A stretch of DNA of 64,000 nucleotides from Deltaproteobacteria bacterium (GTDB lineage: Bacteria > Myxococcota > Kuafuiibacteriia > Kuafuiibacteriales > Kuafuiibacteriaceae), in NCBI GenBank assembly GCA_040218735.1, contig JAVJQW010000027.1, positions 1 to 64,000 on the forward strand. The letters run 5' to 3'. Positions 1-64,000 of this stretch are shown here, in pieces. The notes under the pieces were generated by a model. That model was not told the DNA's origin and made no database searches. It saw nothing but the letters and a program-made list of their open reading frames with translations. The position numbers and the translations under genes were made by a program. How positions within the stretch are numbered: position 1 is the first letter of the stretch; each line of letters starts with the position of its first letter.

Positions 1-165
1 CTCTCCGTAGGGAATCAGTTCGGCTCGCCCACCGCGGCAGTCAGCGAAGCCGAGGGGCCACACCCGGCGAGACGAACGGCTTCTGACCGGAGGGGAGGTC
101 CCCGGCCGTCGCCGAAAGCGAAGCCGATCCTGGGCACTCCCACCCCGGCTATCTGATGCGGCCTC

Positions 166-2328
166 CTAGGGCATGAGGACCGCGTCGATGACGTGGACGA
201 CGCCCGTCAGGGTGCGGATGTCGGCGAGCGTCGCGATGACGTTCGCCGTGTTGCCCTGACCGTCCGTAATCGTGATCGCGCCTTCGCCGTCCACGTTGAT
301 CGTGATGTCGCCGTTGAGTGTGCTGATGACCTGACCGTCCCGCAGGTCCGTCGACACGGCCTGCGAGCCGACGACGTGGTGCGAGAGCACCGCGTCCAGC
401 GTCGACTGCGGCGTGCTCATCAGGTCGATGCCCGCCGCCGTGAACGCCGCGTTGGTCGGCGCGAAGACGGTGAGGGGCGCGTCGCCGCCGAGGGTGTTCG
501 GCGCGAGCGCCGACTGCACGCCGGCGGAGCTCATGCCCACCGCGCTCACGAGCGTGGAGAGGTCCGGCGTGGCCGTCGCGACCTCGAGGATCGTCGGGGG
601 CACGATCACCTCGTTCATGACGTGGATGATGCCGTTGTCCGCCGGGACGTCGAGCGTGCTCGACAGCTCCGCGCCGCCGATCGTGATCGGGTTGCCGGAC
701 GCGTCGATCGCGAGCGGGAGGTTCGCGAGGCTCATCAGCTGCGTCGCGCCGACGACCGCGGTCGAATCGAACTCACCGGCGACGGCGTGGTACAGCAGGA
801 TGTTCTGCAGGACGGCGGACGGCGTCGGCCCGAGGTCCACGCCGAGCGCGGTGAACGCAGCGTCGGTCGGCGCGAAGACGGTGAACGGACCGCCTTCGTC
901 GAGCGTCGTCGCGAGGCCGGCCGTCGTCGCGGCTGAGACCAGCGTGCCGAAGTTCCCGTTGTCGACCGCGACGTCGACGATGCTGCCCGGGCCATCGACC
1001 GGCGGGAACAGCACGCCGTCGATGACGTGCACGGTGCCGTTCAGGAGGCGGATGTCGGCGGTGACGACGCGCGCGGCGTTGCCGAGGCCGTCTTCGATCG
1101 ACACTTCGCCGTTCGCGATGCGCACGGTCGCGGTGTCGCCGTTCGCCATCGTGATCGTCATGCCGTCGGTGAGGTCGGTCGACAGCGCCTGGCCGGTCGT
1201 CACGTGGTAGCCGAGCACGTCGTCGAGCGCGGCCTGGTCGGCGAGGAGCGCGTCGAGATCGTTCTGCGGGATCGCGGCGAACGCGCTGTTCGCCGGCGCG
1301 AAGACGGTGATGGGGCCATCGACGGCGAGCGCGCCCTGGATGGTGGCCGAGGCGGCGCCGACGGCCGTCACGAGGGTCGAGAGGTCGTCGGTCGCGCTGG
1401 CGGCCTCGAGGATGGTCGGGGGCACGATGACCTCGTCGACGACGTGCACGATGCCGTTCGAGGCGGCGACGTCGAGCGTCTCACTCAGCGCGAAGCCGTT
1501 GATCGTGATGGGCGTCGCCGCGGCGTCGACGGTCAGCGTCGTCTTCGCGAGCGTGGTGAGCGAGCCGGCGCCGACGACGGCGGTCGAGTCGAGCTCACCC
1601 GAGACGACGTGGTGCAGGAGGATGTTCGCGAGCAGGCCGGCGTCCGAAGGGATCGCGGGGAGCGCGGCGAACGCGGCGTCGGTCGGAGCGAAGACCGTGA
1701 AGGGGCCGGCGCCCGTGAGCGCGCCGTCGAGGCCGGCGTCGACCGCGGCCTGCACCAGCGTCGAGAAGCCCGCGTCGGTCGCGACCTCCACGATGTTACC
1801 GGGGCCCGCCTCGGACGGGAGGATCACCGCGTCGACGAGGTGCACGATGCCGTTCGACGCTTCGATGTCCGTCATCGTGACGGTCGACTCGCCGCCGCGC
1901 TGGTCGGTGAGGATGACGTTGCCGTCCATGACGCGGATCGCGACGGTCTCACCGTTGAGCGTCGTGGCTTCGGAGAGCGTCACGACCTGTGCGGCGTCCA
2001 CCTTGCCGCTCACCACGTGGTACTGGAGGACGCGCGCGAGCTCGTCCGGATCCGACTGCAACGCGGCGATCGTCTCCGCCGGTACGGCGTCGAACGCGGC
2101 GTTGGTCGGGGCGAAGACCGTGAACGGTCCGGGCGCTTCGAGGGCCGACTTCAGCCCGGCCTGCTGGATGAGGCTGGCCAACGTGGACAGCTCGGGCGTG
2201 CTCGCCGCGAGCGCCACGATGTCCGGGGTCGCGGGGTTGGTGTTTCCGTCGTCGTCGTCACCGCTGCAGGCGGCGAGGGCGAGGGCGGGGAGGAGGAGGG
2301 CTGTCGCTTGGAGTCTTGAATTCAACAT
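166..2328 (-). CDS. Multi-fasciclin (FAS1) domain lipoprotein
   Basis: Lipobox LALAAC; five repeats of FAS1 H1 (GPFTVFAPTNAAF) and H2 (NGIVHLVDAVILP) motifs. Confidence 0.95.
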   Translation of the reverse strand: MLNSRLQATALLLPALALAACSGDDDDGNTNPATPDIVALAASTPELSTLASLIQQAGLKSALEAPGPFTVFAPTNAAFDAVPAETIAALQSDPDELARVLQYHVVSGKVDAAQVVTLSEATTLNGETVAIRVMDGNVILTDQRGGESTVTMTDIEASNGIVHLVDAVILPSEAGPGNIVEVATDAGFSTLVQAAVDAGLDGALTGAGPFTVFAPTDAAFAALPAIPSDAGLLANILLHHVVSGELDSTAVVGAGSLTTLAKTTLTVDAAATPITINGFALSETLDVAASNGIVHVVDEVIVPPTILEAASATDDLSTLVTAVGAASATIQGALAVDGPITVFAPANSAFAAIPQNDLDALLADQAALDDVLGYHVTTGQALSTDLTDGMTITMANGDTATVRIANGEVSIEDGLGNAARVVTADIRLLNGTVHVIDGVLFPPVDGPGSIVDVAVDNGNFGTLVSAATTAGLATTLDEGGPFTVFAPTDAAFTALGVDLGPTPSAVLQNILLYHAVAGEFDSTAVVGATQLMSLANLPLAIDASGNPITIGGAELSSTLDVPADNGIIHVMNEVIVPPTILEVATATPDLSTLVSAVGMSSAGVQSALAPNTLGGDAPLTVFAPTNAAFTAAGIDLMSTPQSTLDAVLSHHVVGSQAVSTDLRDGQVISTLNGDITINVDGEGAITITDGQGNTANVIATLADIRTLTGVVHVIDAVLMP

Positions 2329-2530
2329 GAGTCGTGGTTCCCCTTTCGGGCGCGTGCGCGCCGCCGAACCCTACAAACGGAGCGGTCTCGTTGTTCCGAT
2401 TTGGTTCATAAAAAATGCGGACAAAATATGAACTAGGCGCGATCGGATCCCGACTCGGGTCGTGACCCGCGGGAGCGCCGATGTAGGCGGATTGACGCCC
2501 CTGGGGCCCCGTGGTGCCGTTCGCGACGTC

Positions 2531-4552
2531 GTGCGTCTCCGTTCGCTCGTTGTCCTCGCCGCGCTCGTTCAGGCCTGCACGGGCACCGACCCGCTCCCCC
2601 CCGGCGTCCGCGACGCCGGAACGCCGAGGCGCGACGCCGGGCCCCCCGACCCGGGCCGTGATGCCGGCTTCCGTGACGCGGGCGCCCGCGACGGCGGCGC
2701 CGAGCGCGACGCCGGTTTCCGCGACGGCGGCACCGATCGCGACGCCGGTGAACGGGACGCCGGACCTCCGCCGCCGATAGTCGTCCTGATGATCGGCGAC
2801 GGGATGGGCTTCCCGCAGCTCGAAGCGGCCGGCCACTACGCGCACGGTCGCACCGGCAACCTCGCGATCGAGCGCCTCCCCGTCCATGGCGAGATTCGCA
2901 CCGCGAGCCTCTCCGGGCTCACCGACTCCGCCGCGTCGGCCACCGCGATGGCGACGGGCATCAAGACGCGCAACCGACGTGTCGGCGTCGACGCGCGCGG
3001 CGACGCGCTGGAGACGATCGTCGAGACCGCGAAGGCCCGCGGCTTCGCGACCGGCGTCGTGAGCACCGCCGCGCTCTCACACGCGACGCCCGCCTCGTTC
3101 TCCGCGCACTGGTCCGACCGCGACGGCTTCGGCGACATCGCCGCGAGCCAGGCGGTCGTGCAGCCGGACGTGATGCTCGGAGGCGGCGCGCTCTACCTCG
3201 ATGCACACGTCGCGACGTTCGAGGGCGCCGGTTATCGCGTCGCGCGCACGAGCGCCGAGCTCGATGCGCTCGCGGTGGACGGCACGCCGGTGCTCGGCCT
3301 CTTCTCGGCGGAGCACATGCCTTACGTGCTCGACCGCACCGACACCTCGACGGTGCCGTCACTCGCTGCGATGTCGCTCGCCGCCCTCGATCAGATCGAC
3401 GCCACCGGGCGCGGCGGCTTCCTGACGATCGAAGGCGCGCGCATCGACATGGCCGCGCACCTCAACGATCGCGATCGCATGATCACCGAGACTGTCGACT
3501 TCGACGACGCGGTGTCCGCGGTCGCGCGGTGGATCGAACGCCGCGAGAACGCGACGCTGATCGTCACCGCCGATCACGAGTGCGGCGGCGTCACCGTCGC
3601 CAACCCACGCGGCGCCGGTGTGTTCCCGCAGGTCGACTGGCGCTGGGACCAACACACCAACCAGCGCGTCGGGGTGTTCGCGAGCGGACCGGGCACCGCC
3701 ATCTTCGACGGCACGACCCACGACAACACCATGATCTACGCCGCCGTCCGCGCGCAGCTGCTCGGCGAAGCGCTCGTCGATCCCGCGCCGGGGCTCGTCG
3801 TCGACGGGCACCTCTCGGACCTCGCACACCGCGCGTCGACGCAGGTGGTGGTGAGTGGATTCGGGCCGGGCTTCAACCAGCTCGACGCGCTCCTCGTCGA
3901 CGCCGACGCGGACCGCCTCGCGGTCGGCGTCGAAGGCCTGTTCCAGTGGGGCGAAAACGCGGTCGTGCTCCTCGTCGATGTCGACTTCGGCGCCGGCACC
4001 GGCTTCTCGAACGTCGAGGGCGCGCTGTCGGACTTCGACGGTCGCCTCGACGGCATCATCACCGCGCTCAACGTGCGCGACCCGTCCGTGACCGGGTTCG
4101 GCGTCGATGCCGCGGTCGGCGTCTGGGGCGGCACGGTGTTGCGCGACGAGGACCTCATCGAGGACGCCGGTTTCCGCGGCTTCGCGAACGGGCTCGGCGC
4201 CGCCGACAACTTCTTCTGGACCGCCGTGTCGACGAACTTCGGCGAAGGGGTCCGCAGCGACGTCGCCTCCGCCGCCGTGTCCGACGAGGGTTGGGAGGTG
4301 CACGTCCCGTGGCGCGCGCTGTTCCCGACGCTCGAGGGCCGTGTCCCGGCCGGCGCCACACTCGCGATCGCCGCCGTGCTCGTGAACGACGACGGGGGCT
4401 TCTTGTCGAACCAGGTCCTCCCGCCGTTCCCGTCCGGCACCGAAAACCCGGGTCGGACCGGCGCGGCGCTCCCGGGCGTGGTGGTGTTCGACGTCGACGT
4501 CAACGCCGACGGGATCCCCGGGGATACGGGCGCGCCGACCGTGCAACCCTGA
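2531..4552 (+). CDS. Alkaline phosphatase (PhoA family) lipoprotein with C-terminal beta-rich domain
   Basis: LMIGDGMG, TDSAASATA (Ser nucleophile), HATPA, EGARIDMAAH, VTADHECGG motifs; GTG start at 2531 gives lipobox LVQAC (ORF track starts 2462). Confidence 0.9.
   Translation: MRLRSLVVLAALVQACTGTDPLPPGVRDAGTPRRDAGPPDPGRDAGFRDAGARDGGAERDAGFRDGGTDRDAGERDAGPPPPIVVLMIGDGMGFPQLEAAGHYAHGRTGNLAIERLPVHGEIRTASLSGLTDSAASATAMATGIKTRNRRVGVDARGDALETIVETAKARGFATGVVSTAALSHATPASFSAHWSDRDGFGDIAASQAVVQPDVMLGGGALYLDAHVATFEGAGYRVARTSAELDALAVDGTPVLGLFSAEHMPYVLDRTDTSTVPSLAAMSLAALDQIDATGRGGFLTIEGARIDMAAHLNDRDRMITETVDFDDAVSAVARWIERRENATLIVTADHECGGVTVANPRGAGVFPQVDWRWDQHTNQRVGVFASGPGTAIFDGTTHDNTMIYAAVRAQLLGEALVDPAPGLVVDGHLSDLAHRASTQVVVSGFGPGFNQLDALLVDADADRLAVGVEGLFQWGENAVVLLVDVDFGAGTGFSNVEGALSDFDGRLDGIITALNVRDPSVTGFGVDAAVGVWGGTVLRDEDLIEDAGFRGFANGLGAADNFFWTAVSTNFGEGVRSDVASAAVSDEGWEVHVPWRALFPTLEGRVPAGATLAIAAVLVNDDGGFLSNQVLPPFPSGTENPGRTGAALPGVVVFDVDVNADGIPGDTGAPTVQP
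2609..2764 (+). repeat. Coding RD[AG]G low-complexity repeat linker (9 copies)
   Basis: Repeated cgcgacgccgg/cgcgacggcgg encoding RDAG/RDGG between the lipobox and the phosphatase domain. Confidence 0.85.
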
Positions 4553-4610
4553 TTGCGCCTGACGATCGACGCAACCCTGAGTCCAGCGCGCCGATAACGG
4601 CGACGGTCTC

Positions 4611-6125
4611 GTGCGCACGAGCGATGTCAAAATCAGGCGGTCGCCCGTCGGTGCTCCGGCGGCGAACGAGGTCCGTCTTCGGCCGACGGACAAACGCAGC
4701 GTCCCGTTCGCGCCGCTGGGGGTCTACGCGGAGGAGCGTCCGCGGGTCGTGCACACCGCGCCCACCACGGTGCGCCCCGGGTTCACGGCCGAGCGTCCGC
4801 GCCAGGAGCTGTTGCGGCAGGTCTTCGACGACATCGTCCTCGGCGCCCCCTCCGACATCAGCGAGGCGGACCTCCGCGGTCTGCAGGCGCTCGCGCTGGA
4901 CACGATCCATCGGACCTTCGACGACAAGTACGGCAACGACACGTTCCTGCGCGAGCAGGTCGGCAAGAAGTTGGATTCGTTCGCCGACGCACGTTTCGAC
5001 GAGGCGTTCGCGCGCTCGATCCTCGCCGGTCGCAAGCTCTCCGACAAACAGTGCGACGCGCTCGCCTTCGTGCTCCGCACGTTCCTCGACTCCAGCGACT
5101 CCGACTCGCTGCTGCGTCGCGCGGCGATCATGAAGCTCGGCGAGATCGGCCGCCGCCGCGACGTCGGCGCCATCCTCCCGCACGTCCGCAAGGGGGACTC
5201 GAGCGACCTCCACCACGGCCTCGGTGCGATTCGTTCGATCACCAAGAGGCGTGGCTCGCCGCAGACCCGCAAACGCCTCCGCGACCACCCGGTGGTTGGT
5301 CCGCTGCTGAAGAAGGGCGAGCTCACCACCGACGAACACCAGCTCCTCGTCGAGATGGTCCTCAAACACGGGACGATCGATCGCGTCGACGAGATGAAGG
5401 GCGGCGCGCACTTCAACCCGGTGTTCTTCGTGACCTTCAAGGAGACGGAGCCGGCGCCCGGTGGCAAACGTCGCCCCATTCGCGGCGTCTTCAAGCCGGA
5501 GACGACGTGGCCGGGGAAGGATCGCTCGTACTTCGCGCGCGAGGTCTCGGCCTACGAGTTCGACCGCACCTTCGCGCGCACCGGCCTCGTACCGCCCACC
5601 GTCGAGGGGCTGCTTCCGCTCGGTCGAGGTCCCTCGTGCGAGCTCGGTTCGCTTCAGTATATGATTCCGGACGCCGAGCCGCTCGGGTACCGAATCCGCG
5701 AGCAGGGCGTCGAGAAGTGGAAGTACCAGCCCGCGTTCGAGCATCTGAAGAAGGATCCGGCCTTCTTGCGTCAGATGAACCGAGCGCGCACCATACTCTA
5801 CGTGCTGGGCGACCCGGACAAGCTGCCGAGCAACGTGAAGCCGTTGCCGAACCTCGCCAACTTCATGGTGAGCGGGGGCAACCGGCTCTGGTTGATCGAC
5901 AACGCCTACAGCCAGGGTGCAGCGCCGAAGCCGCACCGGGAGATCCTCCCGCGCCGTCACGACGGCACCGTGCTCCGGGAGTTCGAGACCTCGCTCGCGC
6001 ACGGGCGCAGCGGGATCGAGGAGGCGCTCTCCACCTTCATCGAATCGACCGACGCGAGTGAGGTCTCGCGACGCACCGACGTCGCGCGGCAGCTCCTCCG
6101 CGATCGTCCGAGGGACGACTCGTGA
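4611..6125 (+). CDS. Atypical kinase of PI3/PI4-kinase (HipA-like) superfamily with N-terminal helical region
   Basis: [42 protein letters not shown] motifs in the C-terminal half; no signal peptide. Confidence 0.7.
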
Positions 6126-6298
6126 GCGGCGATCTGCAGACGCTCCTCGAGGGGCTCCCCTTCGACCGCGAAACCCTCGCGAACCTCGCCGCCGCGGATC
6201 CGCGCGCAATGCGCGAGATGCTGTCGACCTACCTGCGCGACGACGAGGTCGACGCGATACTCGAGCGCGTCCGCGATCTCGTCGCGCACGCGGACTGA
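6122..6298 (+). CDS. Small 58-aa helical protein (not in ORF track)
   Basis: GTG at 6122 overlaps the kinase TGA (GTGA); reads [58 protein letters not shown]-stop with GC3-rich codons. Confidence 0.7.
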
Positions 6299-6354
6299 GA
6301 CTTTCCGCGCCGCCGCGTAGACCCATCGGCGCGTTCGTGCGTTGGTGGTCCGCG

Positions 6355-7248
6355 ATGCGCGCCGCTCCGCTGCTCCTCCTGCTCCTCGTCGCCTGCGGAA
6401 CCTCCCGCGAACCGAACGATCCCAGCGCCTTCCCCCGCGACGGCGGATCGACGGAGGCCCCCCGCGACGGCGGGACCGCCGACGGTGGTGTGCGCGACGC
6501 CGGCTTCGAACGCGACGGCGGAGGGGACCCGGCCACGGAGCCGAGCGACCTCGGTGCGTTCTGTCCGGGCGGGTGCAACCTCGCGACCTGCGTGCTCGAA
6601 GACGAAGACTGCGAAGGCGGCGTCTGCATCTGGCACGGCGCGCTGAGCGCGTCGTACTGCAGCCGACGCTGCGTCACGACCTGCCGGCCCGGATACTCGT
6701 GCATCGTCGCGGCGGACGGCGAAGGGCCGGTGTGCATCAGCGACACGCCGGACTGCGGCAACGGGAACGTCGAGTACGGCGAGGCCTGCGACGACGGCAA
6801 CACCGACGACGGCGACTTCTGCGCCGGCGACTGCTCCGCCGAGACCCAGCCGCCGTCGGGCGGGACGGTGACGACGTCGTTCGACGGACGCCCCCCGATG
6901 ACGTCGACGGGCGACGACCCGGTCGTCTACGCGAACCGCATGGGTGACAATCTGTTCTTCGGCGCGAGCTCCAGCCAGGTCACCTACCGAATCGACCTCC
7001 CCGACGACCTCGGCGCACCCCCGCTGACGCGTCTCCTCGAAGCCGGCCTCATCGAGAGCGTGGGCGGGAGCCTGTGCACGTACCAGGGCGCGACGCAGAC
7101 CAACATCTCGCGGCTCGACTACGCCGCGAAGGAGGTCGCTGGCACCGCGGCGTTCGTGATGGTGTGTATGGGCGGCAACTGCGAGTTCGGCTGCAACCCG
7201 GAGTTCACGCTCGAAGTGAGCTACGACCTTCGCTGGGTCGACGACTAG
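6355..7248 (+). CDS. Cys-rich lipoprotein with Myxococcus cysteine-rich repeat
   Basis: ATG 6355, lipobox LLVAC; RDGG linker; [27 protein letters not shown] repeat. Confidence 0.85.
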
Positions 7249-7333
7249 CGCGAGCCGGAAGCGTCATGCGGGTCCGGACCGATCGCCTCGCGTCTGCCAA
7301 GAGTTCGCCACAAGTTCCGCCCACCCTGGGGTC

Positions 7334-9199
7334 ATGCGAATCCTCGGCCTCGCGGCCCTCACCACGCTGATCACCACCTCCGCCCACGCCGAGCTGATCA
7401 AGGCGCCGTCCTTCGATCGCTCGGAGCTGTCCGTCGTGCAAACGCACACCCAGGTCGACGTCTCGGGCGTCGTTGCGCGCGTCGTCATCCGTCAGACCTA
7501 CTTCAACGCGTCGTCCCGCGCCGTCGACGCGACCTACGTGTTCCCGGCCTCCACCCACGCGGCGGTCGACGGGCTCACGATGCACATCGGCGACCGACGC
7601 ATCGAAGCGAAGGTGCAGCCGCGCGGTCAGGCGCGGGCCACGTTCGAGCGCGCCAAGGCGGAGGGCAAGACGGCGACGCTCCTCGAGCAGCACCGTCCGA
7701 ACGTCTTCCAGTCGAGTGTCTCCAACGTGATGCCGGGGGATCGGATCGACGTGGAGCTGCGGTACACCGAGCTCCTTGTCCCGGAGGAACGGGTCTACGA
7801 GATCGTGCTCCCGCAGATCGTCGCGGAGCGGTTCGGCAAAGCCCCGTGGGGCGGCGCCGCGGATCGCACGCCGCGTTCGCGCGTCGAGGTCGACATCGAC
7901 GCCGGGATGAAGATCCGCGAGGTCCACGTCGCGTCGCACGACGCCCCCGCCACCGTGCGCGGCGCGAAGGCCAACGCGCGCATCGACGCCCCCGGCGGGT
8001 TCACGGACGACGTCGTCGTTCGCTACCGGCTCGACGGCGACCACGTGCAGACCGGCATCCTCCTCGACGAACGCGCCGACGGCGGCAACTTCCTGTTCAT
8101 GATGCAGCCCCCCGAGCGCGTCGCACCCAACGCGGTCCCGCCGCGTGAGTACGTGTTCGTCGTCGACGTGTCAGGCTCGATGAATGGCTTCCCGCTCGAC
8201 GTCGCCGCGCACCTGTTGGAGCGACTCGTCGATGGCCTCGGTCCGATGGATCGCTTCAACGTCGTCTGCTTCGCGAGCTCCAACTCCGTTCTCTACGACC
8301 GCTCGAAGGCCGCGACGCCCGAGACCCTGAACGAGGCGATTCGTTTCCTGCGCTCCCACCCCTCCGGCGGCACGCAGCTCGGCGGCGCGTTGAAGCGCGC
8401 GCTCGACTTCCCGCGCGACGAAGGGACCTCGACGAGCTTCGTCGTCATTACCGACGGCTTCATCACCGCGGAGCGGAGCACGTTCGAGCTCATCCGTGAC
8501 AACCGCGGCAACACCAACGTGTTCGCGCTCGGCATCGGCACCAACGTGAATCGGTTCCTCATCGAGGGCATCGCGAAGGCGGGTGGCGGACACCCGTTCG
8601 TCGTCACGAGCGAGGCCGACGCCGACCACGAGGCGCGGCGCCTCCTCGCGTACATCGAGTCGCCGGTGCTCACCGACATCCACGTCGCGTTCGAAGGGTT
8701 CGACGCCTACGACCTCGAGCCCCCGACCGTCCCGGACCTCTTCGCCGACCGTCCGATCGTCGTGCTCGGCAAGTACCGCGGCGCGCCGAAGGGCCGCATC
8801 GAAGTGACCGGTCACGGCGGCGGCGCGAAGTTCACGCGGAGCATGACGATGGAGCGCACCGGCGAGCAGAACGCGGCGATCGCCAAGCTCTGGGCGCGCT
8901 CGCGCATCGATCACCTCACGCTCCTGTACGGGCTCGGTCGTGACAAGAGCGTAGGCGACGAGATCGAGAAGCTCGGCCTCGAACACAACCTCCTCACCGA
9001 GCGCACGAGCTTCGTCGCCGTCGACACCCGCGTCCGAAACGCAGCGCGCCCGCGCACCGTCGCTCACGTCCCGCGTTCGCGCGGGTTCGGCTCGGTGTCC
9101 GCGACGCCCGAGCTCGACCCGGGCGCGGCCGCCGGCGCGCTGCTCCTCCTCGCGGGGTTGATCGCGATGCGGCTCGATCGCCGCCGTCGCTCGGAGTAG
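7334..9199 (+). CDS. VIT and vWA domain protein with VPEID-CTERM-type sorting signal
   Basis: Signal peptide; VIT domain; MIDAS DVSGSM...ITDG; C-terminus ATPELDPGAAAGALLLLAGLIAMRLDRRRR. Confidence 0.9.
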   Translation: MRILGLAALTTLITTSAHAELIKAPSFDRSELSVVQTHTQVDVSGVVARVVIRQTYFNASSRAVDATYVFPASTHAAVDGLTMHIGDRRIEAKVQPRGQARATFERAKAEGKTATLLEQHRPNVFQSSVSNVMPGDRIDVELRYTELLVPEERVYEIVLPQIVAERFGKAPWGGAADRTPRSRVEVDIDAGMKIREVHVASHDAPATVRGAKANARIDAPGGFTDDVVVRYRLDGDHVQTGILLDERADGGNFLFMMQPPERVAPNAVPPREYVFVVDVSGSMNGFPLDVAAHLLERLVDGLGPMDRFNVVCFASSNSVLYDRSKAATPETLNEAIRFLRSHPSGGTQLGGALKRALDFPRDEGTSTSFVVITDGFITAERSTFELIRDNRGNTNVFALGIGTNVNRFLIEGIAKAGGGHPFVVTSEADADHEARRLLAYIESPVLTDIHVAFEGFDAYDLEPPTVPDLFADRPIVVLGKYRGAPKGRIEVTGHGGGAKFTRSMTMERTGEQNAAIAKLWARSRIDHLTLLYGLGRDKSVGDEIEKLGLEHNLLTERTSFVAVDTRVRNAARPRTVAHVPRSRGFGSVSATPELDPGAAAGALLLLAGLIAMRLDRRRRSE

Positions 9200-9202
9200 T
9201 CG

Positions 9203-10594
9203 ATGCGCGCGCCCCTCGCACTCGGACTGATCCTCGTCGAATACCTCCTCGTGAGCCTCGGGCTCGACTCGAGCGGGACCCCCTGGGGACACGTCGCCGC
9301 GTCGGCGGTCGCGGTGGCGTTCGCCGTCGCGCTCTTCGCCGAAGAGACGCGACGCGCCGTGTTCGAACGACGGATCGAGTCGCGTTCGATCGGGCTGCAC
9401 GCCATCGCGTTCACGGTGGTGGCGGCGCTGGTGCTCACCGGCGTCGTCACCTCCACCTTCGTCGTCGCGCTCCTCGCCACGCTCGCCGCGGCGCCGCTGC
9501 TCACTCCGCTCATCCCTGTGTTGTTCACGCCGCGTGCGATCGGCGCCGGGTTCCTCGGCGCGATTGCGTTCGGCGCCGCGCTCTCCTTCGACGTGTTCTG
9601 GCCCCACCTCCGCAGCGCGACGCTCGGCGCGGTGGCGCTGGTGCTCGACGTCGCGGGCGCGGACGTCCTCGCGCACGTCGACGAGGGCATCGTCGGCACC
9701 ACGGCGTTCGTCGTGCGCATCGAGCCGGCGTGCTCGGGGATGGAGGGCCTCGGGCTCATGTTCGTGTTCGTCGTCGGAGGGCTGGCTTGGTTCCGAAGCG
9801 ACCTCGTCCTGTCGCGCGCGTGGGTGCTCGTCCCGGTGTCGGCCGTGTTGATGCTGGTCCTCAACGTGCTGCGCATCAGCGCGTTGATCGGCGTGGGGCA
9901 CGCGGGGGCGCCGCAGCTCGCGCTCGGCGGGTTCCACTCGCGCGCCGGGTGGGTCGGGTTCTGTGCGGTCGCGGCGGGGCTCGTCGAGGTCGCGCGACGG
10001 AGCCGCTGGTTGCGCCGCGACGTCCCGGCGACGTTCGACGCGCCGGCCGTCGCCTACCTCGCGCCGGTCGCAGCGCTGCTCGCCGGGAAGTTGTTCGTCC
10101 CGCTGTTCAGCGAGGACGCCGAGCTCGCATACGTGATCGCGGCGGCTGCGTCGTTGCTGGCGCTCTTCGCGGTCGGGCGCGACGGGCTGCGTTCCTTGTC
10201 GCCGGGGCCGGTCGGTGTGCCCGTCCTCATCGGCGTCGCGGCGTTCGCCGCCTGGCGTCTGTTCGCGCCGGCGCAGACCTCGACCGAGGCCTGGTGGCTC
10301 CACTTCGCGGTGTCCGTCGTACTCGTCCCGATCGCCGAGGAGCTCGCGTTCCGTGGGTACCTCATGCGGCGACTGGCCAGCGCTACGTTCGAAGAGTCGG
10401 AGCCCGGGCGCGCTCCCGTCTGGGCGGTCGTCGTCAGCTCGGTGGTGTTCGGCGCGGCGCACGAGCAGTTCTTCGCCGCCGTGTTGGCCGGGCTGTTGTT
10501 CGCCTGGGTGTACCGCCGGCGCGGCCGATTGTTCGACGCCGTCGTCGCGCACGCGGTCGCCAACGCCCTCGTCGCATTCGAGGTGCTCCTCTGA
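9203..10594 (+). CDS. xrtE: Exosortase E/CAAX-protease fusion (VPEID-CTERM system)
   Basis: Exosortase triad motifs PACSGMEG, LNVLRI, FHSRAGW; C-terminal CPBP motifs EELAFRGYL, FGAAH, HAVAN. Confidence 0.85.
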   Translation: MRAPLALGLILVEYLLVSLGLDSSGTPWGHVAASAVAVAFAVALFAEETRRAVFERRIESRSIGLHAIAFTVVAALVLTGVVTSTFVVALLATLAAAPLLTPLIPVLFTPRAIGAGFLGAIAFGAALSFDVFWPHLRSATLGAVALVLDVAGADVLAHVDEGIVGTTAFVVRIEPACSGMEGLGLMFVFVVGGLAWFRSDLVLSRAWVLVPVSAVLMLVLNVLRISALIGVGHAGAPQLALGGFHSRAGWVGFCAVAAGLVEVARRSRWLRRDVPATFDAPAVAYLAPVAALLAGKLFVPLFSEDAELAYVIAAAASLLALFAVGRDGLRSLSPGPVGVPVLIGVAAFAAWRLFAPAQTSTEAWWLHFAVSVVLVPIAEELAFRGYLMRRLASATFEESEPGRAPVWAVVVSSVVFGAAHEQFFAAVLAGLLFAWVYRRRGRLFDAVVAHAVANALVAFEVLL

Positions 10595-10656
10595 GTATAC
10601 GTGTGTGAGCGCGGCGCCGAGACTGCGACCTGGGCCGTGTGTAAGCGTACCGGTGG

Positions 10657-12360
10657 ATGGGGCCTCGTTGGTCATGCTTCGTCGTCTTGGTGGGTGCCTG
10701 CGCCGCACCGGCGCCGGAGTCCACGCCGCCACCGGTCGCACCGGGTGAGCCCGAGGCGCGGATCTGGACGGCGCCGAGCGGAGCCGTCGCGCTGCAAGAC
10801 AAGTTGCGGGCAACGCTCCCCGTGATCCCCTCGATGGGAGAGCCGAGCCCGAACCGTTGCGCGCAGGCCGCGGCGCCCCTCGCCTTCGACGACGTCACGG
10901 TGTGCGCGGGCGTGACGGGCGGACGTGGCTACATCCACGACTACCGGACGTCCGGGCAGGCGTGGGCCGACGTCGACGGTGACGGCGACCTCGACCTCTA
11001 CGTCACGGACTCGCTCGGGCCCAACACGCTGTACGCCAACCGCGGCGACGGGACCTTCGAGGTCTCCGAGATGAACGCGATGGTCGCCGACACGCCGAAC
11101 GCGAGCGGCGGTGCGCTGTTCGCCGACTACGACAACGACGGGGACCAGGACCTGTTCGTGCTCAGCTTCGGTCGCAACACGCTCTACCGAAACGACGGCG
11201 GCGTGGCGTTCGTCGACATCACCGAGGAGGCGGGCGTCGGCGGCGTCGGTATGGGGCAGACCGGAGCCTTCGGCGACTACGACAACGACGGCTTCCTCGA
11301 CCTGTACGTGACGAACTGGGGCTGCTTCCTGTGCGCACCCGAGGGCGAGGACTGGGTGACGTACGGAGCGGACCTGCTCTACCACAACAACGGCGACGGG
11401 ACGTTCACGGACGTGTCGGGCCTGATGACCGTGAACGAGCGAACCGGCGCAGGCTACGTTGCGAGCTGGTTCGACTACGACAACGACCTCGACCTCGACC
11501 TCTACGTCGTCAACGACAAGGGCTACGAGGGTGACCCGGAGCCCGGCTCGGCGATCAACCGCAACGTCCTCTGGGAGAACGTGGGTCCGGGCTGCGCGGG
11601 TTGGTGTTTCCGCGAGCGCGCCATCGAAGCGGGCGCCGACCAACGGCTCGAGGGGATGGGGCTCGCGATCGCGGACTACGACCACGACGACGACCTCGAT
11701 CTGTTCTTCACGAACACCGGGATGCCCGTGCTCCTGGAGAACGACGGGCAGGGCAACTTCACCGACGTCACGGAGCGCGCGGGCGTCGGCTTCGATCACA
11801 CGAGCTGGGGTGCGGTGTTCTTCGACTACGACAACGACGGCGACCAGGATCTCTACTACGCCCTCGGGCGGACGTTCGGATACGACAACCCGAACCGTCT
11901 CTTCGAGAACCTCGGGGACGGCACCTTCGCCGATGTCTCGGACGTCAGCGGTGCCGACGGGGCGACCTACGACATCGGCGTCGCCGCCGGCGACTACGAC
12001 CAGGACGGTGGCGTGGATCTGGTGATTGGGCAGTTCGCCCGCGGCTACCGGCTGCTGCGCAATCGAACGAACGAACGCGAGGGCCACGGGTGGATCTCGG
12101 TGCGGCTCGAAGGCGGCGGACCGATCAACCGCGACGGCATCGGGAGCCGCGTCTTCGTGGAGACCGACGACGGGCGAGTCCAGATGCAGGAGCTGAAGTG
12201 TGGCTCGAGCAACGGCGCCGGCAACGACCTCGCGCTCCACTTCGGGTTGGGCGAGGCGACCCAAGCGCGGGTGTTCGTCCGGTGGCCAGACGGGCTGATC
12301 ACGTCCGCAACCGGCGTTGCATCCGGGACTCGGCTCGCGCTGGCCTACCCTGCGAACTGA
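10657..12360 (+). CDS. CRTAC1/ASPIC-UnbV family FG-GAP repeat lipoprotein
   Basis: Lipobox LVGAC; repeated DYDNDGDxDL motifs; C-terminal LHFGLG...VRWPDG. Confidence 0.92.
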   Translation: MGPRWSCFVVLVGACAAPAPESTPPPVAPGEPEARIWTAPSGAVALQDKLRATLPVIPSMGEPSPNRCAQAAAPLAFDDVTVCAGVTGGRGYIHDYRTSGQAWADVDGDGDLDLYVTDSLGPNTLYANRGDGTFEVSEMNAMVADTPNASGGALFADYDNDGDQDLFVLSFGRNTLYRNDGGVAFVDITEEAGVGGVGMGQTGAFGDYDNDGFLDLYVTNWGCFLCAPEGEDWVTYGADLLYHNNGDGTFTDVSGLMTVNERTGAGYVASWFDYDNDLDLDLYVVNDKGYEGDPEPGSAINRNVLWENVGPGCAGWCFRERAIEAGADQRLEGMGLAIADYDHDDDLDLFFTNTGMPVLLENDGQGNFTDVTERAGVGFDHTSWGAVFFDYDNDGDQDLYYALGRTFGYDNPNRLFENLGDGTFADVSDVSGADGATYDIGVAAGDYDQDGGVDLVIGQFARGYRLLRNRTNEREGHGWISVRLEGGGPINRDGIGSRVFVETDDGRVQMQELKCGSSNGAGNDLALHFGLGEATQARVFVRWPDGLITSATGVASGTRLALAYPAN

Positions 12361-12366
12361 AGTTGA

Positions 12367-12388
12367 ATGTCACTTTGATGTCACCTGG
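12367..12388 (+). promoter_or_regulatory. Putative Pho box (PhoB-type direct repeat)
   Basis: ATGTCAC at 12367 and 12378 (11-bp period), upstream of a porin O/P-type gene. Confidence 0.7.
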
Positions 12389-12441
12389 ACGCCATGTTGA
12401 CGTAGACTCCGGCGATCGCCCGTCTTCTCCCCTGCCTGTCG

Positions 12442-13623
12442 GTGCTGGCCGCTTCGTTGTGGGCGTCGTCCGCGCTGGCCATACCGACGACCGACACGAG
12501 TAGCGGAAGCATCGGGTACGTCCCGGGCCACGGCGCGATCGCGCGCTCCGCGGACGGACAGTTCGCCCTCGCCATCCGCATCCGCGGTCAGATGCGTCAC
12601 ACCGCGCGCGCGCCTTCGTCCGGAGCCGCGCGGCAGGCGTTCGAGATCCGTCGCGCGCGCATCGTGCTCGCGGGGCACCTCTTCGGCCCGGAGAGTCGCT
12701 TCAAGCTCGAGTTGGGGCTCTCGCCCGCGGACCTCGGCGTCGTCGACAACTTGTCCGCCGACCCCGACGAACGCGCGACGCGACGAACGCCGCTCCTCGA
12801 TCTGTACTTCGAGCTGCGTCACCTCCGCGACCTCACGGTGCGCATCGGTCAGTACAAGCTCCCGTCGAACCGACAGCGCGTCATCTCGTCCGGGAACCTC
12901 CAGCTCGTCGACCGCTCGATCGTGAATCCGGAGTTCACGCTCGACCGCGACCTCGCGATCGATCTCCGCAGCCGCGACCTCTTCGGGCTCGATCTCTTTC
13001 GTTACTACCTCGGGGTCGCGATCGCTCGCGGCCGCGACAGCCGCGGCTTCGACGACTTCGGCATGATGTACTTCGGCCGCGTCGAGGTGCTCCCGTTTGG
13101 ACACTTCGCGGACTACTCCGAGGTCGACTTCGCTCGCACCGAGAAGCTGCGCGCGAGCTTCGGCGCCGCGTACGCCTTCATCGACAACTCCATCGGCCTG
13201 CGCCGCCCTTCGGATCCGGCGCCGGCCGAGGGGGGCACGACGGACAACCACGTCGTGGTCGCGGACACGATCGTGAAGTACGCAGGGTTGACGCTCCAGA
13301 GCGAGCTCGGCTGGCGCCGCGGTCGGCGCAACGTCATCACGAACAACCAGGATGTCACGCCCGCCCGCAACGGTTGGGGGACGATGGTGCAGCTCGGCTA
13401 CCTGTTCGGCGCCCACCCGATCGAGGTCGCTGCGCGCTACGGTCGCGTGCGCGGCGCATCCGGAGAGACGAGCCTCGAAGATCGCAACGAGCTCGGCGGG
13501 GGCCTCAGCTGGTACTTCTACGAGCACCCCTTCAAGCTCCAAGCGGACGTGTTTCGGCTGTGGCAGACGCGCATCTCGGACGGAGATCTCCGCGTGCGGG
13601 TTCAGCTGCAGGCGTCGCTTTGA
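12442..13623 (+). CDS. Porin, phosphate-selective porin O/P-like
   Basis: FEIRRARIVLAG, LLDLYFE, RIGQYKLP, SSGNLQLVDRS motifs; terminal amphipathic strand RVQLQASL; start uncertain. Confidence 0.8.
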   Translation: MLAASLWASSALAIPTTDTSSGSIGYVPGHGAIARSADGQFALAIRIRGQMRHTARAPSSGAARQAFEIRRARIVLAGHLFGPESRFKLELGLSPADLGVVDNLSADPDERATRRTPLLDLYFELRHLRDLTVRIGQYKLPSNRQRVISSGNLQLVDRSIVNPEFTLDRDLAIDLRSRDLFGLDLFRYYLGVAIARGRDSRGFDDFGMMYFGRVEVLPFGHFADYSEVDFARTEKLRASFGAAYAFIDNSIGLRRPSDPAPAEGGTTDNHVVVADTIVKYAGLTLQSELGWRRGRRNVITNNQDVTPARNGWGTMVQLGYLFGAHPIEVAARYGRVRGASGETSLEDRNELGGGLSWYFYEHPFKLQADVFRLWQTRISDGDLRVRVQLQASL

Positions 13624-13638
13624 TATGGCCTTGGTCTC

Positions 13639-14013
13639 GTGAAGGTCGCGCTCGGAGTGCTCGCGGTGGCCGCGCTCGTCGTGCTCGTGCTGTGGAGCCT
13701 CGGCGATCTCCGCGCCCGCCCGCCCGGAGCGCTCGGCGTCTGCCCCGACACGCCGCGTGAGCGCGACTTCGAGCTCGCGGCAAAGCGAACCCACGACGCG
13801 CAGCTCGATGCGGTGGAGCGCGCCGCCCGCGCCCTCGCCGAAGGGCACGAGCCGAGTGACGCCGACCAGGACGAGTACTGCGCCTGGGAGCTGGTCACGT
13901 CCTGCAAAGCCGCGCCGGATCTCGCGGCGCTCACCGCGAGCGTCGCCGCCGAGCGGAAGAGGATCGAAGCGGACCGCCAACGCCTGAAGGCGTGTGACTA
14001 CCTGCGACGTTAG
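13639..14013 (+). CDS. Hypothetical membrane-anchored protein
   Basis: N-terminal hydrophobic segment, four Cys, fills the gap between co-oriented genes. Confidence 0.6.
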   Translation: MKVALGVLAVAALVVLVLWSLGDLRARPPGALGVCPDTPRERDFELAAKRTHDAQLDAVERAARALAEGHEPSDADQDEYCAWELVTSCKAAPDLAALTASVAAERKRIEADRQRLKACDYLRR

Positions 14014-14088
14014 GCTCGATGTGGCCCATGCGCGCGGTCACGTCGGGAAGACGGGACTCATTCCGACTCGCGGGTAGTTTGACCCGAT

Positions 14089-15324
14089 GTGTCCGGCGAA
14101 GTCATCGGCTCCGCGCTCGCGCTGGTCGCCTACGCGCTGATCGCCAACGTGGCGATCGCGTTGGTGCCCCACGAGCCGGCCGTGATCGTCGCCGGCGGGA
14201 CGCTCGGTGTCGCGCTCACGGTGGTGGCGGCGTCGGTCGGGACCGCCCTCGCGGCGTACCTCGACCACCGCCTCTTCGCCGGGATGCTCGAGCGTCGCGC
14301 GCGGCCGGAGGGGCTCGCGCGGTGGCTGCTGGAGCGGTTCGAGCGCGCGCCGTCGGCGGTGCTCGCCGCGAGCGGGTTGCTGCCGGTGCCGACGTGGCCG
14401 TTCAAGGTCGCGGCGCTGACGGTGGGGCTGTCGCGGTGGCGCTACGTCGCCGCGCTGACGGCGGGGCGGGTGCCTCGCTACGCGCTGCTCGCGGCGTTCG
14501 GGAGCGCGCTGTCGTTGCCGACGCCGGTGCTCGTGGCGATCAGCGTCGGCTTCGGCGCGGTGATGGGGATTGGACCCCTGATGAGGAGATTCAAGATGGC
14601 GAAAGACAACAACCAGCAAGCGCAACGCATGACGGACGGGCTCACGGCACGGTGGGAGAAGGAGAACCTCCCCCGCATGGCGGCGGCGCTCCCGGCCTGG
14701 GTCACGCCGGATCACCTCACGGTGCTCGGCCTCGTGGCGGCGGTCGTGATCGCGGCGGGCTACGTGCTGTCGTCGTTCTCACCCGCGTGGCTGTTGCTGG
14801 TGGTCGTCGGACTGTTCTTCCACTGGCTGGGCGACAGCCTCGACGGGACGCTCGCCCGCGTCCGCAAACAGACGCGCGAGCGCTACGGCTACTACGTGGA
14901 CCGCACGGCCGACGCGATCAGCACGGTGCTGATCGGCGTCGCGTTCGGGCTGTCGCCGTACGTGCACCTCTCGGTCGCGATGCTCATGACGATCAGCTAC
15001 CTCCTGCTCCAGATCTACGCGGAGATCTGCGCGTACACCGCGCGTGAGTTCCCGCTCTCGTTCGGTCACCTCGGCCCGACCGAAGCGCGAATCGCGCTCG
15101 CGTTGTTCACGGTGCTGATGATGTTCCTACCGCCGGCCTCGGTCATCGTCGCCGGCCTGAACGTCACGTGGGTCGACGGCGTCGTGCTCTGCGTGAGCGC
15201 CGGCCTGTTCGTCACGTTCGCGGTGTCCTCGTGGCGCCAGGCGCGCCGCCTCGACGTGCTCGATCGCCAGCAGTGGAAGCTCGCCACCGAGAGCGGCACC
15301 GGCTTCCCGCAGATCCGTGACTAA
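14089..15324 (+). CDS. DedA/VTT-like domain fused to CDP-alcohol phosphatidyltransferase
   Basis: N-terminus with DedA-like LLPVPTWPFK...GRVPRY; C-terminus TPDHLT and DSLDGTLAR...GYYVDRTAD signature. Confidence 0.8.
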   Translation: MSGEVIGSALALVAYALIANVAIALVPHEPAVIVAGGTLGVALTVVAASVGTALAAYLDHRLFAGMLERRARPEGLARWLLERFERAPSAVLAASGLLPVPTWPFKVAALTVGLSRWRYVAALTAGRVPRYALLAAFGSALSLPTPVLVAISVGFGAVMGIGPLMRRFKMAKDNNQQAQRMTDGLTARWEKENLPRMAAALPAWVTPDHLTVLGLVAAVVIAAGYVLSSFSPAWLLLVVVGLFFHWLGDSLDGTLARVRKQTRERYGYYVDRTADAISTVLIGVAFGLSPYVHLSVAMLMTISYLLLQIYAEICAYTAREFPLSFGHLGPTEARIALALFTVLMMFLPPASVIVAGLNVTWVDGVVLCVSAGLFVTFAVSSWRQARRLDVLDRQQWKLATESGTGFPQIRD

Positions 15325-16385
15325 CGCGCCTTGTTCACGAGCGACGCGGCCAACGCCTCCGTCATCTCGTAGAAACCTTCGTCCGAGCAGTCCCCGCGCG
15401 CGGCGCCCGCCGTCACGACGATCTCCTTCGCGAGATCGATCAACTCACCGTTGAGGACACACGAGCTCCCGAAGCGCGTGATCTGCGAGCGCAAGATGAA
15501 TTGCGCGGCGAGCGCCTTGCCCAGCTCGATCTGACAGCGCTCGTCGTAGCACGACTTGTACGAGTCGGCCTTCGCCGCCGCGACCTGGTCGGCGAGCACC
15601 GACTCCTGCGCGCCGCGGTCGATCGTCGAGAAACCACCCGCCGCGACGAACACCCGGAGCTGGTCGCCGACGTTCTGCCTCAACAGCGGATCGATCGCTC
15701 GCGTCGGATCCGCGGCGTTGAGATCCCGCACCTCCATCACGGCGACGATCTTCGGGGCGGTCTTCACGGGCGGCGGGGGCGGCGGCGCGCCCTTCAGCGG
15801 ATCGTCGCGCACGAGATCCACCGCGAGCTCGCGCGGTCCCGGTGCGATCACCTGCACGAAGAGGTCCTGATACCCGGGCCGCTTCGCCACGTACTTCGCC
15901 GCCTTCTCGCGGACGTCGCGCGACAGCAGCTCTTCCTCCTCGAACCCCCAGATCCCCGCGAAGGTCCACTCGGTGATCGACAGCGCCGTCATGATCATCG
16001 AGCCGAAGGTCAACGAGATCACCTTGCCCGGCGTCCCGATGTCCGACTTCGCGATGAGCACGATGCCCACCGTCATCAGCGCGGCGTCGAGGAATCCACC
16101 GAGGAACAGCGGGAGCGTCGACTCCGGGACCTTGTAGCGCTCCGAGACCTCGTAAGCGATCGTGTCCGTGCTCGGCCCGTCACCGACGTGCACCAGCTCC
16201 CCGCCCTCGACGCGGTAGAGCGTCGCCGCGTTGGGCGTCGGCGTGATGCGTAGGTCGTAGCGCTCCTCGCGGACGCGCGTCTCTTCGTGTGAGTACCCGA
16301 CGAACGTGCTCTGCAGGATCCAGCCGCACCCCTGTCCGAAGATCGCGATCGCCGCGGTCGCGACGTGTGCCCCCGACTTCCCCAT
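15321..16385 (-). CDS. Putative lipoprotein with TM hairpin and C-terminal CsgG/TolB-N-like alpha/beta domain
   Basis: GQGC lipobox-like; two hydrophobic helices; Pro linker; IVAVMEV...CYDERCQIELGKALAAQFIL domain. Confidence 0.65.
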   Translation of the reverse strand: MGKSGAHVATAAIAIFGQGCGWILQSTFVGYSHEETRVREERYDLRITPTPNAATLYRVEGGELVHVGDGPSTDTIAYEVSERYKVPESTLPLFLGGFLDAALMTVGIVLIAKSDIGTPGKVISLTFGSMIMTALSITEWTFAGIWGFEEEELLSRDVREKAAKYVAKRPGYQDLFVQVIAPGPRELAVDLVRDDPLKGAPPPPPPVKTAPKIVAVMEVRDLNAADPTRAIDPLLRQNVGDQLRVFVAAGGFSTIDRGAQESVLADQVAAAKADSYKSCYDERCQIELGKALAAQFILRSQITRFGSSCVLNGELIDLAKEIVVTAGAARGDCSDEGFYEMTEALAASLVNKAR

Positions 16386-16421
16386 CCCGTTCGAACCCTA
16401 CGCCGAATCGGAGTCGATGGG

Positions 16422-17627
16422 TCACTGTGATCGCGATGCCACCCACTTCGGGAGCGCGAGCAACGGCAGCGGAGACACCAACGCAAACGTCACCCCGAGG
16501 TACAGCGCGTTGCCGATGCCGATCGCCTCGGCCACCGCACCCGCGCCGAGCGCCGCGACGGGGAGGAGCAGCGTCTCGACCGCCGTGAAGATCCCGTTCG
16601 CACGCGCGAGCACACTGCGGTCGAGGTACGTCTGCCGATGCGTCGTCGCGTGCACCTGGTACGCGATCTCGAACCCGTCGCTCACGAGCTGGTGCGCGAC
16701 GAGCAGACCGATCGCCCACCAGCCCCCGACCGCCGCGAGCGGGATGAAGATCATCGACAGCTGCGACACCGTGAACGCCGCGATCAGCCCGCCGCGACTC
16801 GTGATGCGCCGCGACAGGAGCGCGCCGAACAGCGCGCCGAAGCCGCCCATCGAGATGATCACGCCGACCGCACCCACCGACAGCGCGAGCGTCTCGAGCG
16901 TGAACAACATGTAGAGCGCGAAGAAGAAGCTGTCGGCGAGCGTCTGGATCGCCGTGACGATCAGGTAGGGGCGCACGCGCGGCTCGGACCACACCGCGTC
17001 GAAGCCTTCGCGCAGGTCCGTCCACAGGTGAGGCGTCGTGGTGGGGAGCTCCGGCTCACGCGTCTGGATGCGGAACAGGAGGACGGCCGACCACACGTAG
17101 GAGATCGCGTCGAGCAACATCGCCATGGGCGCCGTGACCCACTCGATCAGCAGCCCGGCGAACCCCGGCCCGACGATCTCCGCGATCGACTCCGTGGTCT
17201 CGAGCTTGGCGTTTTTGTCGACGAGCTCCTCCGCCGGCACGAGGTGGACGAGGTAGGCGTTGTCGGTGACCGCGAACAGCGCCGAGGCCGTCCCGACGAG
17301 CGCCGCGACGCCGTAGAGCTGGAGCATCGTCAACGCACCGAGCCAAGCGGCGAGGGGGAGCGTCAGGATGAGCACCGCCCGGACCAGATCCGCACCGATC
17401 AGGACCGAGCGCTTCTGGGCGCGGTCGATGCGGCCCGCGGCGAGGAGCGCGACGATCGCCCCCGGACCGGTCGAAACCGCCGCGAGAATCCCCAGCTCCA
17501 GCGGCGTCCCGTCCACGGAGAGGATCGCGAGCACCGGCAGCGCGGTGCGCGTAACGCGGCTCCCGAGGGCGCTGACGCTCTGCGCCATCCAGAGGCGCCC
17601 GAAGTCCGTGCGGGGCATGCGTGTCAT
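16422..17627 (-). CDS. MFS transporter (MFS_3/H+ antiporter-like)
   Basis: DFGRLWMAQSVSALG, AGRIDRAQKRSVLIGADLVR; about 12 TM. Confidence 0.92.
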   Translation of the reverse strand: MTRMPRTDFGRLWMAQSVSALGSRVTRTALPVLAILSVDGTPLELGILAAVSTGPGAIVALLAAGRIDRAQKRSVLIGADLVRAVLILTLPLAAWLGALTMLQLYGVAALVGTASALFAVTDNAYLVHLVPAEELVDKNAKLETTESIAEIVGPGFAGLLIEWVTAPMAMLLDAISYVWSAVLLFRIQTREPELPTTTPHLWTDLREGFDAVWSEPRVRPYLIVTAIQTLADSFFFALYMLFTLETLALSVGAVGVIISMGGFGALFGALLSRRITSRGGLIAAFTVSQLSMIFIPLAAVGGWWAIGLLVAHQLVSDGFEIAYQVHATTHRQTYLDRSVLARANGIFTAVETLLLPVAALGAGAVAEAIGIGNALYLGVTFALVSPLPLLALPKWVASRSQ

Positions 17628-17793
17628 CGCAGGGGTCGACCGACGGTCTACGCAACCGAGTGGGTCATATGCCCACCGAGTAGGATCGGGTTGCAGATTC
17701 GGGAGGGTTCAGGTGTACTCATCTTACGCCGAGCGACCTCGCGGTCGCGGTGTACGTCGGGCCCGAGGATGGGACCGGCGGGGAGGACAAGGA

Positions 17794-19077
17794 ATGTCGA
17801 TCCAGGGAAGCTACTTTTCCAACCCCTTCATGAACCCGTACCTCACGGGTGCATTCCCATCGGGCTCCAATCCGCTCGCGAGCAACCCGTTCGCCGCCCA
17901 GATGTTCGGCGGCAGCGCGCTCGACATGTTCTCGATGGGCAACACGTCCATCCCGGCGGCGCAGATGCTGCCGATGTTGATGGGCGCGATCATCCAGCAG
18001 CAGCTCGCGCTGATGTTCCTCGCCGAGCTCCTCGCGGGCGGCGGCGGACGTCGTCAGCAGGGCGGCGGTTGCAACCACTGCGGCGGGTTCCCGAACGGCA
18101 ACTTCAACTCGGGCCGTCGCCTCGGTCCGGGCGCCTGGAACAACAACGGCGTCACCGGCCCCGGCGCGGGCGTCATCCCCACGCCCGGCGCAGCCGCGCA
18201 CAACGGCACCGCGACGATCGACTCCGTGCGCAACTCGGGCGCGCGCAACCAAATGGTCTCCGGCCGCATCACGGTGAACGGCCGCACGTACCAGTACAAC
18301 AGCGGCGGTCACGGTCGCGGCAGCCTCCCGCCGGGCCAGTACCAGGTCACGCCGCACATGTTCAGTCGCAACACCCGAGGTATGGTGCGCGACGGCGTCG
18401 GTTACAGCTTCGCGCTGAACAACGCGTACGACCCGCGCGTCGGCGACACGCGCACCGCGCTCCGCATCCACCCGGACGGTGGCAGCGCCGGCACGATGGG
18501 CTGCATCGGCATCGTCGGTGACGCGGCGACGCAGCGTCAGTTCCGCGCGGACATGATGGCCGAGATCCAGCGCAACGGCGGCAGCTTCACGCTGAACGTC
18601 GGTGTCCCCGGCAACCAGGTCCCGAACTCGCCGACCAACGTCGCGAACAACGGCGTCACCGGCCCGACGAGCGCGTCGGCGGCGAACCTCAACCGTCACC
18701 TCGGCGGGGTCTTCAGCGGCCAGGGCCAGGCGTTCATCGACGCCGCGCGTCGCCACGGCATCGACCCGAACCTCCTCGCTGCGATCGCGATCCACGAGAC
18801 GGGGAACGGCACGTCGAACGCCGTGCGCAACCACAACAACCCCGGCGGCCTGATGAACCCGCGCACCAACTGGAGCACGCTGCAGCGCTTCGGCAGCCTC
18901 TCGCAGGGCATCGACGCGATGGCGCGCAACCTCAAGCGCGGCTACATCAGCCAGGGCCTGACGAGCATCTCAGCGATCGGTCGCAAGTACGCGCCCGTCG
19001 GCGCCGGCAACGACCCGCGCGGCCTCAACCGCCACTGGGTCCCGAACGTCACCGACATCCTGCGTCGGATCTCCTGA
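17794..19077 (+). CDS. Bifunctional peptidoglycan-acting protein: Tlde1/L,D-transpeptidase-like plus glucosaminidase/lysozyme-like domain
   Basis: ATG 17794 after GGAGG/AAGGA; LPPGQY...LRIHPDGGSAGTMGCIGI; AIAIHETGNG...NNPGGL...KYAP. Confidence 0.75.
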   Translation: MSIQGSYFSNPFMNPYLTGAFPSGSNPLASNPFAAQMFGGSALDMFSMGNTSIPAAQMLPMLMGAIIQQQLALMFLAELLAGGGGRRQQGGGCNHCGGFPNGNFNSGRRLGPGAWNNNGVTGPGAGVIPTPGAAAHNGTATIDSVRNSGARNQMVSGRITVNGRTYQYNSGGHGRGSLPPGQYQVTPHMFSRNTRGMVRDGVGYSFALNNAYDPRVGDTRTALRIHPDGGSAGTMGCIGIVGDAATQRQFRADMMAEIQRNGGSFTLNVGVPGNQVPNSPTNVANNGVTGPTSASAANLNRHLGGVFSGQGQAFIDAARRHGIDPNLLAAIAIHETGNGTSNAVRNHNNPGGLMNPRTNWSTLQRFGSLSQGIDAMARNLKRGYISQGLTSISAIGRKYAPVGAGNDPRGLNRHWVPNVTDILRRIS

Positions 19078-19350
19078 TCAAGTCCGAGCGTATCGCTGCG
19101 CCGCGCGGGCCTTTGCCTTCGCGGCTTCTTCCTCGCGGTTCTTCGGCGGCGCGTTCGTTTCGAGCGAATCCACGAGCTGGCGGGTCGCCAACGCGATCAT
19201 CTCCACCGCGCGATCGAACGCCTCTTCGTTGGCCTTGCTCGGCTTCCGCGAGCCGCTGATCTTCCGCACGTACTGGAGCGCCGCGTCGCGGACCTCCTCG
19301 TCCGTGGCGGGCGGCTCGAAGTTGAACAGCGGGCGAATGTTGCGGCACAT
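19078..19350 (-). CDS. DUF2277 family protein
   Basis: MCRNIRPLFNFEPPATDEEVRDAALQYVRKISG signature. Confidence 0.9.
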   Translation of the reverse strand: MCRNIRPLFNFEPPATDEEVRDAALQYVRKISGSRKPSKANEEAFDRAVEMIALATRQLVDSLETNAPPKNREEEAAKAKARAAQRYART

Positions 19351-19420
19351 GCGCGGAAGGTAACGCATTCGAGGCCTCCCTGTGGACGTCGCGGGGGCCT
19401 TCGTCGCAATCTCGTCGTCG

Positions 19421-20473
19421 GTGCGTCGGTTCGCCCTGCTCCTGCTCGCGCTCGTCGCCTGTCGCGACAACGCGCCGGCCTGCCCGGAGGGTGCGGCGTG
19501 CGCGACCGCGTGCGCTTCGGACGCGGAATGTGGCGCCGACGAGATCTGCAACCAGGCGATGCGCTGTCAGCGCCGCCCGCGCTGTCGCTCCAACGCGGAC
19601 TGCGAAGCGGCCGAGCAGTGTGATCCGACCAGCGGCTCGTGCGTCGCGCCGCAGGTCTGCTTCGCCGACCTGCACTGCGCCTTCGGCGAGCTGTGCGAGG
19701 ACGGTGCCTGTGTCCCGGGTTGCCGCTCGGACGGGGACTGCCCGCTGTACTCCGTCTGCGATGCCGGCGCGTGCACGAACGAATGCGGCTCGAATGCGTT
19801 TTGTGATCTCGGCTCGGTCTGCGCGGCCGGCACCTGCTACCCGTCGCCGAACCCGAGCCACTGCGCGCCCTGCGACGCCGATCGCCCGTGCCCCTACGCA
19901 TCGGACTACTGCCTGCTCAACCACAACTACGACGCCAACGAGCCGTCGCGCGGGACGGCGCGTTACTGCGCGGTGGACTGTCTCGGCGACGCCAACGTCT
20001 GCCCGAATGGCTACGCGTGTCAGCCGGTCACCCTCCTCACCGAGGACCCCTGCGAACGCGACATCCAGTGCCAGCGCGAAGATCGCCGGTGTCTGATCGA
20101 GGAAGGCGCGACCCGGGGCTTCTGCTCGTGCGGCAACGACTTCGACTGCCTCCCGGAGTCCCTCCCGCCGCGGTGCCGCCTCGGCTTCTGCGAATCACCG
20201 AGCGGTCAACTCTGCGGGAGCGACCGCGACTGCCGACCGCTCGTGCTCTGCGACAGACACGGCGGGAGCCCGGTCGACATCTGCGCCAACGACGGCTCGC
20301 GCTGCGACTCCGCGGAGGACTGCCTCTGCCACGAAGGTCGCTGCCTCAACACCGGACGCGTATGCGAGCAGGGCAGCGACTGCATCTTGCCGTGTGTCGA
20401 CGGCGTGTGTTTCGTCGGCGCCGCGTGCGCGCCCGTCGAGGGGTTGTACTGTCCCGAACTTCGCGAGATGTGA
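19421..20473 (+). CDS. Highly Cys-rich lipoprotein (CxxDxDC repeats)
   Basis: GTG 19421, lipobox LALVAC; many CxSDxxC repeats. Confidence 0.85.
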   Translation: MRRFALLLLALVACRDNAPACPEGAACATACASDAECGADEICNQAMRCQRRPRCRSNADCEAAEQCDPTSGSCVAPQVCFADLHCAFGELCEDGACVPGCRSDGDCPLYSVCDAGACTNECGSNAFCDLGSVCAAGTCYPSPNPSHCAPCDADRPCPYASDYCLLNHNYDANEPSRGTARYCAVDCLGDANVCPNGYACQPVTLLTEDPCERDIQCQREDRRCLIEEGATRGFCSCGNDFDCLPESLPPRCRLGFCESPSGQLCGSDRDCRPLVLCDRHGGSPVDICANDGSRCDSAEDCLCHEGRCLNTGRVCEQGSDCILPCVDGVCFVGAACAPVEGLYCPELREM

Positions 20474-20579
20474 TCGACACGTAGCCTCGGCGGCCACCTT
20501 GAACGCCGTCGCGCTTTGGTCGAGGCTCTGTACCGGGGGACAGGTGGCGCCCGGGGGGCTCGGTCGCGCTGAAACACAT

Positions 20580-21386
20580 TTGAGAACTCTTGTCGTTGCC
20601 AGCCAGAAGGGGGGCGTTGGAAAGACCACGCTCGCCCTCAACCTCAGCTACGCGTTCGCCGAGGCCGGCTTCAAAACGCTGCTCGTCGACACCGATCCGC
20701 AGGGTGCCGTCGGCCTGTCGCTCTCCCCGTCGGTCGCGCGACGGGCCGGCCTTGCGGACGTCATCGCGGGGGAGGTGGGCGTCGACGACGCCGTCCTGCA
20801 GACGAAACACGAGCGGCTCGCGCTGATGCCCGTCGGGCGCATCGCGCCGAAGGAAGTCGCGGCCTTCTCCCGCGCCATCGTCGACGGGCGTCGCCTCGAA
20901 CCCGTCCTCGACGGGCTGCACGACCGTTACGACGTCAAGATCATCGACACACCGTGCGGGTTCGGCGGGATTACGGTCGAGGCGCTACGCAACTCCACGC
21001 ACGTCGTCTCGCCGATCCTCGCGGAGCCGATCGTCATGCGCTCGGTCCCGCAGCTCTTCGAGATGGTGCAATCGCTCATCGAAGAGGGTGTGGCCACGTG
21101 CATCGTCGGACTCGTCGTGACGATGCTCCAGGCTCAGGAACAGTACTCGTCGAGCGTTGCTCGCGAGCTGCGAACGCTGTTCCCGCCCGAGCTGCTCTTC
21201 GACGTCGACATTCCGCGCCAACCGATCTTCCTCGAGGCGACGTCGCTCGGTGTACCCGTCGGGCTGCTCCGTACGCCCGCGCCACCCGTCACTCATCTCA
21301 TCAACCTCATCGCTGCGGAGATCGCGAATCGCATGCAGCTCTTCAGGAAAGACGACCATGTCCGGCACCGGACCCTCGTGGATTGA
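20580..21386 (+). CDS. ParA/MinD family ATPase (no adjacent parB)
   Basis: Deviant Walker A SQKGGVGKTT, VDTDPQG, IIDTP; start TTG 20580 or GTG 20544. Confidence 0.9.
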   Translation: MRTLVVASQKGGVGKTTLALNLSYAFAEAGFKTLLVDTDPQGAVGLSLSPSVARRAGLADVIAGEVGVDDAVLQTKHERLALMPVGRIAPKEVAAFSRAIVDGRRLEPVLDGLHDRYDVKIIDTPCGFGGITVEALRNSTHVVSPILAEPIVMRSVPQLFEMVQSLIEEGVATCIVGLVVTMLQAQEQYSSSVARELRTLFPPELLFDVDIPRQPIFLEATSLGVPVGLLRTPAPPVTHLINLIAAEIANRMQLFRKDDHVRHRTLVD

Positions 21387-21924
21387 AACGGATCGGCTGA
21401 GCGGCCTCGTCGCCCTCACCGCGTGGCGGCGTCCCGCGGCGTCCGGCACAACGTCACGCTTCGGTGTGACGGAGGTCCACGCACGCTTCGACGACGACGG
21501 GCAAAACCGAACCCTCGTTACGCCGATCCCGGAGCCTCCGCCCGTAGGGGCCGTTTCGATGGCGGGCCCCATCGAAACGCGGCTCGACGCCCTCATGGCA
21601 TGGAGCGTGTCGACGCTGAAGCTGTCGTCGGCCTACGTCGCCGATGACGAGGGACTGCTCCTCGCCTCGACCTCCGAGGTGGCGCTCCCGCCGGTCGTGA
21701 CCACGTGTATCGACACGTTGGTACGGCAGTGGACGCGGTACGCTGCGCGCCCCCGCGGCTGCCTGATCGTACGTGCTGACGGACTAGCCCACGCCGTCGC
21801 GTGGACGAACCTGGGCGAACGTACGTACTTCCTCGTCGTGAGTGGCGCACACCACGACGATTTCGCGCCGGTCGACCCTCTCGTCGAGGGGCTCGCGAGT
21901 GCGTTGGAGTCCAAAGACCGATGA
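21358..21924 (+). CDS. Protein with C-terminal roadblock/LC7-like domain
   Basis: ATG 21358 overlapping the ParA end; AYVADDEGLLLAST typical of roadblock beta1-beta2. Confidence 0.6.
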   Translation: MSGTGPSWIETDRLSGLVALTAWRRPAASGTTSRFGVTEVHARFDDDGQNRTLVTPIPEPPPVGAVSMAGPIETRLDALMAWSVSTLKLSSAYVADDEGLLLASTSEVALPPVVTTCIDTLVRQWTRYAARPRGCLIVRADGLAHAVAWTNLGERTYFLVVSGAHHDDFAPVDPLVEGLASALESKDR

Positions 21925-22499
21925 ATGACGAGCAACTCAGGATGACCGTCTCGACCATCCCGCGCCTGCGCGCGTGCGCTGTGGTCAGCACACGGGGCGG
22001 TGCGCTTCGCGCGACGTACCTGTCGCCTACGGAGAGTTGGGACGCGATCGACTTCGCGCAGGTGGTCGGGCGTCTGTTCGACGACGCGTCGGGCGCGCTC
22101 GGGCTCATCGGTGCCGGCGGCGCCGAGCAGCTGCTCCTCGAGGCCCGCGGGCGTCGCGTCGCGCTCCAGGCGCTCGACGCAAACCACGTCGCGGCGTTTG
22201 TGTTCGACCGCGAAGCGAAGCTCGGGATGATCCGCCATCGCCTCGACGATCTCCGCGCCGCGCTCACGGAGAACCTGGGCGATCACAACGGCACCGCTCA
22301 ACGCGGCGCGACGATCCTCGAGTACCTCGAGCGCAACGCCGCCGACACCCACGCGGCGCTGCTGAGAGTGTCACTCCAAACCGGCTTGCCAATGAGCCTC
22401 CTGAGAACGCCCGACAGCCTCTCCGAAGCCGAGCTCGAGAGCGTCGCCGCCTCCGTACGTCAGATCCTCGGCGTGCAGACTCTGGGAATCGAGTCATGA
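21921..22499 (+). CDS. Roadblock/LC7 (MglB-like) domain plus C-terminal helical domain
   Basis: ATGA overlap; IPRLRACAVVSTRGG...EQLLLEARG...AKLGMIR pattern. Confidence 0.65.
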   Translation: MNDEQLRMTVSTIPRLRACAVVSTRGGALRATYLSPTESWDAIDFAQVVGRLFDDASGALGLIGAGGAEQLLLEARGRRVALQALDANHVAAFVFDREAKLGMIRHRLDDLRAALTENLGDHNGTAQRGATILEYLERNAADTHAALLRVSLQTGLPMSLLRTPDSLSEAELESVAASVRQILGVQTLGIES

Positions 22500-23758
22500 C
22501 CAACATCGCCCACCTCTTCGAGAGCCGCTCCACGATGGAGTCGCACCAGATGGACTTCCTCGCGGAGACGCAGGTCGTCTTTCACTGCCACCACTTCAAC
22601 CTGTTCTTCGACCAGACGATCGACGACGCGCTCGGACCGGAGCGCGGCACCGAGCTGCGCGTCGAAGCCGGGCACAAGTCGGCGTACCACCTGCTGCGCG
22701 GGCTCTTCCGCAGCGGTCGCTACCGCACACCGATCGAACGGCTCGACGCCGCGACGACGCTCCTGCGCGCGATGGGCCACGGCCGCGTCGACTCCATGAC
22801 GAATCGCTCCGGAGGCACCGCGACCGGTGACTACCTGCACTACGGGTTCGGGTGGCAAGAGAAGTACGGCGACGCCGTCAAGCGGAACCACTGCGCGGAT
22901 GCCTTCGCCGCCGGCTTTCTCTCCGCTGCGAACGAGCTCGCGTACGACCTCGACCTCGGGTCCCTCGCGACGCGCGAGTCGCGCTGCATCGCGACGGGGG
23001 AGCGTCAGTGTCACTTCGAGGTCGAGCCGCGTCGGCAGCGACTGCTCACCAGCAACGTGCACCCGTCCACCGCGGAGGCGACGTTGCCGGCGTCGTTCGA
23101 AGGTGAGTTCGAAGATCGGATCGAGGCGATCACCAAAGGGCTGCGTGAGTTTCTCTCCGGGGTCCAAGGCGACGAGCGTGGGGTGATCGACGCCTTCGGC
23201 GTGCTCGTCACGATGCACCTCGCCGACTACTACAACCACCTCGCGAACGACACGCTGCGCGTTGTCGCCACCGAGAAGCCCCACGCACAAGACGCGTTCC
23301 GTTCCTTGCTCGTGGAGTCCGGGCAGGTCTGCTCCTTCCACACGTTCGGGGGGGTGCTCGCGTCGCCGGAGTGGGACGGTATGGTCGGGGCTCCGTCCGG
23401 TGAACCGTCGGAGGTCGTCGTCGGGGGCCTCGCACTCGCGCGCGCGTTGGGGTTCGGACGGTGGAGCCTCGAGGATTGGATCCCCGAGAAACAGCTCGTC
23501 CTCGGGAGCCCGGGTACTTATGAGAGTCTGTTCTCGCGTCTCGCGCCGATGTCACCGCATCGCGCGCCGAGCGGGATCTTTCCGGGCGCGGCGCTCGGGA
23601 TCATGTCCCTCGCGCACCGCGTCGACTGGGCGAACAAACAACCCCTCGATGCGGCCCTCTACCGGCAGCTCGTTTCGAACAACCCGTGGAAGGTCGAGCA
23701 GACGCATTCGATCGTCGCGGGTGACGACCGGGACCGCGTGGTGGTGAGTCTGAAGTGA
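22496..23758 (+). CDS. Tandem V4R (4-vinyl reductase-like) domain protein
   Basis: ATGA overlap; FHCHHFN, MGHG, AGFLSA, ESRCIATGERQCHFEV; second degenerate copy LGFGRW...VEQTHSIVAGDDRDRVVV. Confidence 0.75.
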   Translation: MTNIAHLFESRSTMESHQMDFLAETQVVFHCHHFNLFFDQTIDDALGPERGTELRVEAGHKSAYHLLRGLFRSGRYRTPIERLDAATTLLRAMGHGRVDSMTNRSGGTATGDYLHYGFGWQEKYGDAVKRNHCADAFAAGFLSAANELAYDLDLGSLATRESRCIATGERQCHFEVEPRRQRLLTSNVHPSTAEATLPASFEGEFEDRIEAITKGLREFLSGVQGDERGVIDAFGVLVTMHLADYYNHLANDTLRVVATEKPHAQDAFRSLLVESGQVCSFHTFGGVLASPEWDGMVGAPSGEPSEVVVGGLALARALGFGRWSLEDWIPEKQLVLGSPGTYESLFSRLAPMSPHRAPSGIFPGAALGIMSLAHRVDWANKQPLDAALYRQLVSNNPWKVEQTHSIVAGDDRDRVVVSLK

Positions 23759-24081
23759 CTTCGCTCGTCGCCACGCCACCGACGCCCGACCGCGGGTGTC
23801 GGAATCAGATCCTCTGGGAGTGCGGGTTGTCGCCGACGCTCCACGCGGAGGACTTCGTCGCGCGAGTGCTCGCCGCGGGGGCCCGCGACGTCGGACCGCC
23901 GGGCATCCCGTCGCTGCGGATGTTCGAAGCTCCCGAAGGCGGGCATCGGCTCGTGTTCGTCCCGAGGACGTCGCGGCTTCAGCTCCGGCTCGACGCGATG
24001 ACGCCGCAAGGGACCCGCGTCGATGCGGCGCGTGCGCTGCACGCGTGGCTCGTCGAAGTGCTGACGCGAGGTGAAGCGTGA
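23755..24081 (+). CDS. Hypothetical protein within the ParA-roadblock-V4R operon
   Basis: GTGA overlaps on both sides. Confidence 0.65.
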   Translation: MTSLVATPPTPDRGCRNQILWECGLSPTLHAEDFVARVLAAGARDVGPPGIPSLRMFEAPEGGHRLVFVPRTSRLQLRLDAMTPQGTRVDAARALHAWLVEVLTRGEA

Positions 24082-25163
24082 ACCGAGTCCTGATCGTCGA
24101 TGGCGACGTCGACACCCTCCGCCGCGCGCGCGCCGGGTTGTTGGTGCACGGCTTCTCGGTGCTGACCGCGACGAACCGCGAGGAGGCGTTGGAGCTGCTC
24201 TCGGCGAGCCCGGTCTCCGTGATGGTCGTGGAGCACGCGTTGGAAGGGCGGACCGGGCACAAACTGATCGAAGAGGTGCGGCGCCGGTGGTCGTCGACGG
24301 CGTGTGTGCTCGCGGTGACGAACGAGGACGGTCGTCGCGTGGCGCGCGAGGTGGGCGCGTCGCGCGTCGTGGCGAAGCCGTACGACAACGACCGCCTGGT
24401 CAACGTGCTGGCGTCGCTGCGCGGCGGCGCCGGATTCACCGGCACGGGCCTGACGGGGTTCAACCTCACGGACCTGTTGCAGCTGGTGTCGATGTCCGGG
24501 CAGGCGATGACCTTGCGCGTGAACCGGGGTGACGAAGACGGGGAGATGTGTGTCTCGAACGGTCGCCTCGTGCACGCGCGTGCGGGTGACATGTCCGGCG
24601 TGGACGCGGGGCTCGAGATGTTGTCGTGGACCGACGGTGAGGTCGCGTCGTCGCCCGAGGTTTTGCCGGAGCCGCAGTGGACGTCGGACCTCCCGGTGAT
24701 GGAGCTGCTGATGAACGCGGCGCGCCACCGGGACGAGCAGGTGGCTGGGCAACAACGCAAGCGAACGCAGGCCGCGCTGCGTGGGTTGGTGGCGTTGGAC
24801 GGGGTGCTCGCGAGCGTCGTGTACGCGCGGCCGTCGTTCGACGAGCTGGTCGTCGCGACCTCGGAGGGGGCGCCCGAGCGCGACGCGGACCGTCGTTGGA
24901 TCGTCCTCGCGTTGGACGCGCTGAAAGAGGCCGATTCGTTCACTTCGATGCACTGGGACGGACCGCGGCACGGCATCACCGTCGTACCGATCCGAACGAA
25001 CGGCGTCCTGGTGGTGTGGACGCAGGCGGGGGGCCGCCACGATCCCTACCGCTCGGTGCTCGACGATCTCCGCGTTCACCTCGAGGAGACGCTCGGTGAG
25101 ATCGGCGAATCGTCTCAGGGCGCGGGTGGGCAGGTCTTGCGCGTCGTCCCCGAATCCGACTGA
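24078..25163 (+). CDS. Pseudo-receiver plus DUF4388 (PATAN-like) domain protein
   Basis: RVLIVDGD...VAKPY REC fold with Glu at the phosphoacceptor position; GFNLTDLLQL...GRLVHA...MELLMNAARHRDE. Confidence 0.85.
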   Translation: MNRVLIVDGDVDTLRRARAGLLVHGFSVLTATNREEALELLSASPVSVMVVEHALEGRTGHKLIEEVRRRWSSTACVLAVTNEDGRRVAREVGASRVVAKPYDNDRLVNVLASLRGGAGFTGTGLTGFNLTDLLQLVSMSGQAMTLRVNRGDEDGEMCVSNGRLVHARAGDMSGVDAGLEMLSWTDGEVASSPEVLPEPQWTSDLPVMELLMNAARHRDEQVAGQQRKRTQAALRGLVALDGVLASVVYARPSFDELVVATSEGAPERDADRRWIVLALDALKEADSFTSMHWDGPRHGITVVPIRTNGVLVVWTQAGGRHDPYRSVLDDLRVHLEETLGEIGESSQGAGGQVLRVVPESD

Positions 25164-25206
25164 GGCCTCGACCTCGACGCGGGGAGCGGCTTAGTCTCCG
25201 CGCGCC

Positions 25207-26124
25207 ATGATGGTCTCGAACGAAGGCTCCATTTGGGGCCTGCTCGCCTGGCAGTGGAAGAACACGCTGATCTTCACGGTCGCGTCGACGATCGCGTTCG
25301 TGATCTACGAGGTGCTCGGCTACACGTGGTTCAAGCTCCCCGCGCTCCCGCTCGGCGTGGTGGGTGGCGCCATCGGCATCTTCGTGAGCTTCAGGACGAA
25401 CTCGGCGTACGACCGCTGGTGGGAGGGCCGAAAGCTGTGGGGGCGCATGATCAACACGTCCCGGCACTGGGGCCTGCAGGTCATGGCGTACCTTCCGAAG
25501 GCGGAGGGGGGCGCGGTCAGTGAGACGCAGCAGCGGCTGATTCGTCGGCACATCGCGTACGTCCACACGCTGCGCTGTGCGCTGCGCGGGCAGAAGCCGT
25601 TCGACGACGAGGACTTCAAGCAGGCGCTCCCCGATGACGCCGAAGCACTCCAGTCCGAGAGCAACCTCAACACGGCGCTGCTCGGCCGCCAGCTCGCGGA
25701 CGTCAAGGCGCTCGCGCAGGAGGCGAAGATCGATTCGTTCGAGCTGTCGAACCTGGACCTGTCGATCCGACACCTCCTCGACATTCAGGGCGGGTGCGAG
25801 CGCATCAAGAAGACGCCGATGCCGCGCGGCTACGCCTTCATCGCGGAGCGCCTCGTGCGTTACTTCTCGTTCCTCTTCCCGCTCGCGCTCGTCGCCGACC
25901 TCCACGCGTGGGTCATCCCGATCAACTTGCTCGTCTGCATGGCGTTTGCGTTGATCAGCGAGGCGGGGCGCGTGTTGGAAGATCCGTTCACGCTCTTCTG
26001 GAACGGCCTGCCGCTGATGGCGATCAGCCGCATGATCGAGGTGAACCTCGAGGAGCGCATGGAGACGCCACGCGACCAGCTGAAGCCCATGCTCGCGCCG
26101 AACGAGAAGGGCATCCTCATGTAG
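25207..26124 (+). CDS. Bestrophin family ion channel
   Basis: FRTNSAYDRWWEGRKLWG, GGCERIKKTPMP, LEDPF. Confidence 0.95.
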   Translation: MMVSNEGSIWGLLAWQWKNTLIFTVASTIAFVIYEVLGYTWFKLPALPLGVVGGAIGIFVSFRTNSAYDRWWEGRKLWGRMINTSRHWGLQVMAYLPKAEGGAVSETQQRLIRRHIAYVHTLRCALRGQKPFDDEDFKQALPDDAEALQSESNLNTALLGRQLADVKALAQEAKIDSFELSNLDLSIRHLLDIQGGCERIKKTPMPRGYAFIAERLVRYFSFLFPLALVADLHAWVIPINLLVCMAFALISEAGRVLEDPFTLFWNGLPLMAISRMIEVNLEERMETPRDQLKPMLAPNEKGILM

Positions 26125-27991
26125 CGCGCGGGCGGGTCGTGCCCCAGACCAACACCTGGATCGCGACCACCGCCACGAGTGTCAGCGCGACCGCGTGGGA
26201 GATGTAACGCGGCCACACCGCACCGGCGCAGGCGCCCGCGAGCGCCGCGGCGGACGAGAGCAACGTGCGACGATCCATCGTGACGGCGAGGATGCCGAGG
26301 CCGGTGGCGAGGAGGAGGAGGTCCTGGACGAGGACCTTCTCGATCGGGACGTCCATCACGATCGACAGCCACAGGTGAATCGGCGCGACGATGCCGAGGG
26401 TGAGGATCGAGAACCCGATCTTCTTCGCCGCCTGATTTGCGAACAGCGTGCGCCGGAAGAGCGCGCCGACGATCACGACGACGGACAACAACCCGAGGCG
26501 GCCGCTCATCCAGGCCCGCTCGCCGCCGAGGTCGAGCCACTCCAGGAGGTATAGGCCGCTTACGGCGATGCCGCAGGTGATGCCGAGCGCGGTGTACGCG
26601 CGGGCGCGTCCGCCGGCGGCGACGTCGAGGTCGGCCTCGAGATCTTGGAGCTGACGGAAGCGCTCCTCCTGTTGCGCCTCTTCCGCCTTCAGCGCGTCGA
26701 GGCGCGCGGGGAGGTCGCCGCGATCCTCCTGGGCGAGCTCCGCGATCAAGAGCTCGGCGCCCTCGGCGTTGTCGCGTTGGAGCTCGTGCGCGGCCATCAG
26801 CGCGATCGCCGCGGCGAGCCCGGCGTTCGCGTCGGGGAGGTCGGGCGTGACGCGGAGCGCTTCTTCGTACGCGAAGCGGCACTCGCCAAAGATGCGGTAC
26901 TGCGCGACGCGATCGTCGACGAGGGTCTCGAGGCGACGGTGTTTGTCGCGGGCCTGCCGGACGAGGTCGACGGAGGAGCGCGTCTGGAGGAAGTCGAGGA
27001 GCGCGACGCGGAGCTGTTCGGGATCTTCGTAGCGATCGTTCGGTTTCGGTGCGAGCGCGCGGCGCGCGATGTCGACGAGCGCGTCGGGCGTGCCTTCGGG
27101 GTACGTGTACTCGGTCGCGAAGCTCTGCAGCAGAACGGCGATGAGGTCGCCGCCGCGGTGCGGGGGAGCGCCGGTGAGCATGTGATGGAGCAGGCCGCCG
27201 AGGAGGTACACGTCGGTGCGTGGTCCGACGTAACCCGCGGTCGCGTCGATCATCTCCGGTGCGAGGTACGCGGGTGTCCCGACGAGCGCCATGGGGCGCC
27301 CGGCTTCGCGGTCGTCGCGGAGGTCGTCGATGCGCACCGCGATGCCCCAGTCCAGGAGGTAGACCTCGCCGAAGTCACCGACCATGACGTTCTCGGGTTT
27401 GATGTCGCGGTGGAGGTAGCCGTGCCGGTGCGCGAAGTGCACCGCGTTGGCGACCTGCATGAGCACTTGCAGGCACCAGTCGAGGCGCGCGCCGCGGACC
27501 ATCGCCCAGCGCGCGTGGTCGGGGTCGTCGAGCATCGACGACAGCGGGGTGCCGTCGATGCGTTTCATCATCAGCAGCGGCCGGCCGTCGACGTCGCGGC
27601 CGAGGAGGTGCACCGGCGGGATGTTCGGGTGTTCCAGCGCGCCGATGATGCGGGCTTCGCGGAGGAGGCCGGCGCGTGCGCCGGGGGAGTGGAGCTCGTG
27701 CAGGCGTTTGACGGCGACTTCGCGACCGAGCGCGACTTGCCACGCGCTGCGGACGACGCCCATGCCGCCGCGCCCTAGCTCCCGTCCGAGGATCAGCTCG
27801 GTGGTCCTGAGGTCCGCGTCGCGTTCGCCGACGCGGACCGCGGTGAGCGGCTCGTCCTCCGGGAACATCGGCGTCGGTGCGGGACGGATGGAGAGGAGCG
27901 GGTCGGCGGACTGGTGGGTGTCGAGGAGGCCGACGTCGTCGAGGGCGGTGCGGATCGTCTCCTCGTAGGACACCGCCACCAAGGCTATCAC
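26117..27991 (-). CDS. Ser/Thr protein kinase with C-terminal multi-TM region
   Basis: LGRGGMGVV, VAVK, HRDIKPEN, LLDWGIA, GTPAYLAPE; GTG 27991 overlaps the upstream stop. Confidence 0.9.
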   Translation of the reverse strand: MIALVAVSYEETIRTALDDVGLLDTHQSADPLLSIRPAPTPMFPEDEPLTAVRVGERDADLRTTELILGRELGRGGMGVVRSAWQVALGREVAVKRLHELHSPGARAGLLREARIIGALEHPNIPPVHLLGRDVDGRPLLMMKRIDGTPLSSMLDDPDHARWAMVRGARLDWCLQVLMQVANAVHFAHRHGYLHRDIKPENVMVGDFGEVYLLDWGIAVRIDDLRDDREAGRPMALVGTPAYLAPEMIDATAGYVGPRTDVYLLGGLLHHMLTGAPPHRGGDLIAVLLQSFATEYTYPEGTPDALVDIARRALAPKPNDRYEDPEQLRVALLDFLQTRSSVDLVRQARDKHRRLETLVDDRVAQYRIFGECRFAYEEALRVTPDLPDANAGLAAAIALMAAHELQRDNAEGAELLIAELAQEDRGDLPARLDALKAEEAQQEERFRQLQDLEADLDVAAGGRARAYTALGITCGIAVSGLYLLEWLDLGGERAWMSGRLGLLSVVVIVGALFRRTLFANQAAKKIGFSILTLGIVAPIHLWLSIVMDVPIEKVLVQDLLLLATGLGILAVTMDRRTLLSSAAALAGACAGAVWPRYISHAVALTLVAVVAIQVLVWGTTRPRAT

Positions 27992-28359
27992 TGGCCGTTT
28001 TCGCGCCGCCAGCAGGTGAACTGGGCGTTGGACGTGGAGCCCATTGCCGCGCAGAACGTGGCGTAGTCGAAGCCGGGGAGGGCGAGCAGCCGATCGAGCA
28101 GGGCGTCCTTCACGGCGCCGCCGGGCAGCGCGCAGCCGGAGGCCGGGCGGCCGTCCTCGTCGAAGGCGCCGACCAGGAGCCAGAAGACGTCCTCGGCGAA
28201 GGGGCCCTCGTCGGTGGTCATTACGGTGACCTCCGACAGCTCGTCCCAGCGGACGTACTCGAACGAGCCGTCGGCGCGGGACACCGAGACGCCGAGGTCG
28301 TCGTGGTCGAGGCGCGGTCCGGGGTTGGGGGTGAACAGGCGTTTGATCGTCTCGAACAT
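27988..28359 (-). CDS. Hypothetical protein (PH-like)
   Basis: Clean ORF; VRWDEL...TTDEGPFAEDVFWLL. Confidence 0.75.
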   Translation of the reverse strand: MFETIKRLFTPNPGPRLDHDDLGVSVSRADGSFEYVRWDELSEVTVMTTDEGPFAEDVFWLLVGAFDEDGRPASGCALPGGAVKDALLDRLLALPGFDYATFCAAMGSTSNAQFTCWRRENGQ

Positions 28360-28380
28360 GAATACATCGTTGCCTTGATA

Positions 28381-28396
28381 AATTGGGTATCCAACC
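28381..28396. promoter_or_regulatory. Putative TetR operator palindrome
   Basis: TTGG-gtat-CCAA in the AT-rich 46-bp divergent gap upstream of the TetR gene. Confidence 0.45.
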
Positions 28397-28405
28397 AGTA
28401 AACCG

Positions 28406-28987
28406 ATGGCGATGGCTCGCCCCTCGAATCGATTCGAACGTCGCGCCGAGCTCGTTCGGGCACTCGAACAGGTCCTCGCGGAGCACGGCCTCGGTGGCGC
28501 TACCGTCGCGCGCGTCGCGGACGTGATGGGCTGCGCGCCCGGGCTGGTGCACCACCACTTCTCGGGTCGCGAGGAGCTGATGCGAGAGCTCGCGCGTTCG
28601 CTCGTCGAACGCTTCCGTCATCAGCTCCCGAACGAAAAGGACCCGGCGGCCTTCTTGGAGGCCTACGTCGACGCTGCCGTCGCGCTCCGGCCGTCGCGCG
28701 GTCGAACGGCGGCGCGCGCGTGGGTCGGCCTGTTCGCGGAGGCGGTGTGCACCGCGTCCGTACGCAGGGTCGTGCAACGTGCCTTGCAGACGGAGGTGCA
28801 GCGCCTGGAGTCACGCTTCGCCGCGCTGGGGGACGACCCGCAGCGCGCGAAGGAGAACGCGGCGGGGCTCGTGTCCGGAGTCGTGGGGTGCCTGGTGTTC
28901 GGCGCGATCGTCCCGAACACCGCGGTGGGGTTCGCGGCGCCTTACCTGCGCCGGGTCATCGCACGGCGATCGTCGCCGTCGTCGTGA
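28406..28987 (+). CDS. TetR family regulator (BetI-like)
   Basis: HGLGGATVARVADVMGCAPGLVHHHFSGREEL HTH. Confidence 0.9.
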   Translation: MAMARPSNRFERRAELVRALEQVLAEHGLGGATVARVADVMGCAPGLVHHHFSGREELMRELARSLVERFRHQLPNEKDPAAFLEAYVDAAVALRPSRGRTAARAWVGLFAEAVCTASVRRVVQRALQTEVQRLESRFAALGDDPQRAKENAAGLVSGVVGCLVFGAIVPNTAVGFAAPYLRRVIARRSSPSS

Positions 28988-30194
28988 GGAAGTGCTGGCC
29001 CGCGACGTACTTCCCTTCGAGGTCGTGGTACGCGAGGTTCTTCTCGTTGATCCGGAAGCGGCTCGCCTTCAGCGTCACGTAGATCGGCCCGGCCTTCGGC
29101 GCGGTGAAACGGAGGATTCCTTCGCGCGCTTCCTTCGGCTTCAGGCGGTTGTCGCTGAGTTTCTTCACCTCGGGTGACCACTGGTAGACCGACCCGATCT
29201 CGAACTGATCGCGAATGAGCGGCCCGCCGTCCGTGCGCGCTTCGAGCTCGATGCGAATGAAACGCTCCGGATCTCCCGACGGGAGCATGTGCCCCGTGTT
29301 GGCGTTGGCGTAGCGATACGTGATGCCGAGCGGCTGCGTCGGCTGGACCTCGTCGGGCGCGTTCACCCACGTGGCCTCCAGGCCCGGCGGGTAGTGCGCG
29401 CGCAGCTTCGCGAGCTCGTCCGTGAAGCGCGGGTGTTTGGGGATCAGCGAGCCCCCGAACCAGTGGCGTCGCGTCTTGCGTGGCTTTCCGTTCGTGGCGA
29501 TCGGGCGCGTCACCTCGGGCATGTGGCACGACTGACACGTCTTGCCCGCCTCGTCGTAGTCGGACGCGGCGTACTCCTGCCCGGTGTCGAACACACACGC
29601 GAGCGCGATGTGCCGCCACTCGGCCTTCGCCTGGTGGCACTGCGTGCACACGTCGACCTTCAGCAGGGACGGGTCCTTCTTCACCGGGTGCGGCGCGATG
29701 GTGTCGCCGTACGGGCCGAGGATCTGCCCGTCCTTCACGTGGCAGGTTCCGCAGGTGATCGCGTCCTTTTGGAGCGCCTCCGAGAAGCGCGGGTTGTCGA
29801 CGAAGATCGGCTTTTCGACCGCGCCGTCCTCGAGCTTCGCCACGAGACGCGGGAGCTGATTCACCATCGGCGTGTGGCAGTTGACGCACATCCAGCCGAC
29901 GCCCTGTCCGTTGGACTTCTCGAGCTCGGCCATGAACTGCGCGTCGTCCGTCCACGCGCGGGCGTGGGTGGAGATCTTCCACTCCTCGTAGATCTCGACG
30001 TGACACTTCCCGCAGGTCGCCGCCTCCAGATCCGGGAGCCCCTCCGGGACCTCGGAGTAGGCGACGGGCTGCAGGAAGCGCGGCTGCGCTGCGTAGAAGG
30101 CGACGGCGTCGTCGTAACCGAGCGAGCGCGCCTTGGACGTGGTCTTCGTACAACCCGCCGCGCCGACGACGACCAGCAGGAGGAGCGGTCTCAT
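28956..30194 (-). CDS. Multiheme (5x CxxCH) c-type cytochrome lipoprotein
   Basis: ATG 30194, lipobox AAGC; CGKCH, CVNCH, CGTCH, CTQCH, CQSCH; GHMLPSGDP. Confidence 0.9.
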   Translation of the reverse strand: MRPLLLLVVVGAAGCTKTTSKARSLGYDDAVAFYAAQPRFLQPVAYSEVPEGLPDLEAATCGKCHVEIYEEWKISTHARAWTDDAQFMAELEKSNGQGVGWMCVNCHTPMVNQLPRLVAKLEDGAVEKPIFVDNPRFSEALQKDAITCGTCHVKDGQILGPYGDTIAPHPVKKDPSLLKVDVCTQCHQAKAEWRHIALACVFDTGQEYAASDYDEAGKTCQSCHMPEVTRPIATNGKPRKTRRHWFGGSLIPKHPRFTDELAKLRAHYPPGLEATWVNAPDEVQPTQPLGITYRYANANTGHMLPSGDPERFIRIELEARTDGGPLIRDQFEIGSVYQWSPEVKKLSDNRLKPKEAREGILRFTAPKAGPIYVTLKASRFRINEKNLAYHDLEGKYVAGQHFLTTTATIAVR

Positions 30195-31165
30195 ACGACG
30201 ATCCGGTACGCCCGGTGGATCTTCTTGTTGCGGTAGTCGGAGGGGATCGTCTCCTTGGTGATCTCCTCGATCGACTTCACCTTCAGGTAGTCGAACCGCG
30301 GCTCGAACCGCTGGTGGTTCGTCGAGAAGTACACCACGCCCTTCTTGCGCATCACGCCGACGGTCGCCGCGAGGAGATCCGGGTGGTCCCGCTTGATGTC
30401 GAAGCGGTTGCGCCCGCGACCACCGCGCGTGGAGTAGGAAGGCGGGTCGACCACCGCGAGGTCGTAGCGCTGCGGCGACGCCTTCGCTTCGTCGAGCCAC
30501 TCGAGGACGTCGTGTTTCACCAGCTCGTGTTTGCGTGAGTAGAGCCCGTTGAGCTGCAAGTTGTCTTTCGCCCAGTGCAGGTAGGGGCCGGAGAGGTCGA
30601 CCGTCGTCGTGCGCTTCGCGCCGCCGAGCGCCGCGTAGCAGGTGAAGCTACCGGTGTACCCGAACAGGTTGAGGAACGACTTGTTCTTCGCTTCGTTCGC
30701 GATGAGCGCGCGGGTCTCGCGGTGATCGGCGAACAGGCCGGTGTCGACGTAGTCGTCGAGGTTCACGAGGAACTTCAGGTCACGCTCGCGGACCTCGATG
30801 CGCTTGCGCGAGCGCCCCTTGTCGTCGTAGCGGCGCCCCTTCTTCGGCTGCGTGCGGCGCGTCTTGAGGTGGATGCGTCCGGGCGCGATGCCGAGGGTGT
30901 CGGCGACGGCGCGGCCCATGCGTCCGATCCAGTCCGGCACCTTGTCCGTCTGGTCGCGCGCGTACTCCGCGACGACGAGGTGGCCTTCGTACCAGTCGAT
31001 CGCGGCGCGCACCTCCGGGATGTCCCAGTCGTACAGGCGGAAGACGCCGATGTTCTCCTGCTCGAACTTCTTCTGGAGTTTCCTCAGGTTCTTCTTCACC
31101 CGGTTCGCGAGGATCTCCGCGTGCCGGTCGACGTCTGCCTCGGTGAGTCCTGCGGGGCCTGCCAC
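30191..31165 (-). CDS. RlmK/RlmI-like SAM-dependent rRNA methyltransferase
   Basis: FRLYDWDIPE, DTGLFADHR, FLNLFGYTG, VVDPPSY. Confidence 0.9.
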   Translation of the reverse strand: MAGPAGLTEADVDRHAEILANRVKKNLRKLQKKFEQENIGVFRLYDWDIPEVRAAIDWYEGHLVVAEYARDQTDKVPDWIGRMGRAVADTLGIAPGRIHLKTRRTQPKKGRRYDDKGRSRKRIEVRERDLKFLVNLDDYVDTGLFADHRETRALIANEAKNKSFLNLFGYTGSFTCYAALGGAKRTTTVDLSGPYLHWAKDNLQLNGLYSRKHELVKHDVLEWLDEAKASPQRYDLAVVDPPSYSTRGGRGRNRFDIKRDHPDLLAATVGVMRKKGVVYFSTNHQRFEPRFDYLKVKSIEEITKETIPSDYRNKKIHRAYRIVV

Positions 31166-31216
31166 TTCGCCGACAACGAGCCACGCCGCGCCCGGCCGGT
31201 CAACTTCGCTCGTACT

Positions 31217-31447
31217 TCACACGCCGTAGATCGTCGCGCAGATCGAAAACGCCCAGAACAGATACGCGGCGGAGACGCCGCACAGGCCCGCGGGTTCCAC
31301 GAAGCGGTCGTAGATCCGGAGCCACTTCGACTCCGAGCGCTGCATCGCGCGGTGGGCGCGGACGCGGATGTGCTCGCGTCGCCAGTCGTCGACGTCCTCC
31401 TCGGGGAGGTCGGCGAGTCGTTCGAGGATCGGGTCGGAGTCGTTCAT
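31217..31447 (-). CDS. Small single-TM protein, putative anti-sigma factor
   Basis: ATGA overlap with the ECF stop; C-terminal TM. Confidence 0.65.
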   Translation of the reverse strand: MNDSDPILERLADLPEEDVDDWRREHIRVRAHRAMQRSESKWLRIYDRFVEPAGLCGVSAAYLFWAFSICATIYGV

Positions 31448-32004
31448 GACGTCCCTCGTGGCTCGAGGCGTTGGGCGAGCATCTCGCGCGCGCGGCGGAG
31501 ACGCTGGCGGAGCGCTTCGGGCTTGATGTTGACGATGTCGGCTGCGGCGCAGGGCGACAAGCCCTCCACGGCGACGAGGAGGATCACCTCGCGGTACTTC
31601 ACCGGGAGGGCGGCGATCCCGCGTTCGAGCGCCTCGTGGGTCTGCCGTGCCGAGGAGCGTTGGAACGGCGTCACGGGTGCGGGCGGAGGGGCGCGGCGGA
31701 GCGTCCCGAGGCGATCGAGGTCGAGGAGCACCCAGCGGCGGTGGCTGACGAAGAGGTTACGCGCCACGGTGAAGAGCCAGGCCTGCAGGCGGGTGTCCTC
31801 GGCGAGCCCGGCGGACTTGGTGGCGAGGCGGAGGAAGGTCTCCTGGAGCAGGTCCTCGGCGAGCGCGCGCTGCTGGGTGAGGCGGAGGAGGAAGCCGAAC
31901 ACGCGGGGGCGGTAGAGGTCGTACGCCTCGTCGAACGCGGACGTCTCGCCGGCGCGCAGGCGGGCGACGAGCGTGGCGCCGTGTTCCGTGACCATCGCTC
32001 CCAT
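31444..32004 (-). CDS. ECF RNA polymerase sigma factor
   Basis: AEDLLQETFL, AWLFTVARNL, region 4 LPVKYREVILL...RQRLRRAR; start ATG 32004 or 31995. Confidence 0.93.
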   Translation of the reverse strand: MGAMVTEHGATLVARLRAGETSAFDEAYDLYRPRVFGFLLRLTQQRALAEDLLQETFLRLATKSAGLAEDTRLQAWLFTVARNLFVSHRRWVLLDLDRLGTLRRAPPPAPVTPFQRSSARQTHEALERGIAALPVKYREVILLVAVEGLSPCAAADIVNIKPEALRQRLRRAREMLAQRLEPRGTS

Positions 32005-32021
32005 CGCGTTACAACCGGGTG

Positions 32022-32047
32022 AACGCCCCGCCGGGAGGAGCGTGACA
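32022..32047 (-). promoter_or_regulatory. Putative ECF promoter TGTCAC-N16-CGTT for the sigma gene
   Basis: Exact motif on the minus strand, mirrored by an identical motif on the plus strand. Confidence 0.7.
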
Positions 32048-32055
32048 AATTTTCT

Positions 32056-32081
32056 TGTCACGCGCAGGCGCCCCGAGCGTT
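32056..32081 (+). promoter_or_regulatory. Putative ECF promoter TGTCAC-N16-CGTT for the membrane-protein gene
   Basis: Exact motif upstream of GGAGG RBS and ATG 32106. Confidence 0.7.
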
Positions 32082-32105
32082 GGGTGGGTCGGAGGTTCGA
32101 CAGAC

Positions 32106-32468
32106 ATGCTTCAGTTCATGCGCGCGGGTGGGTTCGGAATCTGGATCGTCCTGCTCTTCGGGATCATCATGCTCTTTTCATCGGCGCGGTTTGCGCTGAA
32201 GCCGGACGACGGGCGCGTGGGCTTCCTCCGGGGGATGTCGGCGGCGACGGTGTTCTCGATCTTCACCGCGGTCAGCTCGAACTTCGCGATGGTGATGTGG
32301 CGGGTGCCGAACGTCGACGAGCTGGGCAAGAGCCCCGAGGTCCACCTGATCGTCATGATGGGCGTCGCGGAATCCCTGACGCCGGCGATCCTGGGCTCGG
32401 CGTTCCTGACGCTCGCTTGGCTCATGATTGCGGTCGGACACCGCCGAAACGCCCCGTCCTTCGCCTGA
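32106..32468 (+). CDS. Small 3-TM membrane protein (MotA/TolQ/ExbB-like)
   Basis: MLQFMRAGG start, GVAESLTPAILG; RBS GGAGG. Confidence 0.75.
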   Translation: MLQFMRAGGFGIWIVLLFGIIMLFSSARFALKPDDGRVGFLRGMSAATVFSIFTAVSSNFAMVMWRVPNVDELGKSPEVHLIVMMGVAESLTPAILGSAFLTLAWLMIAVGHRRNAPSFA

Positions 32469-32520
32469 CGCGGGGAGTTCACACAACAAGGTAGGACACC
32501 GGCCGATAATGTGGGCCGTC

Positions 32521-33120
32521 ATGGTCCGTTTCGATCCCCAGGCCACGTTCCAGCGCGTCTTCGGACCGCGCGACGCCCAGTCCACCGCCCAGTCGGCATC
32601 GACCCGGCCGTCCCAGGGCGCCGACGGCTTCGACAAGACGAGCTCGGGTCCCAAGACCGTGTGGGGCCAGATCTGGAGCTTCCTCGGCAACGTCGTCCAG
32701 CGTGGCCGGATGCTGCTGTCGAGCTTCGCGAGCCTGTTCGCGGCCGACCGCGGCAGCCAGATGCCGAAGGAGAACCCGTCGGTCGCCGCCGCCCAGATCG
32801 GCGCCGTCCGCGGCCGGGTGGTCTCCAAGGGCGCGACGCTCGCCGGGCACGTGATGGACGCGCAGGCCAAGTACGCCGACGCGAAGCGCGTCGCGACGAC
32901 CTCGATCGCCTACGCCTCACACGCCGGCGTCCCGAAGCCGATCGTCGCGCTCGCGGAAGCCGACGTCGCGTCGCTCGACGGGCGCGCGGATCAGATCTTC
33001 GAGAACATCGGTAACCGGCACCGCAGCAGCCAGAGCCGCCGCAACCAGCGCGCGAAGCTCGACGACGTCATCGGGGAGCTGCACGCGATCGCTCAGCGCA
33101 TGGACGCCGCCGGCGCGTAG
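32521..33120 (+). CDS. Hypothetical helical protein, no signal peptide
   Basis: GC3-rich ORF with Ser/Thr-rich N-terminus containing DGFD; start uncertain. Confidence 0.65.
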   Translation: MVRFDPQATFQRVFGPRDAQSTAQSASTRPSQGADGFDKTSSGPKTVWGQIWSFLGNVVQRGRMLLSSFASLFAADRGSQMPKENPSVAAAQIGAVRGRVVSKGATLAGHVMDAQAKYADAKRVATTSIAYASHAGVPKPIVALAEADVASLDGRADQIFENIGNRHRSSQSRRNQRAKLDDVIGELHAIAQRMDAAGA

Positions 33121-33132
33121 CGCGGCGAACCG

Positions 33133-34158
33133 TTAGAGCCCCGCGTCGCGCCAGCGAAGCATTCCGCCGGCCATCGAGGCGACGTGGGCGAAGCCGGCCT
33201 CCTCCATCGTGCGCGCGGCTTTTCCGGAGCGACCGCCCGATCTGCAGATCGTGATGATGGGCGCCTGACGATCCCACGCGCCGAGGTGATCACTCAGCTC
33301 GGGGAGCGGTACGAGCTCGGTGCGCGCGATGTGGCCGAGCTCGCCTTCGTACTCGTCCTTGGTGCGGACGTCGATCAGGCGCACCCCATCCGGGACGTCG
33401 GCGATCGCGCGGATGGAGACCTCAGGGACCTCGTCGGCGGTTCGGGCGACCGACGCCCAGTCGTCGTTCGTCATCCCGCACAGGAGGTTGCGCGGGACGG
33501 CGACGTCGATGCGCTTGGGATGCGCGAGGTTCAGGTTGTTCATGATGTCCACGAACTCGTCCTGGTCGTTCTCCATCTTGAGTCGCGGGTTGTGCTGTTT
33601 CTCTTCGGCGACCGTCGTCACCGTGCGGCCCTTGTAGTCGTGGCCGGGGTGCAGCTGCGCGTCGTCCGCGAGTGTGAAGATCTTCCCGCGCACGGACTCG
33701 AAGAGTGTGTTCGCGCAGCCCTGCTGGAAGTCGGTGCGACCGCAGCCGCGGATGAGGAGCGTGTCGCCGGTGAAGGCGTGTTTCAGATCGTCGGTGATGT
33801 ACGTGACGCAGCCGTCGGTGTGGCCCGGTGTCGCGCGGACGATGAGGCGGTGCGCGCCGAAGGTGATTTCGTCGCCGTCGTCGACCTCCACGTCAGCGTT
33901 CTTCGTGCCGCCCGCGCGGGACACGACGTACTTACTGTCGCGACGCACGCGAAGGACGCCGCCGCCCGTGACGTGGTCGGCGTGAACGTGGGTCTCGAGC
34001 GTATACTTCAACGTGAGACCGAGCTCGTCGAGGATGGCCTCGTCGCGAGCGACCTGCTCCAACACGGGATCGATCAACACGGCTTCGCGCGTGTTTTCGT
34101 CGGCGAGCAGGTACGTGTAGGTAGAGGTCTCTTTGTCGAAGAGTTGACGGAACAACAT
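33133..34158 (-). CDS. ETHE1-type persulfide dioxygenase fused to rhodanese
   Basis: LFRQLFD, ETHVHADHVTG, TPGHT, GCGRTDFQ, HDYKG; rhodanese CRSGGRS. Confidence 0.93.
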   Translation of the reverse strand: MLFRQLFDKETSTYTYLLADENTREAVLIDPVLEQVARDEAILDELGLTLKYTLETHVHADHVTGGGVLRVRRDSKYVVSRAGGTKNADVEVDDGDEITFGAHRLIVRATPGHTDGCVTYITDDLKHAFTGDTLLIRGCGRTDFQQGCANTLFESVRGKIFTLADDAQLHPGHDYKGRTVTTVAEEKQHNPRLKMENDQDEFVDIMNNLNLAHPKRIDVAVPRNLLCGMTNDDWASVARTADEVPEVSIRAIADVPDGVRLIDVRTKDEYEGELGHIARTELVPLPELSDHLGAWDRQAPIITICRSGGRSGKAARTMEEAGFAHVASMAGGMLRWRDAGL

Positions 34159-34171
34159 CACCCTCGACAAG

Positions 34172-34187
34172 AGCAACCGCCGGGCCA
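34172..34187 (-). promoter_or_regulatory. Sigma54 promoter TGGCCC-N5-TTGCT
   Basis: GG-N10-GC on the minus strand just upstream of the persulfide dioxygenase. Confidence 0.8.
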
Positions 34188-34256
34188 GGTGCCGCGCTTG
34201 TGTTGTGCTGGGCTTTCCTGGCCATCCGTATTATTCGGTTTCAGCGGATCCGAAAC

Positions 34257-35219
34257 ATGCCGAAACGTCCCGACTGCCGACCGACGAACTTCCACGGGCT
34301 CCTCACCTGCGCGCCCGAGATGGAGGCGTTCTTCGCGTTGCTGCAGCGCGTCGCACGGAGTCAGGCGTCGGTCCTCGTACGCGGTGAGACGGGCACGGGC
34401 AAAGAGCTCGTCGCGCGCACGATTCACACCCTCAGCCGCCGCTCGGGCGGCCCGTTCCTCGCGGTGAACTGCGCGACGTTCACCCCCGAGCTGCTCGCGT
34501 CCGAGCTCTTCGGTCACGTGCGTGGCGCGTTCACCGGCGCGGTGCAGAACCGCCAGGGCCTCTTCGCGCTCGCCGACGGCGGGACGCTCTTCCTCGACGA
34601 GGTCGCGGAGATGCCGCTCGATCTGCAAGCGCGTTTGCTGCGTGTGCTCGAAGAAAAGGCGTTCGTCCCCGTCGGCGGGTCGGAGCGCCACGACGTCGAC
34701 GTACGTATCCTCGCCGCGACGCACAAGTCACTGCGCCGCGAGGTGCACGGCGGACGCTTCCGCGAGGACCTCATGTTCCGCATCCGCGTGGTGCCGCTGT
34801 TCGTCCCGCGCCTCACGGACCGCACCGGCGACATCGAAGCGTTGATGTGGCACTTCGTCGAAGAGCTCAACGATCGCGAGGACCGTCAGGTCGATACGGT
34901 CTCACCCGCGGCGATGACCGCGCTCCTCGGGCACGAGTGGCCGGGCAACGTGCGTGAGCTCCGCAACGTGATCGAGTACGCGTTCATCGTCGGCGACGGC
35001 CGCACGATCGAGCTCGAAGACCTCACCCCCGAGCTCCGCGGAGAGGCGCCGCCGGGCGCCGAAGACGAGGACGCATTGGACCTCAAGGAGATCGAGCGTC
35101 GGTCGATCCTCGAGGCCTTGAACAAGACGGGCGGTCGCAAGGCGGAGGCCGCGGAGCTGCTGCAGATGAGCCGCACGACGCTCTGGCGGAAGCTCAAAGA
35201 GCACCGCCTGATCGAGTGA
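34257..35219 (+). CDS. Sigma54-dependent activator (AAA+ and HTH only)
   Basis: GETGTGKE, ELFGHVRGAFTGA, FLDEV, WPGNVREL, Fis-type HTH; no N-terminal sensor domain. Confidence 0.93.
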   Translation: MPKRPDCRPTNFHGLLTCAPEMEAFFALLQRVARSQASVLVRGETGTGKELVARTIHTLSRRSGGPFLAVNCATFTPELLASELFGHVRGAFTGAVQNRQGLFALADGGTLFLDEVAEMPLDLQARLLRVLEEKAFVPVGGSERHDVDVRILAATHKSLRREVHGGRFREDLMFRIRVVPLFVPRLTDRTGDIEALMWHFVEELNDREDRQVDTVSPAAMTALLGHEWPGNVRELRNVIEYAFIVGDGRTIELEDLTPELRGEAPPGAEDEDALDLKEIERRSILEALNKTGGRKAEAAELLQMSRTTLWRKLKEHRLIE

Positions 35220-35416
35220 CTGCCATGAGACGTGCTGCTGTCCTGTTACTGCTGTTGTGCGGCTGCCCTGACCTCGAGCCGTCGAAGGTCTCGGCGACGT
35301 GCACGAAGGCGTTCGACAAGTGCAAGCTCGCGAACGGGCCGCTCGGGGTGTGTCAGGAGATCGAGTGCAAGGCCGGCGAGAAGAAGCCGTGCCTGAAGTG
35401 TGTCTCTCAGCACTGA
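35216..35416 (+). CDS. Small Cys-rich lipoprotein
   Basis: GTGA overlap (or ATG 35225); LLCGC lipobox; six further Cys; ends CVSQH. Confidence 0.7.
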   Translation: MTAMRRAAVLLLLLCGCPDLEPSKVSATCTKAFDKCKLANGPLGVCQEIECKAGEKKPCLKCVSQH

Positions 35417-36254
35417 GCGTGCTGCATCGCGGCCAACGTCCGCTCGGTGCGCGCGAGGCGACCGAGCCACGGCGCGGCGTACACGTCGGGCACGCCGCTC
35501 AGGTGTTCGCGGAGCTCGTCGACTTCCGCACCGAGCGCCGTCAGCAGCGCCGGGAGTGCGTCGCGATCCGCGGCGGAGTGCATCAAGTTCTCCAGCATCA
35601 ACGCGCGCTCGCCGAACCCATGTGACGACGACACCCCGCGCGCGAAGCGCGTGACGTCGAAGCGCGAGATCCACAACCCGCACGCCGCGGGGCGGCACAG
35701 GTGGCCTGCGATGTCGCGCAGGCTCGTCTTTCGGTCTTCGAGATCGATCGAAACCTCCGCGACCGGCGCGCCGCCGCGGTGTGGGCCGAGCGTCGCGCGG
35801 TGCTCGAGCAACACGCCGAGCAACGTCGACGCCGCAATGTCGTACGGCGCGAAACCGCGGAGCGCGTGTGCGAACAGCGGAACCCAACCGAGGAGGTGCA
35901 CGTCCAGCATCACGCGCTGCGCCGACGCTGCGCCCGCGCACGTCGACGCGAGCGCACGGAGCTGCACCGCGAGGTGATCCGGCGCCGGCCCCGTCACGTC
36001 GTACGCGAACCCGAGGCGTGCGTACGTGTCGACGACCCGCTGCGAGACCTCGCCGCCGACCACACCCTCCGGATCCACGAACACACTCTCGTGCGGCGGC
36101 ACGGCGAGCCCGAGCGCCTCGTAGTGCGCGCCGGGCTCGTGTTTCACGGCGACGCCGAGGAGCGCCGACATGCGCGCCTCGTCGTCGGCCGGGACGCCGT
36201 GCTCGAACAGATCCGCGAGCACCGAATAGGCGACCGCATAGGTAGATGACGTCG

Positions 36255-36258
<4 letters not shown>
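35407..36258 (-). CDS. TorD/DmsD family molybdoenzyme chaperone
   Basis: PPHESVF, PDHLAVQL, HLLGW; ATGA overlap with the Mo-enzyme stop. Confidence 0.85.
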
Positions 36259-39119
<2,861 letters not shown>

Positions 39120-39130
39120 TCTCGTGACTC

Positions 39131-40714
39131 CTAGCTGTTCGGGACGTCCTGCGGCGCCATCACAAAAGCGTGCTCGTAGCAGTACAGACCCACCAGCGCG
39201 AGCAGCGCGGGCAGCACCGGGACGCCGAAGTACAGCACCCCGAACGCGGCGACGTGCCCGACGAGGATGCTGCCGACCCAGAAGTAGTTCTTGTACCGAC
39301 CGTGCGTGATGTCGTGCGCGGCGCGCGCCGCAACTTCACTTGCGTGGGGCATCCCGATCTCGCCGAGGATCATCACGCCGAGGTCGATCGCGATGCTCCA
39401 CAGCGCGACGGTGCGCGCGAGCTCCGCGATCGCGCCGCTGATGGGGAAGACGTTGCCCGACGCGGCGAGGAACACTGCACCGGCCATCGTGGCCTGGATG
39501 ACGAGGTGAATCGGGAGGAGCGGGCTCTGCCAGAGATCGCGACCCTCCGCCTGGCCGAAGAGGAACGCGGTGTACGACGCGACGCCGATCGCGAGCGGCG
39601 ACGCCGCGAGCAGGATCCACGGCCGCGCCGCGGCGAGCGTGGCGTCCGGGACCATCCCGAAGAGGTTGCCCAGCTCGATACCCATCCAGCCGGTCACCAC
39701 GATTGAGAACGCGATCAGGATAAACGCGCCGCGCGTCAGCCAACTCTTCCACTGCGGCGTGAGGATGATGCGCAGGAAGCGCCCCGGCTTCTCGAGGTCA
39801 CCCACGAGCAGCACCGTCGTGATCAGCGTGAACACCACCGCAGTGGCGCTCGCGAAGACCCCGGTCGTCGCGCTCAGCTCCATGCCCATCCACAGCGCCA
39901 GCGCGAAGACCAACGCGACGCCGGCCGCGATGCCCTTGGTGACGAGGTACGCGGGCACCTGCCAGTGCCAGGGCACCTCGTGCTGCGCGTTGTACGAGAC
40001 CTGCACCATGTGCTCGGAGACGCGCCCGCCGATCTGGATCGGACCCGCCGCCGGCAGCCCCTGCGTCGAGTGCGACTGATCCGCGCGGATGTTCTCACCG
40101 TGCAGCGGCTTCACGTCGGCCCACATGAACGTCTCGGGGGTGCGCTCGGTCGCCGTCGGGTGCAGCGCGATGTCGCCGCCCTCGATGTAGAACAACTTCG
40201 GCCCCGTCCCCTGCTCGGGTTTACGGACCGTGACCTTCTCGTTGTGGACGATCTTCGAGATCTCGGAGTGAGGGTCGTCCAAGTCGCCCGCGATGATCGC
40301 GTGTTCTGGGCACACGACCACGCACGCCGGCTCGAGCCCGATGTCCGTCCGGTGCGCGCAGTAGTGACACTTCGCGGCCGTACTCGTCTCCGGGTCGATG
40401 TGGATCGCGTCGTACGGACACGCCTGCAGGCACGCCTTGCACCCGATGCAGCGACGGCTGTCGAAGTCGACGATGCCGTCCTCGCGTTGATACATCGCCG
40501 TGACCGGGCAGATGCGCACGCAAGGTGGGTTGCTACAGTGGTTGCAACGCGTGACCTGGAAGTGGCGACGGTTGTCCGGGAACGTGCCCGTCTCGGTGTA
40601 CTTGACCCAGGTCCTGTACACGCCGAGAGGGACGTCGTTCTCGCTCTTACAAGCCGTCGAGCACGCGTGGCAGCCGATACAGGATCGGTTGTCGATGACG
40701 AACCCGAAGTTCAC
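39131..40714 (-). CDS. 4Fe-4S ferredoxin subunit fused to NrfD/PsrC-type membrane anchor
   Basis: CIGCHAC..AC, CNHC..PPC..ICP, CIGCKAC..ACPY, KCHYC..PAC..VCP; W..QVPAYL, DLEKP, SWLTRG. Confidence 0.93.
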   Translation of the reverse strand: MNFGFVIDNRSCIGCHACSTACKSENDVPLGVYRTWVKYTETGTFPDNRRHFQVTRCNHCSNPPCVRICPVTAMYQREDGIVDFDSRRCIGCKACLQACPYDAIHIDPETSTAAKCHYCAHRTDIGLEPACVVVCPEHAIIAGDLDDPHSEISKIVHNEKVTVRKPEQGTGPKLFYIEGGDIALHPTATERTPETFMWADVKPLHGENIRADQSHSTQGLPAAGPIQIGGRVSEHMVQVSYNAQHEVPWHWQVPAYLVTKGIAAGVALVFALALWMGMELSATTGVFASATAVVFTLITTVLLVGDLEKPGRFLRIILTPQWKSWLTRGAFILIAFSIVVTGWMGIELGNLFGMVPDATLAAARPWILLAASPLAIGVASYTAFLFGQAEGRDLWQSPLLPIHLVIQATMAGAVFLAASGNVFPISGAIAELARTVALWSIAIDLGVMILGEIGMPHASEVAARAAHDITHGRYKNYFWVGSILVGHVAAFGVLYFGVPVLPALLALVGLYCYEHAFVMAPQDVPNS

Positions 40715-40726
40715 GGACGCGGGGAT

Positions 40727-40742
40727 AGCAAGAGGTAGGCCT
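40727..40742 (-). promoter_or_regulatory. Sigma54 promoter AGGCCT-N5-TTGCT
   Basis: GG-N10-GC 12 nt upstream of the FeS-NrfD start. Confidence 0.7.
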
Positions 40743-40914
40743 GTCCGCTAGCCGGCCTCCGGACGGTGTGCGCGCCGCAGCATGTTTCATTCGGTTTCGT
40801 GCGGTCGGAACGGATCGCGTTGCGTCGACGCCGTCCGGTGAACAACGGGACGGATTTCGGTGCGGCGACGGTGCCTTGCTGCGCTGGTACGCGCCGTGAA
40901 GTCACGACCGAGCC

Positions 40915-41340
40915 ATGGAGAACTTCACGCCCGTCACGTCGTTGGTCGGGGGCATCCTGATCGGCCTCGCGAGCTTCGGCCTCTTGGCCTTCAACGGACG
41001 CATCGCCGGTATCAGCGGCATCACCGGCGCGTTGCTCGCGCCCAAGGCCGGCGACGTCGGCTGGCGCCTCGCCTTCTTCTTCGGCCTCGTGCTCGGCGGC
41101 ATCGTCATGGGCGCGCTTCAACCGCAGTGGTTCGAGTACGGCCTCGACCGATCCGTCGCGACCGTCGCCATCGCCGGTCTCGTCGTGGGATTCGGGACGC
41201 GCCTCGGGAGCGGGTGCACGAGCGGCCACGGCGTATGCGGAATCAGTCGCCTCTCGGTCCGGTCGATCGTCGCCACGGTGACGTTCATGGCGACCGGCGC
41301 CATCACCGTCTTCCTGTTCCGAACGTGGGGTGCATCGTGA
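40915..41340 (+). CDS. YeeE/YedE family sulfur-compound transporter subunit
   Basis: [20 protein letters not shown]. Confidence 0.92.
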
Positions 41341-41783
41341 AAGAGATCATCGTCAGTCTGGTGTCCGGCTTCACCTTCGCGGTGGGCCTCGCCGTCTCCG
41401 GCATGACGCAGCCGACCAAGGTCGTCGGCTTCCTCGACTTCCTCGGCGACTGGGATCCGAGCCTCGCGTTCGTCATGGGCGGCGCGATCGCCGTGTACCT
41501 CCCGCTGTTCCGGTGGGTCCGCAACCGCGAGCGCGCGTTCCTCGGCGCCAAGTTCCTGATCCCCACGCGCAAGGACCTCTCCCCGCGGCTCATCGCGGGC
41601 TCCGCGCTGTTCGGCATCGGCTGGGGACTCGCGGGCTTCTGTCCGGGCCCCGCGATCGTCGCCGCATCCTCGCGCATGTCGATGGGGCTGATCTTCTTCG
41701 TCGCGATGGTCACCGGCATGCTCTTGTTCCGCGCGTTCGAATTTGCTTCGCAGCCGGCCCCCGCTCCTGTGAAGTCCTCCTGA
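41337..41783 (+). CDS. YeeE/YedE family sulfur-compound transporter subunit
   Basis: GTGA overlap; [25 protein letters not shown]. Confidence 0.92.
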
Positions 41784-41784
41784 G

Positions 41785-42402
41785 ATGTCCTGGCTCGTCG
41801 CTCCGCTCTACGACCGCATCATGCGTGGGACGGAGGCGGCGTGTCTGGCCGCGTGGCGCGCGGAGCTCCTCGCCGACCTCGAAGGAGACGTCCTGGAGAT
41901 CGGCGCGGGCACCGGCGCGAACATCGCGCACTACGGTCCACGCGTGGAGCGCGTGCGTTACTTCGAACCAGACCCGCACATGGCGCGTCAGCTGAAGACG
42001 AAGCTCGCCGCGGATCCGAAACGCGGTGCGTCGGACGAAGTCGTCGAGGACCTCGCCGCCGTCGCCGACGAAAGCCACGACGCCGTCGTCTCCACGCTCG
42101 TGCTCTGCACCGTCCCCGATCCGACGGCGACGCTCGCCCACGTGCGGCGGGTGCTCGCGCCGCACGGCCGGTTCGTATTCCTCGAACACGTCGCGGCGCA
42201 CGAGCACCCCGAGCGCCTCGCGTGGCAGCGCCGCCTCGAGCCGCTGTGGAAGCGGGTCGCGGGCGGTTGCCACCTCACCCGCGAGACGGCGCAGACGATC
42301 GCGGACGCCGGGTTCACGCTGGAGCAGCTGCAGCGCGAATCGATGCGTAAGGCCGTACCCTGGGTCCGCCCCACGGTGCGCGGCGTCGCCATCGTCCGTT
42401 AG
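41785..42402 (+). CDS. Class I SAM methyltransferase (METTL7/TMT1-like)
   Basis: VLEIGAGTGAN, DAVVSTLVLCTV, FLEHV, GGCHLTR. Confidence 0.88.
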   Translation: MSWLVAPLYDRIMRGTEAACLAAWRAELLADLEGDVLEIGAGTGANIAHYGPRVERVRYFEPDPHMARQLKTKLAADPKRGASDEVVEDLAAVADESHDAVVSTLVLCTVPDPTATLAHVRRVLAPHGRFVFLEHVAAHEHPERLAWQRRLEPLWKRVAGGCHLTRETAQTIADAGFTLEQLQRESMRKAVPWVRPTVRGVAIVR

Positions 42403-42454
42403 GCATCCGATAGGCACTGGCCCTCGGCCCCGGCGGGACGGATACTGGATCGGC

Positions 42455-45430
42455 GTGACGGCGCCCAAGCCGCCAGACAAGATCGAAGACTATCGCCTCG
42501 AGGCCCGGATCGGTCAGGGGGCGATGGGCCACGTGTTCCGCGCGCGCGACGAGGCGCTCCAGCGCGACGTCGCGGTGAAGTTCATGAGCGACGAGCTCGC
42601 CGCGCAACCCTCCGCGCGCGAGCGCTTCCGCACCGAAGCGCGCGCCGCCGCGCGGATCCAGCACCCGTCCGTCGCGCAGGTCTACAAGGTCGGCGAACAC
42701 GACGGCGTCCCGTTCATGGTCTCGGAGTTCGTCCGGGGCCGCTCGCTCGACACGTTCGAAGGCGGGCTCCCGTGGCGCGAAGCGGCGCGCTACGGCGCCG
42801 ACCTCGCGCGAGGCCTCGCGGCGGCACACGCGTGCGGTGTTCTGCACCGCGACATCAAACCGTCCAACGCGATCGCCACCGACGACGGCGTGAAGCTGAT
42901 CGACTTCGGCCTCGCGAAGCTCGCGCCGGAGGCGCCGCGCGAGGACTTGACGCTCGACCCCGACGCCCCGCCGAACCTCACGCGCTCCGGCGCGGTGATG
43001 GGCACGCCGTACTACATGCCGCCGGAGGCGTGGCGCGGCGAGGCGGCGACCGTGCGCTCCGACGTCTACTCACTCGGCGCGCTCCTCTACGAGCTCGCTT
43101 CAGGATCGCCGCCGCACGGTCGTATCCGCACCCGCGAGCTGCAGCAGATCGTTCAGGTCAACGAGCCGCGCCCGCTCGCGGAGCGCCTCGGTACGGCGGA
43201 CGCGGAGGCGTTCGCGGCGGTCGTGGATCGATGCCTACGCATCGCGCCGGAGCAACGCATTCACACTGCGGCGGAGCTCGCGGAGCTCCTCGCTTCGGTG
43301 ACGGCGCCCATCGAAGCCGACCCGCGCTCCGAGCGCGCCGCCGCCGAGCTGGACGCGGCGCGGGTGCTCGTCGTGCACGCCCACGAGGAGGCCGACGCCG
43401 TTGCCTTCGCACGCGATGTGTTGCTGCCGTACGTCGCGCAGCAGACGGGGCGATCGCTGGTCCGCGTGCAGGCTCGGACCGCGGCGGACGTCGAGGCGGC
43501 GCTGACGATCAAACGACGCGACGACGCGACGGTCGCCGACGCCCCGCTCTTCGAGGAGCCACCGCCCGAGGAGGACGAGGTCGAGCTTCGGCGTGACGTC
43601 GTCGTGTTGGTCGAAGGTGGTGCACACGCCGACGCGTCCTGGCGTTCCACGTTCGAACGCCTCACTCCGAACGCGTGGCTCGTGCTCCCGGTCGCCACAT
43701 CGGCCGTGCCGCCGTTGAGCGGCGCCCTCGCGGCGGCCGTCTTCGGGCTCGACCCCGAGCGCAAGCGGTCACGTTGGCCCTGGCTCCTCGTGGCGGCGAT
43801 GGGGATCGCGTCTGCCGCGGCGGTGTGGGTCGCGGACGCGCCCTCCGACGTGCGCATCGAAGACCTGGAGCGCGTCACGTTCGAAGACGGTTGCGAAGAG
43901 TTCCCGTCGCTGACGCCGGACGGGGAGCGACTCCTCCACGACGCGGAGCTCGACGGTCGCTACGCCCTGATCCTCCGGGACCTCGTGAGTGGGCGCGCCG
44001 AGCCGATCACCGGTTCGACCGAAGGCTGGGAGTTCGCGCCCGCGGTGTCCCCGGACGGCGCGCGTTTCGCGTACATCCGACGCACCGACGGCGTGTCGCG
44101 CGCGTACGTCGCGACGTTCGAGGCGCCGACGAAGTCGCGTGAGATCGCGGTGGGGCGGTTGCGTCCCTCGTGGACGCCCGACGGTCGCGCGGTTTGGGCG
44201 GGGCCGGGGACGAAGCCACAGCGTTTCGATCTCGCGACGTCCACGGTGACACGTACGCTCACGCCGCCGCCCGAGACGCAGCTGCTCCACCTCCGCGAGA
44301 TCCCGGACGGCCGCATCGTCGCGATCCCGTTCGCGGAGGACATCAGCTCCGTCGGTCGTGGCTTGGTGATCTACGAGGGCGACACGCCGAAGTGGTTGTT
44401 CGAGCGCGACGTGCTCGAGGTGTTGGAGGTGCTCGAGGACCAGGCGCTCGTCGCGCACCGAACGCAGTCGGAGAAGGTGCAGCTGTGGCGTGTTCCATTC
44501 GATGGAACGGAGCCGACGCCGCTCTCGGCGGGCGGCGTCGAGGCGCGCGCCGGGCTCGCGGTGCGCGGGGATCGGATCGTCTGGTCGAACTGCCGCATCG
44601 AGCAGAAGTTGACGGCGCTCGCCGACGAAGAGGGTGAGCAAGCCTTCGTTCCGCTGGTGAAGGGGGACTGGTCCGACTACGAACCGGCCGCGGTGCCCGG
44701 CACGGACCTGGTGCTCGCGTTGTCGTTGCGCTCCGGCAAGGTGCGCATCTGGGAGATCGATCTCTCGCGGAAACGTCCGGCGCGGATGCTCGAGACCGGA
44801 GCACCGGAGCCGGTGTCGGTCGCGGTGTCGCCCGACGGAACGCAGGTCGCCTTCGGTACGGAGTCCGACGGCATCTTCGTCATGCCGCGCGACGGGAGCG
44901 CCGCGCCGAAGCTCGCGGTGAAGGGCGCGCACAACTACTACCCGTCGTTCACCGCGGACGGCCGCGCGCTCGTCTACCAGTCGGAGAACAAGGACGGGTT
45001 GGACCGCATCGACGTCGTCCCGCTCGACGGCGGTCCCACCGAGCGCCTCCTCGACGCCAACGCCGCCGACCCGGCGGTGTCGGTGGACGGCAAGACGGTG
45101 GCCTTCGTCCTCGAGACGGACCCGGACAACGAGCTGGGCCACGTCGTCCTCTTCGACCGCGCGACGAAGCAACACGAACGGCTGACGATGGAGCTGGACG
45201 CCGGCTGGTACCACAACCTCCGCTTCTCCCCCGACGGCGAGCGCCTGCTGCTCCTGGAGAGCGGCACGAAGCTCTACGAGGTCGACTTGGCCTCGAAGAA
45301 GGTCGTGAACCGCCGCGACGCGGGCGCGAACCAGTTCATGGGCGTCACCTACCGCGGCGACGACATCGTCCTGGGCTTCATGCAGTGGTCCGGAGACCTG
45401 TGGTCGGGTCGCCTCCGAGTCGGCCGCTGA
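42455..45430 (+). CDS. Membrane Ser/Thr kinase with TolB/PD40 beta-propeller ectodomain
   Basis: IGQGAMG, HRDIKPSN, DFGLAK, GTPYYMPPE; TM WPWLLVAAMG; repeated SPDG motifs. Confidence 0.9.
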   Translation: MTAPKPPDKIEDYRLEARIGQGAMGHVFRARDEALQRDVAVKFMSDELAAQPSARERFRTEARAAARIQHPSVAQVYKVGEHDGVPFMVSEFVRGRSLDTFEGGLPWREAARYGADLARGLAAAHACGVLHRDIKPSNAIATDDGVKLIDFGLAKLAPEAPREDLTLDPDAPPNLTRSGAVMGTPYYMPPEAWRGEAATVRSDVYSLGALLYELASGSPPHGRIRTRELQQIVQVNEPRPLAERLGTADAEAFAAVVDRCLRIAPEQRIHTAAELAELLASVTAPIEADPRSERAAAELDAARVLVVHAHEEADAVAFARDVLLPYVAQQTGRSLVRVQARTAADVEAALTIKRRDDATVADAPLFEEPPPEEDEVELRRDVVVLVEGGAHADASWRSTFERLTPNAWLVLPVATSAVPPLSGALAAAVFGLDPERKRSRWPWLLVAAMGIASAAAVWVADAPSDVRIEDLERVTFEDGCEEFPSLTPDGERLLHDAELDGRYALILRDLVSGRAEPITGSTEGWEFAPAVSPDGARFAYIRRTDGVSRAYVATFEAPTKSREIAVGRLRPSWTPDGRAVWAGPGTKPQRFDLATSTVTRTLTPPPETQLLHLREIPDGRIVAIPFAEDISSVGRGLVIYEGDTPKWLFERDVLEVLEVLEDQALVAHRTQSEKVQLWRVPFDGTEPTPLSAGGVEARAGLAVRGDRIVWSNCRIEQKLTALADEEGEQAFVPLVKGDWSDYEPAAVPGTDLVLALSLRSGKVRIWEIDLSRKRPARMLETGAPEPVSVAVSPDGTQVAFGTESDGIFVMPRDGSAAPKLAVKGAHNYYPSFTADGRALVYQSENKDGLDRIDVVPLDGGPTERLLDANAADPAVSVDGKTVAFVLETDPDNELGHVVLFDRATKQHERLTMELDAGWYHNLRFSPDGERLLLLESGTKLYEVDLASKKVVNRRDAGANQFMGVTYRGDDIVLGFMQWSGDLWSGRLRVGR

Positions 45431-45522
45431 AATTCGCGGGTCAGATCCTCGGGGCTCGCGACGAAACCCCCTACGTGACTCGCTGTATCGAAGGCGTCCT
45501 GCCGCGTTATGCTCCTGAAGAC

Positions 45523-46929
45523 GTGGGGTTCGAGACCGTCGAGGATGTCCGACTGACGGGCTGGGAGGCCTCGTCGACCGACAGCGCCGCCGACGAGGTC
45601 TGGGCGTTGGTGATCGCCTGGTCCGCCGAGGGCCTGGAGCGGTTGGGCGAGGTCGCGCTGTTCGGCGGCGCCGGGCCGTTTGTGCTCGGGCGTGGGCCGG
45701 AGGGCGACGGAGTGCGCGTGACGTTCGTCCGCCAGCGCCCGGGTGAGCAGCCCGCCGCGTCGCCGATCGAGGCGAAGGGGATCTCGCGCGACCAGGTTCG
45801 GTTCACGCCCGACGACGGACTCGTCGCGACGAACGTCGGTCGCTGCAAGATGTTCGTGAACGGCGAGCCGCAGGACGAGGCGACGCTCGGCGAGGGCGAC
45901 ACCCTCCTCCTCCACAACCAGCTCCTGCTCGTGTGTGAGCGTCGGCCCGCGCGCCTCGCGCCGCTGCGCTCGTTGCCGAGTGACGCGGTCCCCGCGTTCG
46001 GCGCCGCGGATCGCTTCGGGATCGTGGGGGAGTCGTCGGTGATCTGGGGCCTGCGCGAGCGCGCGGCGACCGTCGCGAACACACCCGAGCACGTGCTCGT
46101 GCTCGGCGACAGCGGCGCCGGCAAGGAGCTCGCGGCACGCCTCATCCACGCGCTCTCGCGCGAAGGGCCGTTCACCGCCCGCAACGCCGCGACGATCCCC
46201 GACGCGTTGGTCGACGCCGAGCTGTTCGGCAACGCGAAGAACTATCCGAACCCCGGCATGGCGGAGCGCGCGGGGCTCGTGGGCGAAGCCGACGGCGGCA
46301 CGTTGATGCTCGACGAAGTCGCGGAGCTCCCGGAGCGCTCGCAAGCTAGCTTGCTCCGCGTGCTCGACGGCGGCGGTGAGTATCATCGGCTCGGCGACTC
46401 GTCGCAGCGGCGCTCCTCGTTCCGCTTCGTCGGGGCGACGAACCGCTCGAAGGAAGAGCTCAAACACGACCTCCTCGCGCGCCTGACTTCGCGCATCCTC
46501 GTCCCCGGCCTGACGGACCGCCGCGCGGACATCCCGCTCATCGCGCGGCACCTGCTTGCGGCGCGCTGTCGCGAGACACCCGCCTACGCCGAGCGGTTCG
46601 GCGGTGAGCAGCTCCGCGTGGCGCCGCAGCTGATGGAGCGGCTCGTTCGCCACCCGTATACACACCACGTTCGCGAGCTGTCGCGGCTGGTCTCGACCGC
46701 GCTCGCGACGAGCCCCGGCAACTTCGTCGCGCTCACCGAAGAGGTCGAAGCCGAGCTCGGTGCGCCGCCGACGCCCGTGACGCGGGACGTCGAACCCTCG
46801 GCCGAGGACATCCAGTCGGCTCTCGACGTCGCGAAGGGGAGCCGCGCCAAGGCGGCGAAAGCACTGGGGCTCTCGAGCCGCTTCGTCCTCTACCGGCTCA
46901 TGAAGCGCCACGGCCTCGACGCCGACTGA
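45523..46929 (+). CDS. FHA-like domain plus bEBP-type AAA+ and HTH regulator lacking GAFTGA
   Basis: FVLGR..ISR..N FHA pattern; GDSGAGKE; ELFGNAKNYPNPG; MLDEV; C-terminal HTH; start uncertain. Confidence 0.85.
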   Translation: MGFETVEDVRLTGWEASSTDSAADEVWALVIAWSAEGLERLGEVALFGGAGPFVLGRGPEGDGVRVTFVRQRPGEQPAASPIEAKGISRDQVRFTPDDGLVATNVGRCKMFVNGEPQDEATLGEGDTLLLHNQLLLVCERRPARLAPLRSLPSDAVPAFGAADRFGIVGESSVIWGLRERAATVANTPEHVLVLGDSGAGKELAARLIHALSREGPFTARNAATIPDALVDAELFGNAKNYPNPGMAERAGLVGEADGGTLMLDEVAELPERSQASLLRVLDGGGEYHRLGDSSQRRSSFRFVGATNRSKEELKHDLLARLTSRILVPGLTDRRADIPLIARHLLAARCRETPAYAERFGGEQLRVAPQLMERLVRHPYTHHVRELSRLVSTALATSPGNFVALTEEVEAELGAPPTPVTRDVEPSAEDIQSALDVAKGSRAKAAKALGLSSRFVLYRLMKRHGLDAD

Positions 46930-46942
46930 AGACCAGACGGAG

Positions 46943-46968
46943 CGTGCGCGCACGTGCGCGCACGTGCG
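46943..46968. repeat. Self-complementary 10-bp tandem repeat (CGTGCGCGCA)x2.6
   Basis: Seen directly in the intergenic DNA after the FHA-bEBP gene. Confidence 0.8.
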
Positions 46969-47046
46969 GGGCCGGGCGATCGCACGCCCGCGGGGCCCCA
47001 ACACTTTTTCTGCGCAGATGGTCTGCACCTTGAAAGGGGGAGGGGG

Positions 47047-49443
47047 ATGGCATCGGGGGAGCGCGCGCCGAAGACCTTGTGGGCCTGTCTGGACCTCGCG
47101 GACCACTGCCTCGGTGCAGAGGGCGTGCAGACCCTCGACGTGGCGGCCGCGCTCGTCGATCGCGCGACGTGTGCGCTCGAGGTCGCGCCGTCCTCCGAGG
47201 CGACGGAGGTGTTGGCCGTCGCGATCATCGAGCGCTCGGCGCGGCTCGTCGAGGCGTACGCGGGGTATCGGATCGCCGAGTCGCTAAGGCACCTCGAAGC
47301 CGCGAAGCGCGCGCTGGCCGACGCGCTGTTCAAGAACACGAAGCTGCGACGTCGCATGGAGGCGGTCCTCGGGACCGCGGCGATGAACGCGCTCATCACC
47401 TACGACTCGCGCCTCGACGCGATCGTTCAGTCCGAGGGTTATCTGGTCGGGGTAGGGGACGAGCTGCTCGGTACGGCGCGTGCGTTCCTGTTCGGCAGCA
47501 CGGCGGGCGGAGCGCGGGCCGCCGCCGCGCGCCAGAGGCTCGCCGAGCTCGAGGCCGCGCTCGATCGCGTGGACGACGTGTGGAACGTGGCCGAGCGCCA
47601 GATCGAGAACGGCTATCGCGAGCTCACCGCGCCGCTCGAAGACGGCGACCGTGACGGCTGCGCCGAGGTCACCGCGCAGCTGATCGTCGGCTCGGAGCAG
47701 CTCGCGGTCGGCTGGGAGATCGCCGTCGCGGAGCGTCGCGAGCTGACGCTCCTGCACGGGCTCCGCGTGTTGGCCAACGAGCGATCGTCCGACCCTGCGA
47801 TCTACGCGGCGGACGGGACGGTGCGCGGGTTCGTCGGCGGCGGCGAGGAGTGGGCGGCGTTCGTCGAGTGTGTCGCGACCCGCGAGCTCCCCGTCGCGCG
47901 GTTGTTGACGCAGAGCCTCGTCGAGACGCGCGCGGCGCCGTCGGATTTACCGGCCGCCGTGATCACCGAGCGGATGCGCGACGCGGTGTGTCCGCCGACG
48001 CGTGACCTGCTTCCGAAGCTCTCGGTGGTGGTGCTGGTCGCGCTGGTGCAGTCGACGACGACGGCGTGCCTGATGACCCCGAGCAACGGCGAGTCGGTCG
48101 CGAGCACGACGGCGCCGATCGAGCTCACCGGTTACGCACAGGCGGCAAACGCGACGGTGCAGATCGCCGCGGCGCCGTCGGCCGCGGGCCCCTTCACTAC
48201 CATCGCGACGACGCAGGCGTCGGCGTCCCCGTCCGAGTTCTGGGGCGGAGCGCAGCTGTACGCGTTCGACGTCACCGCGGTCGTTCCGGCGTCGTCTTGG
48301 TCGCCGGGGTGCCTGGAGGACGAGGCGTTCGTCCGCGCCTACGGGAACAGCATCGCGCTGCCGACGTACGACCACCCGTCGGTCGCCGCGGAGCACCCGG
48401 GCGTCTGTTTCCTCCGCGAGGAGGCCGCGGGGACGAGCTTCTACGACGCGCTGTTCATCTGCGCGTCGCCGGACAGCCCCGTCGCGCGCATCACCGCACC
48501 CGCGGACTACAGCACGACGCACGTGGGCGACGTGACGATCGACGACGCGGCGGACGTCGCGGCGTTCTCTTGCGTGGGGACGATCGACGGCGACCTGGAG
48601 ATCACCGGCCCGTTCGCACTCGACGTCTCGCTGCCCGCGCTCCAGGTCGTGACCGGGGACGTACACATCGACTACCCGCGTGACGGCGCGGGCGTCGGCC
48701 GCACGGTGCAGCTCCCTCGCTTCGCGACGATCGGTGGCGACCTGTTGATCACGACGTCCGGCGGTACACCCGCGGAGCTGGACTTCGGGCTCGAAGCGCT
48801 CGTGAACCTGGGGCGCAACCTCACGCTGCAGCTCCAGGTCGGCGGCATCGAGTCGTGGGATGGGCTCGACGCGCTCGTCCACGTCCCGGGTGACTTCGCC
48901 ATCGACCAGAGCAGCGGTGACATTCGCGTCGGCGCGCTGACTTCGCTCGAGGTCGTGGACGGCGACGTCACCCTCGACATGGCGGGGACGGTGCCGGGTG
49001 ACTATCTGCCGTCACTTCGGATCGTGGGGGGTGACTTCGTCGTGCCGTTTGCGCGGTTCACGGGGACGATATTTCCGGCGCTCGAGATGGTCGGCGGTGA
49101 CTTCACCCTGAGTAGATGGGTTCAGACTTTTCAGTTGGGTCCCATGGGTAACACGCAGGCCTTCGCTGCACTCGACTACGTGGGTGGGGCGCTGACGCTC
49201 CTGCACGGGGCGCAGTACGCCCTCTTGGATCTCGGGGCCCCGACCCTCGACGTCGGTGCGTTCATGCTGACGAGTCCGACCGTCGCTACGCTCGGAACGA
49301 CCTCGATCGCGGTGCGCGGCGCCGGCGCGATCGTCATCGTCGACAACCCGAACCTGTGTACGTCCGAGGCCGAGGGGTTCGTCGCCGGGCAGTCGCTGCG
49401 TTGGTTCGGCACGGCGACGATCGCTGGCAACGATCGCTGCTGA
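47047..49443 (+). CDS. Large hypothetical protein: helical N-terminal domain, internal signal/lipobox, receptor-L-like repeats
   Basis: ATG 47047 after GGGAGGGG; internal LSVVVLVALVQSTTTAC; repeated L..VxGDF/L solenoid motifs ending DNPNLC. Confidence 0.65.
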   Translation: MASGERAPKTLWACLDLADHCLGAEGVQTLDVAAALVDRATCALEVAPSSEATEVLAVAIIERSARLVEAYAGYRIAESLRHLEAAKRALADALFKNTKLRRRMEAVLGTAAMNALITYDSRLDAIVQSEGYLVGVGDELLGTARAFLFGSTAGGARAAAARQRLAELEAALDRVDDVWNVAERQIENGYRELTAPLEDGDRDGCAEVTAQLIVGSEQLAVGWEIAVAERRELTLLHGLRVLANERSSDPAIYAADGTVRGFVGGGEEWAAFVECVATRELPVARLLTQSLVETRAAPSDLPAAVITERMRDAVCPPTRDLLPKLSVVVLVALVQSTTTACLMTPSNGESVASTTAPIELTGYAQAANATVQIAAAPSAAGPFTTIATTQASASPSEFWGGAQLYAFDVTAVVPASSWSPGCLEDEAFVRAYGNSIALPTYDHPSVAAEHPGVCFLREEAAGTSFYDALFICASPDSPVARITAPADYSTTHVGDVTIDDAADVAAFSCVGTIDGDLEITGPFALDVSLPALQVVTGDVHIDYPRDGAGVGRTVQLPRFATIGGDLLITTSGGTPAELDFGLEALVNLGRNLTLQLQVGGIESWDGLDALVHVPGDFAIDQSSGDIRVGALTSLEVVDGDVTLDMAGTVPGDYLPSLRIVGGDFVVPFARFTGTIFPALEMVGGDFTLSRWVQTFQLGPMGNTQAFAALDYVGGALTLLHGAQYALLDLGAPTLDVGAFMLTSPTVATLGTTSIAVRGAGAIVIVDNPNLCTSEAEGFVAGQSLRWFGTATIAGNDRC

Positions 49444-49549
49444 GTCCCGACGCGTCTCAGCTCGCGTTCGTCCGTCGACGCCAATGGTCCGGCGAAGTCC
49501 GATCCGAATTCGGCGGTGAAGATCGCCGCGCCGGGGCACTGCCTCGGGC

Positions 49550-50218
49550 ATGAAACGAACACCGTACTGGATCGCGGTCTCCTTCCTCGTTGCCTGCACG
49601 CAGGTCGACGACGCTGCGGGCCCACCGATCATCGACCAAGACAACGCGGAGCTGGACTGCCAGATCCCCAGTGACGAACCCGGACTCCTCAACGACGGCC
49701 GAGCCGAGTGGGCGGGCGCTGGAGAGGAGGTGCTGTCGGCCGACGGAACGAGCGCGCTCGCGACGGTGGTGCTGCAGGGGCCCAGTCATCGCGTGGCCGA
49801 GCTCGTCGTCGAAGCGCGCGCACGAATCGGCAACCGCCATGTGGAGCTCTTGAACGCGCGGCGACGGCTGGAGCCCGCTGAGGTGGCGCGGGTCGCGATC
49901 GATCTGCGACCCGCGCTCGCCCTCGACTCGGCGCAGCTCGACCATGTCACGCACGTCGTCGTGTCCGTCGCAGCGCTGGACGAGACGGGTCGTGTCCTCG
50001 AGCGCACGTCACTCCCCGGTCGGTATCTCGCCGTTCAGAAGGAGGGCACCGCCCGGGTGTTCTGCAACGAGACCTTCGTTCAACGCTACGCGGACGGCTT
50101 GACCAACGCCGACGCGCGGCAGCGGTACCACACCGCCCGCGCCGCGCTCCCGCCCGACGACTCGATCTCTCTCGGCGTCGGTCCTGGCCTCTACAAATTC
50201 ACCCCGTCCGCAGAATAG
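49550..50218 (+). CDS. Hypothetical lipoprotein
   Basis: Lipobox FLVAC. Confidence 0.75.
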   Translation: MKRTPYWIAVSFLVACTQVDDAAGPPIIDQDNAELDCQIPSDEPGLLNDGRAEWAGAGEEVLSADGTSALATVVLQGPSHRVAELVVEARARIGNRHVELLNARRRLEPAEVARVAIDLRPALALDSAQLDHVTHVVVSVAALDETGRVLERTSLPGRYLAVQKEGTARVFCNETFVQRYADGLTNADARQRYHTARAALPPDDSISLGVGPGLYKFTPSAE

Positions 50219-50228
50219 GAGACGAACA

Positions 50229-51395
50229 ATGCGATTCCCTTCAACGATGTTGCTTCTCGCGGCGATGTTCGCCGCCCCCGCGACCGCCTCCGCCTACTCC
50301 GCGACCATCTGCTTCGAGTACGAAGTGGACTTCGCCGACCGACTGGGTGGCGATTGGTGGAGAAGCACTGCGGACAAGACGGCCCGGGGTGTCCGGGTTC
50401 AGGTCATCACCCAAAGCGGTGTCGTCGTGTTCAACGACTACGCGAGCGCGTCGACGGGCTGCACGCCGACCCTCTCGATGGGCGCGACGCCGCACCTGAT
50501 CCGCGCGTTCACGATCGCCAAGACACAGCACAACAACCTCGTGATGGTCTTGGACGACGATGAGAGCCACGTGTCCTACTCGTTCACGGTCGCATCGGCG
50601 TTCACGCCGTACGCGTCGGGGACCTACACGTTCCCGATCGACAACCCGAGCAGTGGAGCGGCGGAGGACGTGGTGAACGTCGCTGCCGCGGCCGGTTACG
50701 CAGTCAACAAACGCAACGGCGGACACCACAACCAGACCTTCTCCCTCTACAACCAGATCTGCCCCAGCGGCACCGGTAGCTGCATGAGGCAAGGCGGCGC
50801 GAAGATGTACCTCTCCCCGTACGGGAAACGTCGGAAGTTCATCATCGCGCACGAAGTCGGTCACGCGGTCGGTGCGAAGCGCGACGAGTTCACGTCGCCC
50901 GCGGTCAGCGCCTCTTCCGCGGCGAGCGCGTGCGACGAATGGACCGATACGTCCCACGATCTCGTGAGCAAGGAGTGGCAGTCGACCGGGTTCATCGAAG
51001 GCTACGCACACTTCTACGCGGCGACGGTCTTCAACGACCCGGCGGAGTACGACTGTGAGTTCTTCTATTACAAGTCGATCGACTTCGATAAAAACGGCTT
51101 CGGCGAGAGTCCGCGGGTCCGAGACTGTGAGGTTGGCGGTGACTACCTCGGGACGTACTGCGACGCACCGCTCACGAATCGGTCGACCGAGTACGACTGG
51201 CTGCGGTTCCTCTGGGACCTGCACACCAACGAAGGCGAGACGTTCACCAACATCACCGACATCCTGGACCGCGCGAATCCGCGGAACTGGACGGAGGCCA
51301 CCGTCTACGATCGGCTCCGTGACGCCGCGATCGTCGAAGGGGTCTCTGCTTCGGCGTGGGACGACATCGCGGCGTACAACGGCGTCACGCGCTGA
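50229..51395 (+). CDS. Secreted zinc metalloprotease-like protein (gluzincin)
   Basis: RBS AGGAG; signal peptide ASA-Y; IIAHEVGH and downstream FIEGYAHF. Confidence 0.75.
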   Translation: MRFPSTMLLLAAMFAAPATASAYSATICFEYEVDFADRLGGDWWRSTADKTARGVRVQVITQSGVVVFNDYASASTGCTPTLSMGATPHLIRAFTIAKTQHNNLVMVLDDDESHVSYSFTVASAFTPYASGTYTFPIDNPSSGAAEDVVNVAAAAGYAVNKRNGGHHNQTFSLYNQICPSGTGSCMRQGGAKMYLSPYGKRRKFIIAHEVGHAVGAKRDEFTSPAVSASSAASACDEWTDTSHDLVSKEWQSTGFIEGYAHFYAATVFNDPAEYDCEFFYYKSIDFDKNGFGESPRVRDCEVGGDYLGTYCDAPLTNRSTEYDWLRFLWDLHTNEGETFTNITDILDRANPRNWTEATVYDRLRDAAIVEGVSASAWDDIAAYNGVTR

Positions 51396-51578
51396 GCCGC
51401 GTCGAAGATGCGAGCTCGACGTGCGTTCGACCTGCGCGGGCTGCGAGGAGCAACCCGTAGGGACGAACGCCAGTAGAACCCGCCCACGTTCGTTTGCGCA
51501 CTCCCGCCGTACTCGTGCGACTCGCCACGTCGCCTCCCGTTGACTGACCCGCCGCGAGGCGCCATGGTCCGCGCGAAA

Positions 51579-52874
51579 ATGAGCGCGAAGATCGGCGTTG
51601 TTGGCATGTGGCACCTCGGGTGCGTGATATCGGCCTGCTGGGCCAAGTTGGGGCACAAGGTGGTGGGCGTCGATCGCGACGCCAAACGTATCGACGCCCT
51701 GAAGAACGGCACCCCGCCGTTGTACGAGCCTCACCTCGAGGAGACGATCCAGCAGTACATCGAGAGCGGTCACCTCGCGTTCGACACGGAGGCCTCGGCG
51801 CTCGCAGACGCGGACTTCGTGTTCATGTCCTACGACACGCCGGTCCGCGACGACGACTCCAGCGACGTCACGATCCTGCTCGAGACGATCGACTCGCTCG
51901 CTCCGGTCCTGAAGGACGGCGCGGTCGTCGTGGTCAGCTCGCAGTCGCCGGTCGGGCTCTGCGCGAAGATGCGCGCGACGCTGCAGGCGGCGAACGCCTC
52001 GGTGGAGCTCGCGTACTCACCGGAGAACCTGCGGCTCGGCGAGGCGATTGCGTGTTACCTCGCGCCGGGTCGTGTGATCATCGGGACGGCGACGTCCGAG
52101 GCCGAAGCGAAGGTGAAGGGGCTCTTCGGTGAGATCGACGCGGACCTCGAGTGTATGGGGCTCGAGTCGGCCGAGGCCGTCAAACACGGCATCAACGCGT
52201 GGCTCTCCACGAGCATCACCTTCGCGAACCACCTCGCGGACATCTGCGAGTCGCACGGCGCGCGCATCGACGACGTCGTCCGTGGCATGAAGACGGACCC
52301 GCGCATCGGCCCGAAGGCGTACCTCGCGCCGGGCATCGGGTTCTCGGGCGGCACGCTCGGGCGTGACCTCAAAGTCCTGGAGGCAGCGAACGACGAGGGC
52401 GGCAAGGACGCGACGTTGTTCGGGCACATCCACGCGCTGAACGGGCTGCGCAAGGACGTCGTGGTGCGCAAGGTCGATCGCATGGTCGGCGGCCTCTCCG
52501 GCAAGACCGTCGCGGTGCTCGGCCTGACGTACAAGCCGGGGACGAGCACGCTGCGTCGTTCGCTTCCGCTCGCGGTGGTCGAGACCCTCGCGTCGCAGGG
52601 GGCGACGGTGCGCGCGTACGATCCGAAGGCCGACTACTCCGAGGTGGAGCAGCTTCCGCCGATGACCAAGGCGAGCGGCATCGACGACGCGCTCGAAGGC
52701 GCGGACGTCGTTCTGCTGCTGACGGACTGGCCGGACTTCAAGGAACACGACTTCGCGGGGAGCCTCGCGAAGGCGAAGCAACCGAACTTCTTCGACACGA
52801 AGAACTGCCTCGACGAGGCGAAGATGACGCAGGCCGGCTGGCGGTACGCGTCGATCGGGAGGCCCACGCGATGA
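51579..52874 (+). CDS. UDP-glucose/GDP-mannose dehydrogenase family protein, catalytic Cys absent
   Basis: SPENLRLG, AEAVKHGIN, DPRIG, GFSGGTLGRD, LGLTYKPGT, AYDP. Confidence 0.9.
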   Translation: MSAKIGVVGMWHLGCVISACWAKLGHKVVGVDRDAKRIDALKNGTPPLYEPHLEETIQQYIESGHLAFDTEASALADADFVFMSYDTPVRDDDSSDVTILLETIDSLAPVLKDGAVVVVSSQSPVGLCAKMRATLQAANASVELAYSPENLRLGEAIACYLAPGRVIIGTATSEAEAKVKGLFGEIDADLECMGLESAEAVKHGINAWLSTSITFANHLADICESHGARIDDVVRGMKTDPRIGPKAYLAPGIGFSGGTLGRDLKVLEAANDEGGKDATLFGHIHALNGLRKDVVVRKVDRMVGGLSGKTVAVLGLTYKPGTSTLRRSLPLAVVETLASQGATVRAYDPKADYSEVEQLPPMTKASGIDDALEGADVVLLLTDWPDFKEHDFAGSLAKAKQPNFFDTKNCLDEAKMTQAGWRYASIGRPTR

Positions 52875-53731
52875 AAGCACTGGAAGGCAAGAACGTCATC
52901 ATCACCGGCGGGAGCCTCGGCATCGGCCTCGCCGTCGCGAAGAAGTGCGTCGAAGACGGCGCGCGCGTCGCGATCGGCGCGCGCAACGAAACCGATCTCG
53001 CCAACGCGCTCGAAGAGCTCGACGCGATCGCGCCGGGGCAGGTCAGCCACAAACTCGACGTCGCCGACGACGCCTCCGTCGCGGCGTTCGTCGCGCACTG
53101 CGAGAAAGAGATGGGCGCGCTGCACGGGCTCGTGAACTGCGCCGGTATCTACGGTCCGATCGGCGCCACGCCGAACGTCGACCTCGGCGCGTTCGTGCAG
53201 GCGATCCAGGTGAACTTCCTGGGCACGGTACGGATGTGTCAGGTGGTTGCGCCGAAGCTGGTCGCAAACGCCGAGGGGAAGAAGAAGATCGTGAACTTCT
53301 CGGGCGGCGGCGCGGCGAGCCCGTTCCCGAACTACTCGGCCTACGCGACGAGCAAGGTCGCCATCGTTCGCTTCACCGAGAACCTGTCGCTGGAGCTCGC
53401 GGACGACGGCGTCGAAGTGAACTGCATCGCGCCGGGGTTCGTCGTGACCCGTCTGCACCAGCAGACGGCGGCGGCCGGCGCGGACGCGGCGGGCGCGGGG
53501 TTCTTCGAGAAGACGCAGAAGATGGTCGAGGACGGCGGCGTCCCACCCGACAAGGCGGCGAACCTCTCCGCGATGCTGTTGTCGTCGGTCGGCAACGGCA
53601 TCAGCGGTAAGTTCCTCGCGGCGCCGTGGGACGCGTGGGACCAGCCCGAGTTCCGGGAGCGGCTGATGAACGAGAAGAACTTCTGCACGCTCCGCCGGAT
53701 CGACGACAAAGGTTTCTTCGAGAAGAAGTAG
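52871..53731 (+). CDS. SDR family oxidoreductase
   Basis: TGGSLGIG, NCAG, YATSK; ATGA overlap. Confidence 0.93.
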   Translation: MKALEGKNVIITGGSLGIGLAVAKKCVEDGARVAIGARNETDLANALEELDAIAPGQVSHKLDVADDASVAAFVAHCEKEMGALHGLVNCAGIYGPIGATPNVDLGAFVQAIQVNFLGTVRMCQVVAPKLVANAEGKKKIVNFSGGGAASPFPNYSAYATSKVAIVRFTENLSLELADDGVEVNCIAPGFVVTRLHQQTAAAGADAAGAGFFEKTQKMVEDGGVPPDKAANLSAMLLSSVGNGISGKFLAAPWDAWDQPEFRERLMNEKNFCTLRRIDDKGFFEKK

Positions 53732-53738
53732 GCCGCCT

Positions 53739-54497
53739 TCAGTCCGAGCTCTCGAGCGCGACCGTGCCGTCCTTCAGGTCGACGCTGTAGCGGCGCTCCC
53801 CGTCGAGCACGAGCTGCGCCGCGCCGGAGCCGTCGAACGTGACGACGGCGTTCACGTCGATCTCCCGCTCGATGTCGCGGAACGTGCGCGACTTGGTCTG
53901 CTTCGCGTGCACGTCGTATTCGATCGTGCCGGCGACCGGCACCTCGTCCGCGGTGCGGATCTGCACGGCGTCGTAGCGGGCGTCGTAGTCGAGGACGAAC
54001 GTGCGCGTCTCGTTGCGGAAGATCGCCATGAACTCCGACTCGACGTCGAACGTTCCGCTGCCGTCGAGCGTCGCGGTCTCGCCGGTGAGGCCGACGATCT
54101 GCCAGTCGCCGGTGCGGCTGAGCTCCGCGTCGTAGCGTGCCGTGTCGATCGTGCCCTGCACGTCGAGGACGAGTCGCGCCGAGTCGGTGGTCTCGTCGCA
54201 GGGGGCGAGGGTCGCGCCCGCGGCGTCCTGGCAGGTGACTTCGAAGCTGTAGTCGACGGTGCCGCGTTTGCCGCTGATGGAGCCCATGCCGCTCCGGGAG
54301 AGGCCGCTCGGGACCTCGCCGTGCGCCGCCTCCATGCCGTCGGAGATCGCTTCGGTCTCGCTGCCGGGGTTGTCGGAGACGAGGCCGGCGACGCCGGTCG
54401 CGATGTCGTCGTACTCCTCGGGGGTGGGCTGCTGGCCGCAGGCGAGGGCGAAGGCGCTGAGGCCGAGGATGAGGGTCGTGGTGCGCGTGCTGTTCAT
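53739..54497 (-). CDS. Hypothetical beta-rich lipoprotein
   Basis: Lipobox ALAC; RBS AAAGGA. Confidence 0.8.
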   Translation of the reverse strand: MNSTRTTTLILGLSAFALACGQQPTPEEYDDIATGVAGLVSDNPGSETEAISDGMEAAHGEVPSGLSRSGMGSISGKRGTVDYSFEVTCQDAAGATLAPCDETTDSARLVLDVQGTIDTARYDAELSRTGDWQIVGLTGETATLDGSGTFDVESEFMAIFRNETRTFVLDYDARYDAVQIRTADEVPVAGTIEYDVHAKQTKSRTFRDIEREIDVNAVVTFDGSGAAQLVLDGERRYSVDLKDGTVALESSD

Positions 54498-54574
54498 GGA
54501 ATCGAGTTCCTTTCACGAGCTTGGACCGGCTCGCGGCCGCTCGACGGCAACAAAATGAACTCGAATGACCGCGC

Positions 54575-56839
54575 TCACAAGCGCCCGGGCGTTTTGTCCC
54601 CCAGGTAGTCCGTGTCGATCAGCTCGCCGCCACTCTTGAGCACGACGCCCTTCATGTCGGTGGGCGCGAGCCCCATCTTCATCGCGCCGACCCAGGTCTT
54701 GAGGCGTTCCGGTCGCCCGCGCGTGAGGAACCGCTTCCCCTGCATCGACTCGTACAGCTCCGACACACTCTTGCGCATCCGGGCCTGGAACTTCGTGCGG
54801 AAGAAACCTAGGCGCCCGAGGAACGACATCTGGCTGACGTCCCCGAGCTTGGCGAGCTCCTCGAACTGCGAGGGCAGGTCCGTGAATTCACCGTCCGCGT
54901 TGCGCCCGCGGTCGTAGACCTGTTTGAGCGCCGCGGTCGCGTACGCGTCGACGACCGACGCGTTGTCCGACGCGATCGACACACCGACGTCGACCTGCTC
55001 TCCGAAGTCCGGGCCGCAGCTCGACACCGTCTGCCGCATGTCCGTCCAGGTGAAGGCCGTCATGTGTTTGAAGAACAGCTCGAGCTCGCCGAGTTTGTCG
55101 AAGAAACCTTGGCCGGGTCCGCCGGCCTGCTGACCCTTGCCTTCATCGGCCAGCGCCTGCGCCTCGCTCGACAGGTGGTGAATCCACTGCTCACCGGTGT
55201 CGACCATGTCGTCGTAGTGTGCCTCCCAGTCGAAGCCGTTCATCTTCTCTTCGGTGAGGCGCCCCTCGTCCTCCAGCCCCTTCAGGTTCACCGCGCCGGT
55301 ACCCATCCAACGCACCGCCTGCTCGATGCGCTCGGTGAAGGTGCCGTAGTCCTCGCCGTCGCGCGGCTTCGGGACGCGCGCGAACTTGTTGTGCAGGACC
55401 ACGCCGCGATCGACGCCCGCGAGCAAGCCGATGTGATTCTTGTTCGCACCGGTGAGCCCGCAGTTACTCATGATGCCGTGGCGCCCCGGGGGCTTCGGTA
55501 GGTTGATCATCTTCTTGAACTTCAGGAGGTGGGCGTTCACGCGAATCCCGTCCTTGAAGTGTTTCATCGAGTCGTACTGTTGGCGCGTGACCGGGATTTC
55601 GTTCTCCTTCAGCTTCATTCCTCGTCGCGCGACGACGGGCTTCAAGATGACGGTCGGCCCCTCGTCGAGCGGCAACACCTCGACGCCACCCTCCTTCGCG
55701 AGCGCGATGAGATCGGCGTCGTGCCGATTGATCAGCGGGACGAGGTCTTCGATCTTCGGCGACGCCGGGATCTCACGCTTCGTGTCGTCACGGTAAGTAC
55801 GCTCGCGTTCGATCATGGCGCGGTGCACGTGGTTCAACGCGTGCTGGTGTGCCTCCGCGTTCGAGAGCCCCTGCTTGCGGTAGTGGTTCTCGATGCCCGC
55901 GAAGATCCCCGCGCCGAGGATGTTCGTGTCCTCCATGTTGTCCATGGTGGTGCGACCGAAGTCCTTGTTCTCGATCCCCGACTCGTCCGCGATCGTCACG
56001 GGCACGTTTTTGTTCTTCGCCGCCGCCTTCTCGAGCGTCCCGAGCGCGGCGCCGTAACACGCCTCCCAGCTCGTCACGCTCGGGTAGCCGTTGATGCCCC
56101 AGTTGATGCCGGGTTTGATGAGCATCGGGTGCGGCTCGTCCTCGGGCACCCATTCGAGCCAGTTCCACCCGCCGATCTCCTCTGACTGCCTGAGGAACGC
56201 CGCCATGATCTGCTGCGCGCTCGACTTCACCGGCAGCGCCGCGACGCTCGCCGTCGCGCGCACGTTCCCCGCCTGCTTGCGCGCCGCCTGCACCTCGGCC
56301 TCGGACGCCTCACCGCTGCGTGCGAACTGCGCGAACGCGCCGTCGCGCCACTCCATCATGACCTCGGCGTTTGCGGCGCGCGCTGCGCTCGCTTCCTTCC
56401 CCGCGCCGACCGTCTTCAGCACCGCCGGGTCGATGTCCGCGAGGTTCGCGTGTGCGAAGCGGAGGAGATCGAAGCGCGCGAGCTTGCCTTCGCGCGTGAG
56501 CTCACCGTCCGCCGTCGACTCGAAGTTGCGCGCGTCCATCCCGACCTCGAGGAGGAACCGCGCTTCGTCGTCGGTGACTTGCCCGCCATCCCACGCGGCC
56601 TTCTTCAGCGCGAAGGTCTGCTTCGTCGTGAGTTGCAGCCCTCGCCCGTGCCCGCCGAGGAACCGCTTCTGCAGCACGTCGCGCATGCCGAGCCGGAGCT
56701 TCAGGTTTCGCGTCGAGTCGAGCGGCACGAAGATTCGGTTGCTCTCCGCGCCGACCTCGCCGCGCTTCATCGTCCCCATCAACGAACCGAGGAAGAGGGA
56801 GACGGCCTCGGAGGTCTTCGGCATCCGCATGCCGACCAT
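54575..56839 (-). CDS. Large protein with DUF362-like domain
   Basis: LIKPGIN, IADES, INLPK...H, LTGANKNHIG, IASDN..VVDA. Confidence 0.6.
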   Translation of the reverse strand: MVGMRMPKTSEAVSLFLGSLMGTMKRGEVGAESNRIFVPLDSTRNLKLRLGMRDVLQKRFLGGHGRGLQLTTKQTFALKKAAWDGGQVTDDEARFLLEVGMDARNFESTADGELTREGKLARFDLLRFAHANLADIDPAVLKTVGAGKEASAARAANAEVMMEWRDGAFAQFARSGEASEAEVQAARKQAGNVRATASVAALPVKSSAQQIMAAFLRQSEEIGGWNWLEWVPEDEPHPMLIKPGINWGINGYPSVTSWEACYGAALGTLEKAAAKNKNVPVTIADESGIENKDFGRTTMDNMEDTNILGAGIFAGIENHYRKQGLSNAEAHQHALNHVHRAMIERERTYRDDTKREIPASPKIEDLVPLINRHDADLIALAKEGGVEVLPLDEGPTVILKPVVARRGMKLKENEIPVTRQQYDSMKHFKDGIRVNAHLLKFKKMINLPKPPGRHGIMSNCGLTGANKNHIGLLAGVDRGVVLHNKFARVPKPRDGEDYGTFTERIEQAVRWMGTGAVNLKGLEDEGRLTEEKMNGFDWEAHYDDMVDTGEQWIHHLSSEAQALADEGKGQQAGGPGQGFFDKLGELELFFKHMTAFTWTDMRQTVSSCGPDFGEQVDVGVSIASDNASVVDAYATAALKQVYDRGRNADGEFTDLPSQFEELAKLGDVSQMSFLGRLGFFRTKFQARMRKSVSELYESMQGKRFLTRGRPERLKTWVGAMKMGLAPTDMKGVVLKSGGELIDTDYLGDKTPGRL

Positions 56840-56925
56840 TGAGCCTCACACCTGCGGACGTGTCACGGGACGGACCTCGACTCCGTCATTCGTCGCCGTC
56901 GAGTGTCAGCGAAACGACCGCTCGG

Positions 56926-64000: not shown

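What the first reader, a model, noticed from the sequence alone, without database searches (positions are those of the whole stretch)
20580..25163. Candidate undescribed signalling/positioning system: ParA + two roadblocks + tandem V4R + small protein + pseudo-REC-PATAN, with no GTPase
Seen: six co-oriented genes, all overlapping (29 nt, then ATGA, ATGA, GTGA, GTGA). Known: roadblock/MglB, V4R and PATAN/DUF4388 domains usually cluster with an MglA-like small GTPase or a histidine kinase (MglAB, conservons). Neither is present here; the only NTPase is a ParA/MinD ATPase with no parB. Inference: a ligand-gated switch in which V4R senses, the roadblocks regulate the ATPase as activating partners, and PATAN localises the complex. 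I consider this the best candidate for a new system in the window.
Basis: partly seen in the sequence, partly recalled or inferred. Interest (0 to 1): 0.85.

Follow-up and report, generated by a model that had tools for sequence, protein, structure and literature searches.

The report
ParA switch with roadblock and V4R partners
This is a real, conserved myxobacterial operon in which a ParA-type ATPase sits where a small GTPase normally would, beside two MglB-like roadblock proteins and a double V4R (Bet3-like) protein; nobody has tested what it does.

Summary
Six co-oriented genes lie at 20580-25163, with overlaps of 29, 4, 4, 4 and 4 nt.

- g1 is an intact ParA ATPase.
- g2 and g3 each carry an MglB-like roadblock domain.
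- g4 is a fused tandem V4R.
- g6 is REC (Glu in place of the phospho-acceptor Asp) plus PATAN.

The gene order is conserved. In 88 loci seeded by the V4R protein, ParA-RbA-RbB-V4R2 occurs in 44 and the five-gene core with the small protein in 37. All six genes occur in only 13.

The system splits into two sub-modules that share RbB. RbB-V4R2-small occurs without ParA in thermophilic cyanobacteria. ParA-RbA-RbB occurs without V4R2 in other myxobacteria.

No MglA-type GTPase lies in the window or in 103 related loci, although the genome has three elsewhere. Histidine kinases do adjoin relatives whose REC keeps its Asp.

My best reading is a ParA-based switch or positioning module regulated by a roadblock pair and tuned by a V4R sensor. 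This is inferred, not shown. An October 2026 preprint already notes in passing that ParA can displace MglA beside MglB. I therefore rate this a new variant of a known kind, with moderately high interest.

The parts
20580..21386 (+). g1: ParA/Soj-type deviant Walker A ATPase, 268 aa, TTG start
   Evidence: Pfam AAA_31 6.3e-28, CbiA 2.7e-16, ParA 2.5e-11. Closest solved structures are a ParA family protein (8ray, 2e-20) and T. thermophilus Soj (1wcv, 1.9e-19). K10, G11, G12, G14, T16, T17, D37, D39 and D123 are invariant and K15 nearly invariant (>=90%) in 29 orthologues.
21358..21924 (+). g2 (RbA): 188 aa; conserved N-terminal helix, Pro-rich linker, C-terminal roadblock domain
   Evidence: No Pfam or PDB sequence hit. 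AF2 model with mean pLDDT 75.7. Family of 44 members by iterative HMM.
21358..21420 (+). RbA N-terminal conserved peptide (M-x-x-S-[LR]-[SF]-[WL]-[IP]-[DE]-x3-L-x2-L-L)
   Evidence: Column counts over 38 sequences. Predicted helix at residues 11-21. Its role as a ParA-contacting peptide is inferred.
21571..21906 (+). RbA roadblock/MglB-like domain (aa 72-183)
   Evidence: AF2 topology a-b-b-a-b-b-b-a, with 10-residue block pLDDT of 71-95. Foldseek top hits are MglB 3t1r and 6hjm, E 8.9e-5, TM (target) 0.56-0.68; 30 matches at E<=0.001.
21921..22499 (+). g3 (RbB): 192 aa; N-terminal MglB-like roadblock domain plus conserved C-terminal ~65-aa helical domain
   Evidence: Alignments A1 and A10. 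Profile vs PDB: M. xanthus MglB 2.7e-6 (10 seqs) and 3.2e-6 (64 seqs); CvnB5 1.7e-4. Pfam Robl_LC7 matches 5 of 64 members.
22293..22496 (+). RbB C-terminal domain (aa 125-192), unknown fold
   Evidence: Conserved block RPRAxRLxxxLxRYAPDPHAxLLRxSLxTG...SVxDILG. No significant PDB hit. Only weak Pfam LPD22 matches, in 17 of 68 members, best E 0.0018.
22496..23758 (+). g4 (V4R2): 420 aa, two fused V4R (Bet3/TRAPPC3-like) domains
   Evidence: AF2 pLDDT 94.8, pTM 0.93. Foldseek: PoxR 5fru 5.5e-5 (TM target 0.73), MopR, MJ1460 2.3e-3, TRAPPC3 6.7e-3, H-NOX 2.9e-2. Pfam V4R matches 40 of 72 family members.
22496..23035 (+). V4R domain 1 with conserved His/Cys cluster (H30 C31 H32 H33, C164, C172)
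   Evidence: Conservation in 72 sequences: H30 71, C31 70, H32 70, H33 70, C164 72, C172 64. Metal binding is inferred by analogy with the Zn sites of PoxR and Thor-TRAPPC3 (PMC10933270, passages).
23093..23755 (+). V4R domain 2; the C-x7-C motif is lost in this copy
   Evidence: The two halves align at probability 95.6%, E 1.1e-8. Cys at the two motif positions occurs in only 20 and 29 of 72 sequences; the window has S and D.
23755..24081 (+). g5 (sm): 108-aa protein of unknown fold, system-specific
   Evidence: Invariant W21, T72, R74, R78, R88, A92 in 32 sequences. 285 representatives at E<=0.001 among 1.84 billion; the 150 best listed are 83-164 aa. No Pfam or PDB match.
24078..25163 (+). 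g6: REC (pseudo-receiver) + PATAN/DUF4388 + C-terminal ~135-aa domain
   Evidence: Pfam Response_reg 4.2e-13 (aa 4-111) and DUF4388 1.4e-16 (aa 125-221).
24078..24422 (+). REC domain with Glu51 at the phospho-acceptor position
   Evidence: In the 14-protein alignment, the window has E, the sister genome L027 A, Nannocystales-type loci G or A, and Haliangium-type loci and L068 a canonical D.
24450..24740 (+). PATAN (DUF4388) domain
   Evidence: Pfam PF14332 1.4e-16.
24759..25160 (+). g6 C-terminal domain, unresolved (possible third roadblock-like domain)
   Evidence: No PDB or Pfam hit. hhalign against RbB and RbA gives only 7-9% probability. An Atlas lead scored 0.86 to a cluster in which 15% of members carry Robl_LC7. 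This is a lead only.

Best explanation
The locus is this genome's version of a conserved, mainly myxobacterial signalling or positioning system. In it, a ParA-type ATPase occupies the place that an MglA-type GTPase holds in MglA/MglB and conservon modules.

Shown:
- six translationally coupled genes;
- an ATPase with all catalytic motifs;
- two different MglB-like roadblock proteins;
- a fused double V4R protein with a conserved His/Cys cluster;
- a system-specific ~100-aa protein;
- a PATAN response regulator whose receiver has lost its Asp;
- conserved order, and a dedicated ParA lineage.

Inferred mechanism:
1. RbA and RbB pair through their roadblock domains, as MglB, LAMTOR and TRAPP longin/roadblock proteins do.
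2. RbA's conserved N-terminal helix, on a flexible Pro-rich tether, contacts the ATP-bound ParA dimer. It controls ParA's ATPase cycle or localisation, as partner peptides do in other ParA/MinD systems.
3. RbB's C-terminal domain, V4R2 and the small protein form a sub-complex that senses a ligand or metal and biases the roadblock platform.
4. Output goes through REC-PATAN to a polar or envelope target. Type IV pili are the best precedent. In this lineage there is no phosphorylation input; in Haliangium-type relatives the input comes from an adjacent histidine kinase.
For: Genes and overlaps.

ParA is intact.

Roadblock folds:
- RbB profile against MglB gives 2.7e-6 and 3.2e-6, and against CvnB5 1.7e-4.
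- The RbA AF2 model matches MglB at 8.9e-5.

V4R tandem.

Synteny in 88 loci seeded by V4R2:
- RbB lies directly upstream in 72.
- RbA is present in 52 of the 81 loci with room for it.
- ParA is present in 44 of the 78 with room, and always together with RbA and RbB.
- The five-gene core occurs in 37, and all six genes in 13.

ParA-RbA-RbB persists without V4R2 in 5 further loci, and ParA-RbA recurs with PATAN and a histidine kinase in 3 distant loci.

In the ParA tree, a branch with 100/99 support separates the ParAs of all three locus types from 6 of the genome's 7 other ParA-like proteins used. The seventh has a very long branch and an unsure position. The tree had 47 rows; system ParAs outside 245-290 aa were left out.

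No MglA lies nearby, while the genome has a canonical mglBA pair and two more MglA paralogues elsewhere.

ParA x2 + ATP x2 + RbA co-fold gave weak support. The score was 0.43 against a best control of 0.01 (3 controls). That mark was reached by 58 of 80 solved complexes and 2 of 110 mismatched pairs. At 0.60 or under, however, it was reached by only 7 of those 80 and by both mismatches that passed. The runs agree in at least 36% of contacts, and the partner's pLDDT is at least 58.

Literature:
- ParA displacing MglA beside MglB is noted in bioRxiv 10.64898/2026.10.19.760177 (passages).
- MglB homologues are encoded near PATAN proteins, and 328 of 749 MglB homologues are uncoupled to MglA, none of them characterised (PMC4316618, passages).
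- PATAN regulators bind the type IV pilus motor (bioRxiv 10.1101/2021.06.11.447907, title and abstract start only).
Against: - No direct evidence shows that ParA touches either roadblock protein. The co-fold pass is of the weak class, which is 'more often wrong than right unless the guess was likely beforehand'.
- RbA's N-terminal motif has no consistently basic residue of the kind that stimulates other ParA ATPases (Arg at position 3 in only 13 of 38 sequences). The rule about basic residues is recalled, not from a call.
- The two halves separate in nature. RbB-V4R2-small occurs without ParA or RbA in 20 loci with room, including all the cyanobacterial ones. In a phylum sample, V4R2 was in 37 of 401 genomes, RbA in 25 of 401, and both in only 14.
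- REC-PATAN is absent from most loci.
- The RbA and RbB profiles do not detect each other (hhalign probability 0.4%), so their pairing rests on fold alone.
- Three pieces have no assigned fold: the small protein, the RbB C-terminal domain and the g6 C-terminal domain.
- There are no expression data.
- The loci were seeded by one V4R2 peptide pattern, and genes were called with my own caller, so the counts are approximate.
Confidence: 0.45

Rival explanations
1. There are two separate modules that merely share RbB and often sit together. One is a ParA-RbA-RbB positioning unit. The other is an RbB-V4R2-small unit that binds or processes a hydrophobic cofactor or metal, for example a tetrapyrrole- or bilin-like ligand. 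The second unit is not a regulator of ParA.
For: - Each half occurs alone. RbB-V4R2-c10 is found in thermophilic cyanobacteria. ParA-RbA-RbB is found without V4R2 in L111-L113, L118 and L119.
- On the ParA tree, the four V4R2-less loci included (L112 was left out) fall at two separate places inside V4R2-bearing lineages, so V4R2 looks dispensable and lost twice.
- The His/Cys cluster is almost invariant.
- Pairs of V4R proteins accompany bilin-biosynthesis clusters in delta-proteobacteria and cyanobacteria (PMC10151467, passages).
Against: - Where both halves are present, the genes are fused into one translationally coupled string. This holds in 44 of the 78 loci with room.
- RbB, the shared protein, carries both a roadblock domain (ParA side) and the C-terminal domain that stays next to V4R2. 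That is what a physical bridge would look like.
- No enzyme of cofactor synthesis is conserved beside the core.
Confidence: 0.22
2. RbA and RbB act in trans as extra GAP/GEF-type regulators, or MglC-like adaptors, of an MglA-family GTPase encoded elsewhere. ParA only places them in the cell.
For: - The genome encodes three MglA-family GTPases (contigs C28, C52, C29) but only one canonical MglB and one MglC-like protein.
- Both roadblock domains resemble MglB most closely among solved structures.
- Orphan MglB homologues are common: 328 of 749 (PMC4316618).
Against: - No MglA gene lies within about 9 kb in any of the 103 related loci examined, nor in the 64-kb window. [quoted passage not shown]
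- The only NTPase that co-varies with RbA is ParA: ParA was never found without RbA, in 44 of 44 loci.
- The cyanobacterial hosts of RbB-V4R2 were not checked for MglA.
Confidence: 0.15
3. It is an anti-phage or conflict system built on ParA and V4R, like those proposed in the 2026 preprint.
For: That preprint describes ParA-wHTH systems with V4R fusions, and ParA-V4R fusions, as candidate immune systems. RbA's linker and the small protein evolve fast.
Against: - PADLOC gives only P-loop-local matches to ParA (E 2.7e-4 and 1.8e-3) and nothing for the other five proteins.
- No effector domain (nuclease, TIR, HEPN, pore) lies in the core.
- The neighbours are housekeeping or signalling genes: TPR, ExbBD, DivIC, GGDEF, histidine kinases.
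- The preprint itself files the ParA-for-MglA case under housekeeping switches.
Confidence: 0.05

Closest known systems
MglA/MglB polarity switch of Myxococcus and Thermus (with MglC, RomR/RomX)
   Same: MglB-like roadblock domains are the best structural and profile match for both RbA and RbB. Both are myxobacterial, and the link to PATAN proteins is already known for MglB neighbourhoods (PMC4316618).
   Different: There is no MglA here; the only NTPase is a SIMIBI-class ParA ATPase. There are two different roadblock proteins with extra parts (an N-terminal peptide, a C-terminal domain). V4R2 and the small protein have no counterpart. The genome keeps a separate canonical mglBA pair.
ParA displacing MglA in MglB-centred systems (remark in bioRxiv 10.64898/2026.10.19.760177, Fig. 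2B panel 16)
   Same: The same idea, probably for the same or a related neighbourhood: ParA of the PriB1 clade beside MglB in Myxococcus-related bacteria (passages read). The window's ParA has the DxDPQ glutamine that the preprint gives for PriB1.
   Different: It is only a two-sentence remark. The figure and supplements could not be seen. The passages found for the terms V4R, MglB/MglA, PATAN, roadblock, Myxococc, Figure 2 and panel 16 do not describe tandem V4R, the small protein, RbA's peptide or the modular split; 'PATAN' and 'roadblock' have 0 occurrences in its text.
Streptomyces conservons (CvnA histidine kinase, CvnB roadblock, CvnC DUF742, CvnD GTPase)
   Same: A roadblock protein, an NTPase and (in relatives) a histidine kinase in one operon. 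The RbB profile hits CvnB5 at 1.7e-4. The distant form HK-roadblock-x-PATAN-ParA-RbA has a conservon-like layout.
   Different: The NTPase is ParA, not an MglA-like GTPase. No DUF742 match was found in any protein scanned. It carries V4R and PATAN instead.
Eukaryotic/Asgard TRAPP core and Ragulator (Bet3/TRAPPC3 plus longin/roadblock platforms for small GTPases)
   Same: The same two folds are encoded side by side: roadblock x2 and a V4R/Bet3-like pseudo-dimer. TRAPPC3 and Bet3 are among the Foldseek hits (6.7e-3 to 2.3e-2). The V4R-TRAPPC3 kinship and Zn site are described in PMC10933270.
   Different: This is a resemblance of parts only. No GTPase is present and no complex is shown. PoxR/MopR-type bacterial V4R domains are closer than TRAPPC3.
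Orphan ParA/MinD positioning systems with partner proteins (PomXYZ, McdAB, ParC/ParP, MinDE) - recalled, not from a call
   Same: An intact ParA without ParB. The next gene encodes a protein with a conserved N-terminal peptide on a disordered linker.
   Different: The partner is a roadblock protein. No cargo is evident. Neither a DNA-binding nor a membrane-binding surface of this ParA was examined.
PATAN-REC response regulators (PatA, PixG/PixE)
   Same: REC + DUF4388 in g6. PATAN regulators act on the type IV pilus motor (title and abstract start).
   Different: The domain order is REC-PATAN-extra domain. The receiver lacks the acceptor Asp in this lineage.

Membership tests
ParA/MinD (SIMIBI, deviant Walker A) ATPases | Deviant Walker A KGGxGK[ST] with signature lysine, Walker A' aspartates, Walker B aspartate | tested here: met
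   The window has SQKGGVGKTT, DTDPQG and D123. K10, G11, G12, G14, T16, T17, D37, D39 and D123 are invariant and K15 nearly invariant (>=90%) in 29 sequences. Pfam AAA_31 6.3e-28.
ParABS partition system | Adjacent ParB (CTPase/HTH) partner | tested here: not met
   None of the six proteins, the two adjacent genes (Cys-rich lipoprotein, bestrophin) or the ten further flanking proteins scanned matched a ParB family. NCBIfam ParA_partition scored 77.7 bits against a cut-off of 180.
MglA/MglB module | MglB-type roadblock/LC7 domain | tested here: met
   RbB: profile vs M. xanthus MglB 2.7e-6 and 3.2e-6. RbA: predicted fold vs MglB 8.9e-5, TM 0.56-0.68. The window's own sequences do not reach Pfam Robl_LC7; 5 of 64 RbB relatives do.
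MglA/MglB module | Cognate MglA-family GTPase encoded within a few genes | tested here: not met
   tblastn with the genome's own MglA found no hit at E<=1 in the window plus 94 loci, and none at E<=0.01 in 9 more. A P-loop/NKxD motif scan of 1309 called proteins gave one small-GTPase candidate, L057_13.
Conservon (CvnABCD) | Histidine kinase + roadblock + DUF742 + MglA-like GTPase in one operon | tested here: not met
   Only the roadblock is present in the window. A kinase adjoins some relatives. No DUF742 match and no GTPase.
V4R (4-vinyl reductase) domain proteins | V4R fold with C-terminal Cys motif | tested here: met
   Foldseek: PoxR 5.5e-5, MopR, MJ1460. Pfam V4R matches 40 of 72 relatives, best 1.8e-11. 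The window copy itself scores only E 0.022, below the cut-off. C164-x7-C172 is present in domain 1 and lost in domain 2.
TRAPP / Ragulator-type platform | Physical complex of Bet3-like and longin/roadblock subunits acting on a small GTPase | not testable with these tools
   Only the folds and their gene adjacency are shown. No complex of these parts was predicted or measured, and no GTPase is present.
Two-component response regulators (REC) | Phospho-acceptor Asp at the end of beta-3 | tested here: not met
   The window has Glu51 (VMVVEHAL). Canonical D is retained in L033, L035, L047 and L068. The REC fold itself matches Pfam at 4.2e-13.
PATAN (DUF4388) proteins | PF14332 domain | tested here: met
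   1.4e-16, aa 125-221, over the cut-off.
Known anti-phage defence systems (PADLOC 2.0) | Match of the component proteins to a defence-system model | tested here: not met
   There are only two local P-loop matches for ParA (2.7e-4, 1.8e-3). The other five proteins have none at E<=0.01.

The most novel reading that the evidence does not exclude
The roadblock pair, the fused V4R/Bet3-like pseudo-dimer and the small protein form a bacterial TRAPP/Ragulator-like platform that sets the nucleotide state of a SIMIBI ATPase (ParA) rather than a Ras-like GTPase. If so, the roadblock-V4R partnership is an ancient regulator that works with different NTPase classes and predates eukaryotic TRAPP. It would also give the first known function for the large class of 'orphan' MglB homologues.
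Probability: 0.2. Interest if true: 0.85.

Novelty: new variant of a known kind. Interest (0 to 1): 0.62.

Why it matters
Nearly half of prokaryotic MglB homologues (328 of 749 in PMC4316618) have no neighbouring GTPase, and that 2014 survey reports that none had then been studied. This system gives a concrete, testable partner for one such class: a ParA ATPase.

If the model holds, roadblock platforms regulate both great classes of P-loop switches. It would also mean that the pairing of roadblock with V4R/Bet3 folds, known from eukaryotic TRAPP, already exists as an operon in bacteria.

It would add a new kind of ParA partner as well, and a possible small-molecule input to cell polarity or motility in myxobacteria.

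A cultured relative exists. The V4R2 homologue, annotated '4-vinyl reductase 4VR', is in Haliangium ochraceum at 48% identity; its neighbours were not examined.

Tried and rejected
- RNA evidence: no RNA holder was listed among 20 runs.
- Promoter/terminator scan of 19000-26500: 0 promoter-like sites and nothing at the operon borders.
- RbA by sequence alone: no PDB hit. hhalign against RbB gave 0.4% probability. Only 5 close homologues were found by word search.
- RbB C-terminal domain: best PDB hit E 0.016, to an uncharacterised protein. Weak Pfam LPD22 (17 of 68) and HicB (6 of 68) matches only. Its kinship with the stand-alone 70-aa 'c37' protein is weak (hhalign 24%).
- Small protein: PDB best E 0.047. 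Scattered single Pfam hits only. The Atlas returned unnamed Myxococcota clusters. Kinship with the cyanobacterial 98-aa 'c10' is weak (13%, E 0.002).
- g6 C-terminal domain as a third roadblock: not established.
- Fused forms of V4R2 of at least 736 aa: none among 8000 scored candidates, which is weak evidence.
- Pfam Ras (PF00071) did not pick up the genome's MglA. I found MglA instead beside the Pfam Robl_LC7 hit.
- My first synteny tally used stop-to-stop ORF ends and undercounted. It was replaced, which uses HMM-aligned coordinates.
- My caller missed one gene upstream, at about 17794-19077.
The 251-aa protein and the PATAN-like proteins of L114, L116 and L117 are therefore labelled only by local HMM/BLAST likeness.
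- Supplements and figures of the 2026 preprint could not be seen. They may show this very neighbourhood.

Full report
**1. The observation**

The window is 66-70% G+C around the finding, so I called genes from third-position GC. An independent caller returned six + strand genes:
- g1, 20580-21386
- g2, 21358-21924
- g3, 21921-22499
- g4, 22496-23758
- g5, 23755-24081
- g6, 24078-25163

The junctions read ATGA, ATGA, GTGA and GTGA, and the first overlap is 29 nt. A Cys-rich lipoprotein gene ends 106 nt upstream. A bestrophin gene starts 43 nt downstream (Pfam 7.8e-63).

**2. What each gene is**

*g1 (ParA).* It is an intact ParA/Soj-type ATPase.
- Pfam gives AAA_31 6.3e-28 and CbiA 2.7e-16.
- The closest solved proteins are a ParA family protein and T. 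thermophilus Soj.
- The Walker A, A' and B residues are conserved in 29 orthologues: K15 nearly invariant, the others invariant.

*g2 (RbA).* It has no Pfam or PDB sequence match.
- An AlphaFold2 model built on 38 relatives has mean pLDDT 75.7, with 71-95 over residues 72-183. That region has the a-b-b-a-b-b-b-a roadblock topology.
- Foldseek puts MglB of Thermus and Myxococcus first (E 8.9e-5, TM by target 0.56-0.68). There are 30 matches at E<=0.001 in all, including other roadblock/LC7 proteins.
- Its first ~20 residues form a conserved motif, followed by a Pro-rich linker.

*g3 (RbB).* Its N-terminal domain is MglB-like.
- As a profile it matches M. xanthus MglB at 2.7e-6 (10 sequences) and at 3.2e-6 (64 sequences). 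It also matches the conservon roadblock CvnB5 at 1.7e-4.
- Its last ~65 residues form a separate, well-conserved domain of unknown fold.

*g4 (V4R2).* It folds with pLDDT 94.8 and pTM 0.93.
- The best structural matches are the V4R sensor domains of PoxR and MopR (5.5e-5, TM 0.73). Next come the V4R protein MJ1460, TRAPPC3/Bet3 and H-NOX.
- Pfam V4R matches 40 of 72 relatives.
- The two halves align with each other at 95.6% probability, so the protein is a tandem V4R.
- Domain 1 carries a nearly invariant cluster: H30, C31, H32, H33, C164 and C172 (64-72 of 72 sequences). The window copy has lost the Cys pair of domain 2.

*g5 (sm).* It belongs to a small, unnamed family: 285 representatives among 1.84 billion proteins; the 150 listed are 83-164 aa.

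*g6 (REC-PATAN).* It is REC (4.2e-13) plus DUF4388/PATAN (1.4e-16) plus an unassigned ~135-aa tail. The receiver has Glu51 where the phospho-acceptor Asp should be.

**3. Conservation and modularity**

A scan of one genome per species returned 80 loci. Most are from Myxococcota: Nannocystales, Haliangium, Polyangiaceae and Kofleriaceae. A few are from Acidobacteriota, and a block is from thermophilic cyanobacteria.

I added seven loci from relatives and the window, and located six-frame HMM hits by their aligned coordinates. That gave 88 loci:
- RbB lies directly upstream of V4R2 in 72. A stand-alone 70-aa protein takes that place in 5.
- A small protein lies downstream in 68 (48 sm, 14 c10, 6 c57).
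- RbA is present in 52 of the 81 loci with room for it.
- ParA is present in 44 of the 78 with room, and never without RbA and RbB.
- The five-gene core occurs in 37.
- All six genes occur in 13.
- A TPR gene lies upstream of ParA in 27.

The window's nearest non-sister orthologues read ExbB-ExbD-ParA-RbA-RbB-V4R2-sm-REC.PATAN-DivIC-GAF.GAF.GGDEF.

Cyanobacteria keep only RbB-V4R2-c10.

Conversely, a phylum sample found V4R2 in 37 of 401 genomes and RbA in 25 of 401, with both in 14. The RbA-only genomes carry ParA-RbA-RbB without V4R2. A more distant layout also turned up: HK-roadblock-x-PATAN-ParA-RbA.

A ParA tree of 47 rows places the ParAs of all three layouts on one side of a 100/99 branch, away from 6 of the genome's 7 other ParA-like proteins used. 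The seventh has a very long branch and is unplaced. The V4R2-less loci nest at two places within V4R2-bearing ones.

The own genome holds a second, paralogous copy on contig C41.

These counts rest on loci seeded by one V4R2 peptide pattern and on a home-made caller. They are approximate.

**4. The missing GTPase and the kinase**

The genome has a canonical mglB-mglA pair on C28, an MglC-like gene on C21 and two further MglA paralogues.

Using its own MglA as the query, tblastn found nothing in the 64-kb window or 94 loci at E<=1. It also found nothing in 9 further loci at E<=0.01. A motif scan of 1309 called proteins gave one small-GTPase candidate. The GTPase is therefore not simply displaced nearby.

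Histidine kinases are another matter.
- Haliangium-type loci, whose REC keeps the Asp, have a HisKA/HATPase kinase directly after REC-PATAN.
- L074 has a hybrid kinase before ParA.
- L018 has one after V4R2.

The window's lineage has lost both the Asp and the kinase.

**5. How it probably works**

Three things suggest that ParA fills MglA's role as the nucleotide switch read by a roadblock platform:
- a dedicated ParA lineage;
- its strict co-occurrence with RbA;
- the absence of any GTPase.

RbA has a conserved N-terminal helix on a flexible tether ahead of a dimerising domain. That is the anatomy of known ParA/MinD partner proteins (recalled, not from a call).

A co-fold of two ParA, two ATP and RbA gave weak support:
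- The score was 0.43 against a best control of 0.01 (3 controls).
- That mark was reached by 58 of 80 solved complexes and 2 of 110 mismatched pairs.
- At 0.60 or under, it was reached by only 7 of those 80 and by both mismatches that passed.
- The runs agree in at least 36% of contacts, and the partner's pLDDT is at least 58.

RbB bridges the two halves: its roadblock domain faces the ParA side, and its C-terminal domain always abuts V4R2. V4R2, a built-in pseudo-dimer with a His/Cys cluster, is the likely ligand or metal sensor.

PATAN is the likely output. PATAN regulators bind the type IV pilus motor in Synechocystis (title and abstract start only), and MglB genes are known to neighbour PATAN genes (PMC4316618).

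None of these interactions is shown. The separability of the two halves keeps a two-module reading alive.

**6. Comparison with what is known**

The closest system is MglA/MglB, but the defining GTPase is absent. Conservons share the roadblock and, in relatives, the kinase, but not DUF742 or the GTPase. PADLOC finds no defence system.

A preprint of October 2026 states in two sentences that PriB1-clade ParA proteins displace MglA in MglB-centred systems of Myxococcus-related bacteria. I could read those passages but not the figure or supplements.

Searches for V4R together with MglB returned three papers: the preprint, PMC10933270 and PMC3791482. Passages read from each do not describe this operon. 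Podar et al. 2008 on V4R and Bet3 has no occurrence of roadblock, MglB, operon or GTPase. PMC10933270 documents the V4R-TRAPPC3 kinship. It also notes that in one Asgard archaeon GTPase genes are generally not in operons with roadblock or TRAPPC3 genes.

**7. Verdict**

It is best described as a new variant of the roadblock-regulated NTPase switch, with ParA as the NTPase and a V4R/Bet3-like sensor attached. It is modular, PATAN is an accessory, and kinases feed it in some lineages. The mechanism is inferred.

Noticed in passing
own genome contig C41:297451-301202 (locus L013:9416-15102, - strand): A second, paralogous copy of the system lies in the same genome: Rieske oxygenase, HAD hydrolase, ParA (45% identity), RbA-like, RbB (357 aa, long Pro-rich linker), V4R2 (35% identity), then a WbsX-type glycosyltransferase in place of the small protein. 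The Rieske-HAD-ParA-RbA-RbB arrangement recurs in other genomes with and without V4R2.
   Followed up: partly
window 21300-21383 (ParA C-terminus) and loci L037-L067: System ParAs end in a conserved acidic tail (...D-x-P-I-x-L-x-D, with endings such as -LFA or -LVD). In 27 loci a TPR protein is encoded just upstream. TPR domains often bind C-terminal peptides (recalled), so a TPR-tail docking is possible. The window has no TPR gene, and its tail is degenerate apart from the final LVD.
   Followed up: no
L114:7402-12199, L116:4015-8619, L117:1059-5643: A more distant architecture in two other families of the phylum: histidine kinase, 121-123-aa roadblock, a 251-aa protein, a PATAN-like protein, ParA and an RbA-like protein. 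It has no V4R2. The layout is conservon-like with ParA as the NTPase.
   Followed up: partly
L080-L095, L104, L106 (thermophilic cyanobacteria): RbB-V4R2 plus a 98-aa protein (c10) form a conserved triad in Thermosynechococcus, Thermostichus, Gloeomargarita and hot-spring Synechococcus genomes, without ParA or RbA. The flanking genes are unrelated (TGT, a branched-chain permease, an anti-sigma-type kinase).
   Followed up: partly
L025:1347-3893, L026:7845-9872, L101, L105: More distant relatives are split into two separate V4R genes. In L025 and L026 a class-V aminotransferase (cysteine-desulfurase-like) gene lies next to them; it was scanned with Pfam only in L025. This recalls the paired V4R genes of bilin-associated clusters described in PMC10151467.
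   Followed up: no
window 17794-19077 (+): A Gly/Pro/Met-rich protein of about 427 aa, 78% identical to the gene at the same place in the sister genome, was missed by my caller. The caller instead proposed three short minus-strand ORFs there. The function of this protein is unknown.
   Followed up: partly
window 19382-20473 (+): A Cys-rich lipoprotein lies directly upstream of ParA. It has a signal peptide ending in LVAC, weak myxobacterial Cys-repeat and DUF7107 matches, and a probable start at GTG 19421. It is conserved there only in the sister genome, where other lineages have TPR or ExbB-ExbD.
   Followed up: no
window 25207-27991: The bestrophin gene (25207-26124, +) and a convergent Ser/Thr protein kinase gene (26117-27991, -) overlap by 8 nt at their 3' ends.
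   Followed up: no
L045:10336-11901: In one locus a REC-Hpt phosphotransfer protein and a further gene are inserted between V4R2 and the small protein. This is another sign of two-component coupling.
   Followed up: no

Follow-up and report, generated by a model that had tools for sequence, protein, structure and literature searches.

The genes between positions 33133 and 42402 of the window, the whole 64-kb stretch of DNA analysed here, would form, with a probability of roughly 55%, a sigma-54-dependent gene set which responds to reactive sulfur and serves to convert persulfide via sulfite to sulfate. The new element of this set is its predicted control by a sigma-54 activator that lacks a sensor domain and is encoded beside sulfur genes in most loci containing its orthologues.

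In the proposed pathway, a persulfide dioxygenase (PDO)-rhodanese would generate cytoplasmic sulfite by oxidising persulfide sulfur, with the rhodanese domain shuttling sulfane sulfur, and a two-subunit, cytoplasm-facing Mo-bisPGD enzyme of the PSRLC3 type, similar to SoeABC, would oxidise this sulfite to sulfate at a Mo centre with a Cys ligand. Five FeS clusters would relay the electrons to a quinone site within the fused NrfD anchor, whose orientation in the membrane is predicted to be inverted. We infer this substrate from gene neighbourhoods and a literature hypothesis, and this direction of electron flow is likewise a prediction. The Tat-less catalytic subunit would be matured by a NarJ/TorD-like chaperone, a YeeE/DUF6691 pair may carry a sulfur compound across the membrane, and SulP permeases encoded elsewhere in the genome, likewise behind sigma-54-like promoters, may export the sulfate. 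A sensor-less enhancer-binding protein (bEBP) would activate pdo and probably the Mo operon from candidate sites about 80 nt upstream of −24/−12 promoters, with reactive sulfur as the presumed inducer. All genes named in an earlier sequence-only reading of the region were recovered by Pfam or NCBIfam at about the same positions.

Persulfide dioxygenase gene and its promoter

The pdo gene (33133..34158, minus strand) codes for an ETHE1-type MBL fold with one C-terminal rhodanese domain (Pfam Lactamase_B 6e-17, Rhodanese 1.5e-11), carrying the motif HVHADH at residue 57 and the rhodanese loop CRSGGRS at residue 305. A sigma-54 type −24/−12 promoter, TGGCCCGGCGGTTGCT (34172..34187, minus strand), lies 14 nt 5' of the pdo ATG and matches the consensus at 11 of 12 positions, which makes it the sole site with a score of at least 10 on both strands of the window. 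The promoter is kept at equal spacing in a locus of the same genus (L034), where the sequence from promoter to ATG has diverged, and rpoN was found in the genome. Sigma-54 control of pdo, as predicted from this element, is well supported. A Shine-Dalgarno-like GAGGG precedes the ATG and fits poorly with a transcription start 3 nt upstream; the transcripts may be near-leaderless. The reported lack of an SQR gene in the window extends to the whole 11.6-Mb assembly (96.5% complete), in which two SQR queries yielded no tblastn match at E ≤ 1e-8.

A sigma-54 activator without a sensor domain

The bEBP (34257..35219, plus strand; 320 aa) consists of an AAA+ core (Sigma54_activat 1.9e-65) with GAFTGA at residue 90 and an HTH_8 domain (5.8e-15), without an N-terminal sensor domain, and a stop codon caps its reading frame at 339 codons. 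Short orthologues of 57–88% identity are encoded in eight other Myxococcota genomes. All nine proteins start about 18 residues ahead of the AAA+ core, and their alignment contains no conserved N-terminal cysteine. Genes for PDO, SulP, SQR or YeeE adjoin the orthologues in five of the seven fetched loci and in L034, and the orthologue loci contain nine sites of at least 10/12 in about 8 kb-strand, compared to a genome rate of 0.019 per kb-strand. A known counterpart is FisR, described in PMC7315123 as a sigma-54 activator of sulfide-oxidation genes in Cupriavidus and Acinetobacter baumannii. Both are sigma-54 AAA+ activators with HTH_8, encoded divergently from a pdo operon with a sigma-54 promoter, and the orthologues of the bEBP likewise adjoin pdo, sqr, sulP and yeeE genes. 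However, FisR possesses an N-terminal regulatory domain according to the same source, whereas the bEBP and its eight orthologues have none.

A candidate activator-binding site is located at 34233..34256, where the 10-mer GAAACCGAAT (minus strand, 34242-34233) overlaps the inverted repeat GTTTC-N9-GAAAC. A second candidate at 40784..40798 contains the same 10-mer (40798-40789) inside the repeat GTTTC-N5-GTTTC, and both copies begin 56 or 57 nt upstream of a GG-N10-GC element. The 10-mer occurs in 7 copies in the 11.6-Mb genome against 4.7 expected, and just 7 of its 10 positions are conserved in L034. The element next to the second site, AGGCCTACCTCTTGCT (40727..40742, minus strand), precedes the GTG of the FeS-NrfD gene by 13 nt. 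It scores 8/12, which is not significant alone, with 90 such sites in the window. Of the sigma-54 control previously claimed for the whole island, the part concerning pdo is well supported, and the match at the Mo operon is weak. Support for AGGCCTACCTCTTGCT comes from the shared 10-mer at equal offset and from better sites (9–10/12) in front of the orthologous operons of L026 and L027, whose divergent pdo–Mo intergenic regions contain sites of this quality in each direction. Further sites of 9–10/12 in the genome are found at SulP genes (C52 and C26:82788) and at a third PDO gene (C56). Judged from these elements, the bEBP probably switches on the Mo operon as well as pdo.

The same data bear on whether pdo with the bEBP gene, the Mo operon, and yeeE/DUF6691 with the methyltransferase gene were each inherited as a module of their own, in which case the region would be a chance mosaic without co-regulation. 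Such an origin would fit the weak promoter match of the Mo operon and the position of the bEBP gene, which adjoins the Mo operon only in L034 and, at a contig edge, in L100 out of 89 loci, and lies on a different contig from it in G093, G103, G022 and G098. Nevertheless, we regard a mosaic as very improbable, given a rare 10-mer placed equally before both minus-strand units, the divergent pdo and Mo operons of L026 and L027 with sigma-54-like sites both ways, and the occurrence of bEBPs of at least 60% identity mostly in Myxococcota holding the enzyme (5 of 7: G108, G103, G093, G022 and G098; exceptions G063 and G034). PDO-rhodanese orthologues of 55–77% identity adjoin the Mo operon in L026, L027 and L034.

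Subunits and orientation of the molybdoenzyme

The Mo/W-bisPGD catalytic subunit (36255..39119, minus strand; 954 aa) contains Molybdop_Fe4S4, Molybdopterin and Molydop_binding domains with an N-terminal [4Fe-4S] motif and is encoded by a single-copy gene in the genome. Its Cys222, within the HTNICS motif that had been proposed to provide a ligand, aligns with the Mo-ligand Cys173 of Thermus PsrA and with the corresponding ArrA cysteine, and all 94 family rows carry the motif H[ST]NxC[SA]; Cys222 is a likely Mo ligand by this alignment. The second subunit (39131..40714, minus strand) fuses a four-cluster ferredoxin domain (residues 1 to ~190; Fer4_11 2.4e-23) to an 8-helix NrfD/PsrC-type quinone anchor (NrfD 2e-22), as reflected in four Cys motifs and eight hydrophobic peaks. 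A NarJ/TorD-family assembly chaperone (35407..36258, minus strand; Pfam Nitrate_red_del 2.8e-11) is encoded with an ATGA overlap to the Mo subunit gene, an arrangement which indicates translational coupling, and a chaperone gene also follows the Mo gene in L024-L030, L034 and L130.

The enzyme had been described as lacking a twin-arginine leader and facing the cytoplasm, and both statements are borne out. Residues 1–60 of the Mo subunit and 1–40 of the FeS subunit contain neither an RR nor a hydrophobic segment. The FeS domain runs into helix 1 of the anchor with no extra helix between, and K/R-rich loops at 305-325 and 455-489 fit an N-in topology. Because a Tat-less Mo subunit is combined with a signal-less FeS domain fused to the 8-helix anchor, the predicted complex must face the cytoplasm. 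According to PMC8076601, both termini of PsrC are on the P side, beside PsrB; with the FeS domain fused to the anchor, the inverted orientation would therefore be fixed, while for SoeC it has only been hypothesised.

A widespread enzyme family of the PSRLC3 type

The best NCBIfam match of the Mo subunit is PhsA with 209 bits, compared to a cut-off of 694, and by these scores it belongs to no curated family. The label 'uncharacterised' applied to it before is correct for its biochemistry alone, since in green sulfur bacteria, whose genomes encode the unit as well, a two-gene complex has already been named PSRLC3. The two-gene unit yielded more than 600 species-genome matches of 53–76% identity in more than 10 phyla. 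Among the best 80 of these matches, all outside the host phylum and 53–70% identical, the Mo gene is immediately preceded by the fused FeS-NrfD gene in 72 loci. In a phylogeny of the kind suggested by the sequence-only reading, with Psr/Phs-like rows for comparison, the 95 family rows group together with a support of 98, and a branch of 0.93 separates this clade from the Psr/Phs-like rows.

The same unit is present in four of five FMO-bearing (green sulfur) genomes, each time with the fused gene immediately preceding the Mo gene, and all orthologues fall in the family clade. Identities are 52–53% over the full length and 58–60% over the N-terminal two thirds in G303, G231 and G331, and 70–73% in G221. 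PSRLC3 is described as the two-gene product of green sulfur bacteria, an inferred sulfite oxidase that is related to SoeABC (Frigaard & Bryant 2008 and Gregersen et al. 2011, as cited in PMC9324843, PMC6338057 and PMC5473276), and we equate the enzyme with it by this description rather than by accession. The two share a PsrA-like catalytic and a fused FeS-membrane subunit, neither with a signal peptide. They differ in that the host here is a non-phototrophic member of the Myxococcota, that the partner is PDO instead of Dsr, and that a NarJ/TorD-like chaperone, a conserved tail of some 60 residues at the N terminus and predicted sigma-54 control are present. The molybdoenzyme is probably a new member of the very widespread PSRLC3 type, combined with an unusual regulator, with sulfite oxidation predicted from its neighbourhood and the literature hypothesis.

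SoeABC is the assayed sulfite:quinone oxidoreductase of Allochromatium vinosum (Dahl et al. 2013) and Aquifex aeolicus (Boughanemi et al. 2020), as reported via PMC8076601, PMC8232776 and PMC12345210. By description, not by sequence, it is likewise a cytoplasm-facing, membrane-bound Mo-bisPGD enzyme with a Cys ligand, an FeS relay and an NrfD-type anchor, and the same reaction is proposed here. In contrast to its three separate subunits, B and C are fused in our enzyme, in the order BC-A-chaperone. In purple and green sulfur bacteria, the SoeABC genes are 'universally present' according to a review paraphrasing Dahl 2013, and Wells 2023 reports a 'bSreA/SoeA' radiation that is cytoplasmic, has a Cys ligand and is conserved to an unusual degree. 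A KEGG-based survey placing SoeC only in Proteobacteria, Clostridia and Aquificae counts against a SoeABC-like reading.

Gene neighbourhoods and substrate

The sequence-only reading had left sulfite oxidation and polysulfide or thiosulfate reduction side by side and had pointed to co-occurrence with pdo and yeeE. This linkage recurs across phyla but is partial: unbiased clustering of the neighbours in the 80 other-phyla loci gave SulP in 20, MBL-rhodanese (pdo) in 17, and five loci each for SQR, DUF1641, YeeE, DUF6691 and LplA-like genes. Of the 80 loci, 27 have one or more genes for SulP, PDO-rhodanese, SQR, YeeE or DUF6691 nearby, and many of these 27 are related Saprospiraceae and hence non-independent. 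In G221, genes for LipS1, a LipS2-like protein and a lipoate ligase (sHdr route) adjoin the unit. The sHdr system is said to produce sulfite in the cytoplasm. The unit lies beside genes for DsrE, TusA, ArsR and three MBL hydrolases on pRHL3 of Rhodococcus jostii RHA1, and beside a CsoR-like regulator gene in Thermomicrobium roseum. CsoR-like and ArsR-like proteins are persulfide-sensing regulator families, here next to the enzyme in two cultured carriers. Cytoplasmic sulfite production is also ascribed to PDO (PMC7315123) and to the Dsr system (PMC8232776). The recurrent PDO, SulP, SQR, YeeE and sHdr lipoate neighbours, together with regulators of persulfide families, support cytoplasmic sulfite oxidation, and this context favours oxidation of PDO-derived sulfite over polysulfide or thiosulfate reduction as the predicted function.

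A cytoplasmic reductase, in which quinol would reduce thiosulfate, polysulfide or tetrathionate imported by YeeE/DUF6691 and might, for instance, set free sulfide and sulfite to be assimilated or detoxified, appears unlikely. The nearest solved or curated relatives are indeed reductases (PsrA 2vpw, 2.6e-39; PhsA as above; TtrB, 199 bits for the FeS part), the gene order B-C-A resembles that of ttrBCA, and NCBIfam names YeeE-family proteins thiosulfate transporters (TsuA, a weak match). However, every score is far under the family cut-offs, and Psr/Phs rows are set off by the long branch. Quinol-driven thiosulfate reduction is strongly uphill by established redox potentials, and an inward-facing enzyme would be unable to tap the membrane potential as Phs does. 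The recurrent SulP, PDO, Dsr-type and sHdr-type neighbours also match sulfite removal better than production.

We likewise assign a low probability to an activity outside inorganic sulfur chemistry, with a substrate such as an organosulfur compound, selenite, tellurite, arsenite or formate and with the sulfur genes adjoining for another reason. No sulfur-linked neighbour was found within −8/+6 kb in 53 of the 80 loci, some database names read 'formate dehydrogenase', the methyltransferase of the window has weak arsenite-methyltransferase-like matches, and PMC10100899 describes frequent substrate shifts across the superfamily. Still, the tight conservation (53–76% over more than 10 phyla among the matches listed) argues for one substrate, informative neighbours are always sulfur genes, the adjoining regulators are from persulfide-sensor families, and the methyltransferase is not conserved with the two-gene unit.

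Transporter pair and remaining genes

The class I SAM-dependent methyltransferase gene (41785..42402, plus strand; Pfam Methyltransf_11 2.7e-15) had been counted among the linked genes. This linkage was not recovered, as neither the related loci nor the rest of the genome yielded a homologue, and its membership of the gene set is doubtful. Overlooked so far was a 66-codon gene for a Cys-rich lipoprotein (35216..35416, plus strand), which begins with a GTG overlapping the stop codon of the bEBP gene. In L034, from the same genus, its product is 73% identical and alike in position and cysteines, and the gene was not found in the other loci.

The two genes previously taken for YeeE/YedE proteins proved to be one of each kind: a half-size YeeE/YedE-family membrane protein (40915..41340, plus strand; Sulf_transp, 38.6 bits, cut-off 27) and its DUF6691 partner (41337..41783, plus strand; Pfam DUF6691 3e-44), whose start overlaps the YeeE-type stop. 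The same pair occurs in L025, where the YeeE-type gene is directly upstream of the FeS-NrfD gene (49% identity), and near the bEBP orthologue in L173 (57% identity). PDO with or without rhodanese and a split YeeE/YedE-type transporter are also combined in the BigR/CstR-controlled yeeE-yedE-pdo2 and CstB-type operons, which PMC7315123 describes as repressor-controlled, persulfide-clearing units without a sulfite-removing enzyme. The region analysed here encodes a quinone-linked Mo enzyme in addition, and its regulator is an activator instead of a repressor.

Gene content and limits of the sulfur island

Domain searches of the window, which has a G+C content of 65–72% and gives many spurious frames in ORF lists, picked out one coherent set of sulfur and molybdenum genes. 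It consists of genes for a persulfide dioxygenase (PDO)-rhodanese (33133–34158, minus strand), a sigma-54 activator (34257–35219, plus), a NarJ/TorD-like chaperone (35407–36258, minus), a Mo-bisPGD catalytic subunit (36255–39119, minus, joined to the chaperone gene by an ATGA overlap) and an FeS-NrfD fusion (39131–40714, minus), followed by a YeeE-type gene (40915–41340, plus), its DUF6691 partner gene (41337–41783, plus) and a SAM methyltransferase gene (41785–42402, plus). The PDO-rhodanese, activator, TorD, Mo subunit, FeS-NrfD fusion and methyltransferase genes named in the sequence-only reading were all recovered; of the two YeeE/YedE genes counted there, one stood and the second proved to be the DUF6691 gene. 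The island limits it had drawn (33133–42402) were right, because the flanks carry Ser/Thr kinases, a multihaem cytochrome and unknown genes. The G+C content is 0.65–0.67 over 36–42 kb vs. about 0.70 on both sides. The putative PDO contains an MBL fold with the HxHxDH metal motif and a fused rhodanese with a catalytic Cys loop. The absence of an SQR, previously noted for the window, extended to the whole genome assembly in tblastn searches with two SQR queries.

For this gene set, we consider it most likely, at a probability of roughly 0.55, that persulfide would be oxidised to sulfite by the PDO-rhodanese and sulfite to sulfate at an inward-facing Mo site, with the electrons passing to quinone and the sulfate leaving the cell via a SulP permease.

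Two smaller observations concern the same stretch. A lipoprotein-like gene of 66 codons with eight cysteines (35216–35416, plus) overlaps the stop of the activator gene with its GTG start; it is kept at the same place and with the same cysteines in the same-genus locus L034 (73% identity), and no match was found in the remaining fetched loci. The multihaem c-type cytochrome gene (28956–30500, minus), with Cytochrome_C7/C554 and MtrC-like domain matches, lies 2.6 kb from the island.

Architecture and orientation of the Mo enzyme

The 527-aa protein encoded next to the Mo subunit combines Fer4_11 and NrfD domains in a single polypeptide, in which an FeS part with four Cys clusters and no signal is continuous with eight hydrophobic helices. 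The catalytic subunit contains the CxxCxxxC...C motif for a [4Fe-4S] cluster. Its Cys222, in the HTNICS motif earlier proposed as a likely ligand, aligns with an ArrA cysteine and with Cys173 of Thermus PsrA, which we take to be the Mo ligand there, in keeping with that proposal. Neither subunit has an RR motif or a hydrophobic N-terminal segment, in agreement with the lack of a twin-Arg leader noted earlier for the Mo subunit. Among 94 family rows, an RRx## pattern occurred in six, none of which (0/6) showed a signal-like h-region after it, and three of the six matches represented a conserved RRYxL directly before the FeS motif. The K/R-rich loops of the NrfD anchor are consistent with an N-in topology, which together with the missing signals bears out the suggested cytoplasm-facing enzyme.

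[quoted passage not shown] At the level of sequence, the fusion proves that anchors of the NrfD type can adopt an inverted position in the membrane. For SoeC, this orientation had until now been an assumption, which the same source words as what it 'expects' (PMC8076601). The close homologues also have their first ~60 residues in common (pattern ...TN(V/A)AGxxLPxF...HPDGRxSxYPP), which by analogy with NarG-NarJ may serve as a tail for the NarJ/TorD-like chaperone.

Family breadth and phylogeny

At the NCBIfam cut-offs, the Mo subunit belongs to no curated family: its best curated match was PhsA with 209 bits vs. a cut-off of 694. TtrA reached 103 vs. 1750 and, for the FeS part, TtrB 199 vs. 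416. The nearest solved structure was PsrA (2.6e-39), covering the N-terminal third of the subunit only. The enzyme thus differs from the periplasmic Psr, Phs and Ttr reductases both in its missing Tat signal and in scoring below their curated cut-offs. At least 8000 candidate homologues were found, all matching, and the best 120 showed 69–78% identity. A species scan with one genome per species yielded at least 600 matching stretches, the best 80 of which showed 53–70% identity and came from Chloroflexota, Bacteroidota, Acidobacteriota, Gemmatimonadota, Planctomycetota, Actinomycetota, Nitrospinota and others; at 72 of these 80 loci, all from other phyla than that of the window, the Mo gene had a fused FeS-NrfD gene directly upstream. 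Among the carriers with names are Thermomicrobium roseum (TRD_RS12035/12030), Rhodococcus jostii RHA1 (plasmid pRHL3, RHA1_RS43840/43835) and several haloarchaea; cultured carriers include R. jostii RHA1, T. roseum and green sulfur bacteria. The distribution within the own phylum is patchy, with matches at E ≤ 1e-100 in 13 of 201 genomes, three of which hold solely Tat-bearing paralogues at 46–47% identity. These (L031, L032 and L033, from genomes G068, G141 and G073) are ~1115 aa long, show 43–47% identity to the Mo subunit and have a YPPxExW motif in common with it; their FeS and NrfD partners are fused in some and separate in others. Judged by these sequences, they are an exported sister group in Myxococcota.

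In a FastTree tree of 110 rows, with local supports only and several outgroup rows on long branches, the Tat-less fused family came out as a single clade (95 rows, support 98). Its neighbours were the Tat-bearing paralogues and an additional group of actinobacterial and acidobacterial rows. The window protein fell into a 17-row clade (support 100) of Myxococcota, Anaerolineae, a Planctomycetota MAG and one green-sulfur genome, so the Mo gene has moved between phyla. The Psr/Phs-like rows were separated by a branch of 0.93 in this tree with its partly long-branched outgroups. A cytoplasmic thiosulfate or polysulfide reductase, as the PhsA and PsrA matches would suggest, appears unlikely to us in view of this branch and the scores below the cut-offs. 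The 'bSreA/SoeA' radiation of Wells et al. (2023), whose members are cytoplasmic and Cys-ligated, is conserved strongly enough for 50% clustering to leave ~16 sequences (PMC10100899).

Comparison with SoeABC and PSRLC3

Compared by description, the window enzyme resembles the cytoplasmic sulfite:quinone oxidoreductase SoeABC in its cytoplasmic catalytic and FeS subunits and in the probable Cys ligand to Mo (Cys222, aligned with PsrA Cys173). In contrast to the separate SoeA, SoeB and SoeC, its B and C parts form one polypeptide. According to a review that restates Dahl et al. (2013), soeABC genes occur universally among the purple and the green sulfur bacteria (PMC8232776), and a KEGG-based survey gives SoeC for Proteobacteria, Clostridia and Aquificae only (PMC8076601). 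NCBIfam contains no SoeA model, and no SoeA was present among the PDB matches of the Mo subunit or the plasmid matches inspected. Plasmid matches in Azoarcus, Rhodobacter xanthinilyticus, Paraburkholderia and Sulfurovum were rejected as SoeA, being other enzymes. Puf-bearing genomes (4/301 in the sample of G203's phylum) were likewise dismissed as a source, their best long match being ActB of alternative complex III; at the pufL- and pufM-bearing locus L143 (contig C2 of genome G873, same phylum sample), ActB with a Tat signal is followed by ActC and cytochrome genes in an alternative complex III operon. The plasmid loci L115 (Azoarcus sp. KH32C pAZKH) and L116 (Sulfurovum mangrovi) contain relatives at 31–37% identity with separate subunits in the order FeS, NrfD, Mo, TorD. 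The Azoarcus Mo subunit starts with a Tat-like RRTFLK motif, and its operon adjoins a sigma-54 two-component pair and a PhnD/SsuA-type binding protein. For a fused SoeBC/PsrBC-type family, we found no description in the open-access literature.

A likeness also exists to polysulfide-reductase-like complex 3 (PSRLC3) of green sulfur bacteria, a name which we assign by description: the window enzyme has the two genes, for a PsrA-like subunit and a fused FeS/membrane subunit, neither product carries an export signal, and orthologues occur in 4 of 5 genomes examined that encode FMO. The sole marker by which we recognised green sulfur bacteria was the FMO protein, which was encoded in 98 of 401 genomes from the phylum of a Bacteroidia carrier. 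The matches in the four genomes showed 58–73% identity, and the fifth gave matches at 31–33% only. The G221 orthologue shows 73% identity to the Mo subunit, those of G303, G231 and G331 58–60% over the first two thirds and 52–53% over the full length; the fused gene lies directly upstream in all four, and the Mo-subunit orthologues of FMO-bearing genomes all fall within the 95-row clade. In the sources consulted, green sulfur bacteria are credited with '2 genes encoding PSRLC3' (PMC5473276), and the complex is called 'an alternative sulfite-oxidizing system' (PMC6338057) and 'inferred to be sulfite oxidase' (PMC9324843).

Gene neighbourhood

The ORFs around 89 loci were clustered without prior labels, and recurrent clusters were annotated afterwards. 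Among the best 80 of at least 600 matches in other phyla, a SulP permease was encoded at 20 loci, an MBL plus rhodanese protein at 17, and SQR-like, DUF1641, YeeE-type, DUF6691 and LplA-like proteins at five each. At least one of SulP, PDO-rhodanese, SQR, YeeE and DUF6691 was present at 27 of these 80 loci and none at 53, so the co-occurrence with pdo and yeeE earlier offered as a check holds for a part of the loci only. Many of the sulfur-positive loci come from related Saprospiraceae. When mapped on the tree, the linkage to PDO requires 13 or more changes and is therefore not one inherited block. In Myxococcota, pdo adjoins the Mo operon at loci L026, L027 and L034 and more weakly at L030, and a yeeE/DUF6691 pair lies directly upstream of the operon at L025. 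Next to the G221 unit lie genes for LipS1, a LipS2-like protein and two lipoate ligases; the unit on pRHL3 of RHA1 comes after DsrE and TusA genes amid ArsR regulators and MBL hydrolases, and that of T. roseum is preceded by a CsoR-like regulator. The common thread of these neighbours is intracellular sulfite formation together with regulators of persulfide-sensing families. A substrate other than inorganic sulfur would suit the 53 loci devoid of the listed sulfur genes; set against this thread and the 27 positive loci, we judge it improbable.

Sigma-54 sites and an activator without a sensor domain

The window's genome contains rpoN. When scored against the 12-position −24/−12 consensus, TGGCCCGGCGGTTGCT, located 14 nt before the pdo ATG, matched at 11 positions as the sole site of at least 10 in the window, and this match is kept at the same spacing in L034. 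The element before the FeS-NrfD gene reached 8/12 only, so the proposed sigma-54 control of the island is backed at pdo and much less at the Mo operon. Both promoters would put the start site 2–3 nt before the start codon, a prediction that the GAGGG before the pdo ATG speaks against. The 10-mer GAAACCGAAT lies 56/57 nt upstream of the GG at both units and occurs in seven copies in the genome, vs. 4.7 expected. At L026 and L027, the Mo operon is transcribed divergently from an adjacent pdo, and 9–10/12 sites occur in either direction. A chance mosaic of genes without co-regulation would accord with the 8/12 element; given the 10-mer at the same offset before both units and the sites at L026 and L027, we hold it to be very improbable. 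We propose no common activator-site motif, because other lineages show different inverted repeats, and a sigma-54 match at locus L171 was discarded as too close to the SulP start for credit.

The 320-aa activator consists of an AAA+ sigma-54 interaction domain with GAFTGA and a C-terminal HTH_8. A stop codon closes the frame 19 codons before the ATG, and the AAA+ core begins near residue 19, leaving no sensor domain. Equally short orthologues (57–88% identity) are encoded in eight other Myxococcota genomes and adjoin PDO, SulP, SQR or YeeE genes at five of seven fetched loci, with further 9–11/12 sites. In the intergenic DNA there (about 8 kb-strand), nine sites reached at least 10, vs. 0.019 per kb-strand genome-wide. 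The layout of AAA+ with GAFTGA plus HTH resembles FisR as described in PMC7315123, and so does its position next to putative sulfide-oxidation genes with sigma-54 promoter matches; unlike FisR, whose N-terminal regulatory domain is described in the same source, the activator and its orthologues lack this domain. A FisR-like Cys sensor at the N-terminus was rejected, as the N-terminal cysteines are not conserved among the orthologues. We found no description of a sulfur-gene activator without a sensor domain in open-access papers. This sensorless activator is what is new here, the Mo enzyme being from an already described, biochemically unassayed family. It offers a tractable case for how sigma-54 activators respond to reactive sulfur.

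If the sulfite role is true, sulfite removal in many heterotrophs with PDO and no recognised sulfite oxidase would be explained by a single, very widespread and highly conserved family, and the sulfur-oxidation potential of genomes and metagenomes would have to be read differently. More tentatively, and at somewhat less than even odds, the fused PSRLC3-type enzyme may be the principal sulfite:quinone oxidoreductase in the cytoplasm of those bacteria, and some haloarchaea, in which sulfite arises inside the cell via PDO, sHdr or Dsr, run in Myxococcota by a sensorless sigma-54 activator that would detect reactive sulfur by an undescribed route (a partner in trans or its own AAA+ core). Surveys for SoeABC, SorAB or SUOX would then overlook it, which would explain why 'direct' sulfite oxidisers are reported as seemingly scarce in PDO-rich communities, e.g., marine sediments (PMC12345210).

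Related genes elsewhere in the genome

Outside the window, the SulP permease gene at C26:82788–84272 (contig C26) has a 9/12 sigma-54-like site with GAAACCGAAG just upstream, and that at C52:46596–48227 a 10/12 site; both may belong to this regulon as well. The genome (G000) also encodes a second PDO-rhodanese at C9:571074–572114 (54% identity), for which no sigma-54 site was found, and a third PDO-like protein at C56:131381–132175 (33% identity), whose gene has a 10/12 sigma-54 site 49 nt upstream.
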